The position numbers were made by a program, and so were the translations under genes. A DNA stretch of 64,000 nucleotides, taken from the NCBI GenBank assembly GCA_002269645.1, contig NIVC01003052.1, positions 89,560-153,559 of the forward strand. Direction: 5' to 3'. The notes under the pieces are model-generated. The model had not been told where the DNA came from and searched no databases. It worked only from the letters and a program-made list of their open reading frames with translations. How positions within the stretch are numbered: position 1 is the stretch's first letter; each line of letters starts with the position of its first letter. This DNA is from Macrostomum lignano. Its lineage: Eukaryota. This document shows, in pieces, positions 1-64,000 of this stretch.

Positions 1-349
1 CCCTGAGCAGATGCCGTTTCTGTTTTCGCCTGTGCCGACCCGACTGCTGACGACCAGCTCCAGCCGAGGACAGAGACAAGCTGGACGATTGAGTATCAAA
101 GGAATGCCGCCTATAGGCCGAGTTAATAGACACAGACGATGAACAGTCTTCCAAGTCGTCTTCCTCGTCAGATGTGGTGGCGGTTGTTGTAGTCGTGTTG
201 CTGGCGTCGCTGATTCGCATTGCGCCGCCCAGTTTGCACAGCAGCGCCTGGGCAGCGTCCACGCAGTCCTGCCGGGTGATGAGGCGGCGCAGAGGACTGT
301 CGCTGCTGCTGGCGCCACCTGCGGCGCTGAACGAGCCGCTGATTGTTTG
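1..349 (-). CDS. Partial coding exon of an unidentified gene, running off the window start
   Basis: Acceptor tttgcag at 350-351, then a stop-free frame to base 1: QTISGSFSAAGGASSSDSPLRRLITRQDCVDAAQALLCKLGGAMRISDAS...DEEDDLEDC...RHRRKQKRHLLR. GC-rich and codon-like compared with its flanks. Confidence 0.6.
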
Positions 350-444
350 CTGCAAATATTCGAAACACTTTTAGTAGCAGATTTGACAAATTGCAAAGTT
401 GCGAATTGAGAATATGCAGAGGGAACGGGGCAGTGTATGCAGAC

Positions 445-766
445 TGCTGGGACTCTGCAGAGAATCGGGACCTCGCTAGTGCTGGGACTCTGCAGAGAAT
501 CGGGACCTCGCTAGTGCTGGGACTCTGCAGAGAATCGGGACCTCGCTAGTGCTGGGACTCTGCAGAGAATCGGGACCTCGCTAGTGCTGGGACTCTGCAG
601 AGAATCGGGACCTCGCTAGTGCTGGGACTCTGCAGAGAATCGGGACCTCGCTAGTGCTGGGACTCTGCAGAGAATCGGGACCTCGCTAGTGCTGGGACTC
701 TGCAGAGAATGGGGACCTCGCTAATGCTGGGATTATGCAGATAATCGGGACCTCGCTAATGCTGGG
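445..766. repeat. 35-bp minisatellite, about 9 copies
   Basis: Unit ctgggactctgcagagaatcgggacctcgctagtg, repeated head to tail. Confidence 0.95.
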
Positions 767-1441
767 GGGATCGGTTTCCATAGCGTGCAGAAAGAGATAA
801 AGAGAATCAAGCGTTGTTTATTTTATTGGCGGTTCCGATAACTCAGTAAAGGTTTTTTCCAATGAAAAGATTAGCTGGCATTATTAGCTATCTAAGAGCT
901 GTCACGCCTCATCCTAGTTTAACCTCATGTCTCGTTGCGTGACTTCTAGGCTATCATTTTTCAGTAGCAGCAATCGATCACTAAAATGGCGACAACGCCC
1001 AAGAAGGCGAACTCAATAAGATAATTGCAGCTCAACAAATACTAAGTTAGGAGTAATCGATATGATGATGGAGGCTAAAGCTGCCAATTGAATGAGAAAA
1101 CTGATACATACTGCATATTAGGCTTCCTTTGAAGTTGAGAGGCCAGAACTCAAAGTTATGCTCTTGTAAGTACGTTTGGGCTTCGGAGCAGATGAATTTG
1201 ATCCAGAAATTGCAGAAGTCTGCAGAAAATAGATATGTTTCTCTTTTTTATCAGAGACAGGGGGCAGTGTGCACTTGACACATTGACACAACAACCGGCG
1301 AGAGGCATTACGAGCGTACTGCCCATTCCACGGACTCCCCTGAGCAGGCACACAAGCGCGCGGATACGCACGCAGTCATACGCACAGGCACACACTCACA
1401 CAGGAGTGTACAGCGGCCCTAACTTTATTTATCGTTAGGCA

Positions 1442-2088
1442 CTAGCAATCTAGTGCGGCCCCCTTTGGGGCGCCCAATAAGCAAGGAGCAAAAATAGTTC
1501 ATGGAAAACAATTAAAAAAGCACATTTACTTAAGAACTAATTCCTTCTTCACTTTTAAAAATCACCTTATTCGTGTAAAATTGTCACGGACAAGGATGTT
1601 TGCTATGAATAACTTTTTCTCTAAAATTAACAAATAGACAACAAAATATAGCTCCCTCTAAATAGAAAATATTCCCAAGACAGCAAGCATCTCCCCAGAT
1701 AGCAAGCACCCCCCTCCAAAAGTAAGCAACCGCAGATAGCAAGCATCCCCTAATGCTCATAGCAAGCATCCCCCAGATAGCAAGCATCACCCCAGATAGC
1801 AAGCATCTGCAGACAGCAAGCATCCACCCAGATAGCAAGAATTCTGCAGACAGCAAGCATCCCCCAGATAGCAGCATCCACCCAGATAGCAAGAATTCTG
1901 CAGACAGCAAGCATCCCCCAGATAGCAGCATCCACCCAGATAGCAAGAATTCTAAAGACAGCAAGCATCCCCCAGATAGCAGCATCCACCCAGATAGCAA
2001 GAATTCTGCAGATAGCAAGCACCCCCCCCCCCCCCCAGATATTATAGAAGCATCCTGCAGATAGCAAGCACCCCCCAGATACTATAAA
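1442..2088 (-). mobile_element. Non-autonomous Helitron-like element carrying an 18-bp agcaagcatcccccagat array
   Basis: The minus-strand 3' end reads gcgccccaaaggggccgc (hairpin), then actagattgCTAG|T. The same terminus and repeat recur near 17063 and 47338. Confidence 0.6.
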
Positions 2089-2094
2089 ATCGTT

Positions 2095-2190
2095 AGGCAT
2101 GTACACTTCACTGCGCCTTGGGGGTTGGGTTGGCCCTCAAAGGCGTTAATTGCACGAGCAGAGCCAAGCCGAGATTCCAATTTACGCGCA
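2095..2190 (-). mobile_element. SINE body fragment, same family as 12507-12657
   Basis: The reverse complement contains aatctcggcttggctctgctcgtgcaattaacgc and gagggccaaccc, both shared with 12595-12650. Confidence 0.7.
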
Positions 2191-2410
2191 GACAAAGTGA
2201 AAGTCACAGTACGCAGCCCTATGGCTGATAATAACTATGAGAAATCTTCACTTGACGCTATGCTAACGTTACAACACTATATAATTAGCATAAATGCCAC
2301 CCTGGCAAATGCAGGTACCGGTCAGACAGATCGGCTACTGACTTGGTCTGACCTAATCTGATTTCATTTAAAATCCTTTGAAAGTGCAAAATGGAGAAAG
2401 AAATAACAAA

Positions 2411-2830
2411 TCAAGAAATACCGAATTCCAAAAAATCATTGCAACGCAATAATACATTACAATTTATGAATATTGTACTCAGACAAGCAATAAAGAGTCC
2501 TATAGCATCTGAGCCTCCGTCAATAAGCTGCTCACGACTATAAGAAACAGATGCCCCTTCTTTGGCTAGAAAGCAAAAAATCGGAGCGCACAGCTGGCAA
2601 AGCCTACAGACGCCACTACTTAACATTGACGACTCACCCAACACACTTTGGATGTTTGCTGAGAGATAATTGCAGCGTTTAGGAGACGCGAAAAACGTGA
2701 GCAAATTAGAGAGAAGAGGCCTAGGCATGGCACGGTATGGTAGTGGGCGACAAATGCTTGTGGGATGTGATGTGATTCGCGACTACCTGCCGCCTGCTCT
2801 GCTGACCTCAAACGGATTCGGGAGCATCTG
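2411..2830 (-). CDS. Candidate 5' exons of the unidentified minus-strand gene
   Basis: Acceptor ccgcag follows a (GTCT)n tract. ATG at 2728 (MPRPLLSNLLTFFASPKRCNYLSANIQSVL), donor GTGAGT at 2637, 72-nt in-frame intron, acceptor ttttgctttctag at 2566-2567, then AKEGASVSYSREQLIDGG... A further acceptor lies at 1220-1221. No family recognised. Confidence 0.35.
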
Positions 2831-2831
2831 C

Positions 2832-2985
2832 GGACAGACAGACATGCAGACAGGCAGAGAGACAGACAGACAGAGACATGCAGACAGACAGGCAGAGAGA
2901 CAGACACTAAAACAGACAGACAGCAGACAGACAGACAGACACTGACAAACAGACAGACAGGCAGACAGACAGAGATACAGAGACA
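2832..2985. repeat. (GACA)n microsatellite
   Basis: Direct reading of the sequence. Confidence 0.95.
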
Positions 2986-3005
2986 GTTGCGAATCAATCA
3001 GCAGC

Positions 3006-6000
3006 TCAATAGCCGCTATAATGCGACAAGCGAAACATGGCCGCCCGGCCAGTGTGCTGTCCGAGGCACAGAAAACCGCCGCCAGGCGAGAAATCGGCCG
3101 AGTGCACGGCGGCCAAATAGTGCCGAATAGTTGGCGGCGGGAAATTCTGCATAACCCGACCGTCGCCAAGGTGCCAGAGTCGGACAGCCTGCGGCTCCTG
3201 CCTCGACGCCATCAGCAGGAGCTCCTGGCTGGGATGGAACCGCAGACAGCTGCACTCGGTAGTGAGATTAGTGGCAGTCCGAATCGGTTTGGTCTCCAAC
3301 GGCCGACCAGTTGTCGCCGAGGCCAGGTCAGCAGCCTCCCAGCCGTACAGATTAACAATGCCGCAGGTGCTGCCGCAGGCAATGTAGCGACTGGACGCAG
3401 CTAAACTAGACAATCCCGTGCTGCCTTCGTCAACAAATGTACCGCGAAGTTTCCTATTGGTCAGACAGAAAACTGACACCTGACCGTCTGAGCCGCCGGC
3501 TAGGAGGCAGTCGCCATCGACGCCGAATGCTAGCGATTGCAGACTCGAACTGGCGCTGCGAAGGGTGCAGACTCGATTGCGCGTCTGCGCGGAAATGGGG
3601 ATTGATTGCTTGTAAGTTAGTAAAAAGAGGGCTGTTTCAGAAGTATAAAGAGGGATAATGAGTGAGTGGGTGGGCCGACAATGAGTGAGTGAGCAAGTGG
3701 ATAATGAGTGAGTGAGCGAGTGGATAATGAGTGAGTGAGAGAGTGGATAATGAGTGAATGAGTGAGCGGATAACGAGTGAGTGAGTGGGCGGATAATGAG
3801 TGAGTGGGTGGGCGGATTATGAGTGAGTGAGCGAGTGGATAACGAGTGAGTGAGTGGGCGGATAATGAGTGAGTGAGAGGGCGGATTATGAGTGAGTGAG
3901 AGGGCGGATTATGAGTGAGTGAGAGGGCGGATTATGAGTGAGTGGGTGGGCGGATTATGAGTGAGTGAGAGGGCGGATTTTGAGTCAGTGATCGAGTGGA
4001 TAATGAGTGAGTGAGAGGGCGGATTATGAGTGAGTGAGCGAGTGGATAATGAGTGAGTGAGAGGGCGGATTATGAGTGAGTGAGCGAGTGGATAATGAGT
4101 GAGTGAGAGGGCGGATTATGAGTGAGTGAGCGAGTGGATAATGAGTGAGTGAGAGGGCGGATTATGAGTGAGTGAGCGAGTGGATAATGAGTGAGTGAGA
4201 GGGCAGATTATGAGTGCGTTGGGAATCAGGCGAAGCTTAGGGGCGGGAAGGACTAATAACGGTATAAAGCATGTTTTCAGTTTAGCAATAAATTGAAGAA
4301 CAGCATAAAGGAGGGAAATTTTCTTGACCTTCGAAAAAAAGTCAAGTTAATGACTGTCTTTCGGAGCATTTTGCCCAGCGTAATTAGAAAATAACAAGCT
4401 TGAATGAGTGGCATTGAGATTGGTTATAATAGGACACTAATTGGAACAGAGTTACCTTGAAGTCAACCAGGTAGACTTCGCCATATTTGCCAATAAAAGC
4501 GATCAGTTTTTGATCCGGCGAAATCTCAAAGTCCGATAATTTGCAATTTCGCTCAACGCCTGCGGGAAGAGTTGAAAGGGTTAAACATTAGTTTAAAAAA
4601 AGCTTTCAACAACACGAATGAAACGACATGAGGCTTCTCGGCGTTCTCAATCTACGCATGCACGAATAACGCATAGAGCTCACGCAGCATTGATCAAAAC
4701 TACCGCCAAACCGAGGATGAAGAACACAGCCACAGAATCCTACGTCACTGAGAATCCATTATTCAAAACATTGCGTCAACAGAATTACATATATACTTGT
4801 AAGACTTCAAGTTCAATATCAAACAATTCCACAGAGTGCGTCATGGCACATCGACTTTAGTTTTTGCATCCCTAACTTTGGACCCCGGACACCTAAGATA
4901 AGATCCCACACCAACTGAATCCCATATCAAAGACCCCACACCAACTGAATCCCATATCTAAGACCGCACACCAACTGAATCCCATATCTAAGACCCCACA
5001 CCAACTGAATCCCATATCTAAGACCCCACACCAACTGAATCCCATATCTAAGACCGCACACCAACTGAATCCCATATCTAAGACCGCACACCAACTGAAT
5101 CCCAACATAAGACCCTATACAAATAAAATTCTATATAATCTAAGACCCCAAACTAGTAGAATCTCATATCTAAGACCCCAAACTAGTAGAATCTCATATC
5201 TAAGACCCCAAACTAGTAGAATCTCATATCTAAGACCCCAAACTAGTAGAATCTCATATCTAAGACCCCAAACTAGTAGAATCTCATATCTAAGACCCCA
5301 AACTAGTAGAATCTCATATCTAAGACCCCAAACTAGTAGAATCTCATATCTAAGACCCCAAACTAGTAGAATCTCATATCTAAGACCCCAAACTAGTAGA
5401 ATCTCATATCTAAGACCCCAAACTAGTAGAATCTCATATCTAAGACCCCAAACTAGTAGAATCTCATATCTAAGACCCCAAACTAGTAGAATCTCATATC
5501 TAAGACCCCAAACTAGTAGAATCTCATATCTAAGACCCCACACCAATAAAATCTCATATCTAAGACACACACACACAACTGAATCGCATATCTATGTCCT
5601 GAACTAAAAAGAACAGAATTTAAAATCATTAGATCTTATAATTCCAAAAAGTGTAGAATAGTACCAACTTAATGATTCTGCACTCGACAGCAAGGCATTA
5701 GTAATCTAAGCCGTATTATAAACAGTCGAAATTTGGGAACGCTAAGAGTGATGGATTCAAGAATTTCCATTAGGCCACAGCAATACCTAAGCTGCTGTAC
5801 TTAAGCCCCGAATAACCCGATAAAAATGCAAAACTGAGGCGAAGAATGTCGGCCATTTACCGCCCCGCATTTCTCTGAAGATAAATGGAATGCACGTACT
5901 GAAAAATGTCAATAATAAGCCGCTAGCGCTATGGTTTTGACGTGGACAGCAAGTCTAACAGAGATAGGCAAAGGGCAAACAACTGCGATTCTGTGAAACC

Positions 6001-9000
6001 TTGCTTAAGTCACAGTCTTCCTAATGTACACTCAGCATGAATGGCGTGCAGGAATGACACCTTTTTCGGCTCGCAACTTAGAGATAAGATAAGAACCCAG
6101 TGCACTTATTGTGTCAGATTTAAACAGGCAATTTCCGATAACTATTGCGAGATTAGAGAGATAAGAGAAGATAAGAAATCAGTGGATAATTTAATTGTAA
6201 AATTAAAGTAAACTCAGGGCGCAGAGAAATTACACGATATAATAGTAATAAAAGGAGCAATCGATTTTTTATTAAAATGTACTAACTGACTTGGCTAATA
6301 GACTAAACTACGGTTTTGCATACATATTTTGTAGATGATTTGATTTCTTATCTCAAGATCAATCGACAATGGAATTTAAGCACTTACTAAGGAAGGAGGG
6401 AATGAATAGACAATAAACTTAGGATACTTAAATAGCCATTGTACCATGACCTTTGCGCCCGCTGGGCACTTATTCTTGCCTTTTAATGCCATAGACTACA
6501 TTTAAGCCCGTTTGCAGGAAAGAAATATCGAAATTAGCGGTCAGTTTGAGGTCGGTATGTCAAGGACACAAATGGCACAATAATACACTTTTTTGCGATT
6601 GAATTCGTCCAAACTGCAAAACCTTTCGTCCACTAATGCTTTCTTAATGGGAGCTAAATTTAGATTATACCATAGACAACTGTGTTCACGCAAAACGGTT
6701 CATCCAGTTTGTAAAACATTTCGTCTAAACCCTTCGTCCAAACAGCTAACAGCTAAACGGAGCGACTTTATTTGATATCACGAGATATTGAACAAAGCAA
6801 AAACAGTGTCTCTTGTTAGAATGTTAGTTCAAAATGTCTTCGTAGTCCAAACAGCGGCCGTAGTAATCCACAGTGTGATTGGTCCATTGCTGGCACTTCT
6901 CCTGTGTAATCACGTGCAGTGCAGCTTCGACCTCTCTCTTCAAAATGTAGCTGTAGCTGTAGTGGTAGCAAAAGCGAACTGTCAATTGGGTGTTAACTAT
7001 GGTAGGAACAGTACACTCGGTCTCTAGTCTAGGGGATGAAATGTTTTACAAGCTGGATGAACCGTTTTGCGTGAACACAGTTGTCTATGGTATGATCTTA
7101 ATTTAGCTCCCATTAAGAAAGCATTTGTGGACGAAAGGTTTTGCAGTTTGGACGAATTCAATCGCAAAAAAGTATAGTAATACTCATGCTTTAAGGCGTT
7201 AATGGGAAAAATCAGAGGGCGCCCGAGGATTTCTCATTAACGCCCTTAAAGCATGGGTATTAATTATAGGGATGTCGATTCCCCGGGGAATTTTCTTATC
7301 GGGGACCCGGGGAATTTACTGTCATTCCCCGGTACCCCGGGGACCCCGGGGAAAAGAAAAAATAAGTAAAAAACGGCAGATAACTTAGATATTAAGTCAT
7401 TAAGTGGCGTTTTTTAAACTTTGATTAAAGCTTTGGATGGACTACATGTTCAAGGCGCAAGGGTAAAAACTTTAAGCAAAGTTTGTTTAAAACTGTATTT
7501 GACAACGTGGGGGTACGTGGCATCACCAAATCTTGCGCGCACCTTGTCAGAAAGAGTCCAGACTCCGGAGGCGGAAAATGCATACTCAGCAGCTACACTC
7601 GGAGGATAATTAATGAATGAGACTGTTTTTATAATCGAAATTATAATTTCTTGCAGATACATGTAAATCACCATTTTGACCTGTCTAATAGGGAGTATTT
7701 TGTTATTGTATGACACCCCCCTATGCGTCAGTGACTGACGCAGGACACAGCGCTGTGCCTGCGTCAAATGCGTCAAGCCGTCAACGCAGACCCACACAAT
7801 AGTCAGTAAGCTTCTTTTTCCTGACGGGTTTCTACGCTCGTACGTTCAATTTGCTTGTTTGAAAGACTCATAGTGAAAAAAAAACATTCAAACGGGTCGC
7901 TTTCATAAGACCGAAATTTCACAACGCCGAAAAGCACTACCCTTCACAAGACCGAAACTTCATAAGACCGGAATTTCACGACGCCGAAAATTCTGCATGC
8001 TCCTTATTGTATTAAGTTTTCTACAATGTGAAATTTCGGTCTTATGAAGTTTCGATCTTGTGAAGGGCCCTGCATTTTGAGTTTTCGGCGTTGTGAAATT
8101 TCGGTCTTATGAAGTTTTGGTCTTGTGAAGTATGGTGTTTCGGCGTTGTGAAATTTCGGTCTTATGACCCTCCCCCAATTCAAACGTGTTGTGTTTGAAA
8201 TAATACATTGAAATAAGCAGTTTTGCGGTAAAAAAGCATAGACAGAGTTTCAATCAGCTTTCTGTGAATGATTTTCTTATTTAAATGGCAAAAATTAAGT
8301 TTAAAATGTTTTTTTTTCTCCCCGGGGTCCCCGGTCCAATTCCCTGGGGAGAATTCCCCGACAAGCTCCCCGGGGTCGACATCCCTACTGGCCCAGCAAC
8401 AGAGGATCTGAGAGGCTGGCCCAGCAACTGAGGATCTGGGAGGCTGGCCCAGCAACTGAGGATCTGTGAGGCTGCCCAGCAACTGAGGATCTGTGAGGCT
8501 GCCCAGCAACTGAGGATCTGAGAGGCTGGCCCAGCAACTGAGGATCTGAGAGGCTGGCCCAGCAACTGAGGATCTGTGAGGCTTCCCAGCAACTGGGGAT
8601 CTGTGAGGCTGGCCCAGCAACTGAGGATCTGTGAGGCTGCCCAGCAACTGGGGATCTGTGAGGCTGCCCAGCAACTGGGGATCTGTGAGGCTGCCCAGCA
8701 ACTGAGGATCTGTGAGGCTGCCCAGCAACTGGGGATCTGGGAGGCTGGCCCAGAAACTGAGGATCTGGGAGGCTGGGCCAGTCTCTCAGATCTGAGAGAC
8801 TGGCCCAGCAACTGAGGATCTGTGAGGCTGCCCAGCAACTGAGGATCTGAGAGACTGGCCCAGCAACTGAGGATCTGAGAGACTGGCCCAGCAACTGAGG
8901 ATCTGGGAGGCTGGCCCAGCAACTGAGGATCTGGAAGGCTGGCCCAGCAACTGAGGATCTGGGAGGCTGGCCCAGCAACTGAGGATCTGAGAGACTGGCC

Positions 9001-11640
9001 CAGCAACTGAGGATCTGTGAGGCTGCCCAGCAACTGAGGATCTGAGAGGCTGGCCTAGCAACTGAGGATCTGAGAGGCTGGCCTAGCAACTGAGGATCTG
9101 AGAGGCTGGCCCAGCAACTGAGGATCTGAGAGACTGGCCCAGCAACTGAGGATCTGTGAGGCTGCCCAGCAACTGAGGATCTGGGAGGCTGGCCCAGCAA
9201 CTGAGGATCTGAGAGGCTGGCCCAGCAACTGAGGATCTGAGAGACTGGCCCAGCAACTGAGGATCTGTGAGGCTGCCCAGCAACTGAGGATCTGAGAGGC
9301 TGGCCCAGCAACTGAGGATCTGAGGGGCTGGCCCAGCAACTGAGGATCTGAAAGGCTGAGCCGGCAACTGAGGATCTGAGAGGCTGGCCCAGCAACTGAG
9401 GATCTTGGAGGCTGGCCCAGAAACTGATTATCTGTGAAGGTGGCAGTGGCCCAACCCAGACTAAAGAGATCCATAATTATACTCACCCAGCAGCCTGGGA
9501 ACGTGCACAAGCCGTTCAGTCGTGATGTCGAACAAGCGGAAGCTGCGATGCACGCTAGCTAGCACAATGTGATTGCCATCAGGCGAGAACCGAGCGCAGT
9601 GCACGGGGAATCCCGGCATGTGATGCGAGTGCAGACGGTCGAACACGGGCCTGTCCGGGTCCACCTGGTCGGAGATTATTATTAATAATTAGTTTTGCAG
9701 CAGCTCGCAGCTGTGTAATCGAAGTTTGCGAAGCGACAGAAAACACTAGACAGAACAGATATGGCAGACAGCAGGTGCGACAGATTAAAATTAAAATTAG
9801 AAACCAGATTCTTAAGTCTGCAGATGAAATTCGGCGGAAATATAGGCATTTGCAACAAAGCTAATGCTACTACTTAGTTAGTAGCGGTTTGGGCAAACGT
9901 ATTCAATCTCGCGTCACGACTGATTCGATTTAGTGCGCGGCCACCTGAATTTGGGGCTTGTCAAGGTGGGCTGTCGTGCGATTCACAGCCATGAGGGCCA
10001 ACCCCAAAGCTTGTCAAGGTGGGCTGTCGTGCAATTCACAGCCATGAGGGCCAACCACAAAGCTTGTCAAGGTGGGCTGTCGTGCCATTCACAGCCATGA
10101 GGGCCAACCCCAAAGCTTGTCAAGGTGGGCTGTCGTGCCATTCACAGCCATGAGGGCCAACCCCAAAGCTTGTCAAGGTGGGCTGTCGTGCCATTCACAG
10201 CCATGAGGGCCAACCCCAAAGCTTGTCAAGGTGGGCTGTCGTGCCATTCACAGCCATGAGGGCCAACCCCAAAAGGCACAGAGTGTACACGCCCGACGAT
10301 TAGAAAGTCAAAGGGCCGCTGCTGTACACCCTGTGTGAGCGTGCGTGCCTGAGTATACAGTATTGAGGCGCTTGGATGTGCTCAAGAGTTGTTGCCCCAC
10401 AATAAGTATGCAATAAGTAGGCCAGAGGCACAAGCCAGTACAAACCTGAAACAGTGCAAATCTCTGGTCGGTGCTGGCGGTCAGGAGGACGCGCGCTTTC
10501 GGATTAAATTGCACCGATGTTAATCGCCGATGCGATGGCGACTCCTTATTGGCGTTGGTCAGGCGCACGTAGTCCAGTCGGCGCGTCGGCAGGTCGCCGC
10601 CGTCTCGCCGGTTAGCCAGAACCTTGGAGTAATAAATTTTTGGTTGGAGAATAGATAATCCCTCTTCGATTCTTCCCACAGATACCCCCCTTTGAGGATT
10701 TTTCCCACAGATAATCCAACTGAGGATTCTTCCCACAGATAATCCCTCTGAGGATTCTTCCCACAGATAAACCCTCTGAGGATTCTTCCCAGAGATAATC
10801 CCTCTGAGGATTCTTCCCACAGATAAACCCTCTGAGGATTCTTCCCAGAGATAATCCCTCTGAGGATTCTTCCCACAGATAAACCCTCTGAGGATTCTTC
10901 CCAGAGATAATCCCTCTGAGGATTCTTCCCACAGATAAACCCTCTGAGGATTCTTCCCAGAGATAATCCCTCTGAGGATTCTTCCCACAGATAAACCCTC
11001 TGAGGATTCTTCCCAGAGATAATCCCTCTACGGATTCTTCCCAGAGATAATCCTTCTGAGGATTCTTCCCACAGATAATCCCTTTAAAGATCCTTCCCAC
11101 AGACCAGTAAAGATTACAGAGTCTCCCACCAACCTGAACAGCTCGAGCTTCGTCATCATCCTCATCTTCCTCGTCACGATCCTTATCCTTCTCCTCACGC
11201 TTTGACACGGTGGCCAATTTTCGATCGACATCCAAATAGTGGGGCGTCGGGCCGTAAGCGGCCAGGAACTCCATTCGCCTCTGCCGTTGCCGCCGCTGAA
11301 GCTTGTGCACATTGCTAGAACTCGCCGACTCGATGTCAACATCATCGTCCTCATCGTGCCAAACCTCTTCGGCTAAAGCTTTGCCATTTCTTTTCTTGTC
11401 CGGCTTCCGCTCCTTTGTGGAAGAATCAGACGAAGAAGCGTCGCTATCGGCTTCGTCGCGCTCGTCGTCTGAAGGGACTGACAAGTCGGCCTGATCTGGA
11501 AGCTCGAGACGACGAGCCAACGATTCCGACGGCAGAGTGTCGATAATAAAACCGGCAGGAACGGCGGCTGTCTGTTCGTTGCGTTTGCGCTTTTTTGCAC
11601 TGATAGTTTCAGCGCTTGACTCTGTTGGCATTTGGAGCAT
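3006..11640 (-). CDS. UTP18: U3 snoRNA-associated protein 18 homolog (WD40 repeat, SSU processome), about 514 aa
   Basis: Exons 11640-11134, 10622-10446, 9664-9487, 4559-4456 and 3584-3006, all GT-AG with matching phases (1545 nt). Motifs ANKESPSHRRLTSVQFNPKA..LFQ, FEISPDQK, FVDEGSTG, IACGSTCGIVNLY, AVRLWHL, DFSPGGGFLCLG and AAMFRLSHYSGY* match the UTP18 family as recalled. Confidence 0.93.
3656..4215. repeat. GAGT-rich minisatellite (about 23-26 bp) in the last UTP18 intron
   Basis: Unit approximately gagtgagtgagagggcggattat. Confidence 0.9.
4895..5590. repeat. 30-bp minisatellite with two variant blocks
   Basis: taagaccccacaccaactgaatcccatatc units, followed by a homogeneous block of taagaccccaaactagtagaatctcatatc. 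Confidence 0.95.
6583..7177. mobile_element. MITE with about 140-bp terminal inverted repeats
   Basis: ttttttgcgattgaattcgtccaaactgcaaaacc... at the left is the reverse complement of ...ggttttgcagtttggacgaattcaatcgcaaaaaa at the right. Confidence 0.85.
7178..7262. mobile_element. 85-bp hairpin mini-MITE
   Basis: taatactcatgctttaaggcgttaatggg pairs with ctcattaacgcccttaaagcatgggtatta. Confidence 0.7.
7267..8387. mobile_element. hAT-like non-autonomous element
   Basis: TIRs TAGGGATGTCGA / TCGACATCCCTA resemble the Ac-type TAGGGATG terminus. Subterminal ccccgggg motifs are present. No target-site duplication (TSD) was recovered. Confidence 0.65.
7894..8170. mobile_element. Nested foldback MITE with subterminal repeats
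   Basis: gggtc...cataagaccgaaatttcacaacgccgaaa repeats at the left are inverted at the right, which ends ttcggtcttatgaccc. Confidence 0.7.
8388..9430. repeat. 20/21-bp minisatellite, about 50 copies
   Basis: Unit ctggcccagcaactgaggatctg. The same family occurs reverse-complemented at 31650-31975. Confidence 0.95.
9956..10273 (+). repeat. 53-bp tandem repeat (6 copies) related to a SINE body
   Basis: Units start at 9956, 10009, 10062 and so on, and end in gagggccaacccca. The last unit continues into aaggcacagagtgtacac. Confidence 0.9.
10660..11105. repeat. 28-bp minisatellite in UTP18 intron 1, with alternating A/B units
   Basis: ctctgaggattcttcccacagataaacc alternates with ctctgaggattcttcccagagataatcc. 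Confidence 0.95.
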
Positions 11641-12506
11641 TTTGCTCTGGCTGGAAATGCGATAAGATGGTAAACTAAATGTAACTTTTGCCCAGGTCAT
11701 CTAGTCATCAGTGAGGATCCAAAGTGAATCTAACAATAATTGGGTATCTAATTAGTCGGCAACCTAAATCTATAGTTGAAGCTATGACTTCAAGGCTCAT
11801 TTAGAAAATTGCTGAGATGTCAAGGCTAACCCGGGGATTGCTGAAGTTTTGTGGTTCTTGAGGGAGATTTCTGAAATGTGGCTCTTGAATGGAATTGTTG
11901 AAATGCGGTGGCTCTTGGGAGGAACTTGTGAAAAGTGGCTTTTGGGGGGACTTGCTGAAATCTTTTGGCTCTTAGGGGGTTCCTCGGGTGCTGTGAGCCA
12001 ACCAAAGCTCATAGAGGATCTTAGGGCGGACGCTTTTTTGCTTTAAAAATCACTTCCCTTTGACAGTATACAAAGTCAAAACCTACATGTAGTTTATACA
12101 AAAAGCAGTCAGAATCTTACCTGAGTATTAAGCATACATAATAAGTAGGTATCCTAAATCTATTGTTTAGGCCACCTGACAGAAAAGAATGATCCCGGCT
12201 CTCGAATTAAGGCAAAACAAAGCTTTAATAATGCATTGAAATTGGGCAATTAATCTGAATATATTATACCTTTATAATGAGAATGAGAATCTTCACAATA
12301 TGCGACAAGGTAAGACACTGAATACGCTACTTCGGTAACTGTACACAAAACAGAGACACAGTAAATGGCATACTAAACGAAGAAAAAAGTTAGAGAAACA
12401 TTACACCAAGAAAAATATTAATAAATCTTCTTATGCTTGAAGTGTCATACCGACAGATATATAACTGATATAACTCAAAAAACCTATAAATTAATAACTT
12501 TATTAT

Positions 12507-12657
12507 TAGCCCAGTGGTCTAGCGAAGGCTCTGATGTGCCAGCGGCCCAGGCTCGATTCCCAGTGCAGTCATATTAATTTGGGGCTAAATTGTAATCTCG
12601 GCTTGGCTCTGCTCGTGCAATTAACGCTCAGGTTGAGGGCCAACCCACAAGGCACAG
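12507..12657 (+). mobile_element. tRNA-derived SINE (head plus body)
   Basis: A-box-like TAGCCCAGTGG at 12507 and B-box-like GGCTCGATTCC at 12550. The body is shared with 2095-2190 and 9956-10300. Confidence 0.7.
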
Positions 12658-12984
12658 GTAATTCCGTTTTCAAAGTGTCCGGGATGAAGCATCATTACAT
12701 TCTTCTGTCAACGGTGACAAAAAGAGTTCAGTGTCCAAATTAATTTTTTTAACAATAAAAAACCTCGTTAATTTGCTATCAATGTAAAGAGAAGTAGCTG
12801 AAAAAGTTGGGGTCCACGCAACCAGACTAAACGCGACTTCCAACCTTAGGCACGAACACGCTCACACAGGGTGTAGAGAGGCCCTGGGACTGGCTCTAAT
12901 GGCTGTAAATCGCACGACAACCCCATTGGCTAATTTTCGTGCACACAAGCCCCAATTTGCACACGTAAAATGTCAGCTAGTTAA

Positions 12985-13644
12985 CAGTAGAACTACCAAG
13001 AGGGGTGAAATCCCCCCTGGCAACTTTCCCCGCTGCGCCGTATCAAAGCACCTTCTCAAACAAGAATCAAGTCGCCAGCCCCCCAGACCGTCGAGATATT
13101 CGACGATTCTGCCAGAAGTTCGGACTTTTTCCCATAAGCGCCAGTGTATTCAGTGCACCCCTGTGCGCCAATTAGCACTGCGCCCCAGGTCAGCCTTGCC
13201 AAGCCTCCAAATTTCACCAGCACGTCGACCACATGTGTCTGCATCAGCTCTGACTTCGTTGGTCACTGGCCTCCACCCCGGCGGAGCTTCTGGACCTTCA
13301 ACAGGTGGCAGCAGGTGACACCCTGATGCGGATTTCTCTAGTTTCGCCGATCAAGCCTCGACAGTGGGAAAATCTCAACTGCTGGACATCCTCAGCTAGC
13401 CACTTGGTGCCACCTGTTGAAGGTCCAGAAGCCACCTGGGTAAAGGCTAGTGACCAACGAAGTCAGACCTGATGCAGACACACTTGGTCAACGTGCTGGT
13501 GAAATTTGGAGAAAATCCAAAAAAAATCCAAAGTGTGCCTGCGTTGCTCCAATACGGCGCAGCAAAAAAAGTTGTCAGGGGGGGGGGGAATTCCCTCCTC
13601 TTGGTAGTTCTAACGGGCGGAAAAACGGCTTGGTATTCCTACTG
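12985..13644. mobile_element. Palindromic non-autonomous DNA element flanked by TTAA (piggyBac/Kolobok-like)
   Basis: TTAA at 12981-12984 and 13645-13648. Ends tagaactaccaagagg / cctcttggtagttcta. Internal inverted repeats at 13255-13310 and 13405-13460. Confidence 0.5.
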
Positions 13645-13743
13645 TTAATTGATCGAGTCAACTTGAAACACAGTTTGGCATGAGTGAGTTCTTGCACAGA
13701 GTCAAGCATAGTTAGTTCATTAAAAAAAGAGCGGAAACGGATT

Positions 13744-14106
13744 TTACCTAGCCAGCGACATCAGAATATAATAGATGAACACAAAACCAAGCAGGGAGCC
13801 GCCAATGATGTAGCACATCAATCGCCTGTCTCCAGCCGCTCTGGCGCTGAAATTTCGCACCCGGCCAAGCGTGTTGCCAAGCAGATCTTGGGCTGAACTA
13901 AAGTCAGTGCCAAGGCCGTCTAGCACAGTATGCGATCGGTCCGTCTCGCGTTTAATATCGCTGGCATGGCCTCGGAGTAGGGCCAGCTTAGCGGCTAAAG
14001 CATCTGCTCGCCTATCGTTCTCATCTAACAGAGTCTGTTCCGCATGCCAGTCATGATTAGTGCCGCTGGCATTGTTGCCACTGCTATTATTGTTACCGTT
14101 TCTCAT
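13744..14106 (-). CDS. BET1L: BET1-like Golgi Qc-SNARE, 120 aa, intronless
   Basis: SNARE heptad ENDRRADALAAKLALLRGHASDIKRE...LDGLGTDFSSAQDLLGNTLGRV, then a C-terminal TM segment (LMCYIIGGSLLGFVFIYYILM). BET1 versus BET1L is not certain. Confidence 0.85.
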   Translation of the reverse strand: MRNGNNNSSGNNASGTNHDWHAEQTLLDENDRRADALAAKLALLRGHASDIKRETDRSHTVLDGLGTDFSSAQDLLGNTLGRVRNFSARAAGDRRLMCYIIGGSLLGFVFIYYILMSLAR

Positions 14107-14759
14107 TATTCAAGACATGAAAATTTTAGAAAAGCACACAAGAAATTAGCAAAAATTATTTTTAAAAGCATATTTCTACTTAATGCTCTACTGTTAGCAC
14201 AATATGGGATTTAAAATGCTACAATTTGTTTGATAATAACATGATTTACTTCATGCTCATACACAAAAGCAGGGGTAATTGTGTGTGTGGCGACCCCCAG
14301 TCCTTGGACTGAACAGCCGTATGCAGCCTTCAGATGCGCCGCACAATAGCTGCAGCTCTGCTGTCCATTGCACATCTCCACCCATTTGGCTAGGTATAAT
14401 CAATTATTATTATTATAATCATGCACAAATTGTGTTTCCTAAAGAATTAACAGTGACTATACAAGATCAAAAGCTACATGTAGTTTATTCAAAGATTGCT
14501 AGTTTAGTTTCTATTTATAGAGAAGAATCTAAGGAGCTTATGTAAAGTCAGTTCTCAAAAATAAACACTAGAGTAATAGATCAGGGGGTAGTTATTAATA
14601 ATAGCTAAACTAAAAAGGTGCAAAAGCTTTTCAAACAGATACTTTTTAAACCCTAAGACCAAATTATATTTGAGCAATTTTGTCCTATATTAATTTACTT
14701 TATAGATAGCTAAAAGAAACTAGTGGCCTTTTTATTTCCTTAGTAAGGTACATTGTTTG

Positions 14760-16200
14760 AAGAAAGCCAGGAAAACAAAAGCAAAAACGAACATTTGCAT
14801 TTTTTCTTTAATAATACAAAATTGCAATTTATTTATCTTTGGGCAACATGTTTTGCCAAACAATCAGCATCTTCAGGCAAAAATATAGATGTAAAGATGG
14901 TAAATTTTTTAAAGTCTAGTAAGCCAAAATGATGTAAGTATAGATAGCAAAGTTAGATGGCCCTAAATAAGAGGCAAGAGCATGAGGTCAGAACACCCTT
15001 AGATAGACACTTGCCCCTCTACCACCAAGTTGGATGTTCATGGTGGGCTTAAGCTGTTTAATGTACAATGCCTCAATAGTAGACAACTTCATACTCTGGC
15101 AGTTACAATAGATAATTTCAAATTTTTCAGCATGTCTAACTTTAGCGCATTTATTGCACATCAGGAAGTGGTTGTACACACTGCTAGCTCTTGTACAGTG
15201 CTCCTTAACTCTTGTGTGTAGGTGCCTGTCAGTTTTACTATGTAAAACTGGCATTGCTTAGCAATGCACAAGAATTTGTAGATAACTCCTGCACACAAGG
15301 TTTTTGGTACACTGCACTTGAGTCTTAGCACATATTGCAACATCTTCCTAGTATAGAACACAGGGAAGACCTTAGTGTTCAGGTGGGTATGACAGATGGC
15401 CATTATTTTATAATTTCAAAACCTGAGGCTAGGCAGCCCAATGTATGGCACTTGAATGATTTTGGAATGGGAATCTCTGTCATTCTTAACATTTTCCATG
15501 GTGTTAATTTTCTTGTTCAAGAATTCCTTAATTTTAGTGTCAACCAGCTGGTCGGGATAGTTGTTCAATCTGAAGATGTTTGATCTGAGTTAGCTCTTTA
15601 TGCAGCATAAGCCATGAGCTGCATACATGGTAAGCCCAGTGTAGCAAACCACAAATCAAACTGACTTTCCAAGAGTTGGGGCAAATGGCATGGTAGTTGA
15701 GCATAAGCCCAGTAAATGTTTTCTTGTAGTAAATAGACATTTTAAGGTTGCTGCCATTGTGGCAAGCAGTGATATCAAGAAAGTTTAAAATTTTGTCACC
15801 AATCTTAGCAGTAAATTTTATGTTAAGATGGGTGTTGTTGTTAATGACATTTAGGAATTTAGTGTATGGGCTCCCTTAGGTATTGAAGATAGTGAATGTC
15901 TTATCCATATAGCGGTGGTACACTAGGGAGACATGGGCACTTCAGCCATTCAGCTTCATAGTGGGCAGAGTTACGAGTAATTAATATAAAATTATATTAA
16001 TTATATAACTCTGTTACCCATACTTATATCATTTTGGCTTACTAGACTTTAAAAAGTTTACCATCTCTCTATATCTATATTTTTGCCTGAAGATGCCAAT
16101 TGTTCAGTGAAATATATCATACAAAGATTAATAAATTGTAATTTCTTATTATTAAAAAATGTGAATGTTTGTTTTTGTTTTCTTTTTCCTAGCTTTCCTC
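14760..16200 (-). mobile_element. Degenerate Penelope-like element (RT C-terminal part plus GIY-YIG endonuclease) with inverted end repeats
   Basis: Frameshifted pieces RYMD (about 15905), SIYYKKTFTGLMLNYHAICP, VIYKFLC..C.FYI and KTDRHLHTRVKEH...IEALYIKQLKPTMNIQ. 14760-14945 is an inverted copy of 16015-16200. Confidence 0.85.
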
Positions 16201-17062
16201 AAATTATATTCATGGCTTTTGGCTTTAAAGAAGTATAGTATTTACGCATGTTTTGATTTTATTTGGTTCATTAAAGGTGGTAATAAATCTTATACATTAA
16301 TTAAATTGATATCAATTTTTTTAATATTTATTACCATTTTGTAAAATAAGAAAATTGGTTATCAATGCTTGTTCCTATTAGAATGACAGGCATTAGTAAA
16401 AGTGTATATTGCAATTCACTATATATACATTATGGCTATGCATGCAGATATATACTTAGCAACATTGAAAAGTTGCCACTCTAAATGCCAATGAGCAATT
16501 TCTCTTGGACTTTTCTAAAATAGAAGATATGAGAACTGATTGGGATAGCTTTAATCCATCTAACCCTCACACATTGCTCTCTCAACTTTATTCCTCAACC
16601 TAAGTCTACTGTAGCATAGCTAAGTTGCATCACTCAGAAGATTAAGAGACTTTACCTGCACTCTCAAAGTGGCAACCACAGAATCTTCTATGATGGTGAC
16701 TTTTTAATGTTGCTAAGTATAAACTTTTAAAAATATATCAGTTAGTATGGAATGCCAAAAATGTTCTTGCATTGCACAATTTTTTTAACACAACCTGATA
16801 GGAATATTCAATAATAAGGTTGGGAAACTACAAAAGTTTGAAGCCAATCTATTAAAAACTTAGTTCTTGAAAATAATTACTAAGATAGGTTTTTACCATT
16901 GACACAAAACTACTATCAACAATGTAAATCATATCCAAATAATCTCTCTTAAAAATAATACAACAAAATTGATAGCATTAATATAGCTAAGACAGATGTT
17001 CAATGTGTTTTTTAAAAGTTAGATTAAAGCTATGATCTGATTATAGATTAGTACTAGCAATC

Positions 17063-17580
17063 TTTGCCCCCCGTTGGGGGACATCTGGATAAAATCCTTG
17101 TTCTTTACAAATAACAAATAGACAGCGAAATAAAGCCTAAAAAAACAACAGACATTTCCTTTAAAAACAAAACATCCCAAGACAGCAAGCATCCTCAGAC
17201 AGCATTCAAGCATTGATCCCCAAATAGCGAAATCCTCCAGACTGCAAGCATCCCCCAGATAGCAAGCATCCCCTCGATAGCAAGCAACCCCAGCTAGCAA
17301 GCATCCCCCAGATAGCAAGCATCCCCCAGACCCCAGATAGCAAGCATCCCCCAGACCGCAAGCAACCCCAGATAGCAAGCATAACCTGGATACAAAGAGA
17401 CCTTATAGATATCTAGCAACCCCCTCTTAGATAGCAAGTACCCTCCACCCCCTAAGAGCAAGCATCTCCTAATAGCAAGTTACCCCAGTAGCAAGCATCC
17501 TTCCGATAGCAAGCATCCCCTTGGTAGCAAGTATCCATCCTTAAATAGCAAGCATCCACCAGAGAAAATAGCTAGTGCAA
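17063..17580 (-). mobile_element. Second copy of the Helitron-like element with the 18-bp array
   Basis: actagcaatctttgccccccgttggggg terminus followed by agcaagcatcccccagat repeats. Confidence 0.55.
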
Positions 17581-17599
17581 CAATTTCCTTAGATTTATA

Positions 17600-20310
17600 G
17601 TGGCTCCATTTTGTTTGGCATGACACTTCTTTTATGCTTGAAACAGTGTCTTTTTTATGTTTAAAAAGGTGGCTCTTTAATGTTGACATAGTGGCTCTTC
17701 TATGTTTACCATGACGGCCCTTTTATATTTGAAATGTTGTCTCTGTTATGTTTGACATGGTGGCTCTTCTATGTTTGACATGGTGTCTCTTCTTTGTTTA
17801 ATATGGTGGCTTAGTTGTTTGACATGGTGGCTCTTTTATGTTTGACATGTAGTCACATATATGTTTGACATGATGGCACTTTAATGTTTGACATGGAGTC
17901 ACGTATATGTTTAACATGGTCGCTCTTTTATGTTTGACATGGTGGCTCTTTAATGTTCAACATGGTGGCTCTTTAATGTTTGACATTGAGTCACGTAAAT
18001 GTTTGACATGATGGCCCTTTTATAATTTACATGGTAGCTCTTTTATATTTTACATGGTGGCTCTTTTATGTTTCACATGGTGTCTCTTCTATGTTTGACA
18101 TGGTGGCTCTTTAATGTTCGCCATGGTGGCTCTTCAATGTTTGACATGGTGGCTCTTCTTTGTTTGACATGGTAGCTCTTTAATGTTTGACATAGTGGCT
18201 CTTAAATGTTCTCTATGGTGGCTCTTTTATGATTGACATGCAGTTACATATATGTTTGACATGATGGCGCTTTAATGTTTGACATGGAGTCACGTATATG
18301 TTTAACATGGTTGCTCTTTTATGTTTGACATGGTGGCTATTAAAATGTTTGACATGGTAGCTCATTAATGTTTGACATGGTGGCTCTTAAATGTTCTCTA
18401 TGGTGGCTCTTTTATGATTGACATGCAGTCACATATATGTTTGACATGATGGCGCTTTAATGTTTGACATGGAGTCATATATATGTTTAACATGGTCGCT
18501 CTTTTATGTTTGACACGGTGGCTCTTTAATGTTCGATATGGTGGCTCTTTTATGTTTGGCATGGTGGCTCTTTTATGTTTGACATGGTGGCTCTTTAATG
18601 TTCGACATGGTGGCTCTTTAATGTTCGACATGGTGGCTCTTTATGGTTTGACATTAAGTCACATGTATGTGGCTGTTTTATGTTTGACATGATGGCTTTT
18701 GTATATTTGACATAGTAGCTCTTTTATGTCTGACATGGTAGCTCTTTTATGTTTGACATAGTGGCTCTTTAATGTTTGAGATGGAGTCATGTGTATGTTT
18801 CACATGGTGGCTCTTTAATATTTGACATGAAGTCACATGTTTTTTTGACATAGTGGCTCTTTTATGTTCAACATGGTGGCTCTTTTATGTTTGACATGGT
18901 GGCTCTTTAATGTTTGACATGGTGGCTCTTTAATGTTTGAAATAGTGGCCCTTTAATGTTCGACATGGTGGCTCTTTAATGTTTGATGTGGTGGCTCTTT
19001 AATGTTTACATGGTGGCTCTTTAATGTTTGTCATGGTGGCTCTTTAATGTTTGACATGGTGGCTCTTTAATGTTTGACATGGTGGCTCTTTTATGTTTTA
19101 CATGGTGTCTCTTTTATGTTTGACATGTAGTCACGTATATGTTTGACATGGTGGCTGTTTAATATTCAACATACAAAAAAACCTTCACAAAGAAAATCGA
19201 CAAACTGCTCAAATGAAGTGCAATGCAAAAAGAAATCATCCCAAGACAGCAAGCATCACCCAGATAGCAAGCACCCCCCAAGTAAGCATCCCCCAGATAG
19301 CAAACATCCCCCAGATAGCAAGCATTCCCCAAATAGCAAGCATTCCTCGGATAGCAAGCATCCCCCAAATAGCAAGCATCCCCCAGATAGCAAGCATCCC
19401 CCAGATAGCAAGTATCCCCTAGATAGCAAGCATCCTAGATAGCAAGCATCCCCCAGATAGCAAGCATCCCCCAGATAGCAAGCATCCCCCAGATAGCAAG
19501 CACCCCCAGATAGCAAGCATCACCCAGATAGCAAGCATCACCTAGATAGCAAGCATCCCCCAGATAGCAAGCATCCCCCAGATAGCAAGCATCCCCCAGA
19601 TAGCAAGCATGCCCCAGATTGCCCCAGATGGCAATACTTTTACGTTTGAAATTGTGTATATTTTATGCTTGACATGGTGGCTCTCTTATGTTTGACATGG
19701 TGGCTCTTTAATATTCGAAATGGTGGCTTTTTAATGTTCGAAATGATGCTTCTTTAATGTTTGACATAAAAACACTGATATGTTTGACATAAAGTCACTT
19801 TTACGTTTGACATAGTGGCTCTTTAATGTTTGACATAGTGGCTCTTTAATATTCTACATGGTGGCTCTTTAATGTTTGACATGGTGGCTCTTTAATGTTC
19901 GACATGGTGGCTCTTTTATGTTTGACATGGTGGCTCTTAAATGTTCGAAATAGTGGCTCTTTAGTGTTTGACACGGTGGCTTTTTAATGTTCAACATAGT
20001 GGCTCTTTAATGTTCTACATTGTGGCTCTTTAATGTTCGACATGGTAGCTCTTTAATGTTTGACATGGTGGCTCTTTTATGTTTGACATGCAGTCACATA
20101 AATGTTTGACATGATGGCGCTTTAATGTTTGACATGGTGGCACTTTAATGTTCGACGTGGTGGCTCTTTAATGTTCGAAATGGTGACTCTTTTATGTTTT
20201 ACATGGTGGCTCTTTAATGTTTGACATAGAGTCACATATATGTTTTACATGCTGCCCATGTAATGTTTGACATGGTGCCTCTTTTATGTTTGACATTGTG
20301 CTTCTTTTAT
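17600..20310. repeat. 22/23-bp minisatellite interrupted by an 18-bp array (19235-19630)
   Basis: Unit tttgacatggtggctcttt(t)atg, repeated about 90 times. Confidence 0.95.
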
Positions 20311-20354
20311 GTTTAGCAGTTTTGTGTTTTCAAGGTGTTTTAAAAAAAAATTAT

Positions 20355-20425
20355 TTTGCACTACTAAGATTCGAACCTAGGTTGCTACATTAGCAATCCA
20401 GTCTGTTCGCATCTAGACTATCTCT
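20355..20425 (-). mobile_element. tRNA-like (SINE head) relic
   Basis: The minus strand has B-box GGTTCGAATC (20368-20377) and a degenerate A-box. No complete cloverleaf could be built. Confidence 0.45.
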
Positions 20426-21448
20426 TTTCAATTGGAGATCATGAATTTTGGCCTTTATAATTCAATACTTACAGCAAGTCATTTAGTGTAAAAAGGTATG
20501 ACAAAATCAATTTCTCAGTCAGCCAGTATCCGTCTCAATTGAAGTTAGCAATATGGTTAGGGCCTACGCAATTTTAATCAAGTCTTGTGCGCATTTCTTT
20601 GACACTGTTTTCAACTTGTTATGATGTAATATTTATCAGAATCAAAATTCAGTCAGTCAGTTTTTTTTCTAGCATTCTTACAATGCAATTCAAGTCGAAA
20701 ATTTGGCTTGACCTTTTCAAAAAAGCATGTTTTTTGAATATTTAATCCCTTTAACATTGAGCAATTTCTTAGCCAAGATGCATGTACCGTCCCAGGAAAA
20801 TTCCTGATCAAATGGTGCAAGTTTGAAGAAAATCGGTTGAGCCATTTTTTCTGAAATCTGTTGAGCCATTTTTTCTGAAATCTATCGCATACTTACCTAC
20901 CCACAGACAACTCATTTTTAGTATATAGGAATCAGTAATATAACAAATATAATAGCCACTGAAATTTGTTTGACATTATTTTTGCCAACCTATATAGTAT
21001 TTATATATAATATACAAAATTTTTATATAAATGTATCCTAGGATAAGCCAATATAAAATTCTATTTAACTCCATAAAGAATTCTATACTATGGTAATAAC
21101 AACTTATAAAAACACAACTAGAAAGATAGTAGCATACATCAAAATAAATGTTTATAGGAAATCTGTGCCATCTTGCCTATCCAAATATTGTTTCTATGTG
21201 CTAGGCCTATTCTTGTAAAAACCTATAAATTTATATAAAATTAGATAAAACATAAAAAATGAAACATTTAAAATGACAAATTAAACTAACACATATTTAT
21301 ATCATGTTTTATGATAATTTTGCCCAAAAGTTATTTACCAAATATATTAGACATTAGTATACAAAAATTATGCACTAAGTCCTACTATTCTAATCCTAAT
21401 AATAGCCAGCCAAACATTTTATGGTAGAGATGGTATGGTAGAGACTAC

Positions 21449-22305
21449 GGCATTCCTTCGGTTTACGATCCTTGAAATTGGTGACGATCCCCATAAGAAA
21501 GATAGGCCTACGCAAGAGTAAGAAATTCGTGTTTTTTAATCATTTTTTAAACCAGCACTGAAAATCACTCCAAGCCTTTTTTTCTGTCATCAAACGATCG
21601 AATGCCAACCAGAATGAAACGATGCAAAGAGATCTGTTCATTTGCATACATTCATCAAATTGAAAGAGTTGCTCGTTACAGAACTCATTTTAGAACTGTT
21701 CCATGCAGAGGATCCTATATATCCACTTTGGTTTACGATCATTTAAATGGCAGAAATATATGTAAATGATCGTGAACCGAAGGTAGGGGGTTTTAGTGTA
21801 CCATTTCACGTCTCAGAACTGTTCCATGAAGACAATCCTATATATCCACTTCGGTTTACGATCATTTAAATGGCAGAAATACATGTAAATGATCGTAAAC
21901 CGAAGCTGAGGGGGGGGGGTGGCAGTGTGCAGAGAATAATAAAGCATCAAGTTACTTAGGAGCGCACATTAACTCAAGATGACATTTCAATCGCCAACAA
22001 GCCAACAAATAATGACTACATATGTCTTCGACACCCCCCTCAGCTTTAGTTCACGATCATTTAAATTGAAGAAATACATGTAAATGATCGTGAACCGAAG
22101 TGGATATATAGGATCCTCGTCATCGCAATGCCATTAAAGAAACCATTTGTCAGCTATTCCGTTCAGTTTTTTCTAATGTAACGAATAAGCTCAGTTTAAC
22201 AATTTTTGTTTATTTCAAGCAAGCTATGATCATTTATATGAAAAATTACATTGGGATCGTGAACCAAAATGTGGGTGGAAAATAATCGTAAACCGAAGGA
22301 ATGCC
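21449..22305. mobile_element. Non-autonomous DNA transposon with 21-bp TIRs and 8-bp TSD
   Basis: TIR GGCATTCCTTCGGTTTACGAT / ATCGTAAACCGAAGGAATGCC. TSD gagactac / gagacaac. Internal ttcggtttacgatc hairpins. Confidence 0.85.
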
Positions 22306-22622
22306 GAGACAACTTAAAATAGTTCAGCTACCATCCTTATGCTAGGCTGCCTAAGCATTTAAAGGGTATCTTAACCACAGAATACCATAGGGGCCACCTT
22401 GAAGAAAAAATCTTAATGCAAAATTATTTTTGCTTTGTGCTATTTTTCCTATAAAGCTGTGAGAAAGTAATATAGAAAAGAATCACCATAGACAATATCA
22501 CTTGCATGGGCTTATGATTTTTGACTTTTGTTTTTTAATAGAGCATAGTATGAGCTTTATTTTGCCTACTATTCTAAGTAGTTAGTTAAGTTGCGGGCTT
22601 TATTTTTCAACCATTTGTCTAT

Positions 22623-22881
22623 GGGCCTTTTATATTACTAATTCCAGAACCAGAATTGGTTCGGAATTCCAAGAAAAACAGCAGTATAACTATTAAACTC
22701 TGTTAATATTTGATTGCCTTAACAGCCTCACTTTGCACGATTTTTCACTTTCTTCTTGGCGATTGTCATTCAATAATAAAAACTTTATAGCACGTATCTC
22801 CTTCTAGTTATGGAGACAAAAAGTTATACTTTACAAATTGGTTCTGGTTCTAGAACCAGAACAAGCAATATGAAAAGGCCC
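22623..22881. mobile_element. MITE (Harbinger/Tourist-like)
   Basis: TIR gggccttttatatt / aatatgaaaaggccc with 3-bp flanks tat/tat. A second copy lies at 24283-24542. Confidence 0.7.
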
Positions 22882-23771
22882 TATGATTGCATTATATGAA
22901 ATAAAGCACACTATTTTTGGGCACTATTTACTTAGTACCCTCAAGCCTTTAGCTCTCAAGTCATAAAAATTAAAAAAATAGTGTTCAGAAGAGCAGGCTT
23001 TAGGCCCCTTTTTTCTATGTAATCATACATTGTAGATCAACAAATATTCTTTTACTCTGTGGCATAAAGCAATGTAATGTTATCATGACAAAATCTCAAG
23101 CTAGTGCATAGCTTATGGCTGCAATTCCTATGCTTAAAAGTGCCTACATTTGATGCAATTTCATGCATTTCTTTCTGGAAATAGTGCAAGGTATATAGTT
23201 TAGAAAACACATAGTTGAGTTGACTCCTATCTTGTGGTATGAGTTTTCTTATTTGATTTTAGAATTGCTTTAGTGTTCAAACTCTTGCATCTTTTAGGTG
23301 CAAAGACTGGGCTTGCTAATTGTTTCAAGCTGACCTTCTTGGAAAAGCAAATGATTTTGGGAAAAGTTTGGGGAAAGATAATTGCTGTCAAATCTAAGAA
23401 TTCAATATTGGAAGCTGCATTTTGTTGCAGCTGCTTTTCATCAAAATGCTTTTGTAGTTTCCTGAAAAAAACTGGATCCAACTACCTACTTATGCTGTCA
23501 TTCAAGATCTAAGCGGACTAGGCCTACTTTTTAATTCCAAGAGGCTTAGACCCATCTAAAATGCGTGATTCCATTAAATTTGCCACTGGGATACTTCATT
23601 ACAATCCTCAATGCCACTAGGCCTACTAACTTCCTCAAAGCACTGCAAAAGTATATTATATTCTTTCCATTTATGACCCTTTTATTGTTCTTAAGTTAAA
23701 TTGTTAATAGTTTTTTGCTTATATGGCATTGATTACTGGTTGAGTGTTTGTTAACCACTATAAGATCCTAC

Positions 23772-24037
23772 TTATACATGCGCAACCCCCCTGATTTACA
23801 CTGGCCATGCGACTTACTTTTTGACCAAAAATGCGACTTACCTGTGAAAACCCTTTAAATGCAATTTTGGGTAAACCGCAGGAGTAACTATAACTGTCCT
23901 ATAAGGGCTAAATGTCTCGTCATCTAATTAGTACTACATCTGAATTCTTTAGGCTGGGAATTTTTGCGGCTTACCCTTGGTCCACCACAATTTACGGTGG
24001 CCAGAACGGCCAGGTCGGCCAGCAGTTGCGCATGTAA
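23772..24037. mobile_element. MITE with 8-bp TSD
   Basis: Ends ttatacatgcgcaac / gttgcgcatgtaa, flanked on both sides by gatcctac. Confidence 0.7.
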
Positions 24038-24282
24038 GATCCTACCACTTAAGTTTTATAACAATCGGATAATTTAAATTATATTGACTGCTCTAGGAGC
24101 TCGCACAAGTAGTAAACTGCTACTTTAATGTTATCAATTAGTTACAACAACTTATAAATCTTTATAAATCATAGGAAGAGTAGGCCTAGCATCTAGTGTT
24201 TCATATAGTAATTATTAAGCAGTAGTTAGTGCGTGATTAAAATTGCAGAATTTAAAATAGATGTCAGATTTTTTTCAATCCT

Positions 24283-24542
24283 GAGCCTCTTCACGGCATC
24301 GATTCTCGAACCAGAATCGGTTCGGATTTCCAAGAAAAAAAGCAGTATAACTATTTAACTTTGTTGAATGTTTGACTGCCTTAATAGCCTCACTTTGCAC
24401 GATTTCTCACTTTCTTCTTGGCTATTGCCATTCAATAATCACAATTTTAAAGCACTAATATCCCTCTAGTTTAGGAGACAAAAAGTTATACTTTACAAAT
24501 TGGTTCTGGTTCTAGAACCAGAACAAGCAATATGAAGAGCCT
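24283..24542. mobile_element. Second copy of the 22623-22881 MITE
   Basis: Near-identical internal sequence (gaaccagaatcggttcgg...tctagaaccagaacaagcaatatgaa). Confidence 0.7.
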
Positions 24543-25072
24543 CCTTATCTTCTTGCTTGCTTGCTTGCTAGTCGTAGTGTACTTGCTACGCCTACTCTTA
24601 AAAGATTGTTGCTCTTAAAAGCTCATCGTCATTATAGTTATGTTAGTGAATTGGTCCGTTTATAATAATATTAGTATGCATGTGATTATCATTTCAAAAA
24701 TATTAGACACAGATTTTTATACAGTTCATACATGTTTAGGCCTAATACTTTAAGGCTGATTTTAATTTAGGCCTAAGGCCTAAGCCTAATCTATATATAA
24801 TCTAGACTTTAGACACAGCACAAGTGAAGTGAATAGTGATATTAATGACTGATATGCAGGGTGGCCCATGTAATATGCCTAATTTAAAATGTTAATAACT
24901 TGGTTAATGGTTGTTTCATCTGCTGCCAGTTTGTCTGCCACTCTTTCATTTGCAAAAATATGATGCAGTTGTTTAACCTGCTAAGAAAATATTAAATTTG
25001 ATATCAGTATTCATGTGTATATAATACTGAAAGGAAATATCTAAACTAAAATAGGCCTATTATTATTTGAAA

Positions 25073-26462
25073 GGCTACAGGTCAAAAGGGCAACAGATCA
25101 AAAGGGTGACAGTCAAAAGGGCGACAGTTATAGTGCATTTATATTGAAAATACAAGTTCCACGTACTTTAAAAGTATTTGTTAAAAGCAGTAAACATGTA
25201 TCATACTTGTATTTGTTAAAATGCATTGTTAAAATTGTACGCGCAGTTAAAATGGGGTTGTATAAAAGCTGGACATGTATTGAACATATTATTAAATGTT
25301 AAAATGTGGTTCAGTGAGGTCCATTTATTTCACTACCCGCCTTCAGTAGATCATCCGCCGAGCAGTTGCCACGCTTGAATTCTCTCTAGTATTTGAAGTA
25401 CTGGGCCTGCATACTTCGGTATCTGTTGCACTGTACGCGGCGCATTACTCCTTGGGAGAGGAGCTGCACCTCTATGGGGATCATTCGCGCTTCATTGAAT
25501 AGGAGCTTGATGAGCAGGTAGAATTGGATGTTTTTTCGCTGGGCTCTGTAGTTTAGAGCGCGATGCCAGCTCTCTAAGTCATTGTTGGTCCTAACTGCCT
25601 GTTGAAGTAAAGAAAAATATTTTTTTTCTGGCTGCCTAGTAGTAGCAGATTTAAAGGGGGGCGCACAGGGTGCGCGCACCCTGTCGAGTTTGATTTTTTC
25701 TTATTTTCTATGGAAAGTACACATTTTCAAGTACATATACATGTACACCATGATATGCATAAACATGCACCTTAATTAGTACTCTGCATCCATGTGCACT
25801 TTTACTCCTACATGTGCACTTTATTTGTACATGTACTTTTTATATGCATTGTACTGTCTTTTCCAAGTTCTCTCCAAGATTGCAATGATATTTTCCGGGT
25901 ATATAACAGATTTTTTTCATAACTTCACCTGTCTGTATATAGAGATGTCATGGACATTCCAGATGGAGCTGGTGATCCACCTCACTTGGACATAGTCGCA
26001 CAGGGCAGACAGGAGAGATGTTAGAGTAGTCTCGACACAGAGATGGTAAAATGTCATCGCAATATGCTGAGGTGGCAGGAAAGGGAGCGCCATCAGCTTT
26101 TGGCAGAATCACTGAGTTCCATCATTGTCACAGTATGCTGGCTGCTTAAATTCAGGCGTGGCAACCACACTCAGCACTTATATGGTATAGTGATTTCAGT
26201 GAATGAAATAAATAAACCCCACTGATCTATGTTTCAATGTACAATGTATGAGCGTACATTAAATATTAGAACCCCATTCTAACATACAAGTACAAATTGT
26301 CAGCACAAAAATTGTTATTGCTAAGATTCTAAGATTTTCTAAGAAACGAGGTTTCCCGTCCTTCCACTTAAGTAGTTCTTGGTCTAATATCCTGTCGCCC
26401 TTTTGACTGTCGCCCTTTTAATTGTCGCCCTTTTTATCTGTCGCCTTTTTGATCAGTTGCTA
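25073..26462 (-). pseudogene. Decayed Mutator-like (MULE) transposon with a C-terminal transposase remnant
   Basis: Inverted subterminal repeats aaaagggcgacag. The minus strand encodes KLMALPFLPPQHI..F..L...DYVQVRWI...W...SIYRQ, then an intron (25928-25599), then AVRTNNDLESWHRALN, with in-frame stops. Confidence 0.8.
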
Positions 26463-27579
26463 TCTAAAAGACCCAACCAAATGTTGATGGTTGACTTGAG
26501 TCACTTGACCAATATATATATATTAACTTTTTAAATACTAACTTTTAAGGTTATTTTGCAATAGTTTAGCAAATGTGTTATTATCATTGAATAGCAGTGA
26601 GGCCAGTGATCATAACAATGCTCCATACGTATACAACAGTTAGCTGATCTGGCCAATTGATTTAGTGGCCAACTAAGATAAGTTGCAAAAATGCCTACCC
26701 AAATAAATACCTAAGTAGTAAGTAAATAACCAGGCATTTTACCTTAATAAGACAGTCATAGTTATTCCTGCCGTTTACCCAAAGTTGCATTAATTTTGCT
26801 TTAGGGTTTCTTTTATATGTAAGTTGCATTTTTGGCCAAAAACTGTCACATTTTTTGTAAAAAATAAGTTGCATGGCTGACTGAATTTTGGAGGTTGCGT
26901 ATGTGTGCAATGCTCATAACAGCCAGCTAATCACAATCATTAAACTATAAACTAGGAGCCTAGCCTACTCTGTCTTCTGATTTACTAACTATAAAAAAGT
27001 AAGTTGTAGGCATTAGCATGCGCTGCATTCACTATGCCATACTATGCTTTGTATGTGTGAGTATAAGTGCTAAGGTGCTGCTGGCATGTGTAAATTTTGC
27101 AAATATAATGAATGCTATGCTTGTGGCAATGTTAAATTAAGATTTTGTCAACATTGGTTTGCAGAATGGCAGTTGCAAAAATGACAAGTTATTAACATTT
27201 TACTTTAAAATCAGGGGTGTTACGTAGGCCACCCTATAATATAGGCTTCTTAGGCCTAGCCTTTAGACAATAGGCCTAGTGGTGCGGCACATGGCAATGC
27301 ATAGCTTAGAATTCAAGAATTGAACTAGAATTCATGTGCCAGTTTGTAATTAGAATAGAAAAATAGTTGTTAGCATGCAAAATTCATAATGCAGGATTTA
27401 ACTAGGCCTATAGGCCCTAATTATAACTCATAAGAAACCTTATTTATTTATATTTATTGCAAGTTATAACACCTTAAACCTCTAGACCAAGGGTTGACAA
27501 ACTCTGGCCTACAGGCCACATGCAGCCTATAGGCTATAAAGCCTTTCTATCTAGTTCTTGTGTGCTTTGAAACTTCACA

Positions 27580-28010
27580 ATAGTAATCTTGCCCACTTAA
27601 GGTTAGTGTCTCTTCTAATTTCTCTCCCATCTCTTTCCTCTCATCTCTTTTCTCTTCTTTTCTCTCTTTTCCCTTCTTTCTTCTTTCCTTTCTTCTTTTC
27701 TCTTCTCACCTCTAATTTCTTCTTTTCTCTCACCTCCTCTTTTCTATCATCTTTTTATTCCTCTCATCTCTTTTTTCCTCCATGTCTTTTCTCCTGCCAT
27801 CTATTTCTTTTCTTCTTTTTTTCTTCTTCTCTCCTTTCTTTTTTCTTGCCATCTATTTCTTTTCTTCTCTCCTCTTGTATTATCTCTTCTGACTTCTCTC
27901 TTTTATTTTCTATTTTATATATCTTCTCTCATCTCACTTTTCATCATCTTTCTTTTTTGTCATATCTCATTTTCTATTGAAATTACCCTTCCCATCTCTT
28001 TTTCACTCTC
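27580..28010. repeat. CT-rich low-complexity tract
   Basis: Almost purely pyrimidine on the plus strand. Confidence 0.85.
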
Positions 28011-29421
28011 ATCTGGCCTACAGCAATGATCAAGTTTTTTATCTGGCTCAAGTTTTTTGACCCCTGCTCTAGACTATAGACTGGCACAAAAAGGGAGTTT
28101 TTAGCTTGATTTAGATCTTGGCTGCAAAAAGGCATGGATAGGCCTAACAGAGTGACCAAATTTTAACAACATTTTATCATGTTATAATTTTGCAAACTTA
28201 ATATTCATTTAAGCCTATGTGCCCAATATAGGTATTAGATACTAATCATTTTGGCAACAAATTTTTAGATAAATGTGTTTTTTGGCTGCAATAATTGCCT
28301 TAAATCAGCTTGATATTGGGGACAAAATGTTTACTATAGGGACATTTTGGCAAGAAGCCTATTTTTACAATATAAATTATTATAAGTATATAATTTTTGA
28401 CAAAAAAATTTGATTTTTTTCAAAGGTAAAATAATTTAGAAACCGAGCCATAAAGGCTGAATCCAAAAATGATATAGAAGTAACATATTATAATTTTTAA
28501 TACACTATATCTCTATGGTTCTTTAGTTTTTTAAAGAAGCAAACATACCCAGAAAGAAATGTGCAAAGTTTTATATACAAGAAAATTATAACAAGAAAAT
28601 TTTTAAGAAAATTATAAAATTATAAAAAAAAAATATTTTTTTATTTTGAAGATGTTGGTAGATAGACAGATTGTGTCAATAAGTAGACAGAAGGCATCAG
28701 TAAGTAGACAAGATTCATGGGTAAGTAGATAGATATCAGTAAGTAGACAAGAAGTATCAGTGAAAGGATAGGAAGTGCCAATGAGTGGACATTGATTGGA
28801 TAGATATCAGTGGACTACTGATATTTCCGTAGACACATTGTAGTTGACAATATTAAAAGTTGATTTTGATTTAGATATATATAAAATTGTTTATGCATTG
28901 AAAAAAGCTAAATAGCACATCAAAGAGTGTAAAAATAATTAAATGCTATATAGTGTATTTTCAAAGCTTAAATTTTATATGTAGGCCTATAAACAAATGC
29001 AACAGGATAAAAATTTGTTGAAATAAAAGGCTTCTTTTTGACTATATAGAGCTTGCATAAATGCATGCAAAATAGGTATTCATGTATGATTCTATTCTTA
29101 ATTTGATTGGCTTAAAAATATTAGGAAAGTAAAAAATGATAAATGTGAATTTGTATAGAGTATAGTTCATACGTTAATGCTTTGAATAGAAAATGTGCTG
29201 CAACAATATTTTCACTGTGGAATGAATGTCACATGCATGGGCTAGCCAAGTGCAATGTGTTTTAGTTGATTTTGAAAATTTTGACTGATGTCACCTGGCA
29301 TTGTGGTTTTCAGTTTAGCATCCTGCATTCGAACACAGATATGCCCAAATTTGCTTAATCAACTAATCTAAGCAATTTAATGCAAGAATATCAATACAGA
29401 TTGTGTGTTTAAATCTGATTC

Positions 29422-30069
29422 ATGACCAAGCTACTACTATTAGTAGATTGTCAGACAGCCTTTCTGGCTAATTGGCCAGCCACTGAGGCTGCGCCAATTC
29501 TCGCCGCCTACGAACGGGCAAGTCAGCTGGTTGGCAGCCCGGGCCTGCCTCCCGATCGTGTACTTTTAGTGTACACCCTGTTCGACCTGCGGCATCACGG
29601 CGCCGGGCCCAGCCGGCCATCTGATCTTTATCCAGGCTTGGCTAGGCTACTCGAAACCAGGCAGCTGACAGCTCTGCCTAAATCTGGCACCAATCTATGC
29701 GCTTCGGTTGTTGTCATGCAGTATCTGTGGCGGCTGATTCGCGAATATCGCCTAGATACAATTTACATTGGCGGCGGACCATTGACGTCTAGTATTAGGC
29801 ATTCGGTTTGTAGATTACGAGAACGATTGCCCGCTAATATTCGCTTGGCTCTAGTTAGGTCTTTGTGCGCGTCTCGATTGTCCAATGGTAGGCCAATGTG
29901 CTCAGCCTGTCTGGGCCTGTACATGGAGTCTGGCGAGCCGAGGCACTGTCCCAGCTGCGGATTGGACTCTCGGTGTCAGTCAGCCGATCAGCAGGCTATG
30001 GAAGCTGTGCAGGCTGCTGGGGTGCACGTTGTTGAGTCACTGTCCGCTTGGGAACTGCTTGTTGACTGA
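29422..30069 (+). CDS. Isochorismatase/cysteine-hydrolase-fold protein with an inserted CxxC-CxxC motif, 215 aa, intronless
   Basis: LLLVDCQTAF (catalytic Asp motif), PKS (Lys), LDTIYIGG.PLTSSI (aligns to IDTLVLAG.ATDVCV), LALVRSLCAS and terminal AMEAVQAAGVHVV. GC-rich ORF in AT-rich flanks. Confidence 0.75.
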   Translation: MTKLLLLVDCQTAFLANWPATEAAPILAAYERASQLVGSPGLPPDRVLLVYTLFDLRHHGAGPSRPSDLYPGLARLLETRQLTALPKSGTNLCASVVVMQYLWRLIREYRLDTIYIGGGPLTSSIRHSVCRLRERLPANIRLALVRSLCASRLSNGRPMCSACLGLYMESGEPRHCPSCGLDSRCQSADQQAMEAVQAAGVHVVESLSAWELLVD

Positions 30070-30971
30070 ATTGATTGATTGTTCTATTCTCCCGACGCTA
30101 TGCACCTTCTGGGTGTTTGTATTTTTGTATGATAAAATATCTTTTCTAACGCTAATCTATCCATCTCTCCCTCTCCCTCTCTCATCTCCCCTCCTCCCCC
30201 CTCTCCCTCTCCCCCTCTCCGTCCCCCCTCTTGTCTCCCCTCTTCCTCTCCCCTATTCCTCTCCCCCTATTCCTCTCCCCCTATTCCTCTCCCCCTCTTC
30301 CTCTCCCCCTCTCCCTCTTCAGTCTCCCCCCTCTCTCTGTACCATCTCCATCTCTCTTCCTACCCCCTTCTCCTTTTCTCACCCTTTCTTCCACTCCTCT
30401 CTTTCGCCCTCTTTTTTGAATTCATCCTCTCTACATGAGGTTTAAAGTTATTGTTTTACTTTGGCTCATCTGTTTTGTACATTCGTATTTAAGTACTTGT
30501 TTGTATTTTTTTGCATCTTTAACAATACCGTAATAATATCCTAGTATGAGCAGGCTTCGAATCCCATTTTTAATTAATTATTACAATTTGAATATCAGTG
30601 TTGATTTATTGCTTAATAATATGTTTTTACTTCCGTTCGTTAATTCTAACGGTTTGAGTTGGCAAGTGTCTGGTGGGCTTCTTTAATTTTTACAAAGCTT
30701 GTATTATTGTTTATTATAATTGCATTTTTACAGTTTTACTTTTTAGCTTACCCGTGTCATTTATTCTTTTTTAACTGAATGTTCTGCTTCAGCCTTGAAG
30801 TATTTTGAATTTTACATACCTCCGAGCATGACCTATTCAATTAACGTTTTTATGCGGACCAAGTTTTAATCATTATGATTTGCCTACGTAATGAATTGCA
30901 AATAAAACTGTATAAGTTATACATATTTTCATTAATAACGCAGGAAAACTTTTTTCTTTTATATTTTTACA

Positions 30972-31275
30972 GTTTGTTTGCAGATTGTCACAGTTTGATT
31001 GCAGATTGTCACATATTGATTGCAGATTGTCACTGTTTGATTGCAGATTGTCACAATTTGATTGCAGATTGTCACAGTTTGATTGGAGATTGTCGCACTT
31101 TGATTGCAGATTGTCGCAGTTTGATTGCAGATTGTCACAGTTTGATTGCAGATTGTCACACTTTGATTGCAGATTGTCACATCTTGATTGCAGATTGTCG
31201 CAGTTTGATTGCAGATTGTCACAGTTTGATTGCAGATTGTCACAGTTTGACTGCAGATTGTCACGCTTTGACTGC
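30972..31275. repeat. 21-bp minisatellite upstream of the CHPF-like gene
   Basis: Unit ttgattgcagattgtcacagt. Confidence 0.95.
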
Positions 31276-31319
31276 AGTCAGTCATTCTATTTTCAGCTCT
31301 GCCGCTAAAAAGCACGATA

Positions 31320-34150
31320 ATGCGAGTTGGCAGATTGAAAATCACCGAATTATTGAAATTTCTGGTCGCCTGCGGAATCGGCTACACTCTGAGGGTTTTA
31401 ATTGAATCTTCAAATTATAAATACTCGAGCTCGCTGGCGGGAGAGCGGCTTAATGCCGTTAATTCGATTAGCGAATCGGAGACTGTCGAGCAGACTCGAA
31501 AGCGGCTCTGTGGCGACATTCACGAGCAGCTGAAGATGCCCTACAGACCGGGTCACGAGAATGAGACCATTGAGTATCGCTTCTTCACGCTGGTCAGTTT
31601 AGCTGCTGTTGCACTCATGGCTGATCCTTGCACCAGACCGCCTGCCTGCCAGATCCTCAGTTGCTGGGTCAGCCTCCCATAGTTTCAGTTGCTGGGCCAG
31701 CCTCCCAGATCCTCAGCTGCTGGGCCAGTCTCCCATAGTGTCAGTTGCTGGGCCAGCCTCCCATAGTTTCAGTTGCTAGGCCAGCCTCCCAGATCCTCAG
31801 TTGCTGTGCCTGCCTCCCAGATCCTCAGTTGCCGGGCCAGCCTCCTAGATCCCCAGTTGATGGGCCAGCTTCCTAGATCCCCAGTTGCTGGGCCAGCTTC
31901 CTAGATCCCCAGTTGCTGGGCCAGCTTCCTAGATCCCCAGTTGCTGGGCCAGCTTCCCAGATCCCCAGTTGCTATAGATCCTCAATAAGCGCAGTCGCAA
32001 TCGCCGAAACCCCACAGGACACTCTGTACGATGTGCACCGCTCGGTGCCCAGAACCTCGCTGAAAAAGTACCAGTCAAATGACATCAGGCAGCTGCTGCA
32101 CGAAGCCTTCCCTCTGCTCAATGCCGAGGGCGGCCACCGCTTCGACATTGACGGTCTACGCGGCGGCTACGAACGTATTGACCCGCTGCGCGGTAAAGAG
32201 TACATTATGTACTTGAATTTATCTAGGCGTAAGCGAACTGGCAAATCATCAGAGATTGCTCAGTTAAGATTGGTCAGGCCGTTCTCTAGCCTGTACGTTA
32301 CCTCTAGGACTCATTATGGTGCTCGGCCAACCGCTCACGAAGCTGTGCATCTGATTCTACCCGCTCCGTTTGAGTTAGTTAGCCACTTACTGGCCTGGTT
32401 AGGAGACTTTTCTAAGCGAGTTTTTCCTAGCGCTAGAAATGTACAGGTGAGTACAGGCTTTTTAATAGTACAAACTTGCCATTACATATTCGTTTTAGAT
32501 TCTGCTCCATTCTTAAAAAGACTTTAGCTATGAAATCCACCCCTTCCTACAATTTGGAATCCGCCCCTTCCTACAATTTGGAATCCGCCCCTTCCTACAA
32601 TTTGGAATCCGCCCCTTCCTACAATGGAATCCGCCCCTTCCTACAATGGAATCTGCCCCTTCATACAATGGAATCTGCCCCTTCATACAATGGAATCCGC
32701 CCCTTCATACAATGGAATCCGCCCCTTCCTACAATTTGGAATCCGCCCCTTCCTACAATTTGGAATCCGCCCCTTCCTACAATTTGGAATCCGCCCCTTC
32801 CTACAATGGAATCCGCCCCTTCCTACAATGGAATCTGCCCCTTCATACAATGGAATCTGCCCCTTCATACAATGGAATCTGCCCCTTCATACAATGGAAT
32901 CCGCCCCTTCATACAATGGAATCCGCCCCTTCCTACAATGGAATCCGCCCCTTCCTACAATTTGGAATCCGCTCCTTCCTACAATGGAATCCGCCCCCTC
33001 ATACAATGGAATCCACCCCTTCATACAATGGAATCCGCCCCTTCCTACAATGGAATCCGCCCCTTCATACAATGGAATCCGCCCCTTCATACAATGGAAT
33101 CCGCCCCTTCCTACAATGGAATCCGCCCCTTCCTACAATTTGGAATCCGCTCCTTCCTACAATGGAATCCGCCCCCTCATACAATGGAATCCACCCCTTC
33201 CTACAATTTGGAATCCGCCCCTTCCTACAATGGATCCGCCCTTTCCTATAACGAAAATGCGCTGACGTCACTCTCATATTCAACTATGCCAACATTTCGA
33301 CCCCCGCCAGGTAAGCCTAGTGGTATTCAACCCGGGCAACAATTCGCCCGAACAGCTGAAGCCACTACGGGATGGCCTCAGCCGTCTGGAACATGCTCGG
33401 CCGGGCCTGCACCTGACTCAGAATCTGATTCTGACCCAGCGTCGATTCTCCTCGGCATTTGGCAAACGCTTGGCTATGAAGCGCCTGCCAATGAAAGCTG
33501 AGCTAGTATTGGCCGACTTGTTCTTTCAGTTCCGGCCAGACTTCTTTGACAGATGCCGATCGGCTCTGATGCAGCAGCAGCTGGCTGAGCAGCAAAGAGA
33601 CGACAACGATGAGCAAGCGCCAGGGCCAAGCGACTCAGTGCTCAGCGTGGTACCATTCTCGCTCTATAGTAAAGAATTCTCAGCGTCATCATCAACAACC
33701 GCTGCTATTGACTCGCTATCAATCGATAAATCCACCGGCTATTGGGATCACGAGTCGCGCGATATCTATTGTATTAGACGTCGGACATTTGATAAAGTTG
33801 GCGGATTTACTAGCAGCAGTAGTACTAGTAGCAAATTATCTGCAGACTCTGAGGCTGGCCAGCTGCTATCTACTGAGGCTAATAGGCGCCTATTCGCTAA
33901 TATTGTACGACGCGGCTCGGCTACTATTGAATTGGTTCGTTCAGCCGATCCGGGCGTGTATTTAAATCATCACGTTTTACCTGGCGGCTGTCCCAGGTAT
34001 GCTCTGTTTGGCTATATGACTCTGGCCGAGTGTCGGGCTAGACTAGATCGAAGTCTGGCGTCTAGAGTGTCTCTGGCCGAGCGGATGCTGGGATCCGCTG
34101 ATGACGCTGCCGCTGCTGCCGCCGGAGCTACAGGAACCACTGTCGGTTGA
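31320..34150 (+). CDS. CHPF: Chondroitin polymerizing factor / chondroitin synthase family protein (CHPF-like), about 513 aa
   Basis: Exons 31320-31592, 32018-32446 and 33311-34150, all phase 0 (1542 nt). N-terminal signal anchor FLVACGIGYTLRVL. Motifs GYERIDPLRGKEYIMYL, LRLVRPFS, FQFRPDFFDRCR, TGYWD, LVRSADPG and C..R.D.SLASR match the C-terminal CHPF/CHSY region as recalled. Confidence 0.8.
31650..31975. repeat. 21-bp minisatellite in CHPF-like intron 1, same family as 8388-9430
   Basis: Unit cagatcctcagttgctgggccagc. Confidence 0.9.
32530..33235. repeat. 21-23-bp minisatellite in CHPF-like intron 2
   Basis: Unit tggaatccgccccttcctacaa(tt). Confidence 0.95.
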
Positions 34151-34379
34151 GTTGTTTTTTTTTATTTGAGCTAGTAATAGCAGTATTGATTGATTGAGTT
34201 GTTTGTTTGATTCTTTCAAGTTTGTATGTGCATACAGTAGGAATATTGTATTGTTTAATGCTTTCCGGTTGCTTGGTTATGGCTTTGAAATCTGTTTGTT
34301 TTGCTTTTGGTCAGCTAAATGGTCTGCTTTGCATTGGTTGCTTTCTATAAGTATTCGCATTTGTTGCTAAGACCTTTTC

Positions 34380-34690
34380 TCAGATTGGTTGCTATGGGAT
34401 AATGCATACGTTGGTTGTCAGGGCTAAGTATTCAGATTGGTTGCTATGGAAAATACTCAGATTAGTTGTTAAGGCAAATACTCAGATTGGTTGCTAGGGG
34501 CAGATGCTCAGATTGGTTGCTAGGGCAAATACTCAGATTGGTTGCTATGGCAAATAATCAGATTGGTTGCTAGGGCAAATACTCAGATTGGTTGCTATGG
34601 CAAATAATCAGATTGGTTGCTAGGGCAAATACTCAGATTGGTTGCTAGAGCTAATCGTTGGATTAGTTGCCAAGGCCTGAAAGATTGGTT
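34380..34690. repeat. About 25-bp minisatellite containing ATTGG
   Basis: Unit cagattggttgctagggcaaatact. Confidence 0.85.
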
Positions 34691-34986
34691 GGTCCAGGCG
34701 TGGTAAACTGCAAACTGCAAGTTGTTAATCCTGCTGTGTTTCATGTATGTATCAATAGCTTTTTTACTAGTCTACCTGTTCATTAATTTCCATGATTTAA
34801 GAAGTAAATTTGTATTGCCTAATTAAAATCATTAGCTAATTCTACCGCTAATCTCAAGCTCGCGTTTTTGCTCTAAGGTTGTTAAACTGTATGCTTAATA
34901 ATCTGCTGAATCCATGTAAAAATTGTTATTACATGGTTTGGTTCTCTTTTATTGATTAATTGCATACTAAGTAATTAATAACAAAA

Positions 34987-37980
34987 GTAACTTATGTATT
35001 TGTAAATTAACATTTTAAACTCCCATCTGTTCTATAGATATTTCTAAGAATTGGTTTTACTTTCGCTATTTTGTTACTACAGTACAGGTTATGGTAATTA
35101 GACAACTGAATGTGCTCAGCAACTCGCTCATCGGTTTTAATTGATACTTTTTGTATATTGCATAGTGTCCTCTTATTTGTAACACGTGGTGAATTGGATT
35201 GCAGATTAACACGAAATATATATGCTTTCTGAAATTGTTTCATTCATCTTCTAAAATCTTTTTTTTATTGAGGCCCGCAAATAAAATTGTTTTCTTATTC
35301 ATTTTTTCAACTCTAGCAGTTACTTATTGTCTGACTGCAACCGCCCTCAGTCCCTGCAGCCACCCTCAATCCCCTGCAGCCTCCCTCAATCCCCTGCAGC
35401 CTCCCTCAATCCACTGCAGCCACCCTCAATCCCCTGCAGCCTCCCTCAATCCCCTGCAGCCTCCCTCAATCCACTGCAGCCACCCTCAATCCCCTGCAGC
35501 CTCCCTCAATCCCCTGCAACCACCCCTGCAGCCACCCTCAATCCCCTGCAACCACCCCTGCAGCCACCCTCAATCCCCTGCAGCCACCCTCAATCCCCTG
35601 CAGCCACCCTCAATCCCCTGCAGCCACCCTCAATCCCCTGCAGCCACCCTCAATCCCCTGCAGCCACCCTCAATCCCCTGCAGCCACCCTCAATCCCCTG
35701 CAGCCACCCTCAATCCCCTGCAGCCACCCTCAATCCCCTGCAGCCACCCTCAATCCCCTGCAGCCACCCTCAATCCCCTGCAGCCACCCTCAATCCCCTG
35801 CAGCCACCCTCAATCCCCTGCAGCCACCCTCAATCCCCTGCAGCCACCCTCAATCCCCTGCAGCCACCCTCAATCCCCTGCAGCCACCCTCAATCCCCTG
35901 CAGCCACCCTCAATCCCCTGCAACCACCCCTGCAGCCACCCTCAATCCCCTGCAGCCTCCCTCAATCCCCTGCAGCCACCCTCAATTTCCTGCAGCCACC
36001 CTCAATCCCCTGCAACCACCCCTGCAACCACCCTCAATCCCCTGCAGCCACCCTCAATCCCCTGCAGCCGCCCTCAATTTCCTGCAGCCGCCCTCAATCC
36101 CCTGCAGCCACCCTCAATCCCCTGCAGCCACCCTCAATCCCCTGCAGCCACCCTCAATCTCCTGCAGCCACCCTCAATCCCCTGCAACCACCCCTGCAGC
36201 CACCCTCAATCCCCTGCAGCCTCCCTCAATCCCCTGCAGCCACCCTCAATTTCCTGCAGCCACCCTCAATCCCCTGCAACCACCCCTGCAACCACCCTCA
36301 ATCCCCTGCAGCCACCCTCAATCCCCTGCAGCCGCCCTCAATTTCCTGCAGCCGCCCTCAATCCCCTGCAGCCGCCCTCAATTTCCTGCAGCCGCCCTCA
36401 ATCCCCTGCAGCCGCCCTCAATTTCCTGCAGCCACCCTCAATCCCCTGCAGCCACCCTCAATCCCCTGCAGCCGCCCTCAATTTCCTGCAGCCGCCCTCA
36501 ATATCCTGCAGCCGCCCTCAATTCCCTGCAACCACCCCCTGCAGCCACCCTCAATCCCCTGCAACCGCCCTCAAAATCTCCGCAACCGCCCGCCCGCAGC
36601 CGGCATGGGCATTACCGGCCTGCTACCCGGTACCTTATAGTAACTTATGTATTTGTAAATTAACATTTTAAACTCCCATCTGTTCTATAGATATTTCTAA
36701 GAATTGGTTTTACTTTCGCTATTTTGTTACTACAGTACAGGTTATGGTAATTAGACAACTGAATGTGCTCAGCAACTCGCTCATCGGTTTTAATTGATAC
36801 TTTTTGTATATTGCATAGTGTCCTCTTATTTGTAACACGTGGTGAATTGGATTGCAGATTAACACGAAATATATATGCTTTCTGAAATTGTTTCATTCAT
36901 CTTCTAAAATCTTTTTTTTATTGAGGCCCGCCGTTAAAATTGTTTTCTTATTCATTTTTTCAACTCTAGCAGTTACTTATTGTCTGACTGCAACCGCCCT
37001 CAGTCCCTGCAGCCACCCTCAATCCCCTGCAGCCTCCCTCAATCCCCTGCAGCCTCCCTCAATCCACTGCAGCCACCCTCAATCCCCTGCAGCCTCCCTC
37101 AATCCCCTGCAGCCTCCCTCAATCCACTGCAGCCACCCTCAATCCCCTGCAGCCTCCCTCAATCCCCTGCAACCACCCCTGCAGCCACCCTCAATCCCCT
37201 GCAACCACCCCTGCAGCCACCCTCAATCCCCTGCAGCCACCCTCAATCCCCTGCAGCCACCCTCAATCCCCTGCAACCACCCCTGCAGCCACCCTCAATC
37301 CCCTGCAGCCTCCCTCAATCCCCTGCAGCCACCCTCAATTTCCTGCAGCCACCCTCAATCCCCTGCAACCACCCCTGCAACCACCCTCAATCCCCTGCAG
37401 CCACCCTCAATCCCCTGCAGCCGCCCTCAATTTCCTGCAGCCGCCCTCAATCCCCTGCAGCCACCCTCAATCCCCTGCAGCCACCCTCAATCCCCTGCAG
37501 CCACCCTCAATCTCCTGCAGCCACCCTCAATCCCTGCAACCACCCCTGCAGCCACCCTCAATCCCCTGCAGCCTCCCTCAATCCCCTGCAGCCACCCTCA
37601 ATTTCCTGCAGCCACCCTCAATCCCCTGCAACCACCCCTGCAACCACCCTCAATCCCCTGCAGCCACCCTCAATCCCCTGCAGCCGCCCTCAATTTCCTG
37701 CAGCCGCCCTCAATCCCCTGCAGCCGCCCTCAATTTCCTGCAGCCGCCCTCAATCCCCTGCAGCCGCCCTCAATTTCCTGCAGCCACCCTCAATCCCCTG
37801 CAGCCACCCTCAATCCCCTGCAGCCGCCCTCAATTTCCTGCAGCCGCCCTCAATATCCTGCAGCCGCCCTCAATTCCCTGCAACCACCCCCTGCAGCCAC
37901 CCTCAATCCCCTGCAACCGCCCTCAAAATCTCCGCAACCGCCCGCCCGCAGCCGGCATGGGCATTACCGGCCTGCTACCC
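34987..37980 (+). repeat. Tandem segmental duplication of the EXO1 upstream region, each copy carrying a 20-bp minisatellite
   Basis: 34987-36628 and 36640-37980 share about 350 bp of unique sequence, the cagccaccctcaatcccctg array and the first EXO1 codons. Confidence 0.92.
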
Positions 37981-40900
37981 TATTTAAAAGCATCTGGCCG
38001 ACCAATTTCAATACGCGAATTGGCCGGTCAAACGGTGGCGGTTGACACCTATTGCTGGCTGCACAAAGGCGCGTACGCCTGCGCAGAGAAGCTGGGATCC
38101 GGCCAGGACACTGATCAATATGTGCACTACTGCATGCGCTATCTCAGGCTGCTGCTAGCTAACCGATTGAAAGTTGTGCTGGTGTTTGACGGGCGAAATC
38201 TGCCAGCTAAGGCCGACGTTGAGCATAAGAGACGAGAGTGAGTATTCGAATTAATAGTTTAGCCTGCTGCTAGTAGCTAGTCTTTTAACTGATTTTTCTG
38301 ATTATCTCATGAGGAAAAACTCAAGCTTGAAATCTGAAACCTGAAATCCCAAAACTGAAATCCCAAGCCTGAAATCCCAAACCTGAACTCTCAAGCCTGA
38401 AATCCCAAACCTGAAATTCCAAGCACGAAATTCCAAACCTGAAGTCCCAAACCTGAAATCCCAAGCCTGAAATCTGAAACCTCAAATCTCAAGCCTGAAA
38501 TCCCAAACCTGAAATCCCAAGCACGAAATTCCAAACCTGAAGTCCCAAACCTGAAATCCCAAGCACGAAATTCCAAACCTGAAGTCCCAAACCTGAAATC
38601 CCAAGCCTGAAATCCCAAACCTGAAATCCCAAGCCTGAAATCCCAAGCACGAAATTCCAAACCTGAAATCTCAAACCTCAAATCCCAAACCTGAAATCCC
38701 AAACCTCAAATCTCAAGCCTGAAATCCCAAACGTGAAGTCCCAAACGTGAAGTCCCAAACCTAAACCCAAAACCTAAAATCTCAAACCTGAAATCTCAAA
38801 CCTCAAGTCTCACGCCTGAAGTCTCAGCCTCAACATTTCTGAGCAAAACTCTGATGCTTCAACTCTCAAACCCGAAGTCCCAAGTCAGGTAAAGTGGCCC
38901 CCTGAAATTGATCGCCCACCCCCAGGACCCGCGCAGCCTACAAGCGCAAGGCTCTGCAGTTGCTGGCCGAAGGTCGCTCAGCCGAGGCGCGCGAAGCTTT
39001 CGAACGCTGCATCGACGTGACGCCAAGCATGGCTCTGGCGCTGATGCGGTCCGCCAGGAAGGAGGGCGCCGACACCATTGTGGCGCCGTACGAGGCTGAC
39101 GCTCAGCTCACGCACCTCTGCAACGCCGGGTTGGTTGACGCGGTCATCAGCGAGGACAGCGACCTGCTAGCGTTCGGGTGCAAGCGGGTGCGCTGTGTTC
39201 ATTTGCTATGTGAATTGCTGTGCTTCTGTTCTGTGATGTGGCGCCGCCATTTCCTCATCCTGGTCCTTTGATGTGGCGCCGCCATTTCCTCATCCTGGTC
39301 CTTTGACGTGGCGCCGCCATTTCCTCATCCTGGTCCTTTGATGTGGCGCCGCCATTTCCTCATCCTGGTCCTTTGATGTGGCGCCGCCATTTCCTCATCC
39401 TGGTCCTTTGATGTGGCGCCGCCATTTCCTCATCCTGGTCCTTTGATGTGGCGCCGCCATTTCCTCATCCTGGTCCTTTGATGTGGCGCCGCCATTTCCT
39501 CATCCTGGTCCTTTGATGTGGCGCCGCCATCCCCTCATCCTGGTCATTTGATGTGGCGCCGCCATTTTCTCATCCTGGTCCTTTGATGTGGCGCCGCCAC
39601 TACCTCATCCTGGTCCTTTGATGTGGCGCCGCCACTACCTCATCCTGGTCCTTTGATGTGGCGCCGCCATCCCCTCATTCCGGTCCTTTGATGTGGCGCC
39701 GCAGCGATGATTTATGTTTACATCATGAAAACTGTGAATTTTCAATCTTATCGGAAGCACAAGTTGACTCTTTACAAACTTAACTTTTGCACTACTATCC
39801 ATAAGTAAGATATTAGAGTTTTATGCTATTATTTATTCTGCACGCTCAAACAGGTGATATTCAAACTGGACAGTCAGGGCAACGGCCTGCTAATGGATCG
39901 CCGTCAAATTGCTCGCCAGTTGTGCATACCCGCTTCAGCTGACGATCCTAATTCAGCCGAGGCTACCGGCTCAACTGGCATGACCTGGGCCAAGTTCCGC
40001 TGGATGTGCATCCTGTCCGGCTGCGACTATTTCTCCGGCGTGCCCGGCGTTGGCCTGGCCACCGCGGCCGGCATTGTTAAACGGACCTGTTTAGATCTGC
40101 GCGGATTGGCTAATAAACTGTTTCTCTATGCTAAGAAAGTGCAACGCTTGAGTAAAGAACAGGTGGAAGCTGTTGTTAGAGCCGATCTTACCTTTCAGTA
40201 TCAGGTGAGGTTGAATCATTTTTTCTAACTTCTTTCGTTAACACATCAGTCTTTCTATTTTGTCTCTGATCCCACTATTTTATCCCTATTTTTTCCTCTC
40301 TGATCCCCTTATTTATCCCTATTTTCCCTCTCTGATCCCCTTATTTTATCCCTATTTTCCCGTCTATTTCCCCCTTATTTTATCCCTATTTTACCTCTCT
40401 GATCCCCTTTATTTTATCCCTATTTTTCCCGTCTATTCTCCCCCTTATTTTATCCCTATTTTACCTCTCTGATCCCCTTATTTTATCCCTATTTTTCCCG
40501 TCTATTTTCCCCCTTATTTTATCCCTATTTTACCTCTCTGATCCCCTTATTTTATCCCTATTTTCCCCTCTATTCTCCCCTTATTTTATCCCTATTTTCC
40601 CTCTATTCTCCCATTATTTTATCCCTTTTCCCCTTTTCTGATCCATTTCTGTTATCCCCTGTTTCCCCTTTCTGATCCCCTTCCTTCATCCCTTGTTGCG
40701 GCTGTCTAATTCCCTTATACCAATGTCCCCTACCTTACTGCTTCCAGGTGGTATTCGATCCTATCCAACGTCGCCAATGCCGATTGAACACTCCACCATC
40801 GGCTGCAGAATCCGAGGCGGAAGCGCCATCAAATTTGGACTTTGCCGGCAGCATTCTGTCAGACAACGCTTTGGCCCTGCAGCTGGCTCACGGCAATGTC

Positions 40901-42539
40901 GACTTTCGCACTATGGAACCCGTGGCCGACTTCGATCCTGCTGATATTGGCACTCCAAATAATAACAAAAATATTCCTACTACTAATAGTAGCAAAAACA
41001 GTTCGTCGATTATTTGGGCTGGCGACGGGTCGAAACTTGATCGGCGAATAGCTAGCGAGGCGAGCATAGTTGGAGCTGGCAACTCGCCGTACTTTAGCAG
41101 CATGTCTGGCTGGTGAGTCTGGGTGATGATGACCTCTGATAATACCATCCAAGTAACTTACCATTTAAACCTAAAATCGCCCCTGAATAATTCAAATCAT
41201 GACATGAGAATCTGTCATGAATAAATGGCTCTAAATCATGTCATAACGATTATTAGCTAGTCTTATAATTTTCTCAATTGAACGCAAACTGCCCCCCCCC
41301 CAGCAGTGGCAGCGGCTCCGCCATCTCTGCATCGTTGTGGCGAACCGACTCAACTAACAGCATCGGCATTGGCGCCACTTCATCTAGCGCGGCTGGCGTT
41401 GGCAGTACTGAACGACTCTGTCGACTCTATTCTAGTCTGTCCTCGGACAGTCTGCTGGCCGCCGAGGTGGCCACCGTGGCCGAAACTGACGAGAAAGAAA
41501 ACTCGGAGACTTCAGCCAGGCTGGATGACGAGATTCCGGCTAATCAAGCGTGGCCTGCCGATGTTGTTGAGAGTAAGCTGAACAGACCACCCCACTCCCT
41601 TGTTCGCCCACCCCACTCCCTTGTGCACCCACCCCACTCCCTTGTGCACCCACCCCACTCCCTTGTGCACCCACCCCACTCCCTTGTGCAGCCACCCCAC
41701 TCCCTTGTACACCCACCCCACTCCCTTGTGCAGCCACCCCACTCCCTTGTGCACCCACCCCACTCCCTTGTGCAGCCACCCCACTCCCTTGTACACCCAC
41801 CCCACTCTCTTGTGCAGCCACCCCACTCCCTTGTGCACCCACCCCACTCCCTTGTGCACCCACCCCACTCCCTTGTGCACCCACCCCACTCCATTGTGCA
41901 CCCATCCCGCTCCTTTGTGCACCCACCCCACTCCCATGTACAGCCACCCCACTCCCTTGTGCGCCCACCCCACTGTTGTGTAGCCACCCACTCCCTTGTG
42001 CAGCCACCCCACTCCACTTTGAAACCATACCCCACTCTTCAAACCCTGCAGTCGCCGATCTAACTCCGTCGGACGCCCCGGCAACCAGCGGCAGTCAGCA
42101 GCAGCTTCGACAGCCAGAATTTCGTCTATTCGGCGAGCCGGCAGCCCGCAGCCAGCCTCTGCTGCCAGTTCGACCGCTGGCGGCCGCCTCTGAGCAGCCA
42201 AAGCGGCGTCAATCTGTACTCAGTCGCTACTTTCGATCGGCATCCTCTAAGTCGCCTTCCGACTCGTCTCCAGGCCTACGCCGTCAACTATTTTCCCCGG
42301 CTAGTTCGCAACAGTCGCCCTCGCCATCGCCCTCGCCTAGAGAGAGCGATGCGCTCGAACCGGCAAGGAAGAAGTCTCGATCGGTGTCCAGTAACAATGC
42401 TCCATTCAAGTCGCCGACATTGTCGAATTCAAAGCCAGCTGCTTTTGGTGCTGATCGATCCTCGCTATTGGACAGGTTCAGCGCTAGTCGGCCTGCTCAG
42501 ATTGGCGGCTCGGGCGATACTGCAGTTGACGATGATTGA
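37957..42539 (+). CDS. EXO1: Exonuclease 1 (XPG/Rad2 family), about 671 aa
   Basis: Exons 37957-38237, 38926-39187, 39854-40204, 40748-41112, 41304-41572 and 42052-42539 with matching phases (2016 nt). Motifs MGITGLLP, AVDTYCWLHKGAYACA, LVFDG, APYEADAQL, SEDSDLLAFG and CILSGCDY...GVG. Confidence 0.96.
38330..38890. repeat. Minisatellite in EXO1 intron 1
   Basis: aaatcccaaacctg-type units of about 14 bp. Confidence 0.9.
39230..39700. repeat. 35-bp minisatellite in EXO1 intron 2
   Basis: Unit gatgtggcgccgccatttcctcatcctggtccttt, about 13 copies. Confidence 0.95.
40262..40690. repeat. Pyrimidine-rich minisatellite in EXO1 intron 3
   Basis: tttatccctattttccctctctgatcccc-type units. Confidence 0.9.
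41587..42015. repeat. 21-bp minisatellite in EXO1 intron 5
   Basis: Unit caccccactcccttgtgcacc. Confidence 0.95.
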
Positions 42540-42624
42540 CAAGCATTCTTTGTGTTTGTTCTAACGGTACAGTTTTCTACCGTGCTTTATATGCTGCGAG
42601 CTTTATCTGACTCCACTATCTACA

Positions 42625-43045
42625 AGACACCCACCTCACCCCATTGGACACCCACCTCGCTCCATTGGACACCCACCTCACCCCATTGGACACCCAACTC
42701 ACTCCATTGGACACCCACCTCACCCCATTGGACACCCACCTCACTCCATTGGACACCCACCTCACTCCATTGGACACCCACCTCACTTCTTTGGATGCCC
42801 CAACTCACTCCATTGGACATCCATCTCACTCCATTAGATACCCACCCCACTCGATTGGATACCCACCCCACTCGATTGGATACCCACCTCACTCCATTGG
42901 ATACCCACCTCACTCCATTGGCCACCCACCTCAATCCATTGGACACCCACCTCACTCCATTGCACACCCACCTCACTTCACTGCACACCCACCTCACTCC
43001 ATTGGACACCCACCTCACTCCATTGCATACCCACCTCAGCCCACC
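42625..43045. repeat. 21-bp minisatellite downstream of EXO1
   Basis: Unit cactccattggacacccacct. Confidence 0.9.
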
Positions 43046-43809
43046 TCGCTCATTATCATAGGTAGTATATTTTGAGTGTCTTTCCAGCATTGAGTCCAGT
43101 TTATCTAAAATCCAATTTTATTTTATAACTCTAGTTTGCTTTGTTTACAAGCATTTTTGTATACAATAATTCTGCTTTAAACAGTTGACCTAATTAGTAT
43201 ATTATAATTTAATTTAATAACCGATTTTTCTATGCAATTTATAAACAGTTAGCTTGCATTTGTTTAGGCAATCTATCACTGTTAACTGAGTTAATTCTTT
43301 ACTGCTGATAAAGTTCCATTTTAATAACAGTTATAATGCAATTCTGCCCTGCATTTTCGGATACCATATTTTAAAAGTTTTTTTTTCTGTTTGTAACTTG
43401 TCCTGTTGTCAATTTAGCAATAAATATCACTAATAAGTGATTCAAAAGTCTTTGATAAACATTTAAAAAACAGCATTTTTGATTGGTTGGTTCTTTCAAA
43501 AATGATTTGAAAACATTAGCCAGAGACAACTTGCTGATCGAATATCATTGGGTAAAGCAACTTGCCCTTTTAAGCTGCAGATTGTTTAGTCACTCAAACT
43601 CATGCGTACATCGGTACATGTTTAAAGTTTTTGTTAGTTTGACTTAGCATGTAGAATCATTTTGCTGTTTTAAGGCGTATCGAAGTTAGACAAGATCGAA
43701 TGCTGCTCGTAAATGTTTATAATTTCAGAGATTCAATTTTTGTTAACGTAGCTAATAGGCCTTTTTTATAACAAATTTTACGTTAAATTCTACAAGGACA
43801 ACAGTAAAG

Positions 43810-43905
43810 GCACAGACAGACAGAGAGATAGACAGACAGAGAGGCAGATAGACAGACAGACAGACAGACGGACAGACAGACAGACAGATAGACGGACAGA
43901 CAGAT

Positions 43906-43937
<32 letters not shown>

Positions 43938-44330
43938 GGACAGACAGACAGACAGACAGATAGACGGACAGACAGACAGACAGATAGACAGACAGACAGA
44001 CAGACAGATAGACGGACAGACAGATAGACAGACAAACAGACAGACAGACAGACACACAGACAGACAAACAGACAGACAGACACACAGACAGACAGATAGA
44101 TAGACAGACAGACAGACACACAGACAGACAGATAGACAGACAAACAGACAGACAGACAGACACACAGACAGACAAACAGACAGACAGGCAGACACACAGA
44201 CAGACAAACAGACAGACACACGGAAAGACAGATAGACGGACAGGACAGACAGACAGACAGACAGATAGACGGACAGGACAGATAGACAGGCAGACAGACA
44301 GACAGACAGACAGACAGAGCCTGACTGAGT
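43810..44330. repeat. (GACA)n microsatellite
   Basis: Direct reading of the sequence. Confidence 0.95.
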
Positions 44331-44959
44331 GAGTGACAAAACAAACAGTCAGACAGGCACATAGACAGAGAAACATTAGACAAAACGACAGTATAAATGA
44401 ATGAGATGAGTTTCAGTTACGGACATTTTTCAAGTCAGCATATACTGGCAATAAATACATGACCTTCGTTTCTATTTGAAATGAATAATTTAAATAAAGT
44501 GAAGCCAAAACCTCCTCAATAAAAATCAAATTAAAATTTAAAAAGCATTAACCAAAAATATAAAGACAATTTGATATATTATCTGATGGAAGCAGCCAAA
44601 CAATTGAAGTTTAACACACAGGACATGTGCATCATGTAGTTTATAAAAACATAACAGCATGAAAAAGTGAGTATAGGTAGCTTTTGACATGCTAGATGAG
44701 AATTTGGCTAAGCATAGTTTAGACTCAGCTAGCTGCTGCATCTAGACACATACACAGAAAGATATTTAGACAGAAATAGATATAGGTATATCTAGACAGC
44801 TTTTATAGACAATAAATCAAGAATTTGACAAGAGATTTGACAATTTACGCCATTTTCTGTCACTTTACCTCACTCGTAACCTTCTGCGTTATGCAGCAAA
44901 TAAAGTGGCTGAAGCACGCATCTTTAACTTCTCTCTGCGTTGCATTCTCAATTTGTGTG

Positions 44960-45630
44960 TCGAATTCTCATTTAGCGTGTGGAATTCTCATTTAGCGTGT
45001 CGAATTCTCATTTAGCGTGTCGAATTCTCATTTAGCGTGTCGAATTCTCATTTAGCGTGTCGAATTTTCATTTAGCGTGTCGAATTCTCATTTAGCGTGT
45101 GGAATTCTCATTTAGCGTGTCGAATTCTCATTTAGCGTGTGGAATTCTCATTTAGCGTGTGGAATTCTCATTTAGCGTGTCGAATTCTCATTTAGCGTGT
45201 CGAATTCTCATTTAGCGTGTCGAATTCTCATTTAGCGTGTCGAATTCTCATTTAGCGTGTCGAATTCTCATTTAGCGTGTGGAATTCTCATTTAGCGTGT
45301 CGAATTCTCATTTAGCGTGTGGAATTCTCATTTAGCGTGTCGAATTCTCATTTAGCGTGTGGAATTCTCATTTAGCGTGTCGAATTCTCATTTAGCGTGT
45401 CGAATTTTCATTTAGCGTGTCGAATTCTCATTTAGCGTGTGGAATTCTCATTTAGCGTGTCGAATTCTCATTTAGCGTGTGGAATTCTCATTTAGCGTGT
45501 GGAATTCTCATTTAGCGTGTCGAATTCTCATTTAGCGTGTGGAATTCTCATTTAGCGTGTCGAATTCTCATTTAGCGTGTCGAATTCTCATTTAGCGTGT
45601 GGAATTCTCATTTAGCGTGTGGAATTCTCA
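44960..45630. repeat. 20-bp homogeneous minisatellite, about 33 copies
   Basis: Unit (c/g)gaattctcatttagcgtgt. Confidence 0.97.
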
Positions 45631-47337
45631 TTAGTTTCAACTTCAAGTGAATTAATGTAACAATCAAACATATCTTGGAATCCTAATGATCCCAGTCATT
45701 TTGTCATATTAATTGATAAAACCTGTCGATCGATCGATCGGTTCTGCTTGCAGCAGCTTATCGTGATTACACAAAAAAAATTTGCACGAACTCGAATCCC
45801 ACACAGATTGATGACGATTGACGAAGTATCCAGCATAACTACATAGGCCCTAATAAATATTTGGTCACTTCGTCATATTATTTTTCAAGCTACTTTGCTT
45901 TTGGTCACTTCGTCATCCAATATGACGAAATGGAATATGACGATCTGACCAGTGACCGTTTAAACGTCTGGAAAAACACTAAGTTAAATCTTGATCAAAG
46001 AGCAAAAATTGAAAATTGAAATTTAAATTTAAAGTTTAAATTCAAAATTCAAATTAAATTCAAATACAGTATTTGGTAGTTTCTATCGCGTAATTTGATT
46101 TTGATCAATGGTGTTTGATTATCTTAGAATAGTTCCCGGAAAATGCTGTGGTGTTCTGATTTGAATTGTTACAATTTTGATTATTTTTTTGGTTCGTTGA
46201 CTCACAACCTTTAGCAGACTGCCTCTTTATATAGCCTACTACTACTTGCATGTAGTAATGACTTAGTTAATAATATCGATCAATAAATTTTTAACCCAAA
46301 CTATTTATTATTTCTGTAATACAGTTACTATTTTTACATCAATCATACTGATACAATTCACTGAGATAGATCGATATTATTGAAAAGCATAATAAAATTA
46401 TAGTGTAATTTTTAATATAGTTTGTATCTTATTTCAGCTTAAAATTATTGAAGGGAATCCTTAATCACGCATTGTTCTTACTGTTCTTACTAGTTAAGTA
46501 CAATGTCATTTGTGGAAAACTCAAATAAGATGCTAAGCATGTTGTTACTTCAACTTACTTGTTATGCCATTTAGAAGAATTCTAATTTAATTAATGGTCA
46601 TGTTAAAAAAATCCTAAAAATTAATATAATTTATATTGACTAGGCCTAATGGCTATCTTGCAATATCATTAATCATTCATTAAATTCATTGTACGCACAT
46701 TTTTTTAACTATTGACATGAAATTTTCCAAAAAATAATAAAAATATTTTATTATGTTAACATTTGGGAAGTGTTTTGGCATTAAAATTCTATTTTTGGGG
46801 GGTTGCAGCTTAACTTTTATTGCACTTTCCATAGTTTTCCAGGTTGTTTCCAAATTTTAATAACTCAAATAAAGTGCTTTTCACTTAAAAATAGCTGGTA
46901 GAAAACTTTCTTCCCTAACATGGAGATCAGGAGATGGATTGTGCCACCTCAAGAGGTCGCCCAGCCCTTGGACTAACAATATGGGCACTTCTAAACACTT
47001 ATAAAATGTTAGCATAATGAAAATATTCATTTTGGAAAGTTTCATATCAATAGCTAAAAATGTACATATACTAGTAGTACAGTGAATTTAATGAACAATT
47101 CTGCAAGATAGCCTCAAAATACTTATGATTTTTACATAAAAAAATATTATTAACTTTGTAATGTGATGTGATTTGGGCCTATAGTATAGGCTATACTAAT
47201 TAAATAAATGTTTTAGTTTTAGTTAGACTCTTTATTCTAGCAACTTGCCTTAGGCTTAGTTAGGCTTATTTTATTTTCAAAATGATAGTAGATAGACTAA
47301 AAAAGTTAAACAAAATCAGATATAGTCTTCATATACT

Positions 47338-48010
47338 AGCAATCTAATGTCTCCCTTTGGGTGCCCAATAAGCAAGGAGCAAAATTATCTATGCAAATCC
47401 AGAAAGAAATAAAGCACATTTTCTTAAGAACCAATTATCTTTTTAGTTCTATTGAATAATCTTATTCATGTAAAATTGTCATGAACAAATGTGTTCACTA
47501 TGAATATCTTTTTTATAAAAGTAACAAAGGTACATAACAAACAAAGCCTCCATAAAGATAATAGGCATTTCCCAGATGGCAAGCACCCCCCCCCCCCCCC
47601 CTAGATAGCAAACATCCCTCAGATAGCAAGCATCCCCTTAGATAAAAAACATCCCCCAGATAGCAAACATCCCCCAGATAGCAAGCAACACCCAGATAGC
47701 AAGCATCCCCTAGATAGCAAGCAACCCCCATATAGCAAGCAACCCCCAGATAGCAAGCATCTCCCAGATAGCAAGCATTCCCCAGATAGAAAACATCCCC
47801 CAGATAGCAAGCATCCCCCAGATAGCAAGCATCCCCCTGAAAACAAGCAACCCCAGATAGCAAGCATCCCTCAGATAGCAAGCATCCCCCTAGATAGAAA
47901 ACATCCCCCAGACAACAAGCATACCCCAATAGCAAGCAACCCCAGACAGTAAGCATCTTCTAGATAGCAAGCATTCCCAGATAACAAGCATACCCTAATA
48001 GTAAGCAAGG
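47338..48010 (-). mobile_element. Third copy of the Helitron-like element with the 18-bp array
   Basis: ctagcaatctaatgtctccctttgggtgcccaataagcaaggagcaaaa terminus homologous to the 1442 copy, followed by the agcaagcatcccccagat array. Confidence 0.65.
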
Positions 48011-48215
48011 TAGATAGATTAAAAAAGTTAAATAAAATTCGATATAGTCTTCATATATTTTTTAGTTTATGAACTAAAAGTTCCTTATCGTTTTGTATTT
48101 AATATTTGTATACTTTTTTTAATATTATTGCCTTATAACATAATGTGATAAATAAAAGTTAAATTCTATATTAAGATTTATTTATATATTAAAATTATTG
48201 TTATATTAAAAATTA

Positions 48216-49940
48216 TCTCTACATATAAAAATCAAAACTCTGTCTGTCTGTCTGTCTGTCTGTCTGTGGACAAATTACTTCGCTATGGACTCCCACTCCC
48301 AAACCACTCAACCAAATTACACCAAACTTTACACCCACCCTAAACTTACTACGGAGAATGTCTTAGGCTACCTTAAAATTTCCTAAATTTGAGTCTTCCT
48401 ACCTAAAAGTACTAAAAACTGCTCAAAATGCGCGATTTTTTCACTTAATCCTCCATAGCGCCGCTCCACTTCTACCGATCCTCTTCAAATTTGACACAAT
48501 CAATTTTCAACTATTTTGACACAATCGTGTAAAATTTCGAGTCTCAAAGTTAATCCTGAACGGCGCTGTGAACTTTTAAAGTTTGGCTGTTTTTTTCAGC
48601 GAGACAGCCACCCCAACCTCCGCCCGCCTGCCTTTCTTTCTTTCTTGGATGAGGAAGATAGCAATCGATAAGACTAGCATAGTTGTCTGTGGTACAAAAA
48701 GCGATACGATGCAATCCTGATTCCTGAATTAGTCGCACAAAATAGAATTTGTAACACTAAGTCCTATTTAAAGGCACTTTAAAATTCAAATGCCCCCAAA
48801 GAAAAGCGCATTGGGTCGTTTCACTGCTGCAGCTAGACGATGGAGATCTACAAGGCAAAGCAATGCGGCTGAAGCAGGAACATCACATAGCACAGAGGAA
48901 GCAGACAACACAGGTAGCTCTGCCCAGGCCAGATCGAGTGCAAGTGCCTTAGGAGAACAAGCCCAGAAAAGAAGCCTTCGACCACCGACAAGATCATCGA
49001 CATCAGCAGCCGGCGCCAGCACTTCCGATGGAACTGGAAGTACACAGGTTCCTCTCAGGGCTGCAAATTGGGAAGAAAGACGACGTGAACAAAAAAGACA
49101 GCAAACAGCCGAGGCACGACGCAATGAAACGACTGTCCAGACTCAGCAACGACAGGAGCGGGACAGAGATCAGACCGCAGAGGCACGACGCAATGAAACG
49201 ACTGTCCAGACTCAGCAACGACAGGAGCGGGACAGAGATCAGACCGCAGAGGCACGACGCAATGAAACGACTGTCCAGACTCAGCAACGACAGGAGCGGG
49301 ACAGAGATCAGACCGCAGAGGCACGACGCAATGAAACGACTGTCCAGACTCAGCAACGACAGGAGCGGGACAGAGATCAGTGTTTAGGTCTAGAAGAAAA
49401 GAACTAGAAGATTGATTTGCAAAGAAAGTTGGCAGAATAAAGCTTGGTACTTCTACTGTTAATTTGCAGTTTGAATACTAAAATGTTTTTTATCACTCCC
49501 CAAATATGTTATTGTTCCTTATCGGTTTTGCTGTTGTCCTGCATATTCACTCTGCTTAGTTTCTCTAGAATAGCCTACTTAAACAGTACAATTACTTTTC
49601 TTTTTTTACTTAGTCTTAGACAGCAACTGCTGTACAGCTTTTTTTTGTTATGCTTGAAAGCTACGTATTAATCCCATCTCCTTTACTTAAAAATATTCAG
49701 ACAGATTCTATACTGTCCTAATGCTGTAAGCGTTTGTGTAGTCTTAGTTTCTATTCTGTTCTGCTTTATTCTATTCTAGAAATATACTTTTTAATACACA
49801 TTTATATCAAGTTTCGTTCACACCTCTATCCAACTATTAACAAGTTTTGAGTATGACTTTGGATTTTAAAATACATGCAAAAATGGTTCCGGGGATTTGA
49901 ATTCCCCGGGTTCAAAATCCGCGGGTTTCAACAGCTTTTG
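48216..49940 (+). mobile_element. Truncated Helitron with an N-terminal ORF (48790-49407)
   Basis: 5' end A|TCtctacatataaaaatcaaaac followed by (GTCT)n. ORF MPPKKSALGRFTAAARR... with four 22-aa EARRNETTVQTQQRQERDRDQT repeats, resembling Helitron N-termini. A degenerate 3' end ccgcgggtttcaacagct lies near 49920-49937. Confidence 0.6.
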
Positions 49941-50189
49941 AACCCTGAAAACAGTTTTATATAGTAAATCGTTGTTGTTAATGTTAGTCAAATTAATAAA
50001 GAATAAAATCTAAGGAATCAGTTTATAATATACCTATATCTTTAAATTTATTTTAAAGCCACTACATGTGTAATAAAAATAAATTATCTTATTTTTCATT
50101 TCCTGGGCATTTGTTAACATTTTTAATAAAGAAAAACATGTTCATTTAGTAATAATTCTAGTGGATCCTACCAAAGTGGCTAAGAAGAA

Positions 50190-50869
50190 ATGAACTTTTC
50201 ACAGTCTCAGCAAAGTGTGGCATCAGATCCAGTCTTCCAAGCCAAGGTGAGGCTTAGCACTGATGCCTTAAACAAAGAAGACTTCAAAAAAGCAGTTCAG
50301 GTAAGTTCTTTTTTAGATATGACATTTCTGTTGCTTCATTGTAATAAACCTCTTTATTATAGACATTTTCAAATAGCACTTCCTTACCCTTACCGTAATG
50401 CACCTTAAACACTTAAATAATCAAAATTCACTACTTCTATTCCTGAAGTACATCGACGAAGCCCTGGAGATGGAGCCAAACAATCACGTGCTGCTTAGCA
50501 ACCGCTGCGCGGCCAGACTCAAACTGGGGGAGTTCGGACTGGCCCTGCAGGATGCCAGGAAGTGCCGGACTCTGGCGCCTGACTGGCCCAAGGTAAGCCT
50601 GTCTGTCTGTCTTCCTGTCTGTCTGCTTGTCTGTCTGCCTGTCTGTCTTTCTGACTCTATCTGTCTGCCTGTCTGTCTTTCTGACTCTGTCTGTCTTTCT
50701 GACTCTGTCTGTCTGTCTGTCTGCCTGTCTGTCTTTCTGACTCTGTATGTCTGTCTGTCTGTCTGTCTGCCTGCCTGTCTGTCTGTCTGTCTGTCTGTCT
50801 GCCTGCCTGTCTGCCTGTCTGTCTTTCTGACTCTGTCTGTCTGTCTGTCTGTCTGTCTTTCTTTCTGAC

Positions 50870-50904
<35 letters not shown>

Positions 50905-51015
50905 GCCTGTCTGTCTTTCTGACTCTATCTGTCTGCCTGTCTGTCTGTCTGTCTGCCTGTCTGTCTGCCTGTCTGTCTTTCTGATTCTATCTGTCTGCCT
51001 GTCTGTCTTTCTGAC

Positions 51016-51054
<39 letters not shown>

Positions 51055-51102
51055 GTCTGTCTGTCTGTCTTTCTGACTATGTATGTCTGTCTGTCTGCCT
51101 GC

Positions 51103-51133
<31 letters not shown>

Positions 51134-53838
51134 CCTGGATGTGTCTGTGTATCCACCTGTCTTTCTACCTGTCTGTGTGTCTGTCTGTGTCTGTCTGTCT
51201 GCCTTAACGCCTGTCTGTCTGTCTGTCTATTGACTATAAAATCATTCTGTCTCTCCACGGACCTACTTGGAGCCGTACCCAGTTCTTACACTATTATTAG
51301 GCTAGCTGAAAATTCACACATTTTTAATGTTGCTCTTTGCGCAGTCTCTGTGAAGTTTTACTAGTATAGTTTTTTATTCTTTATGGCTTTACGTCGGCAG
51401 TCTTGCATAGTTTTATTTTACGCAATTCAAGCTTTGAATTTACTCGCCTCAGATGGCATATTTGTCATAATGCTCGGGTCGCTTATTTGAATGTGCTCAT
51501 TTTTCGTACGCTTCATCATTCTAAGCTGTTCAAGTTGAAGCTCAATTTTATTGTTACCTCCAAACAGTGCCTGCTCTCTTCGAGAGGTCTCCCCTAATTG
51601 GTCTCTTGCTTCTTGAGCTTTCCACAAAAACTCGTAGTCTACGGCTAGAATCTAGAAGTGGATCTTCGATGTGGACAGGAAAAAAATGGAATACGGTTTT
51701 TGTTTGCCATTGTCTCTGTTCTGTCTGCCCGTTGAGTGCCTCTATTTGGTTAATAGAGTTTATGTATTAAGTAATGGTTTAGCTCTGTTTTGCTTTCGGC
51801 TTTGCTTTGAGTAAAGTATTAAGGCTTACTCTTTGAGAGCCTTGTATGGGCATATACACTGTATATCGTAAAGTAAGAATTTTAAAAACTGTACTCGTAG
51901 AATTGCCCTAAACTGTCTATAAACTATCCAGAGAATCGCCCATAGAATATCTGGAGAACCGCCCAGAATATCCGGAGAATCGCCCATAGAATATCTGGAG
52001 AATCGCCCAGAATATCCGGAGAATCACCCATAGAATATCTGGAGAATCGCCCAGAATATCCGGAGAATCACCCATAGAATATCTGGAGAATCGCCCAGAA
52101 TATCCGGAGAATCACCCATAGAATATCTGGAGAACCGCCCAGAATATCCGGAGAATCACCCATAGAATATCTGGAGAACCGCCCAGAATATCCGGAGAAT
52201 CACCCATAGACTATCTGGAGAATCGCCCATAAACTATTCGGAGAGTTGCCTATATCGTATCCGGAGAATCGCCTATAGAGTCTCTGGGGATTCGCCCATA
52301 GACTATCCAAAGAATCACCCATAGACTATCCAAAGAATCACTCATCAGACTATCTATAGAATCGCCCATAGAGCATCTGAAGAATTGCGCATAGAGTATC
52401 TGTAGATCGCCCATAGACTATTTGGAGAATCGCCCACAGACTCTCTGGAGAATCGTCCATAGACTCCAATGAATCGCCCATAGAATATCCGGAGAATCGC
52501 CCATAGAATATCCGGAGAATCGCCCATAGATAGACTATCCAGAGAATCGCCCATAGATAGACTCTCTGGAGAATCGCCCATAGACTCTCTGGAGAATCGT
52601 CCATAGACTCCAATGAATCGCCCATAGAATATCCGGAGAATCGGCCATAGATAGACTATCCAGAGAATCGCCCATAGATAGACTCTCTGGAGAATCGCCC
52701 ATAGACTCTCTGGAGAATCGTCCATAGACTCCAATGAATCGCCCATAGAATATCCGGAGAATCGGCCATAGATAGACTATCCGGAGAATTGCCCATAGAC
52801 TCTCTGGAGAATCGCCTATAGACTGTCTGGAGAATCTCGATAAAATATACCCAAGTCTCTGGAGAATCTCGATAAAATATACCCAAGTCTCTGGAGAATA
52901 TGTACTCGTAATAAAATATCGTTAAAGTTCTGTTTGGAATCAACCCAGAAAGTTCTAAGTCGAAATAAAGGCAGCAAAGCATTTAGCTAGTCGAATATTA
53001 TGAACTAGAATAATAGCAACTCGTATTTTTCTAAGGCTTCTGTCCTGAAAAGCGGCAATATTTCATTTAAGCTTTGATTATTATTGACAGGTAAAAAACG
53101 TTTTGTTAAGTGCTTTTCTAAGTTAAAAATTGACTAATTAAAGCCGCTTATTTCTGTCCAAAAGCACTCCCAATCCAAGGTTAGATCTTTTTCCACCCAT
53201 ACATAATTTTAGAACTTAGCAAAGCACTTGACGGAGTCTGTCAGATCTGGCTATCAGTCATTTTCTTTCCTATTAATTGCGCAGCGCTCTCTTTTTTCTA
53301 AAAATCCTTAATAGACTACTGGTACTGCTCCTGCAGTAGTGTGGTTAAGATTTTTTCGTGCAAAATTTGTCTATAAAACATATAAAACACGTATGTGCGG
53401 ATTACCTTAATTTCTATCCAGCAAAGCAATTTGCTTATGCGATTTTGAAAAAAAATTGACTCTCACTTTCCCATGGCTGGGTATTAGCCATGCATGTCTT
53501 TTTTAGGTCAACGTTTACACTGTCTTAAAAGACTGCAAACCTCTCTAGTTCTCTACTATCTCTCGGGCAGTGTTTGCATTGTTGTAGTTTGGCACCGTTA
53601 GTTCTTATGCTAGCTGAATAGCTGTGAACTGGTGACTCTTGAGAGCTGCCTTTTTTGCGCAGTTCAACCACTTTACATGTTAAATTAGCATTGTGTTGTA
53701 TTTCCCTCTGTGTTCTAATGCCACTGCTGTGTATCTTGGGCTCATTATATTGGATTCTAGTGGATTCTATCTGTCTATCTATCTATCTATCTATCTATCA
53801 TCTATCTATCTATCTATCTATCTATCTATTTTTCTATC

Positions 53839-53869
<31 letters not shown>

Positions 53870-53932
53870 ATCTATCTATCTATCTATCTATCCATTTATC
53901 TATCTATCTATCTATCTATCTATCTGTCTATC

Positions 53933-53968
<36 letters not shown>

Positions 53969-54010
53969 GTCTATCTATCTATCTATTTTTCTATCATCTA
54001 TCTATCTATC

Positions 54011-54041
<31 letters not shown>

Positions 54042-54058
54042 CTATCTATCTGTCTATC

Positions 54059-54098
<40 letters not shown>

Positions 54099-54375
54099 GT
54101 CTATCTATCTATCTATCTATTTTTCTATCTGTAACAAAGTCTGTGTGGCTTGCAGAGAGAAAAAACTTCTTAGAGCTGGCCAAGCCTAGCTCTCTCAATA
54201 AATACCAGTTTATTTTCCAGCCTGACTAGGCTGACCAATCAGCCGCTACCTCTGGTGTGCTCGCGCTCCAGAGTATGCACATGCGCGAGTACAATCCGAG
54301 AGAGAGAGAGAGAGAGAGAGACAGCCCCCCATCTCCCACTCTGCACAGAAAGCGAAACGCAGTCACCACACTATC

Positions 54376-54449
<74 letters not shown>

Positions 54450-54480
54450 ATCTATCTATCTATCTATCTATTTTTCTATC

Positions 54481-54511
<31 letters not shown>

Positions 54512-54574
54512 ATCTATCTATCTATCTATCTATCCATTTATCTATCTATCTATCTATCTATCTATCTGTCTATC

Positions 54575-54610
<36 letters not shown>

Positions 54611-54652
54611 GTCTATCTATCTATCTATTTTTCTATCATCTATCTATCTATC

Positions 54653-54683
<31 letters not shown>

Positions 54684-54700
54684 CTATCTATCTGTCTATC

Positions 54701-54740
<40 letters not shown>

Positions 54741-57700
54741 GTCTATCTATCTATCTATCTATTTTTCTATCTGTAACAAAGTCTGTGTGGCTTGCAGAGA
54801 GAAAAAACTTCTTAGAGCTGGCCAAGCCTAGCTCTCTCAATAAATACCAGTTTATTTTCCAGCCTGACTAGGCTGACCAATCAGCCGCTACCTCTGGTGT
54901 GCTCGCGCTCCAGAGTATGCACATGCGCGAGTACAATCCGAGAGAGAGAGAGAGAGAGAGAGACAGCCCCCCCCATCTCCCACTCTGCACAGAAAGCGAA
55001 ACGCAGTCACCACATCCCTCCACACGTAGATGAAAAAAGAAAAAAAACAGCAACAAAAAATAAACAAAAAAAGAGAAAAGAAAATACTTCCCAGCACCAC
55101 GACAACAATAACAGAAACAAAAAAAATCGAAGACCACCGAAAGCTGTAAACAAAAAAAAAGGTCTGTCAGGGAAAAAACAAAAAAAAACGTTCACTTGTA
55201 CGTCAACCTGTCCGGGCATTTTCGGTTCCTCTGCGAACGCCGTGCCTGAGGAGTCGGAGGAAGCGGCGGCTGCGTGGGCGGCGGCGGCGCGGTCGGTGGC
55301 TGTGTGGGCGGCGGCGGCGTGGGCGGCAGCAGCGGCGGAACTTCTGCCTCAGCCGATTCGTAGCGCAGCTCGTCATTAATTGGCAGTTCCGTGCTTCCTG
55401 AGGTCAGCGGTTCGACGCCTGCAGAGGCTACATGGTCGGCGTGGCGGCGTACAATGCGATCATCAGGCAGCCGGCACTCGTAGGACAAAGGTGCTGTTTG
55501 TCGGCTGATGCTGGCCGGCAGCCACTTCTGCTGACCCGTGAAATCCCGCACTACGACGTCGTCGCCTTCCTCGAAGGACCTCGCTCTGGCGCGCCTGTCG
55601 TGTTGTAGCTTCTGTGCCTCCTGTCGTCGCGTGACCGCAGCCGAGACGTCCGGACGTACCAGATCCAGCAGTGTTCGCAGAGGCCGGCCCATCATCAGCT
55701 GGCTCGGCGGAACGCCAGTCGTGCTGTGCGGAGTCACCCGGTAGGTCAGCAGGAACCGAGCGAGCCGAGTCTGCAGAGCCGCCGGCTGTCCCTTTGCCAG
55801 AGCCGCCTTCACCGTTTGTACCGCGCGTTCCGCCAGGCCGTTGGACGCCGGATGATAGGGCGACACCTTGACATGCCGGATGCCATTGCTGCTCATGAAG
55901 CTCTCCATCTCTTGACTCACGAAGTTGGGCCCGTTGTCCGTCACCACGACCTCCGGCAGGCCCAGCTGGCTGAAAGTCCGCCGGAGCCGATCGATTGTAG
56001 CGGAGCTGGTCGCGGACTGGCAGATGTGCACCTCGATCCACTTGGAATGCGCGTCGACCAGAATCAGCAGCATCTTGCCTTCGAACGGTCCAGCGTAATC
56101 CATGTGGACCCTTGACCACGGTCTGTCAGGCCAGGGCCAGGGCTGCAGCGGCGCTGGAGGTGGGCTGTGCTGATGCAGTTTGCACTGCCGGCAGTGCTGC
56201 GAGAGCCGCTCGATGTCTCCGTCCATTCCCGGCCACCAAAAATAGTTCCTGGCCAGCGACTTCAGCTTGGACGCTCCTAGGTGACTTTGGTGCAGACACT
56301 CGAGCAACGCCAGGCGTCCCTGAACCGGCACCACCACTCTGGTGCCCCACAGCAGGCAGCCGTCCTCCACGCTAAGTTCCGCAGCTCGAGACGCAAACGG
56401 CCGCAGATCTTCGCTCCCTCGCCGATCCTCCGGCCAGCCTTCTTGCACGAACCTGAGCACTCGACCGAGTAGCGGGTCTCGCCGTGTCCAGCAGCGAACT
56501 TGAGCCGCAGTCACTGGGCCCTCGTTGAATGAGTCGATCAGCAGTACCACCTCAGCCGGCGCCGGCGCCTCCGCTGGCTTGGACGGCAGCGGCAACCGGC
56601 TCAGTGCATCCGCCCGCAGCAGGGTGGCGCCCTTGCGGTAATGCAGTCGATAGGAGTAGCTGGACAGCAGCAGAGCCCAGCGCTGAATCCTGGCAGATGC
56701 TAGTGGCGGAATGGCCTTGTTCTCGTGAAGCAGTCCTAGAAGCGGCTTGTGGTCACTCTTCAGCTGGAAGTTCCGGCCGTACAGATAGGTGTGGAATCGC
56801 TTGACGCCGAAAACAACTGCCAAGGCCTCCTTCTCCGTCTGGGAGTAGTTCTTCTCCGCATCGGCCAGAGTGCGGGACGCAAACGCGATGGGCCGCTCCA
56901 CGCCATCTATCAGGTGGCAGATGACCGCGCCGAGACCGTAGGGCGAGCTGTCGCACTCCAGGATGACCTCTTTACCGGGGTCGAAATGCACTAGCGTCTG
57001 AGAGCTCAGCAGGAGCTCCTTGCAGCGGTGAAACGCACTCTCTTGCGGGCTGTTCCATTGCCAGGCAGCGCCCTTGTCCAATAGGCGGTGCAGCGGAGCG
57101 AGCCAGCTGGACAGGTTCGGCAGGAATCGTCCATAATAATTTATGAGGCCCAGGAAGCTGCGGAGTTGGGTGACGTCCTGGGGAGCTGGCGCCTCAACGA
57201 TCGCGCTGACCTTGCTTTCCAGCGGGTGGAGACCGCCGGCGTCGATTCGGTGGCCCAGGTAACTCACGGACTCCTGCATGAACCGGCACTTGTCAGCTCG
57301 GCACTTCAGCCCAGCATCTTGTAGGCGCTGCAAAACGGCTTCCAGGTTCTCCAGGTGCTTCGCGTCATCAGTTCCTGTCACCAGCAGATCGTCGATAAAA
57401 GTCGCCGTGTGCGGTCTTCCTTGAAGCAAGCCGTCCATTGTCCTCTGAAACATGCCGACTGCCGGTGAGATGCCGAACGGCAACCTGGTGTACCTGAGCA
57501 ACCCTTTGGAGGTGTTGATGGTGCACAGACGCTGTGATTCCGAGTCCAGTGGCAGTTGCTGATACGCCTGACTGAGGTCTAGCTTGGTGAATTTCTGGCC
57601 TCCTGTTAGCTTTGCGAACAATTCTTCAATTCTGGGCAGCGGGTAGGAGTCCTGCACAACGTCTTGGTTCACCGTGCGCTTGAAATCCGCGCAGATTCTG

Positions 57701-59417
57701 ACGGATCCATCCGCCTTGAGCACCGGCACGATAGGAGACGCGTACTCGGAGTTAGAGACAGGCTGCAGAACGCCTTGCTCGATCTCCCGGTCCAGCTGCT
57801 CCTCCACCTTGGACTTCAAAGCGAACGGCACCGTCCGAGCTTTGAAAAATTTGGGCTGTGCACCTGGTTTCGTCCGCAATTTCAGTGGTTCGCCTGTGTA
57901 GCAACCGAGTCCGTCCGAAAATACTGCGCTGTACTTTTGCAGCAGCTGCTCCACCTGCTGATTTCCCTGAGCCGGCAGTTCTCGCTCTCGCAGCTCCTTG
58001 ATGCTTCTCCAGTCCATGGTTAGTTCAGACAGCCAGTTCCGTCCGATCAAGCTGGAGCCGCTTCCTGAGACCACCACCAGAGGCAGCAGTTTCTTTTCAT
58101 TTCCTGGAATCTCCACAGTGACGCTCAACTGTCCCAGCACGTTGACAGGTTGGCCGCCGTAGTTCCGCAGCCGAATCGTGGTCCCACCGAGCTTAGGGAT
58201 ACCTCCGAGAAGATCCTGGTAGACTTTGGCTGAGATCAACGACACCGCGGCGCCCGTGTCTATCTCCATCTGGCAGGACACGCCGTTGATCAGTACCTTG
58301 GTCAAGTAGGGTGGCACCTTGGCTGCAACGCTGGGCACGGTGTTAAGGGAGCTGCAGTCCTCGTCTTCTGCTTCTTGCACGGCGCCCACGCGGGGCTTGG
58401 AGTCCGCACCCGATACTCCGGCGCCTCTACGGCAAGCAGCTGCGGTGTGCCCGAGCTTGCCGCACTTGAAGCATGCCTTCTTGATGAACGGGCACTTGTC
58501 CGCCAGATGTCGAGTCGACAAGCACCGGAAACACTTCTGTGGGGCTCGACCAGATCCGGTCGCCTTGGCCTGGTCGACTCGATCGACTGAAGCAGCCGCC
58601 GCAGGGCCAGCCACCTCCTGTGAGCTCCTGACGACCGTGCAGCCTTTTTCCGCCAGCTCCACCGCTTGAGCGATCTTCAGCGCCTTCTCGAGATCCAGCT
58701 CCGGCTCCGACAGCAGTCTGCGCTGGATCCGATCGTCCTGGATGCCGAGCACCAGCCGATCCCTGAGCATCGACTCCAAGCTGTTTCCGAACTTGCAGTC
58801 CACGGCCAGACGCCGCAAACTGGCCAGGAAATCCGCCACTGACTCGGTGCTGGCCCGCACGCGCTGATAGAAATGAAAACGCTGCACAATTTCAGAAGGC
58901 TCCGGCTTCCAGTGCTCCTTTAGTTTTTGGCAAATGTCTGCGTAGCTCGTCTCCGATGGCTTCCTCGGGGCCAGCAGGCTGCAAATCAGCTTGAATGTCT
59001 CCTTGCCACAGACACTGAGGAAGACAGCTCGCTTTTTGTCTTCGGACTCTATGTCGCTTGCAATGAAAACTTGCTCCATTCTTTCCTTGTACTGCAGCCA
59101 GTCCTCATTTTCAGGCTCAAATGGACCGATGCTACACAGTAGGCCCGTGGCCATTAGTCACCTCGTCGCCACTGTAACAAAGTCTGTGTGGCTTGCAGAG
59201 AGAAAAAACTTCTTAGAGCTGGCCAAGCCTAGCTCTCTCAATAAATACCAGTTTATTTTCCAGCCTGACTAGGCTGACCAATCAGCCGCTACCTCTGGTG
59301 TGCTCGCGCTCCAGAGTATGCACATGCGCGAGTACAATCCGAGAGAGAGAGAGAGAGAGAGACAGCCCCCCCATCTCCCACTCTGCACAGAAAGCGAAAC
59401 GCAGTCACCACACTATC

Positions 59418-59483
<66 letters not shown>

Positions 59484-59518
59484 ATCTATCTATCTATTTA
59501 TCTATCTATTTTTCTATC

Positions 59519-59565
<47 letters not shown>

Positions 59566-59588
59566 ATCTATCTATCTATCTATCTATC

Positions 59589-59622
<34 letters not shown>

Positions 59623-59627
59623 TTATC

Positions 59628-59658
<31 letters not shown>

Positions 59659-59686
59659 CATATATCTATCTATCCATCTATCTATC

Positions 59687-59720
<34 letters not shown>

Positions 59721-59725
59721 TTATC

Positions 59726-59756
<31 letters not shown>

Positions 59757-59765
59757 CTATCTATC

Positions 59766-59812
<47 letters not shown>

Positions 59813-59839
59813 ATCTATCTATCTATCTATCTATCTATC

Positions 59840-59874
<35 letters not shown>

Positions 59875-59977
59875 ATCTATCTATCTATCTATCTATCTAT
59901 TTATCTATCTACCTATCTATCTATCTATCTATCTATCTATCATCTATCTATCATCTATCTATCTATCTATCTATCTG

Positions 59978-60035
<58 letters not shown>

Positions 60036-60094
60036 ATCTATCTATCTATCTATCTATCTATTTATCTATCTATCTATTTATCTATCTATCTATC

Positions 60095-60149
<55 letters not shown>

Positions 60150-63100
60150 CGTCTCTCTGTCCGTCCGTCTACGTATCTGTTTATCTATTAGTTTATCTGC
60201 TCATATTCTACTCATAAATTATCTCAACTTAACGCTTCTTATTTTTCAACTTTTATTCGCATTCCATACTGCTTGAGCAGTGCCGCCTTTTCTAGCATTC
60301 CATTTTTAAGTACCTCGGCGAAATTCCTTTGACTACTAGACTTTCTCAAACCGACTTTTCTCTTGCATTGCTAACATTTTGTAGAAAAGTTTTCCTTGGC
60401 AGAAAGAATTTCTTACAGACCAAAGGGCTATTGCTAAAATAGAATAAATAATTCTGTGGCAATGTGCGAATTCAGTTGTATGAAAACTGCATGGTATTGC
60501 ATTGTAATGATTTCATTTTATGTAGCTAAATATATATGCTATTATATAGAATACAATATTGCCATGGCTTCGTGGCACTTGAAGGCCACACAGAGAGTGT
60601 CGTTTTTTCAAGATTCTGCTAGCGATTCATGCGAGTAGATTGGGTCCGTCTCTTCTAGTTTTAATATAATAATTGACCAATGCGAGCAAAAGCTACGAAG
60701 ATGGGCTGGCTTCATCAACCACCCACCCCAGTCAGTTTCTGGTCTGTCGGAGTTATAAATGCAAAGACGCCCACGCGATTTAAGGGCTAAGAAGCTCAGG
60801 AGGCAGACAGACACAGTTTTTTCTTCTTCTCTATTCTAGTTTTACCGACGCTGTGCGCCTGCTCCGCCTCCGCCTCTCCATTCTCTTCTATTTGTTTCTC
60901 TGTCTTTTTTTGCTTCTTATTTCTTCTGCTTCTAAAAGCTGAGACAAAGAGATCGAGTGAAGCTACAGCTTTCAACAGAAGTAAAAACAAGGAAAGTGAC
61001 TGTTAACTAAAGTTTGAAGCAAGCAAATAAAACTGCGAATATCATCTGCTTCGGCATGACATCAACTGCGACATCGACGAAATGCTAAAGTGGTCTTCTG
61101 GTGTTTCTACAGCCTCTGCTCCATCGAGCTTAGTGCAACAATCTGTTGTGCAATCTTCTGATCAGCAGACGGATCTGCTTAGAAATAGATTCTATAGTTT
61201 TCGACTGCCAAAAATTGTTAGCAATCGTCAGTCTGCAACGTCTGCAGAAAGTTTGCGGAAACAACAACTACAACAGCAGCAACAGCAGAGAAAATCGATT
61301 CTATCAGAGAAATCTGCTGCTTCTAGTGGAGCTGACAGCGGCGCAATTGTTGAGCCAGCTTTGTCATCTGTTGCGTCATCTTCTGTTTCAACGTCGACTA
61401 GATTTTCGTTTCGTTTTCTTCGCCTGGTTGGCAACAGTAGCAGCGACAGATCTGAGCAGAAGAAGAAGAAAAATAACAAGCCGAGTTCTGCTTCTAGTAG
61501 CAGCGCTATCGCAACGCCAACAGTAGTCGCGGCATCAGCCAGTTTAAGAGAAAACCGGCCTCTGCTATCGCCATTCAGGCGATCTAAAAGTTGTGCCGAT
61601 AGAGGGTCAAAACGGAAGAAGGTAGGGCAAGACAATCATTATAATATTGATTTTGTCAGTCTAGTTGACAATTTAGCCAATCCATGTCGAATAGCAGCAG
61701 TCACTGCCATCGTAGAGCTGCACTTTGACCATAGACAAATAAAGACTTGATTACAACACTTGGTCCCGATCTTGAATAGACTTGTCGAATTGATCGGCTG
61801 TATTGTCTATAGCCTAATTGGTGCCGATCTTTAACAGACTTGTCAAATTAATTGGCTGTATTGTCTATGGCCTAATTGGTGCCGATCTTTAACAGTCTTG
61901 TCCACTCAATTGGCTGTATTGTTTATGGCCTAATTGGTGCCGATCTTTAACAGACTTGTCGAATTTATTGGCTGTATTGTCTATAGCCTAATTGGTGCCG
62001 ATCTTTAACAGACTTGTCGAATAATTAATTGGCTGTATTGTCTATAGCCTAATTGGTCCCGATCTTGAATAGACTTGTCCACTTAATTGACTGTATTGTC
62101 TATGGCCTAATTGGTGCCGATCTTTAACAGACTTGTCGAATTGATTGGCTGTATTGTCTATGGTCGAAGTTCTGTTGCAGTGGCTGATGCTGCATTGAAT
62201 GAGGAGTTCTTTATCCCCTTGATTAGCTTGGCTAACTCAAATAGACTGGCAAAATCAATGATAAGCTGTAAAAAATATGATCTCCGACTTTGCTGCCGCT
62301 CAAGGATTTCATAAATCTCTAAAACGGCGTTGAAATAAATTCTATTTAAAAAATAAATCTTCTAGTTGGACTTTTTCGCTCTTTTCTTATTCCATTAACC
62401 CTACTACATAATTGTTACTGTGTTTCTAAGCTTTTTTAAACCTCTCAATCAAAATAGGGTATTTTTTACATTGAAGCTACTAAAATTTTTGTCATTAGAC
62501 TATAAAATTTATTGTATAATACGTTAGATTTTTTGTTTAGAAAAAAACTACAAATTTCAGTAAAACACATTTGAAACTGGCATTACAAAGAGAAAACCTT
62601 TATCTTTATGGTTGCATTAGAATAGTTGCTAAGTTATAAAATACTGGATAAAGTTTCTCTGGGGTATTCTCGTTTCTGTCTGTATTTTTATTTTGGTTTT
62701 GAAGTCCCGGTTTCTGGGTCAGTCAGTCAGTAAATGAACATTTTGCTTGTCTAGGCTGCTGAAAGTAATTTGCGTAATTTACATTATAAAATCCAAGTAT
62801 GACTATTTATAAGCGGCCGATGCTGACAGCACACAGTGGGAGTGACAGAGGAGATGCTGGCAGACTCACACTCATGTCTACTACTCATTCGCAGGCGTAC
62901 TACCGTGAAGGCGTGGCTCTGCAGTGTCTGGGCAAGTTTGCTGATGCTGCAGCGGCTCTCTGCCAGGGCCTTGGCAAAGATCCGAAAGATCGGGCACTGA
63001 TTCAGGGATTGGTTGACTGCGCCTTGGCGTCTCCTGTTCGAGGTCTGTATAAGTGACTTACTTTTAGTAGTGCATGGTATGGTTTGATTGGGTATACAGC

Positions 63101-63809
63101 GCTGGTTCCAAGTGATCGATCTTACCAATTAGCCAATTAGTCTAACTAATTAATTAGACAATCATTTCAACTCACTAAGTAGGTAATTAATCTGCTAACT
63201 GACTAATTAGATTATTAGTCTAACTCGCTAGTTAGGTAATCAAGTTAACTCGCTAATTAGGTAATTAGTCTAACTTACTAATTAGGTAATCAAGCTAACT
63301 CGCTAATTAAGGTAACCAGTCTAACTCGCTAATTAGGTAATCAAGCTAACTCGCTAATTAAGGTAATCAGTCTAACTCGCTAATTAGGTAATTAGTCTAA
63401 CTCACTAATTAGGTATTTAGTCTATTTTGCTAATTAGGTAATTAGTCTATCTCGCTAGTTAGGTGATAACTCTCAGTAATTAGGTAATACATTAGTTAAT
63501 AATTTATGTAAAAAATTACAATCTACAACCCGAACAGAGCGCTTCCTACCCGTCTACGAGCAGCTCTGCAAGCTGCACCTGGCCAACAGTGCATTCGTAC
63601 TCATGTCCGTTATCGGCCAAGAGCTGGAAAGCCTCGGCCAACATCCGCAAGCCATCACAGCGCTGGAATGCGCTCTGCAATTGGCACGAGCAGTTTGAAA
63701 TTGAAGGCCTCCGTGTTGAGCGCTTTGAGCAGAGCGCACTGGTCTGCTGGTCGTATTGACCCGGCTGTCACCTACATGCAGCAGGATCTCAGTGTGGTGC
63801 ACCAGCTGG
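50190..63809 (+). CDS. TTC28: Tetratricopeptide repeat protein 28 homolog, 5' part (continues beyond the window)
   Basis: Exons 50190-50300, 50449-50592, 62895-63042 and 63538-63809. Translation [41 protein letters not shown]...[18 protein letters not shown]...[13 protein letters not shown]...[14 protein letters not shown]...YMQQDL follows the TTC28 N-terminus as recalled. Exon 4 needs one extra base at about 63680. Confidence 0.9.
50600..51230. repeat. (GTCT)n microsatellite at the start of TTC28 intron 2
   Basis: Direct reading of the sequence. Confidence 0.95.
51925..52860. repeat. Variable minisatellite
   Basis: ggagaatcgcccatagaatatc(c/t)-type units. Confidence 0.9.
54130..54370 (-). 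mobile_element. Solo LTR
   Basis: TG...CA, 241 bp, essentially identical to 54772-55014 and 59173-59412, with CTATC on both sides. Confidence 0.95.
54772..59412 (-). mobile_element. Full-length Ty3/Gypsy (Mag-like) LTR retrotransposon
   Basis: 5' LTR 59173-59412 and 3' LTR 54772-55014, both TG..CA. Primer-binding site TGGCGACGAGG (59161-59171) is complementary to the tRNA-Ser(GCU) 3' end. Short polypurine tract GGAGGGA before the 3' LTR. 5-bp TSD CTATC. Confidence 0.97.
55192..59154 (-). CDS. Gag-Pol polyprotein, 1320 aa, intact
   Basis: Two CCHC knuckles ([28 protein letters not shown]), protease IDTGA, RT LPFG..FIDD, RNase H CDSS..EKEAL and integrase HHCC, HMDYAG, TDNG, NGLAER, in Gypsy domain order. 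Confidence 0.97.
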   Translation of the reverse strand: MATGLLCSIGPFEPENEDWLQYKERMEQVFIASDIESEDKKRAVFLSVCGKETFKLICSLLAPRKPSETSYADICQKLKEHWKPEPSEIVQRFHFYQRVRASTESVADFLASLRRLAVDCKFGNSLESMLRDRLVLGIQDDRIQRRLLSEPELDLEKALKIAQAVELAEKGCTVVRSSQEVAGPAAAASVDRVDQAKATGSGRAPQKCFRCLSTRHLADKCPFIKKACFKCGKLGHTAAACRRGAGVSGADSKPRVGAVQEAEDEDCSSLNTVPSVAAKVPPYLTKVLINGVSCQMEIDTGAAVSLISAKVYQDLLGGIPKLGGTTIRLRNYGGQPVNVLGQLSVTVEIPGNEKKLLPLVVVSGSGSSLIGRNWLSELTMDWRSIKELRERELPAQGNQQVEQLLQKYSAVFSDGLGCYTGEPLKLRTKPGAQPKFFKARTVPFALKSKVEEQLDREIEQGVLQPVSNSEYASPIVPVLKADGSVRICADFKRTVNQDVVQDSYPLPRIEELFAKLTGGQKFTKLDLSQAYQQLPLDSESQRLCTINTSKGLLRYTRLPFGISPAVGMFQRTMDGLLQGRPHTATFIDDLLVTGTDDAKHLENLEAVLQRLQDAGLKCRADKCRFMQESVSYLGHRIDAGGLHPLESKVSAIVEAPAPQDVTQLRSFLGLINYYGRFLPNLSSWLAPLHRLLDKGAAWQWNSPQESAFHRCKELLLSSQTLVHFDPGKEVILECDSSPYGLGAVICHLIDGVERPIAFASRTLADAEKNYSQTEKEALAVVFGVKRFHTYLYGRNFQLKSDHKPLLGLLHENKAIPPLASARIQRWALLLSSYSYRLHYRKGATLLRADALSRLPLPSKPAEAPAPAEVVLLIDSFNEGPVTAAQVRCWTRRDPLLGRVLRFVQEGWPEDRRGSEDLRPFASRAAELSVEDGCLLWGTRVVVPVQGRLALLECLHQSHLGASKLKSLARNYFWWPGMDGDIERLSQHCRQCKLHQHSPPPAPLQPWPWPDRPWSRVHMDYAGPFEGKMLLILVDAHSKWIEVHICQSATSSATIDRLRRTFSQLGLPEVVVTDNGPNFVSQEMESFMSSNGIRHVKVSPYHPASNGLAERAVQTVKAALAKGQPAALQTRLARFLLTYRVTPHSTTGVPPSQLMMGRPLRTLLDLVRPDVSAAVTRRQEAQKLQHDRRARARSFEEGDDVVVRDFTGQQKWLPASISRQTAPLSYECRLPDDRIVRRHADHVASAGVEPLTSGSTELPINDELRYESAEAEVPPLLPPTPPPPTQPPTAPPPPTQPPLPPTPQARRSQRNRKCPDRLTYK
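61082..61621 (+). CDS. Putative alternative first coding exon of TTC28 (180 aa, Ser/Gln-rich, low complexity)
   Basis: Open frame from ATG 61082 to a phase-0 donor AAG|GTAGGG at 61622, compatible with phase-0 exon 3 at 62895. The unspliced ORF continues to 61750. Confidence 0.5.
61770..62165. repeat. About 61-bp tandem repeat
   Basis: taattggtgccgatctttaacagacttgtcgaattgattggctgtattgtctatagcc-type units. Confidence 0.9.
63130..63490. repeat. About 25-bp minisatellite in TTC28 intron 3
   Basis: taattaggtaatcagtctaactcgc-type units. Confidence 0.85.
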
Positions 63810-64000
63810 GTGAGATTTTGATTCTATAGTGTGAGATTTTGATTCTGTAGAGTGAGATTTTGATTCTATAGAGTGAGATTTTGATACTATGGAGTGAGAT
63901 TTTGATTCTATAGTGTGAGATTTTGATTCTATGGAGTGAGATTTGATTCTATGGAGTGAGATTTAGTTCTATGGAGTGAGATTTATTCTATAGAGTGAGA
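63810..64000. repeat. 21-22-bp minisatellite starting at the exon 4 donor
   Basis: gtgagattttgattctat(a/g)ga units. Confidence 0.9.

What the first reader, a model, noticed from the sequence alone, without database searches (positions are those of the whole stretch)
29422..30069. Isochorismatase-fold protein with a putative zinc ribbon inserted and Ser replacing the catalytic Cys
Seen: the ORF aligns by eye along the whole cysteine-hydrolase fold. D9 (VDCQ) and K87 are kept, but the nucleophile position reads LTSSI (S124) instead of TDxCV. Between the LCAS strand and the last helix, normally a short loop, is an insert of about 35 aa with C160-x2-C163-x12-C176-x2-C179 (29899-29958). Known: this family (nicotinamidase, YcaC, ISOC1/2) uses an Asp-Lys-Cys triad, and I know of no member with such an insert. 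Inference: a novel architecture, either a pseudo-enzyme or ligand sensor or a Ser-nucleophile variant. It is intronless in an intron-rich genome, so retrocopy or horizontal origin is possible.
Basis: partly seen in the sequence, partly recalled or inferred. Interest (0 to 1): 0.72.

Follow-up and report, generated by a model that had tools for sequence, protein, structure and literature searches.

The report
Flatworm cysteine-hydrolase relative, catalytically disabled
This Macrostomum lignano gene encodes a very divergent member of an unstudied animal branch of the isochorismatase-like cysteine hydrolases that carries a four-cysteine metal-binding loop, and the flatworm copy alone has lost both the catalytic cysteine and a backbone group needed for catalysis, so it is probably a conserved but non-catalytic descendant of an enzyme.

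Summary
Window 29422-30069 (+) is an intact 215-aa ORF of Macrostomum lignano with D9, K87, S124 and C160-x2-C163-x12-C176-x2-C179. Alone it matches no Pfam family. An exhaustive search and a profile search place it in a clade of at least 107 PF00857 proteins from animals, protists and bacteria. An alignment-based AlphaFold model (pLDDT 92.5) matches only nicotinamidase, CSHase, YcaC and TrtA-type folds.

The four-Cys loop is not unique. It is present in all 36 animal-type members (molluscs, cnidarians, amphioxus). Protists and bacteria have a shorter loop there, so it looks like an elaboration in place, not an inserted domain.

What is unique is the catalytic centre. Cys124 is Ser only in the flatworm (Cys in 105/105 others). 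Thr120, whose backbone N-H forms the oxyanion hole in TrtA and BiuH, is Pro. In all, 20 of 39 family-conserved columns are changed (others: median 1, maximum 5).

The gene is still constrained: two homeologous copies differ at 1/648 nt against about 2.9% in the flanks. The deposited gene model is transcript-derived.

The CDS is also intronless in scallop, Nematostella, coral and amphioxus, so a flatworm-specific retrocopy or transfer is not supported.

Best reading: a retained pseudo-enzyme. Interest is moderate.

The parts
29422..30069 (+). Single-exon CDS, 215 aa plus stop: divergent isochorismatase-like (cysteine hydrolase fold) protein of Macrostomum lignano. It corresponds to deposited model BOX15_Mlig017384g1 on the homeologous contig.
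29446..29448 (+). D9, catalytic Asp position (VDCQ aligned with the ID-Q motif). Retained.
   Evidence: aligned with the IDMQ Asp of TrtA
29575..29577 (+). T52, where 77/83 relatives have Cys (TRCPF motif, end of strand 2). Extending the alignment by one residue puts this column at the substrate-binding Glu of TrtA (inference).
29584..29625 (+). Residues 55-68 (DLRHHGAGPSRPSD): the loop holding the lineage-specific extra residues after strand 2. Lowest model confidence in the protein (pLDDT 71-77).
29680..29682 (+). K87, catalytic Lys position. Lys in 104 of 107 sequences of the wide alignment and invariant in the 84-sequence alignment A2. Retained.
29776..29781 (+). G119-P120, at the position of the family-signature cis-peptide (Cys-Thr in relatives, Val157-Thr158 in TrtA). 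The backbone N-H of residue 120 is an oxyanion-hole donor in TrtA, BiuH and NicF. Pro has no N-H.
29791..29793 (+). S124 (AGT) at the nucleophile position. Cys in 105/105 other family members.
29797..29799 (+). R126, invariant Arg directly after the nucleophile motif. Retained.
29866..29877 (+). C149-A-S-R152 (LCGAR motif of the clade). C149 and R152 are invariant in A1 and A2 and retained here.
29899..29958 (+). Four-Cys module C160-x2-C163-x12-C176-x2-C179, a presumed structural metal (Zn) site. All four Cys are present in every animal-type member.
29980..29991 (+). S187-A-D-Q, the degenerate form of the clade's SPVD motif that opens the last helix.

Best explanation
The ORF is the Macrostomum lignano ortholog of an uncharacterised clade of isochorismatase-like cysteine hydrolases (motifs ID-Q ... 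K ... GGCTTTSCVRVS ... LCGAR ... SPVD). The clade occurs in bacteria, protists and marine invertebrates. In the animal-type branch, the loop between the fifth strand and the last helix grew and gained four invariant cysteines. These most likely hold a structural zinc ion that braces the loop and the C-terminal helix (inferred). In the flatworm lineage the protein evolved about twice as fast as its relatives and the catalytic centre was taken apart. The nucleophile Cys became Ser. The Thr whose backbone N-H forms half of the oxyanion hole became Pro. The neighbouring conserved Cys119, Cys52 and Asp145 were lost too. The fold, the Asp-Lys pair, both invariant arginines and the four-Cys site were kept. 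The protein therefore most likely no longer performs the ancestral thiol-dependent amide hydrolysis. It probably persists as a folded, metal-stabilised, non-catalytic protein (a pseudo-enzyme, possibly a ligand-binding or partner-binding protein). Shown: family membership, fold, the residue states and their uniqueness, sequence constraint between two genomic copies, and the intronless state across animals. Inferred: zinc binding, loss of activity, and any binding role.
For: Family and fold:
- Exhaustive phmmer found 9 remote relatives of the same length. Four of them reach the PF00857 gathering score.
- The profile search found 107 members across phyla.
- The family profile hits solved cysteine hydrolases with the D, K and C motifs in register.
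- The AF2 model has pLDDT 92.5 and pTM 0.89. The top 50 Foldseek PDB hits listed are all of this superfamily at probability 1.00.

Catalytic lesions:
- Position 124 is Cys in 105/105 others. Position 120 is Thr in 102/105 and never Pro. The block 114-130 is gap-free.
- In TrtA the cis-peptide V157-T158 is the family signature. The oxyanion hole is the backbone N of T158 and C162. C162S has no detectable activity yet binds substrate (PMC7948467).
- BiuH C175S is inactive with substrate bound, and its oxyanion hole uses T171 and C175 (PMC5806882).
- The window protein changes 20 of 39 columns that are >=90% conserved. The others have a median of 1 and a maximum of 5.

Still maintained:
- The frame is intact (chance of no stop about 1.8e-4).
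- The two homeologous loci differ at 1/648 nt in the ORF against 72/2462 in the flanks (Fisher p = 1.2e-6). That matches the neighbouring CHGN exon (2/800).
- The Mlig_3_7 gene models are built from RNA-seq and transcript assemblies (PMC5730564).

Four-Cys site:
- All four Cys are present in all 36 animal-type members, despite a variable spacer of 11-18 residues.
- The loop is modelled at pLDDT 86-94.
Against: - No biochemical data exist for any member of this clade, so the ancestral substrate is unknown and loss of activity is inferred by analogy with TrtA and BiuH.
- Asp9, Lys87, Arg126 and Arg152 are all kept, which could mean a working, altered active site.
- Gly-Pro at 119-120 may well preserve the cis-peptide geometry, so the pocket shape may survive.
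- The low divergence between the two copies could partly reflect gene conversion or a locally low mutation rate. The single difference is non-synonymous (G165A), and no dN/dS could be computed because no closer ortholog was found.
- The AF2 confidence comes largely from relatives in the alignment. The single-sequence model failed (pLDDT 36.5).
- Transcription is inferred from how the annotation was made, not from reads I examined.
Confidence: 0.6

Rival explanations
1. It is an active enzyme with changed chemistry. Either Ser124 acts as nucleophile, activated by Lys87/Asp9, or the Asp/Lys pair acts without a covalent nucleophile, as in true isochorismatases such as EntB and PhzD, which lack the Cys (the last point is from my own knowledge).
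For: D9, K87, R126 and R152 are all retained while much else changed. The ORF is under constraint. The changes concentrate in the loops that follow the strands, which looks like remodelling rather than random decay (inference).
Against: Cys-to-Ser abolishes activity in TrtA and BiuH. The T120P change also removes an oxyanion-hole N-H, so an acyl-enzyme route loses two elements at once. No other of 105 clade members uses Ser.
Confidence: 0.2
2. It is a transcribed but functionless relic: a gene drifting under relaxed selection that has not yet acquired a stop or frameshift.
For: Extreme divergence: 20/39 conserved columns lost and the longest branch in the family (mean distance 1.85 against 0.93). 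Catalytic residues are lost. No close ortholog is found in any other species in 15 billion proteins.
Against: A 215-codon frame with full-length, indel-poor homology would not survive that much neutral change (P of no stop about 1.8e-4). The four ribbon Cys, C149, both Arg, the Asp and the Lys are all kept. The two copies differ at 0.15% against about 2.9% in the flanks (p = 1.2e-6).
Confidence: 0.15
3. The gene entered the M. lignano genome recently, as a retrocopy or by horizontal transfer, or it is a contaminant. That would explain the lack of introns and the sharp GC step.
For: Single exon. ORF GC is 55% against 28% upstream. Bacterial and protist homologs exist.
Against: The orthologous CDS is also single-exon in Mizuhopecten, Nematostella, Branchiostoma and Oculina. 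The protein has the animal-type four-Cys loop, not the protist or bacterial loop. It sits next to CHGN and XPG genes on a 745-kb contig and in a second syntenic locus. GC of 50-60% is usual for other coding stretches of the window. An ancient transfer into early animals is not excluded, but that is a different claim.
Confidence: 0.03

Closest known systems
Isochorismatase-like (cysteine) hydrolases with solved structures: triuret hydrolase TrtA (6XIX/6XJ4), biuret hydrolase BiuH, maleamate amidohydrolase NicF (3OT4/3UAO), N-carbamoylsarcosine amidase, YcaC, nicotinamidase PncA
   Same: Same three-layer alpha/beta fold (Foldseek probability 1.00, TM 0.5-0.6). The Asp and Lys of the triad are in register, and so is the G-x-T-x-x-x-C-V motif block.
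   Different: Ser replaces the nucleophile Cys, and Pro replaces the Cys-4 Thr. It has an additional four-Cys loop before the last helix, which I found mentioned in none of the papers searched. It was not compared residue by residue with these structures. Sequence identity is only 11-20%, and the sequence itself fails the PF00857 model.
Engineered TrtA C162S and BiuH C175S substrate-trap variants
   Same: The same Cys-to-Ser replacement in the same triad. These variants fold, bind substrate and are inactive. That is the best available model for what S124 does.
   Different: Those are single laboratory substitutions in otherwise intact active sites. The flatworm protein is a natural variant with many further changes around the pocket.
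Uncharacterised animal proteins LOC106869601 (Octopus bimaculoides), LOC124122583 (Haliotis rufescens), LOC110443402 (Mizuhopecten yessoensis), LOC117331355 (Pecten maximus), LOC116603661 (Nematostella vectensis), Hypp2042 (Branchiostoma lanceolatum)
   Same: True homologs over the full length (25-31% identity). They share the four-Cys loop, the LCGAR-type motif and, where checked, a single-exon CDS.
   Different: All keep Cys124, Thr120 (Val in Octopus), Cys119 and Asp145 (the SPVD motif is kept by the named members), so they look like active enzymes. The flatworm protein is the only one that has lost them.

Membership tests
Isochorismatase-like / cysteine hydrolase superfamily (Pfam PF00857) | The sequence matches the PF00857 profile at or above the gathering score | tested here: not met
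   The window protein has no PF00857 hit at E<=10. Its relatives P0003, P0005, P0008 and P0010 score 27.8-34.5 bits against a cut-off of 27. Most of the 107 profile hits carry PF00857.
Isochorismatase-like / cysteine hydrolase superfamily (Pfam PF00857) | Three-layer alpha/beta/alpha fold with a parallel sheet, shared with nicotinamidase, CSHase and YcaC | tested here: met
   AF2 model pLDDT 92.5. All top-50 listed Foldseek PDB hits belong to this superfamily at probability 1.00. The best viral hit is a nicotinamidase.
Isochorismatase-like / cysteine hydrolase superfamily (Pfam PF00857) | Catalytic Asp at the end of strand 1 | tested here: met
   D9, aligned with the ID-Q motif and the IDMQ Asp of TrtA.
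Isochorismatase-like / cysteine hydrolase superfamily (Pfam PF00857) | Catalytic Lys | tested here: met
   K87 is invariant in alignments A1 and A2 and aligns with the catalytic Lys of TrtA.
Isochorismatase-like / cysteine hydrolase superfamily (Pfam PF00857) | Nucleophilic Cys in the T-x-x-C-V motif | tested here: not met
   S124 (AGT) in both genomic copies. Cys in 105/105 other clade members.
Isochorismatase-like / cysteine hydrolase superfamily (Pfam PF00857) | Oxyanion hole from the backbone N-H of the residue at Cys-4 (Thr) and of the Cys | tested here: not met
   Position 120 is Pro, which has no N-H. It is Thr in 102/105 and Val in 3/105 others.
Isochorismatase-like / cysteine hydrolase superfamily (Pfam PF00857) | Signature cis-peptide bond between the Cys-5 and Cys-4 residues | not testable with these tools
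   Model coordinates are not exposed. Gly119-Pro120 is compatible with a cis bond (inference).
Animal-type four-Cys-loop subfamily of the clade (defined here) | Four Cys (CxxC, 11-18 residues, then CxxC or CxC) between the LCGAR motif and the SPVD motif | tested here: met
   C160, C163, C176 and C179, with spacing 2-12-2, the commonest pattern.
Animal-type four-Cys-loop subfamily of the clade (defined here) | Clade motifs GGCTTTSCVRVS, LCGAR and SPVD | tested here: inconclusive
   They are present in degenerate form: GGGPLTSSIRHS, LCASR, SADQ. G117, G118, S123, R126, S128, C149, R152 and S187 are kept.
Classical zinc ribbon | Two beta-hairpin zinc knuckles, and a match to a zinc-ribbon profile | tested here: not met
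   Only sub-threshold Pfam hits: Zn_Tnp_IS91 E = 0.027, DZR_2 E = 0.31, Zn_ribbon_3 E = 1.9, and at best 0.0044 in a relative. The model shows helix 161-170 right after the first CxxC and coil at the second. Metal binding itself could not be tested.
Nicotinamidase (PncA/Pnc1) | Active-site metal held by Asp/His residues after strand 2, and nicotinamide hydrolysis | not tested
   Nicotinamidases are the top Foldseek hits, but only at 14-18% identity. No nicotinamidase-specific motif was examined. JGI's label 'nicotinamidase-related amidase' on some relatives is generic.

The most novel reading that the evidence does not exclude
Marine invertebrates share an undescribed zinc-braced subfamily of isochorismatase-like hydrolases, and M. 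lignano has turned its copy into a natural 'substrate trap'. In this reading the protein still binds the ancestral small-molecule ligand through Asp9, Lys87, Arg126 and Arg152 but cannot turn it over, so it acts as a sensor, buffer or regulatory partner.
Probability: 0.3. Interest if true: 0.55.

Novelty: new variant of a known kind. Interest (0 to 1): 0.4.

Why it matters
There are two modest points. First, a distinct clade of PF00857 proteins is found in animals, protists and bacteria, and its animal branch has an invariant four-Cys site. It has no characterised member and no literature that I could find, so its substrate and the role of the metal site are open. The canonical members from scallop, Nematostella and amphioxus are easy targets for expression. 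Second, the flatworm protein is a clean natural example of an enzyme becoming a pseudo-enzyme. Two separate catalytic elements are lost (the nucleophile thiol and an oxyanion-hole N-H), while the scaffold and the presumed structural metal site stay under constraint. It does not bear on a long-standing question, and no phenotype or pathway is attached to it yet.

Tried and rejected
- Single-sequence searches were uninformative: Pfam, NCBIfam and PDB phmmer. The word-indexed homolog search returned only the protein itself.
- Single-sequence AlphaFold failed (pLDDT 36.5).
- dN/dS could not be computed. The only close sequence is the homeolog, with one difference, and no other flatworm ortholog is in the collections.
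- The neighbour-joining tree is distorted by the long flatworm branch. I used it only for branch length, not for placement.
- Literature searches found nothing relevant for 'isochorismatase' plus 'zinc ribbon', 'isochorismatase' plus 'pseudoenzyme', or 'Mlig017384'.
- The gene neighbourhood of a bacterial member gave no functional hint (P0078: pectate-lyase-like, DUF945, aldo-keto reductase, SelO).
- No canonical AATAAA lies within 600 nt downstream, only a GATAAA at 30131. This is not informative.
- A look-up of Branchiostoma belcheri P0021 found no record, so I used B. lanceolatum instead.
- Rejected: sequencing error at S124, because both loci carry the same codon. Rejected: contamination, because the gene has animal neighbours in two syntenic loci.

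Full report
**What is in the sequence**

Window 29422-30069 (+) is an ATG-to-TGA frame of 215 codons, with in-frame stops directly upstream of the ATG.
- D9 in VDCQ
- K87
- LTSSI, with S124 encoded by AGT at 29791-29793
- C160-x2-C163-x12-C176-x2-C179 at 29899-29958

The ORF is a GC island: 55% against 28% in the kilobase upstream. That is in line with other coding stretches of the window.

The only close database match is 'hypothetical protein BOX15_Mlig017384g1, partial' of Macrostomum lignano. It lies on a 745-kb contig next to a CHGN glycosyltransferase gene and an XPG nuclease gene.

**Is the fold call right?**

The sequence alone does not show it. There is no PF00857 hit at E<=10, nothing in NCBIfam and nothing in PDB by sequence. 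The single-sequence AlphaFold model is useless (pLDDT 36.5).

The relatives settle it.
- The exhaustive phmmer search over 1.84 billion representatives found nine remote relatives of the same length (E 3e-7 to 1e-3, 26-33% identity). Four of them reach the PF00857 gathering score.
- A profile of these recovered 107 proteins, most of them annotated PF00857.
- The family profile hits solved cysteine hydrolases (TrtA 6XIX, NicF 3OT4, CSHase, YcaC-like 4WGF), with the Asp, Lys and Cys motifs in register.
- With an 84-sequence alignment the AlphaFold model reaches pLDDT 92.5 and pTM 0.89.
- Every one of the top 50 listed Foldseek PDB matches is a nicotinamidase, CSHase, YcaC, TrtA or MAR1-type protein at probability 1.00, with TM 0.5-0.6.

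The fold assignment is therefore sound.

**The four-Cys insert**

In fact it defines a whole branch of the family. All 36 full-length animal-type members carry four Cys here. They include Octopus, Haliotis, Pecten, Mizuhopecten, three Branchiostoma, Nematostella, Oculina and Desmophyllum, plus unnamed transcriptome and metagenome sequences.
- The first pair is always CxxC.
- The second pair is CxxC in bilaterians and Nematostella, and CxC in coral-type sequences.
- The spacer is 11-18 residues.

Between the invariant R152 and S187, these proteins have 30-41 residues, protist members 25-29 and bacterial members 10-14. Protist sequences already show the L-x3-Y-G/M helix, with Ala and Asp where the first Cys pair sits, and often one Cys near the second pair.

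So the site looks like a loop that grew and was then stapled by four Cys, not like a mobile zinc-ribbon domain dropped in.
- The model places a helix (161-170) straight after the first CxxC and coil around the second, at pLDDT 86-94.
- All zinc-ribbon Pfam matches are below threshold.

I call it a four-Cys, presumably zinc-binding module of unresolved type. Metal binding is inferred from the invariance and from the absence of any signal peptide-like N-terminus. It was not tested.

**What is unique to the flatworm protein**

Columns 114-130 are gap-free across the 107 sequences of at least 150 aa in the wide alignment. Against the other 105 sequences:

| Position | Other 105 members | Flatworm |
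|---|---|---|
| 124 | Cys in 105 | Ser |
| 120 | Thr in 102, Val in 3 | Pro |
| 119 | Cys in 104 | Gly |

The published structures explain why this matters.
[quoted passage not shown] C162S has no detectable activity but still binds triuret and biuret (PMC7948467).
- In BiuH, C175S is inactive with substrate bound, and the oxyanion hole uses T171 and C175. NicF uses T146 and C150 (PMC5806882).

The alignment maps family G118-C119-T120...C124 onto TrtA G-V157-T158...C162. The flatworm protein has therefore lost the thiol nucleophile. It has also put a proline, which has no backbone N-H, at the oxyanion-hole donor position. Gly-Pro may well keep the cis geometry; that is inference.

More widely, the protein departs from the consensus at 20 of 39 columns that are at least 90% conserved. 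The other 83 sequences have a median of 1 and a maximum of 5.
- The radical changes are C52T, P88S, V115Y, C119G, T120P, C124S, V127H, D145V, L146R and V189D. They lie in the loops that follow the strands, which is where the active site sits in this fold.
- The remaining changes are conservative: I8V, L114I, V142L and the like.
- D9, Q11, W18, K87, R126, R152, C149, N155, S187 and all four loop Cys are kept.
- There is also a lineage-specific insertion of about seven residues after strand 2, within residues 55-68, modelled at low confidence.

Its branch is the longest in the family. Mean distance to the other four-Cys members is 1.85, against 0.93 among those members.

**Is it still a functioning gene?**

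A second locus (L001) is syntenic with the window. Aligned blocks are 83-96% identical, and 91-96% in the long blocks around the gene, which fits the known duplicated genome.

Between the two loci the ORF differs at 1 of 648 positions (G165A). The alignable flanks differ at 72 of 2462 positions and carry many indels (Fisher p = 1.2e-6). That is as conserved as the CHGN coding stretch at 33200-33999 (2/800).

A random 215-codon frame of this composition would stay open with probability about 1.8e-4.

The deposited model comes from an annotation built from StringTie/TACO assemblies of RNA-seq and a mapped de novo transcriptome, with ORFs called by TransDecoder (PMC5730564). This is indirect evidence of transcription. 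I did not see reads.

**Origin**

The CDS is single-exon not only here but also in these four orthologs:
- Mizuhopecten: 663 nt
- Nematostella: 684 nt
- Branchiostoma lanceolatum: 660 nt
- Oculina: 678 nt

In each of the four it lies beside at least one ordinary animal gene. Intronlessness is thus a trait of the animal branch, not a sign of a recent retrocopy or transfer in M. lignano. An ancient transfer into early animals cannot be judged from these data.

**Most likely mechanism**

The ancestral protein was a thiol amidohydrolase of unknown substrate. The two invariant arginines hint at an anionic substrate; that is inference. The flatworm descendant keeps the scaffold and the presumed structural metal site but lacks two catalytic elements.

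My estimates:
- about 0.7 that the ancestral chemistry is lost
- about 0.6 for the overall reading of a constrained pseudo-enzyme
- 0.2 for altered chemistry (a Ser nucleophile, or Asp/Lys-only as in true isochorismatases)
- 0.15 for a drifting relic
- 0.03 for a recent transfer or retrocopy

**Novelty and score**

The protein is a new variant of a known kind. The subfamily with the four-Cys loop is in the databases as 'uncharacterized protein' entries, but I found no description of it. The natural double lesion is new as far as I can tell. No function, pathway or phenotype is attached, so I score interest at 0.4.

Noticed in passing
window 55192-59154 (-): An intact 1320-aa ORF with aspartyl protease, reverse transcriptase, RNase H and integrase domains. 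It is the pol of a Ty3/gypsy-type LTR retrotransposon and is possibly still active. I did not print its sequence or look for LTRs.
   Followed up: partly
window 35335-37926: A very long tandem array: a 20-nt unit CTGCAGCCACCCTCAATCCC repeated about 132 times. It accounts for the strongly C-rich strand (GC skew -0.57) and yields long spurious ORFs. Window 36200-38500, which covers most of the array, has no aligned counterpart in the homeologous locus.
   Followed up: partly
window 30969-31277, 31640-31973, 32530-33248, 34379-34655: Four further tandem arrays with periods of 21, 28, 22 and 25 nt, between the gene and the CHGN gene or inside it. The 21-nt array gives the repetitive 'LIADCHS' ORFs in three frames.
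   Followed up: no
window 30160-30318: A CT-rich 14-nt-period tract directly downstream of the stop codon, possibly in the 3' UTR. It differs by an indel of about 40 nt between the two homeologous loci.
   Followed up: no
window 28000-28399: A non-coding block about 1 kb upstream of the ORF differs from the homeolog at only 3/400 positions, against 4-9% in the 1.4 kb further upstream. No gene is called there in L001. It could be a promoter, an enhancer or an unannotated 5' exon.
   Followed up: no
window 29584-29625 (residues 55-68): The flatworm-specific loop insertion after strand 2 contains D55 and an H58-H59 pair. From memory, nicotinamidases hold their active-site metal with Asp/His residues in roughly this region. 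Model confidence is low here (pLDDT 71-77). It may be coincidence.
   Followed up: no
relatives P0100, P0061, P0074, P0019: P0100 fuses the PF00857 domain to a NADAR domain (PF08719). P0061 and P0074 carry an EF-hand (PF13202). These may hint at the clade's substrate or regulation. The coral-type P0019 has an internal duplication of the LCGAR-CxxC segment.
   Followed up: no
L006-L008: The four-Cys-type relative P0004 lies on gene-dense eukaryotic metagenome contigs (Tctex-1, TMEM138, Rpr2 and Rho-GDI within a few kb). The four-Cys form may therefore extend to a small-genome eukaryote outside the named animals. The organism was not identified.
   Followed up: no
L001 10001-10627 versus window 29422-29442: The deposited protein is marked 'partial' and starts at V8, yet both loci have an in-frame ATG seven codons upstream. 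The assembled transcript is either 5'-truncated or trans-spliced near there. This is unresolved.
   Followed up: partly
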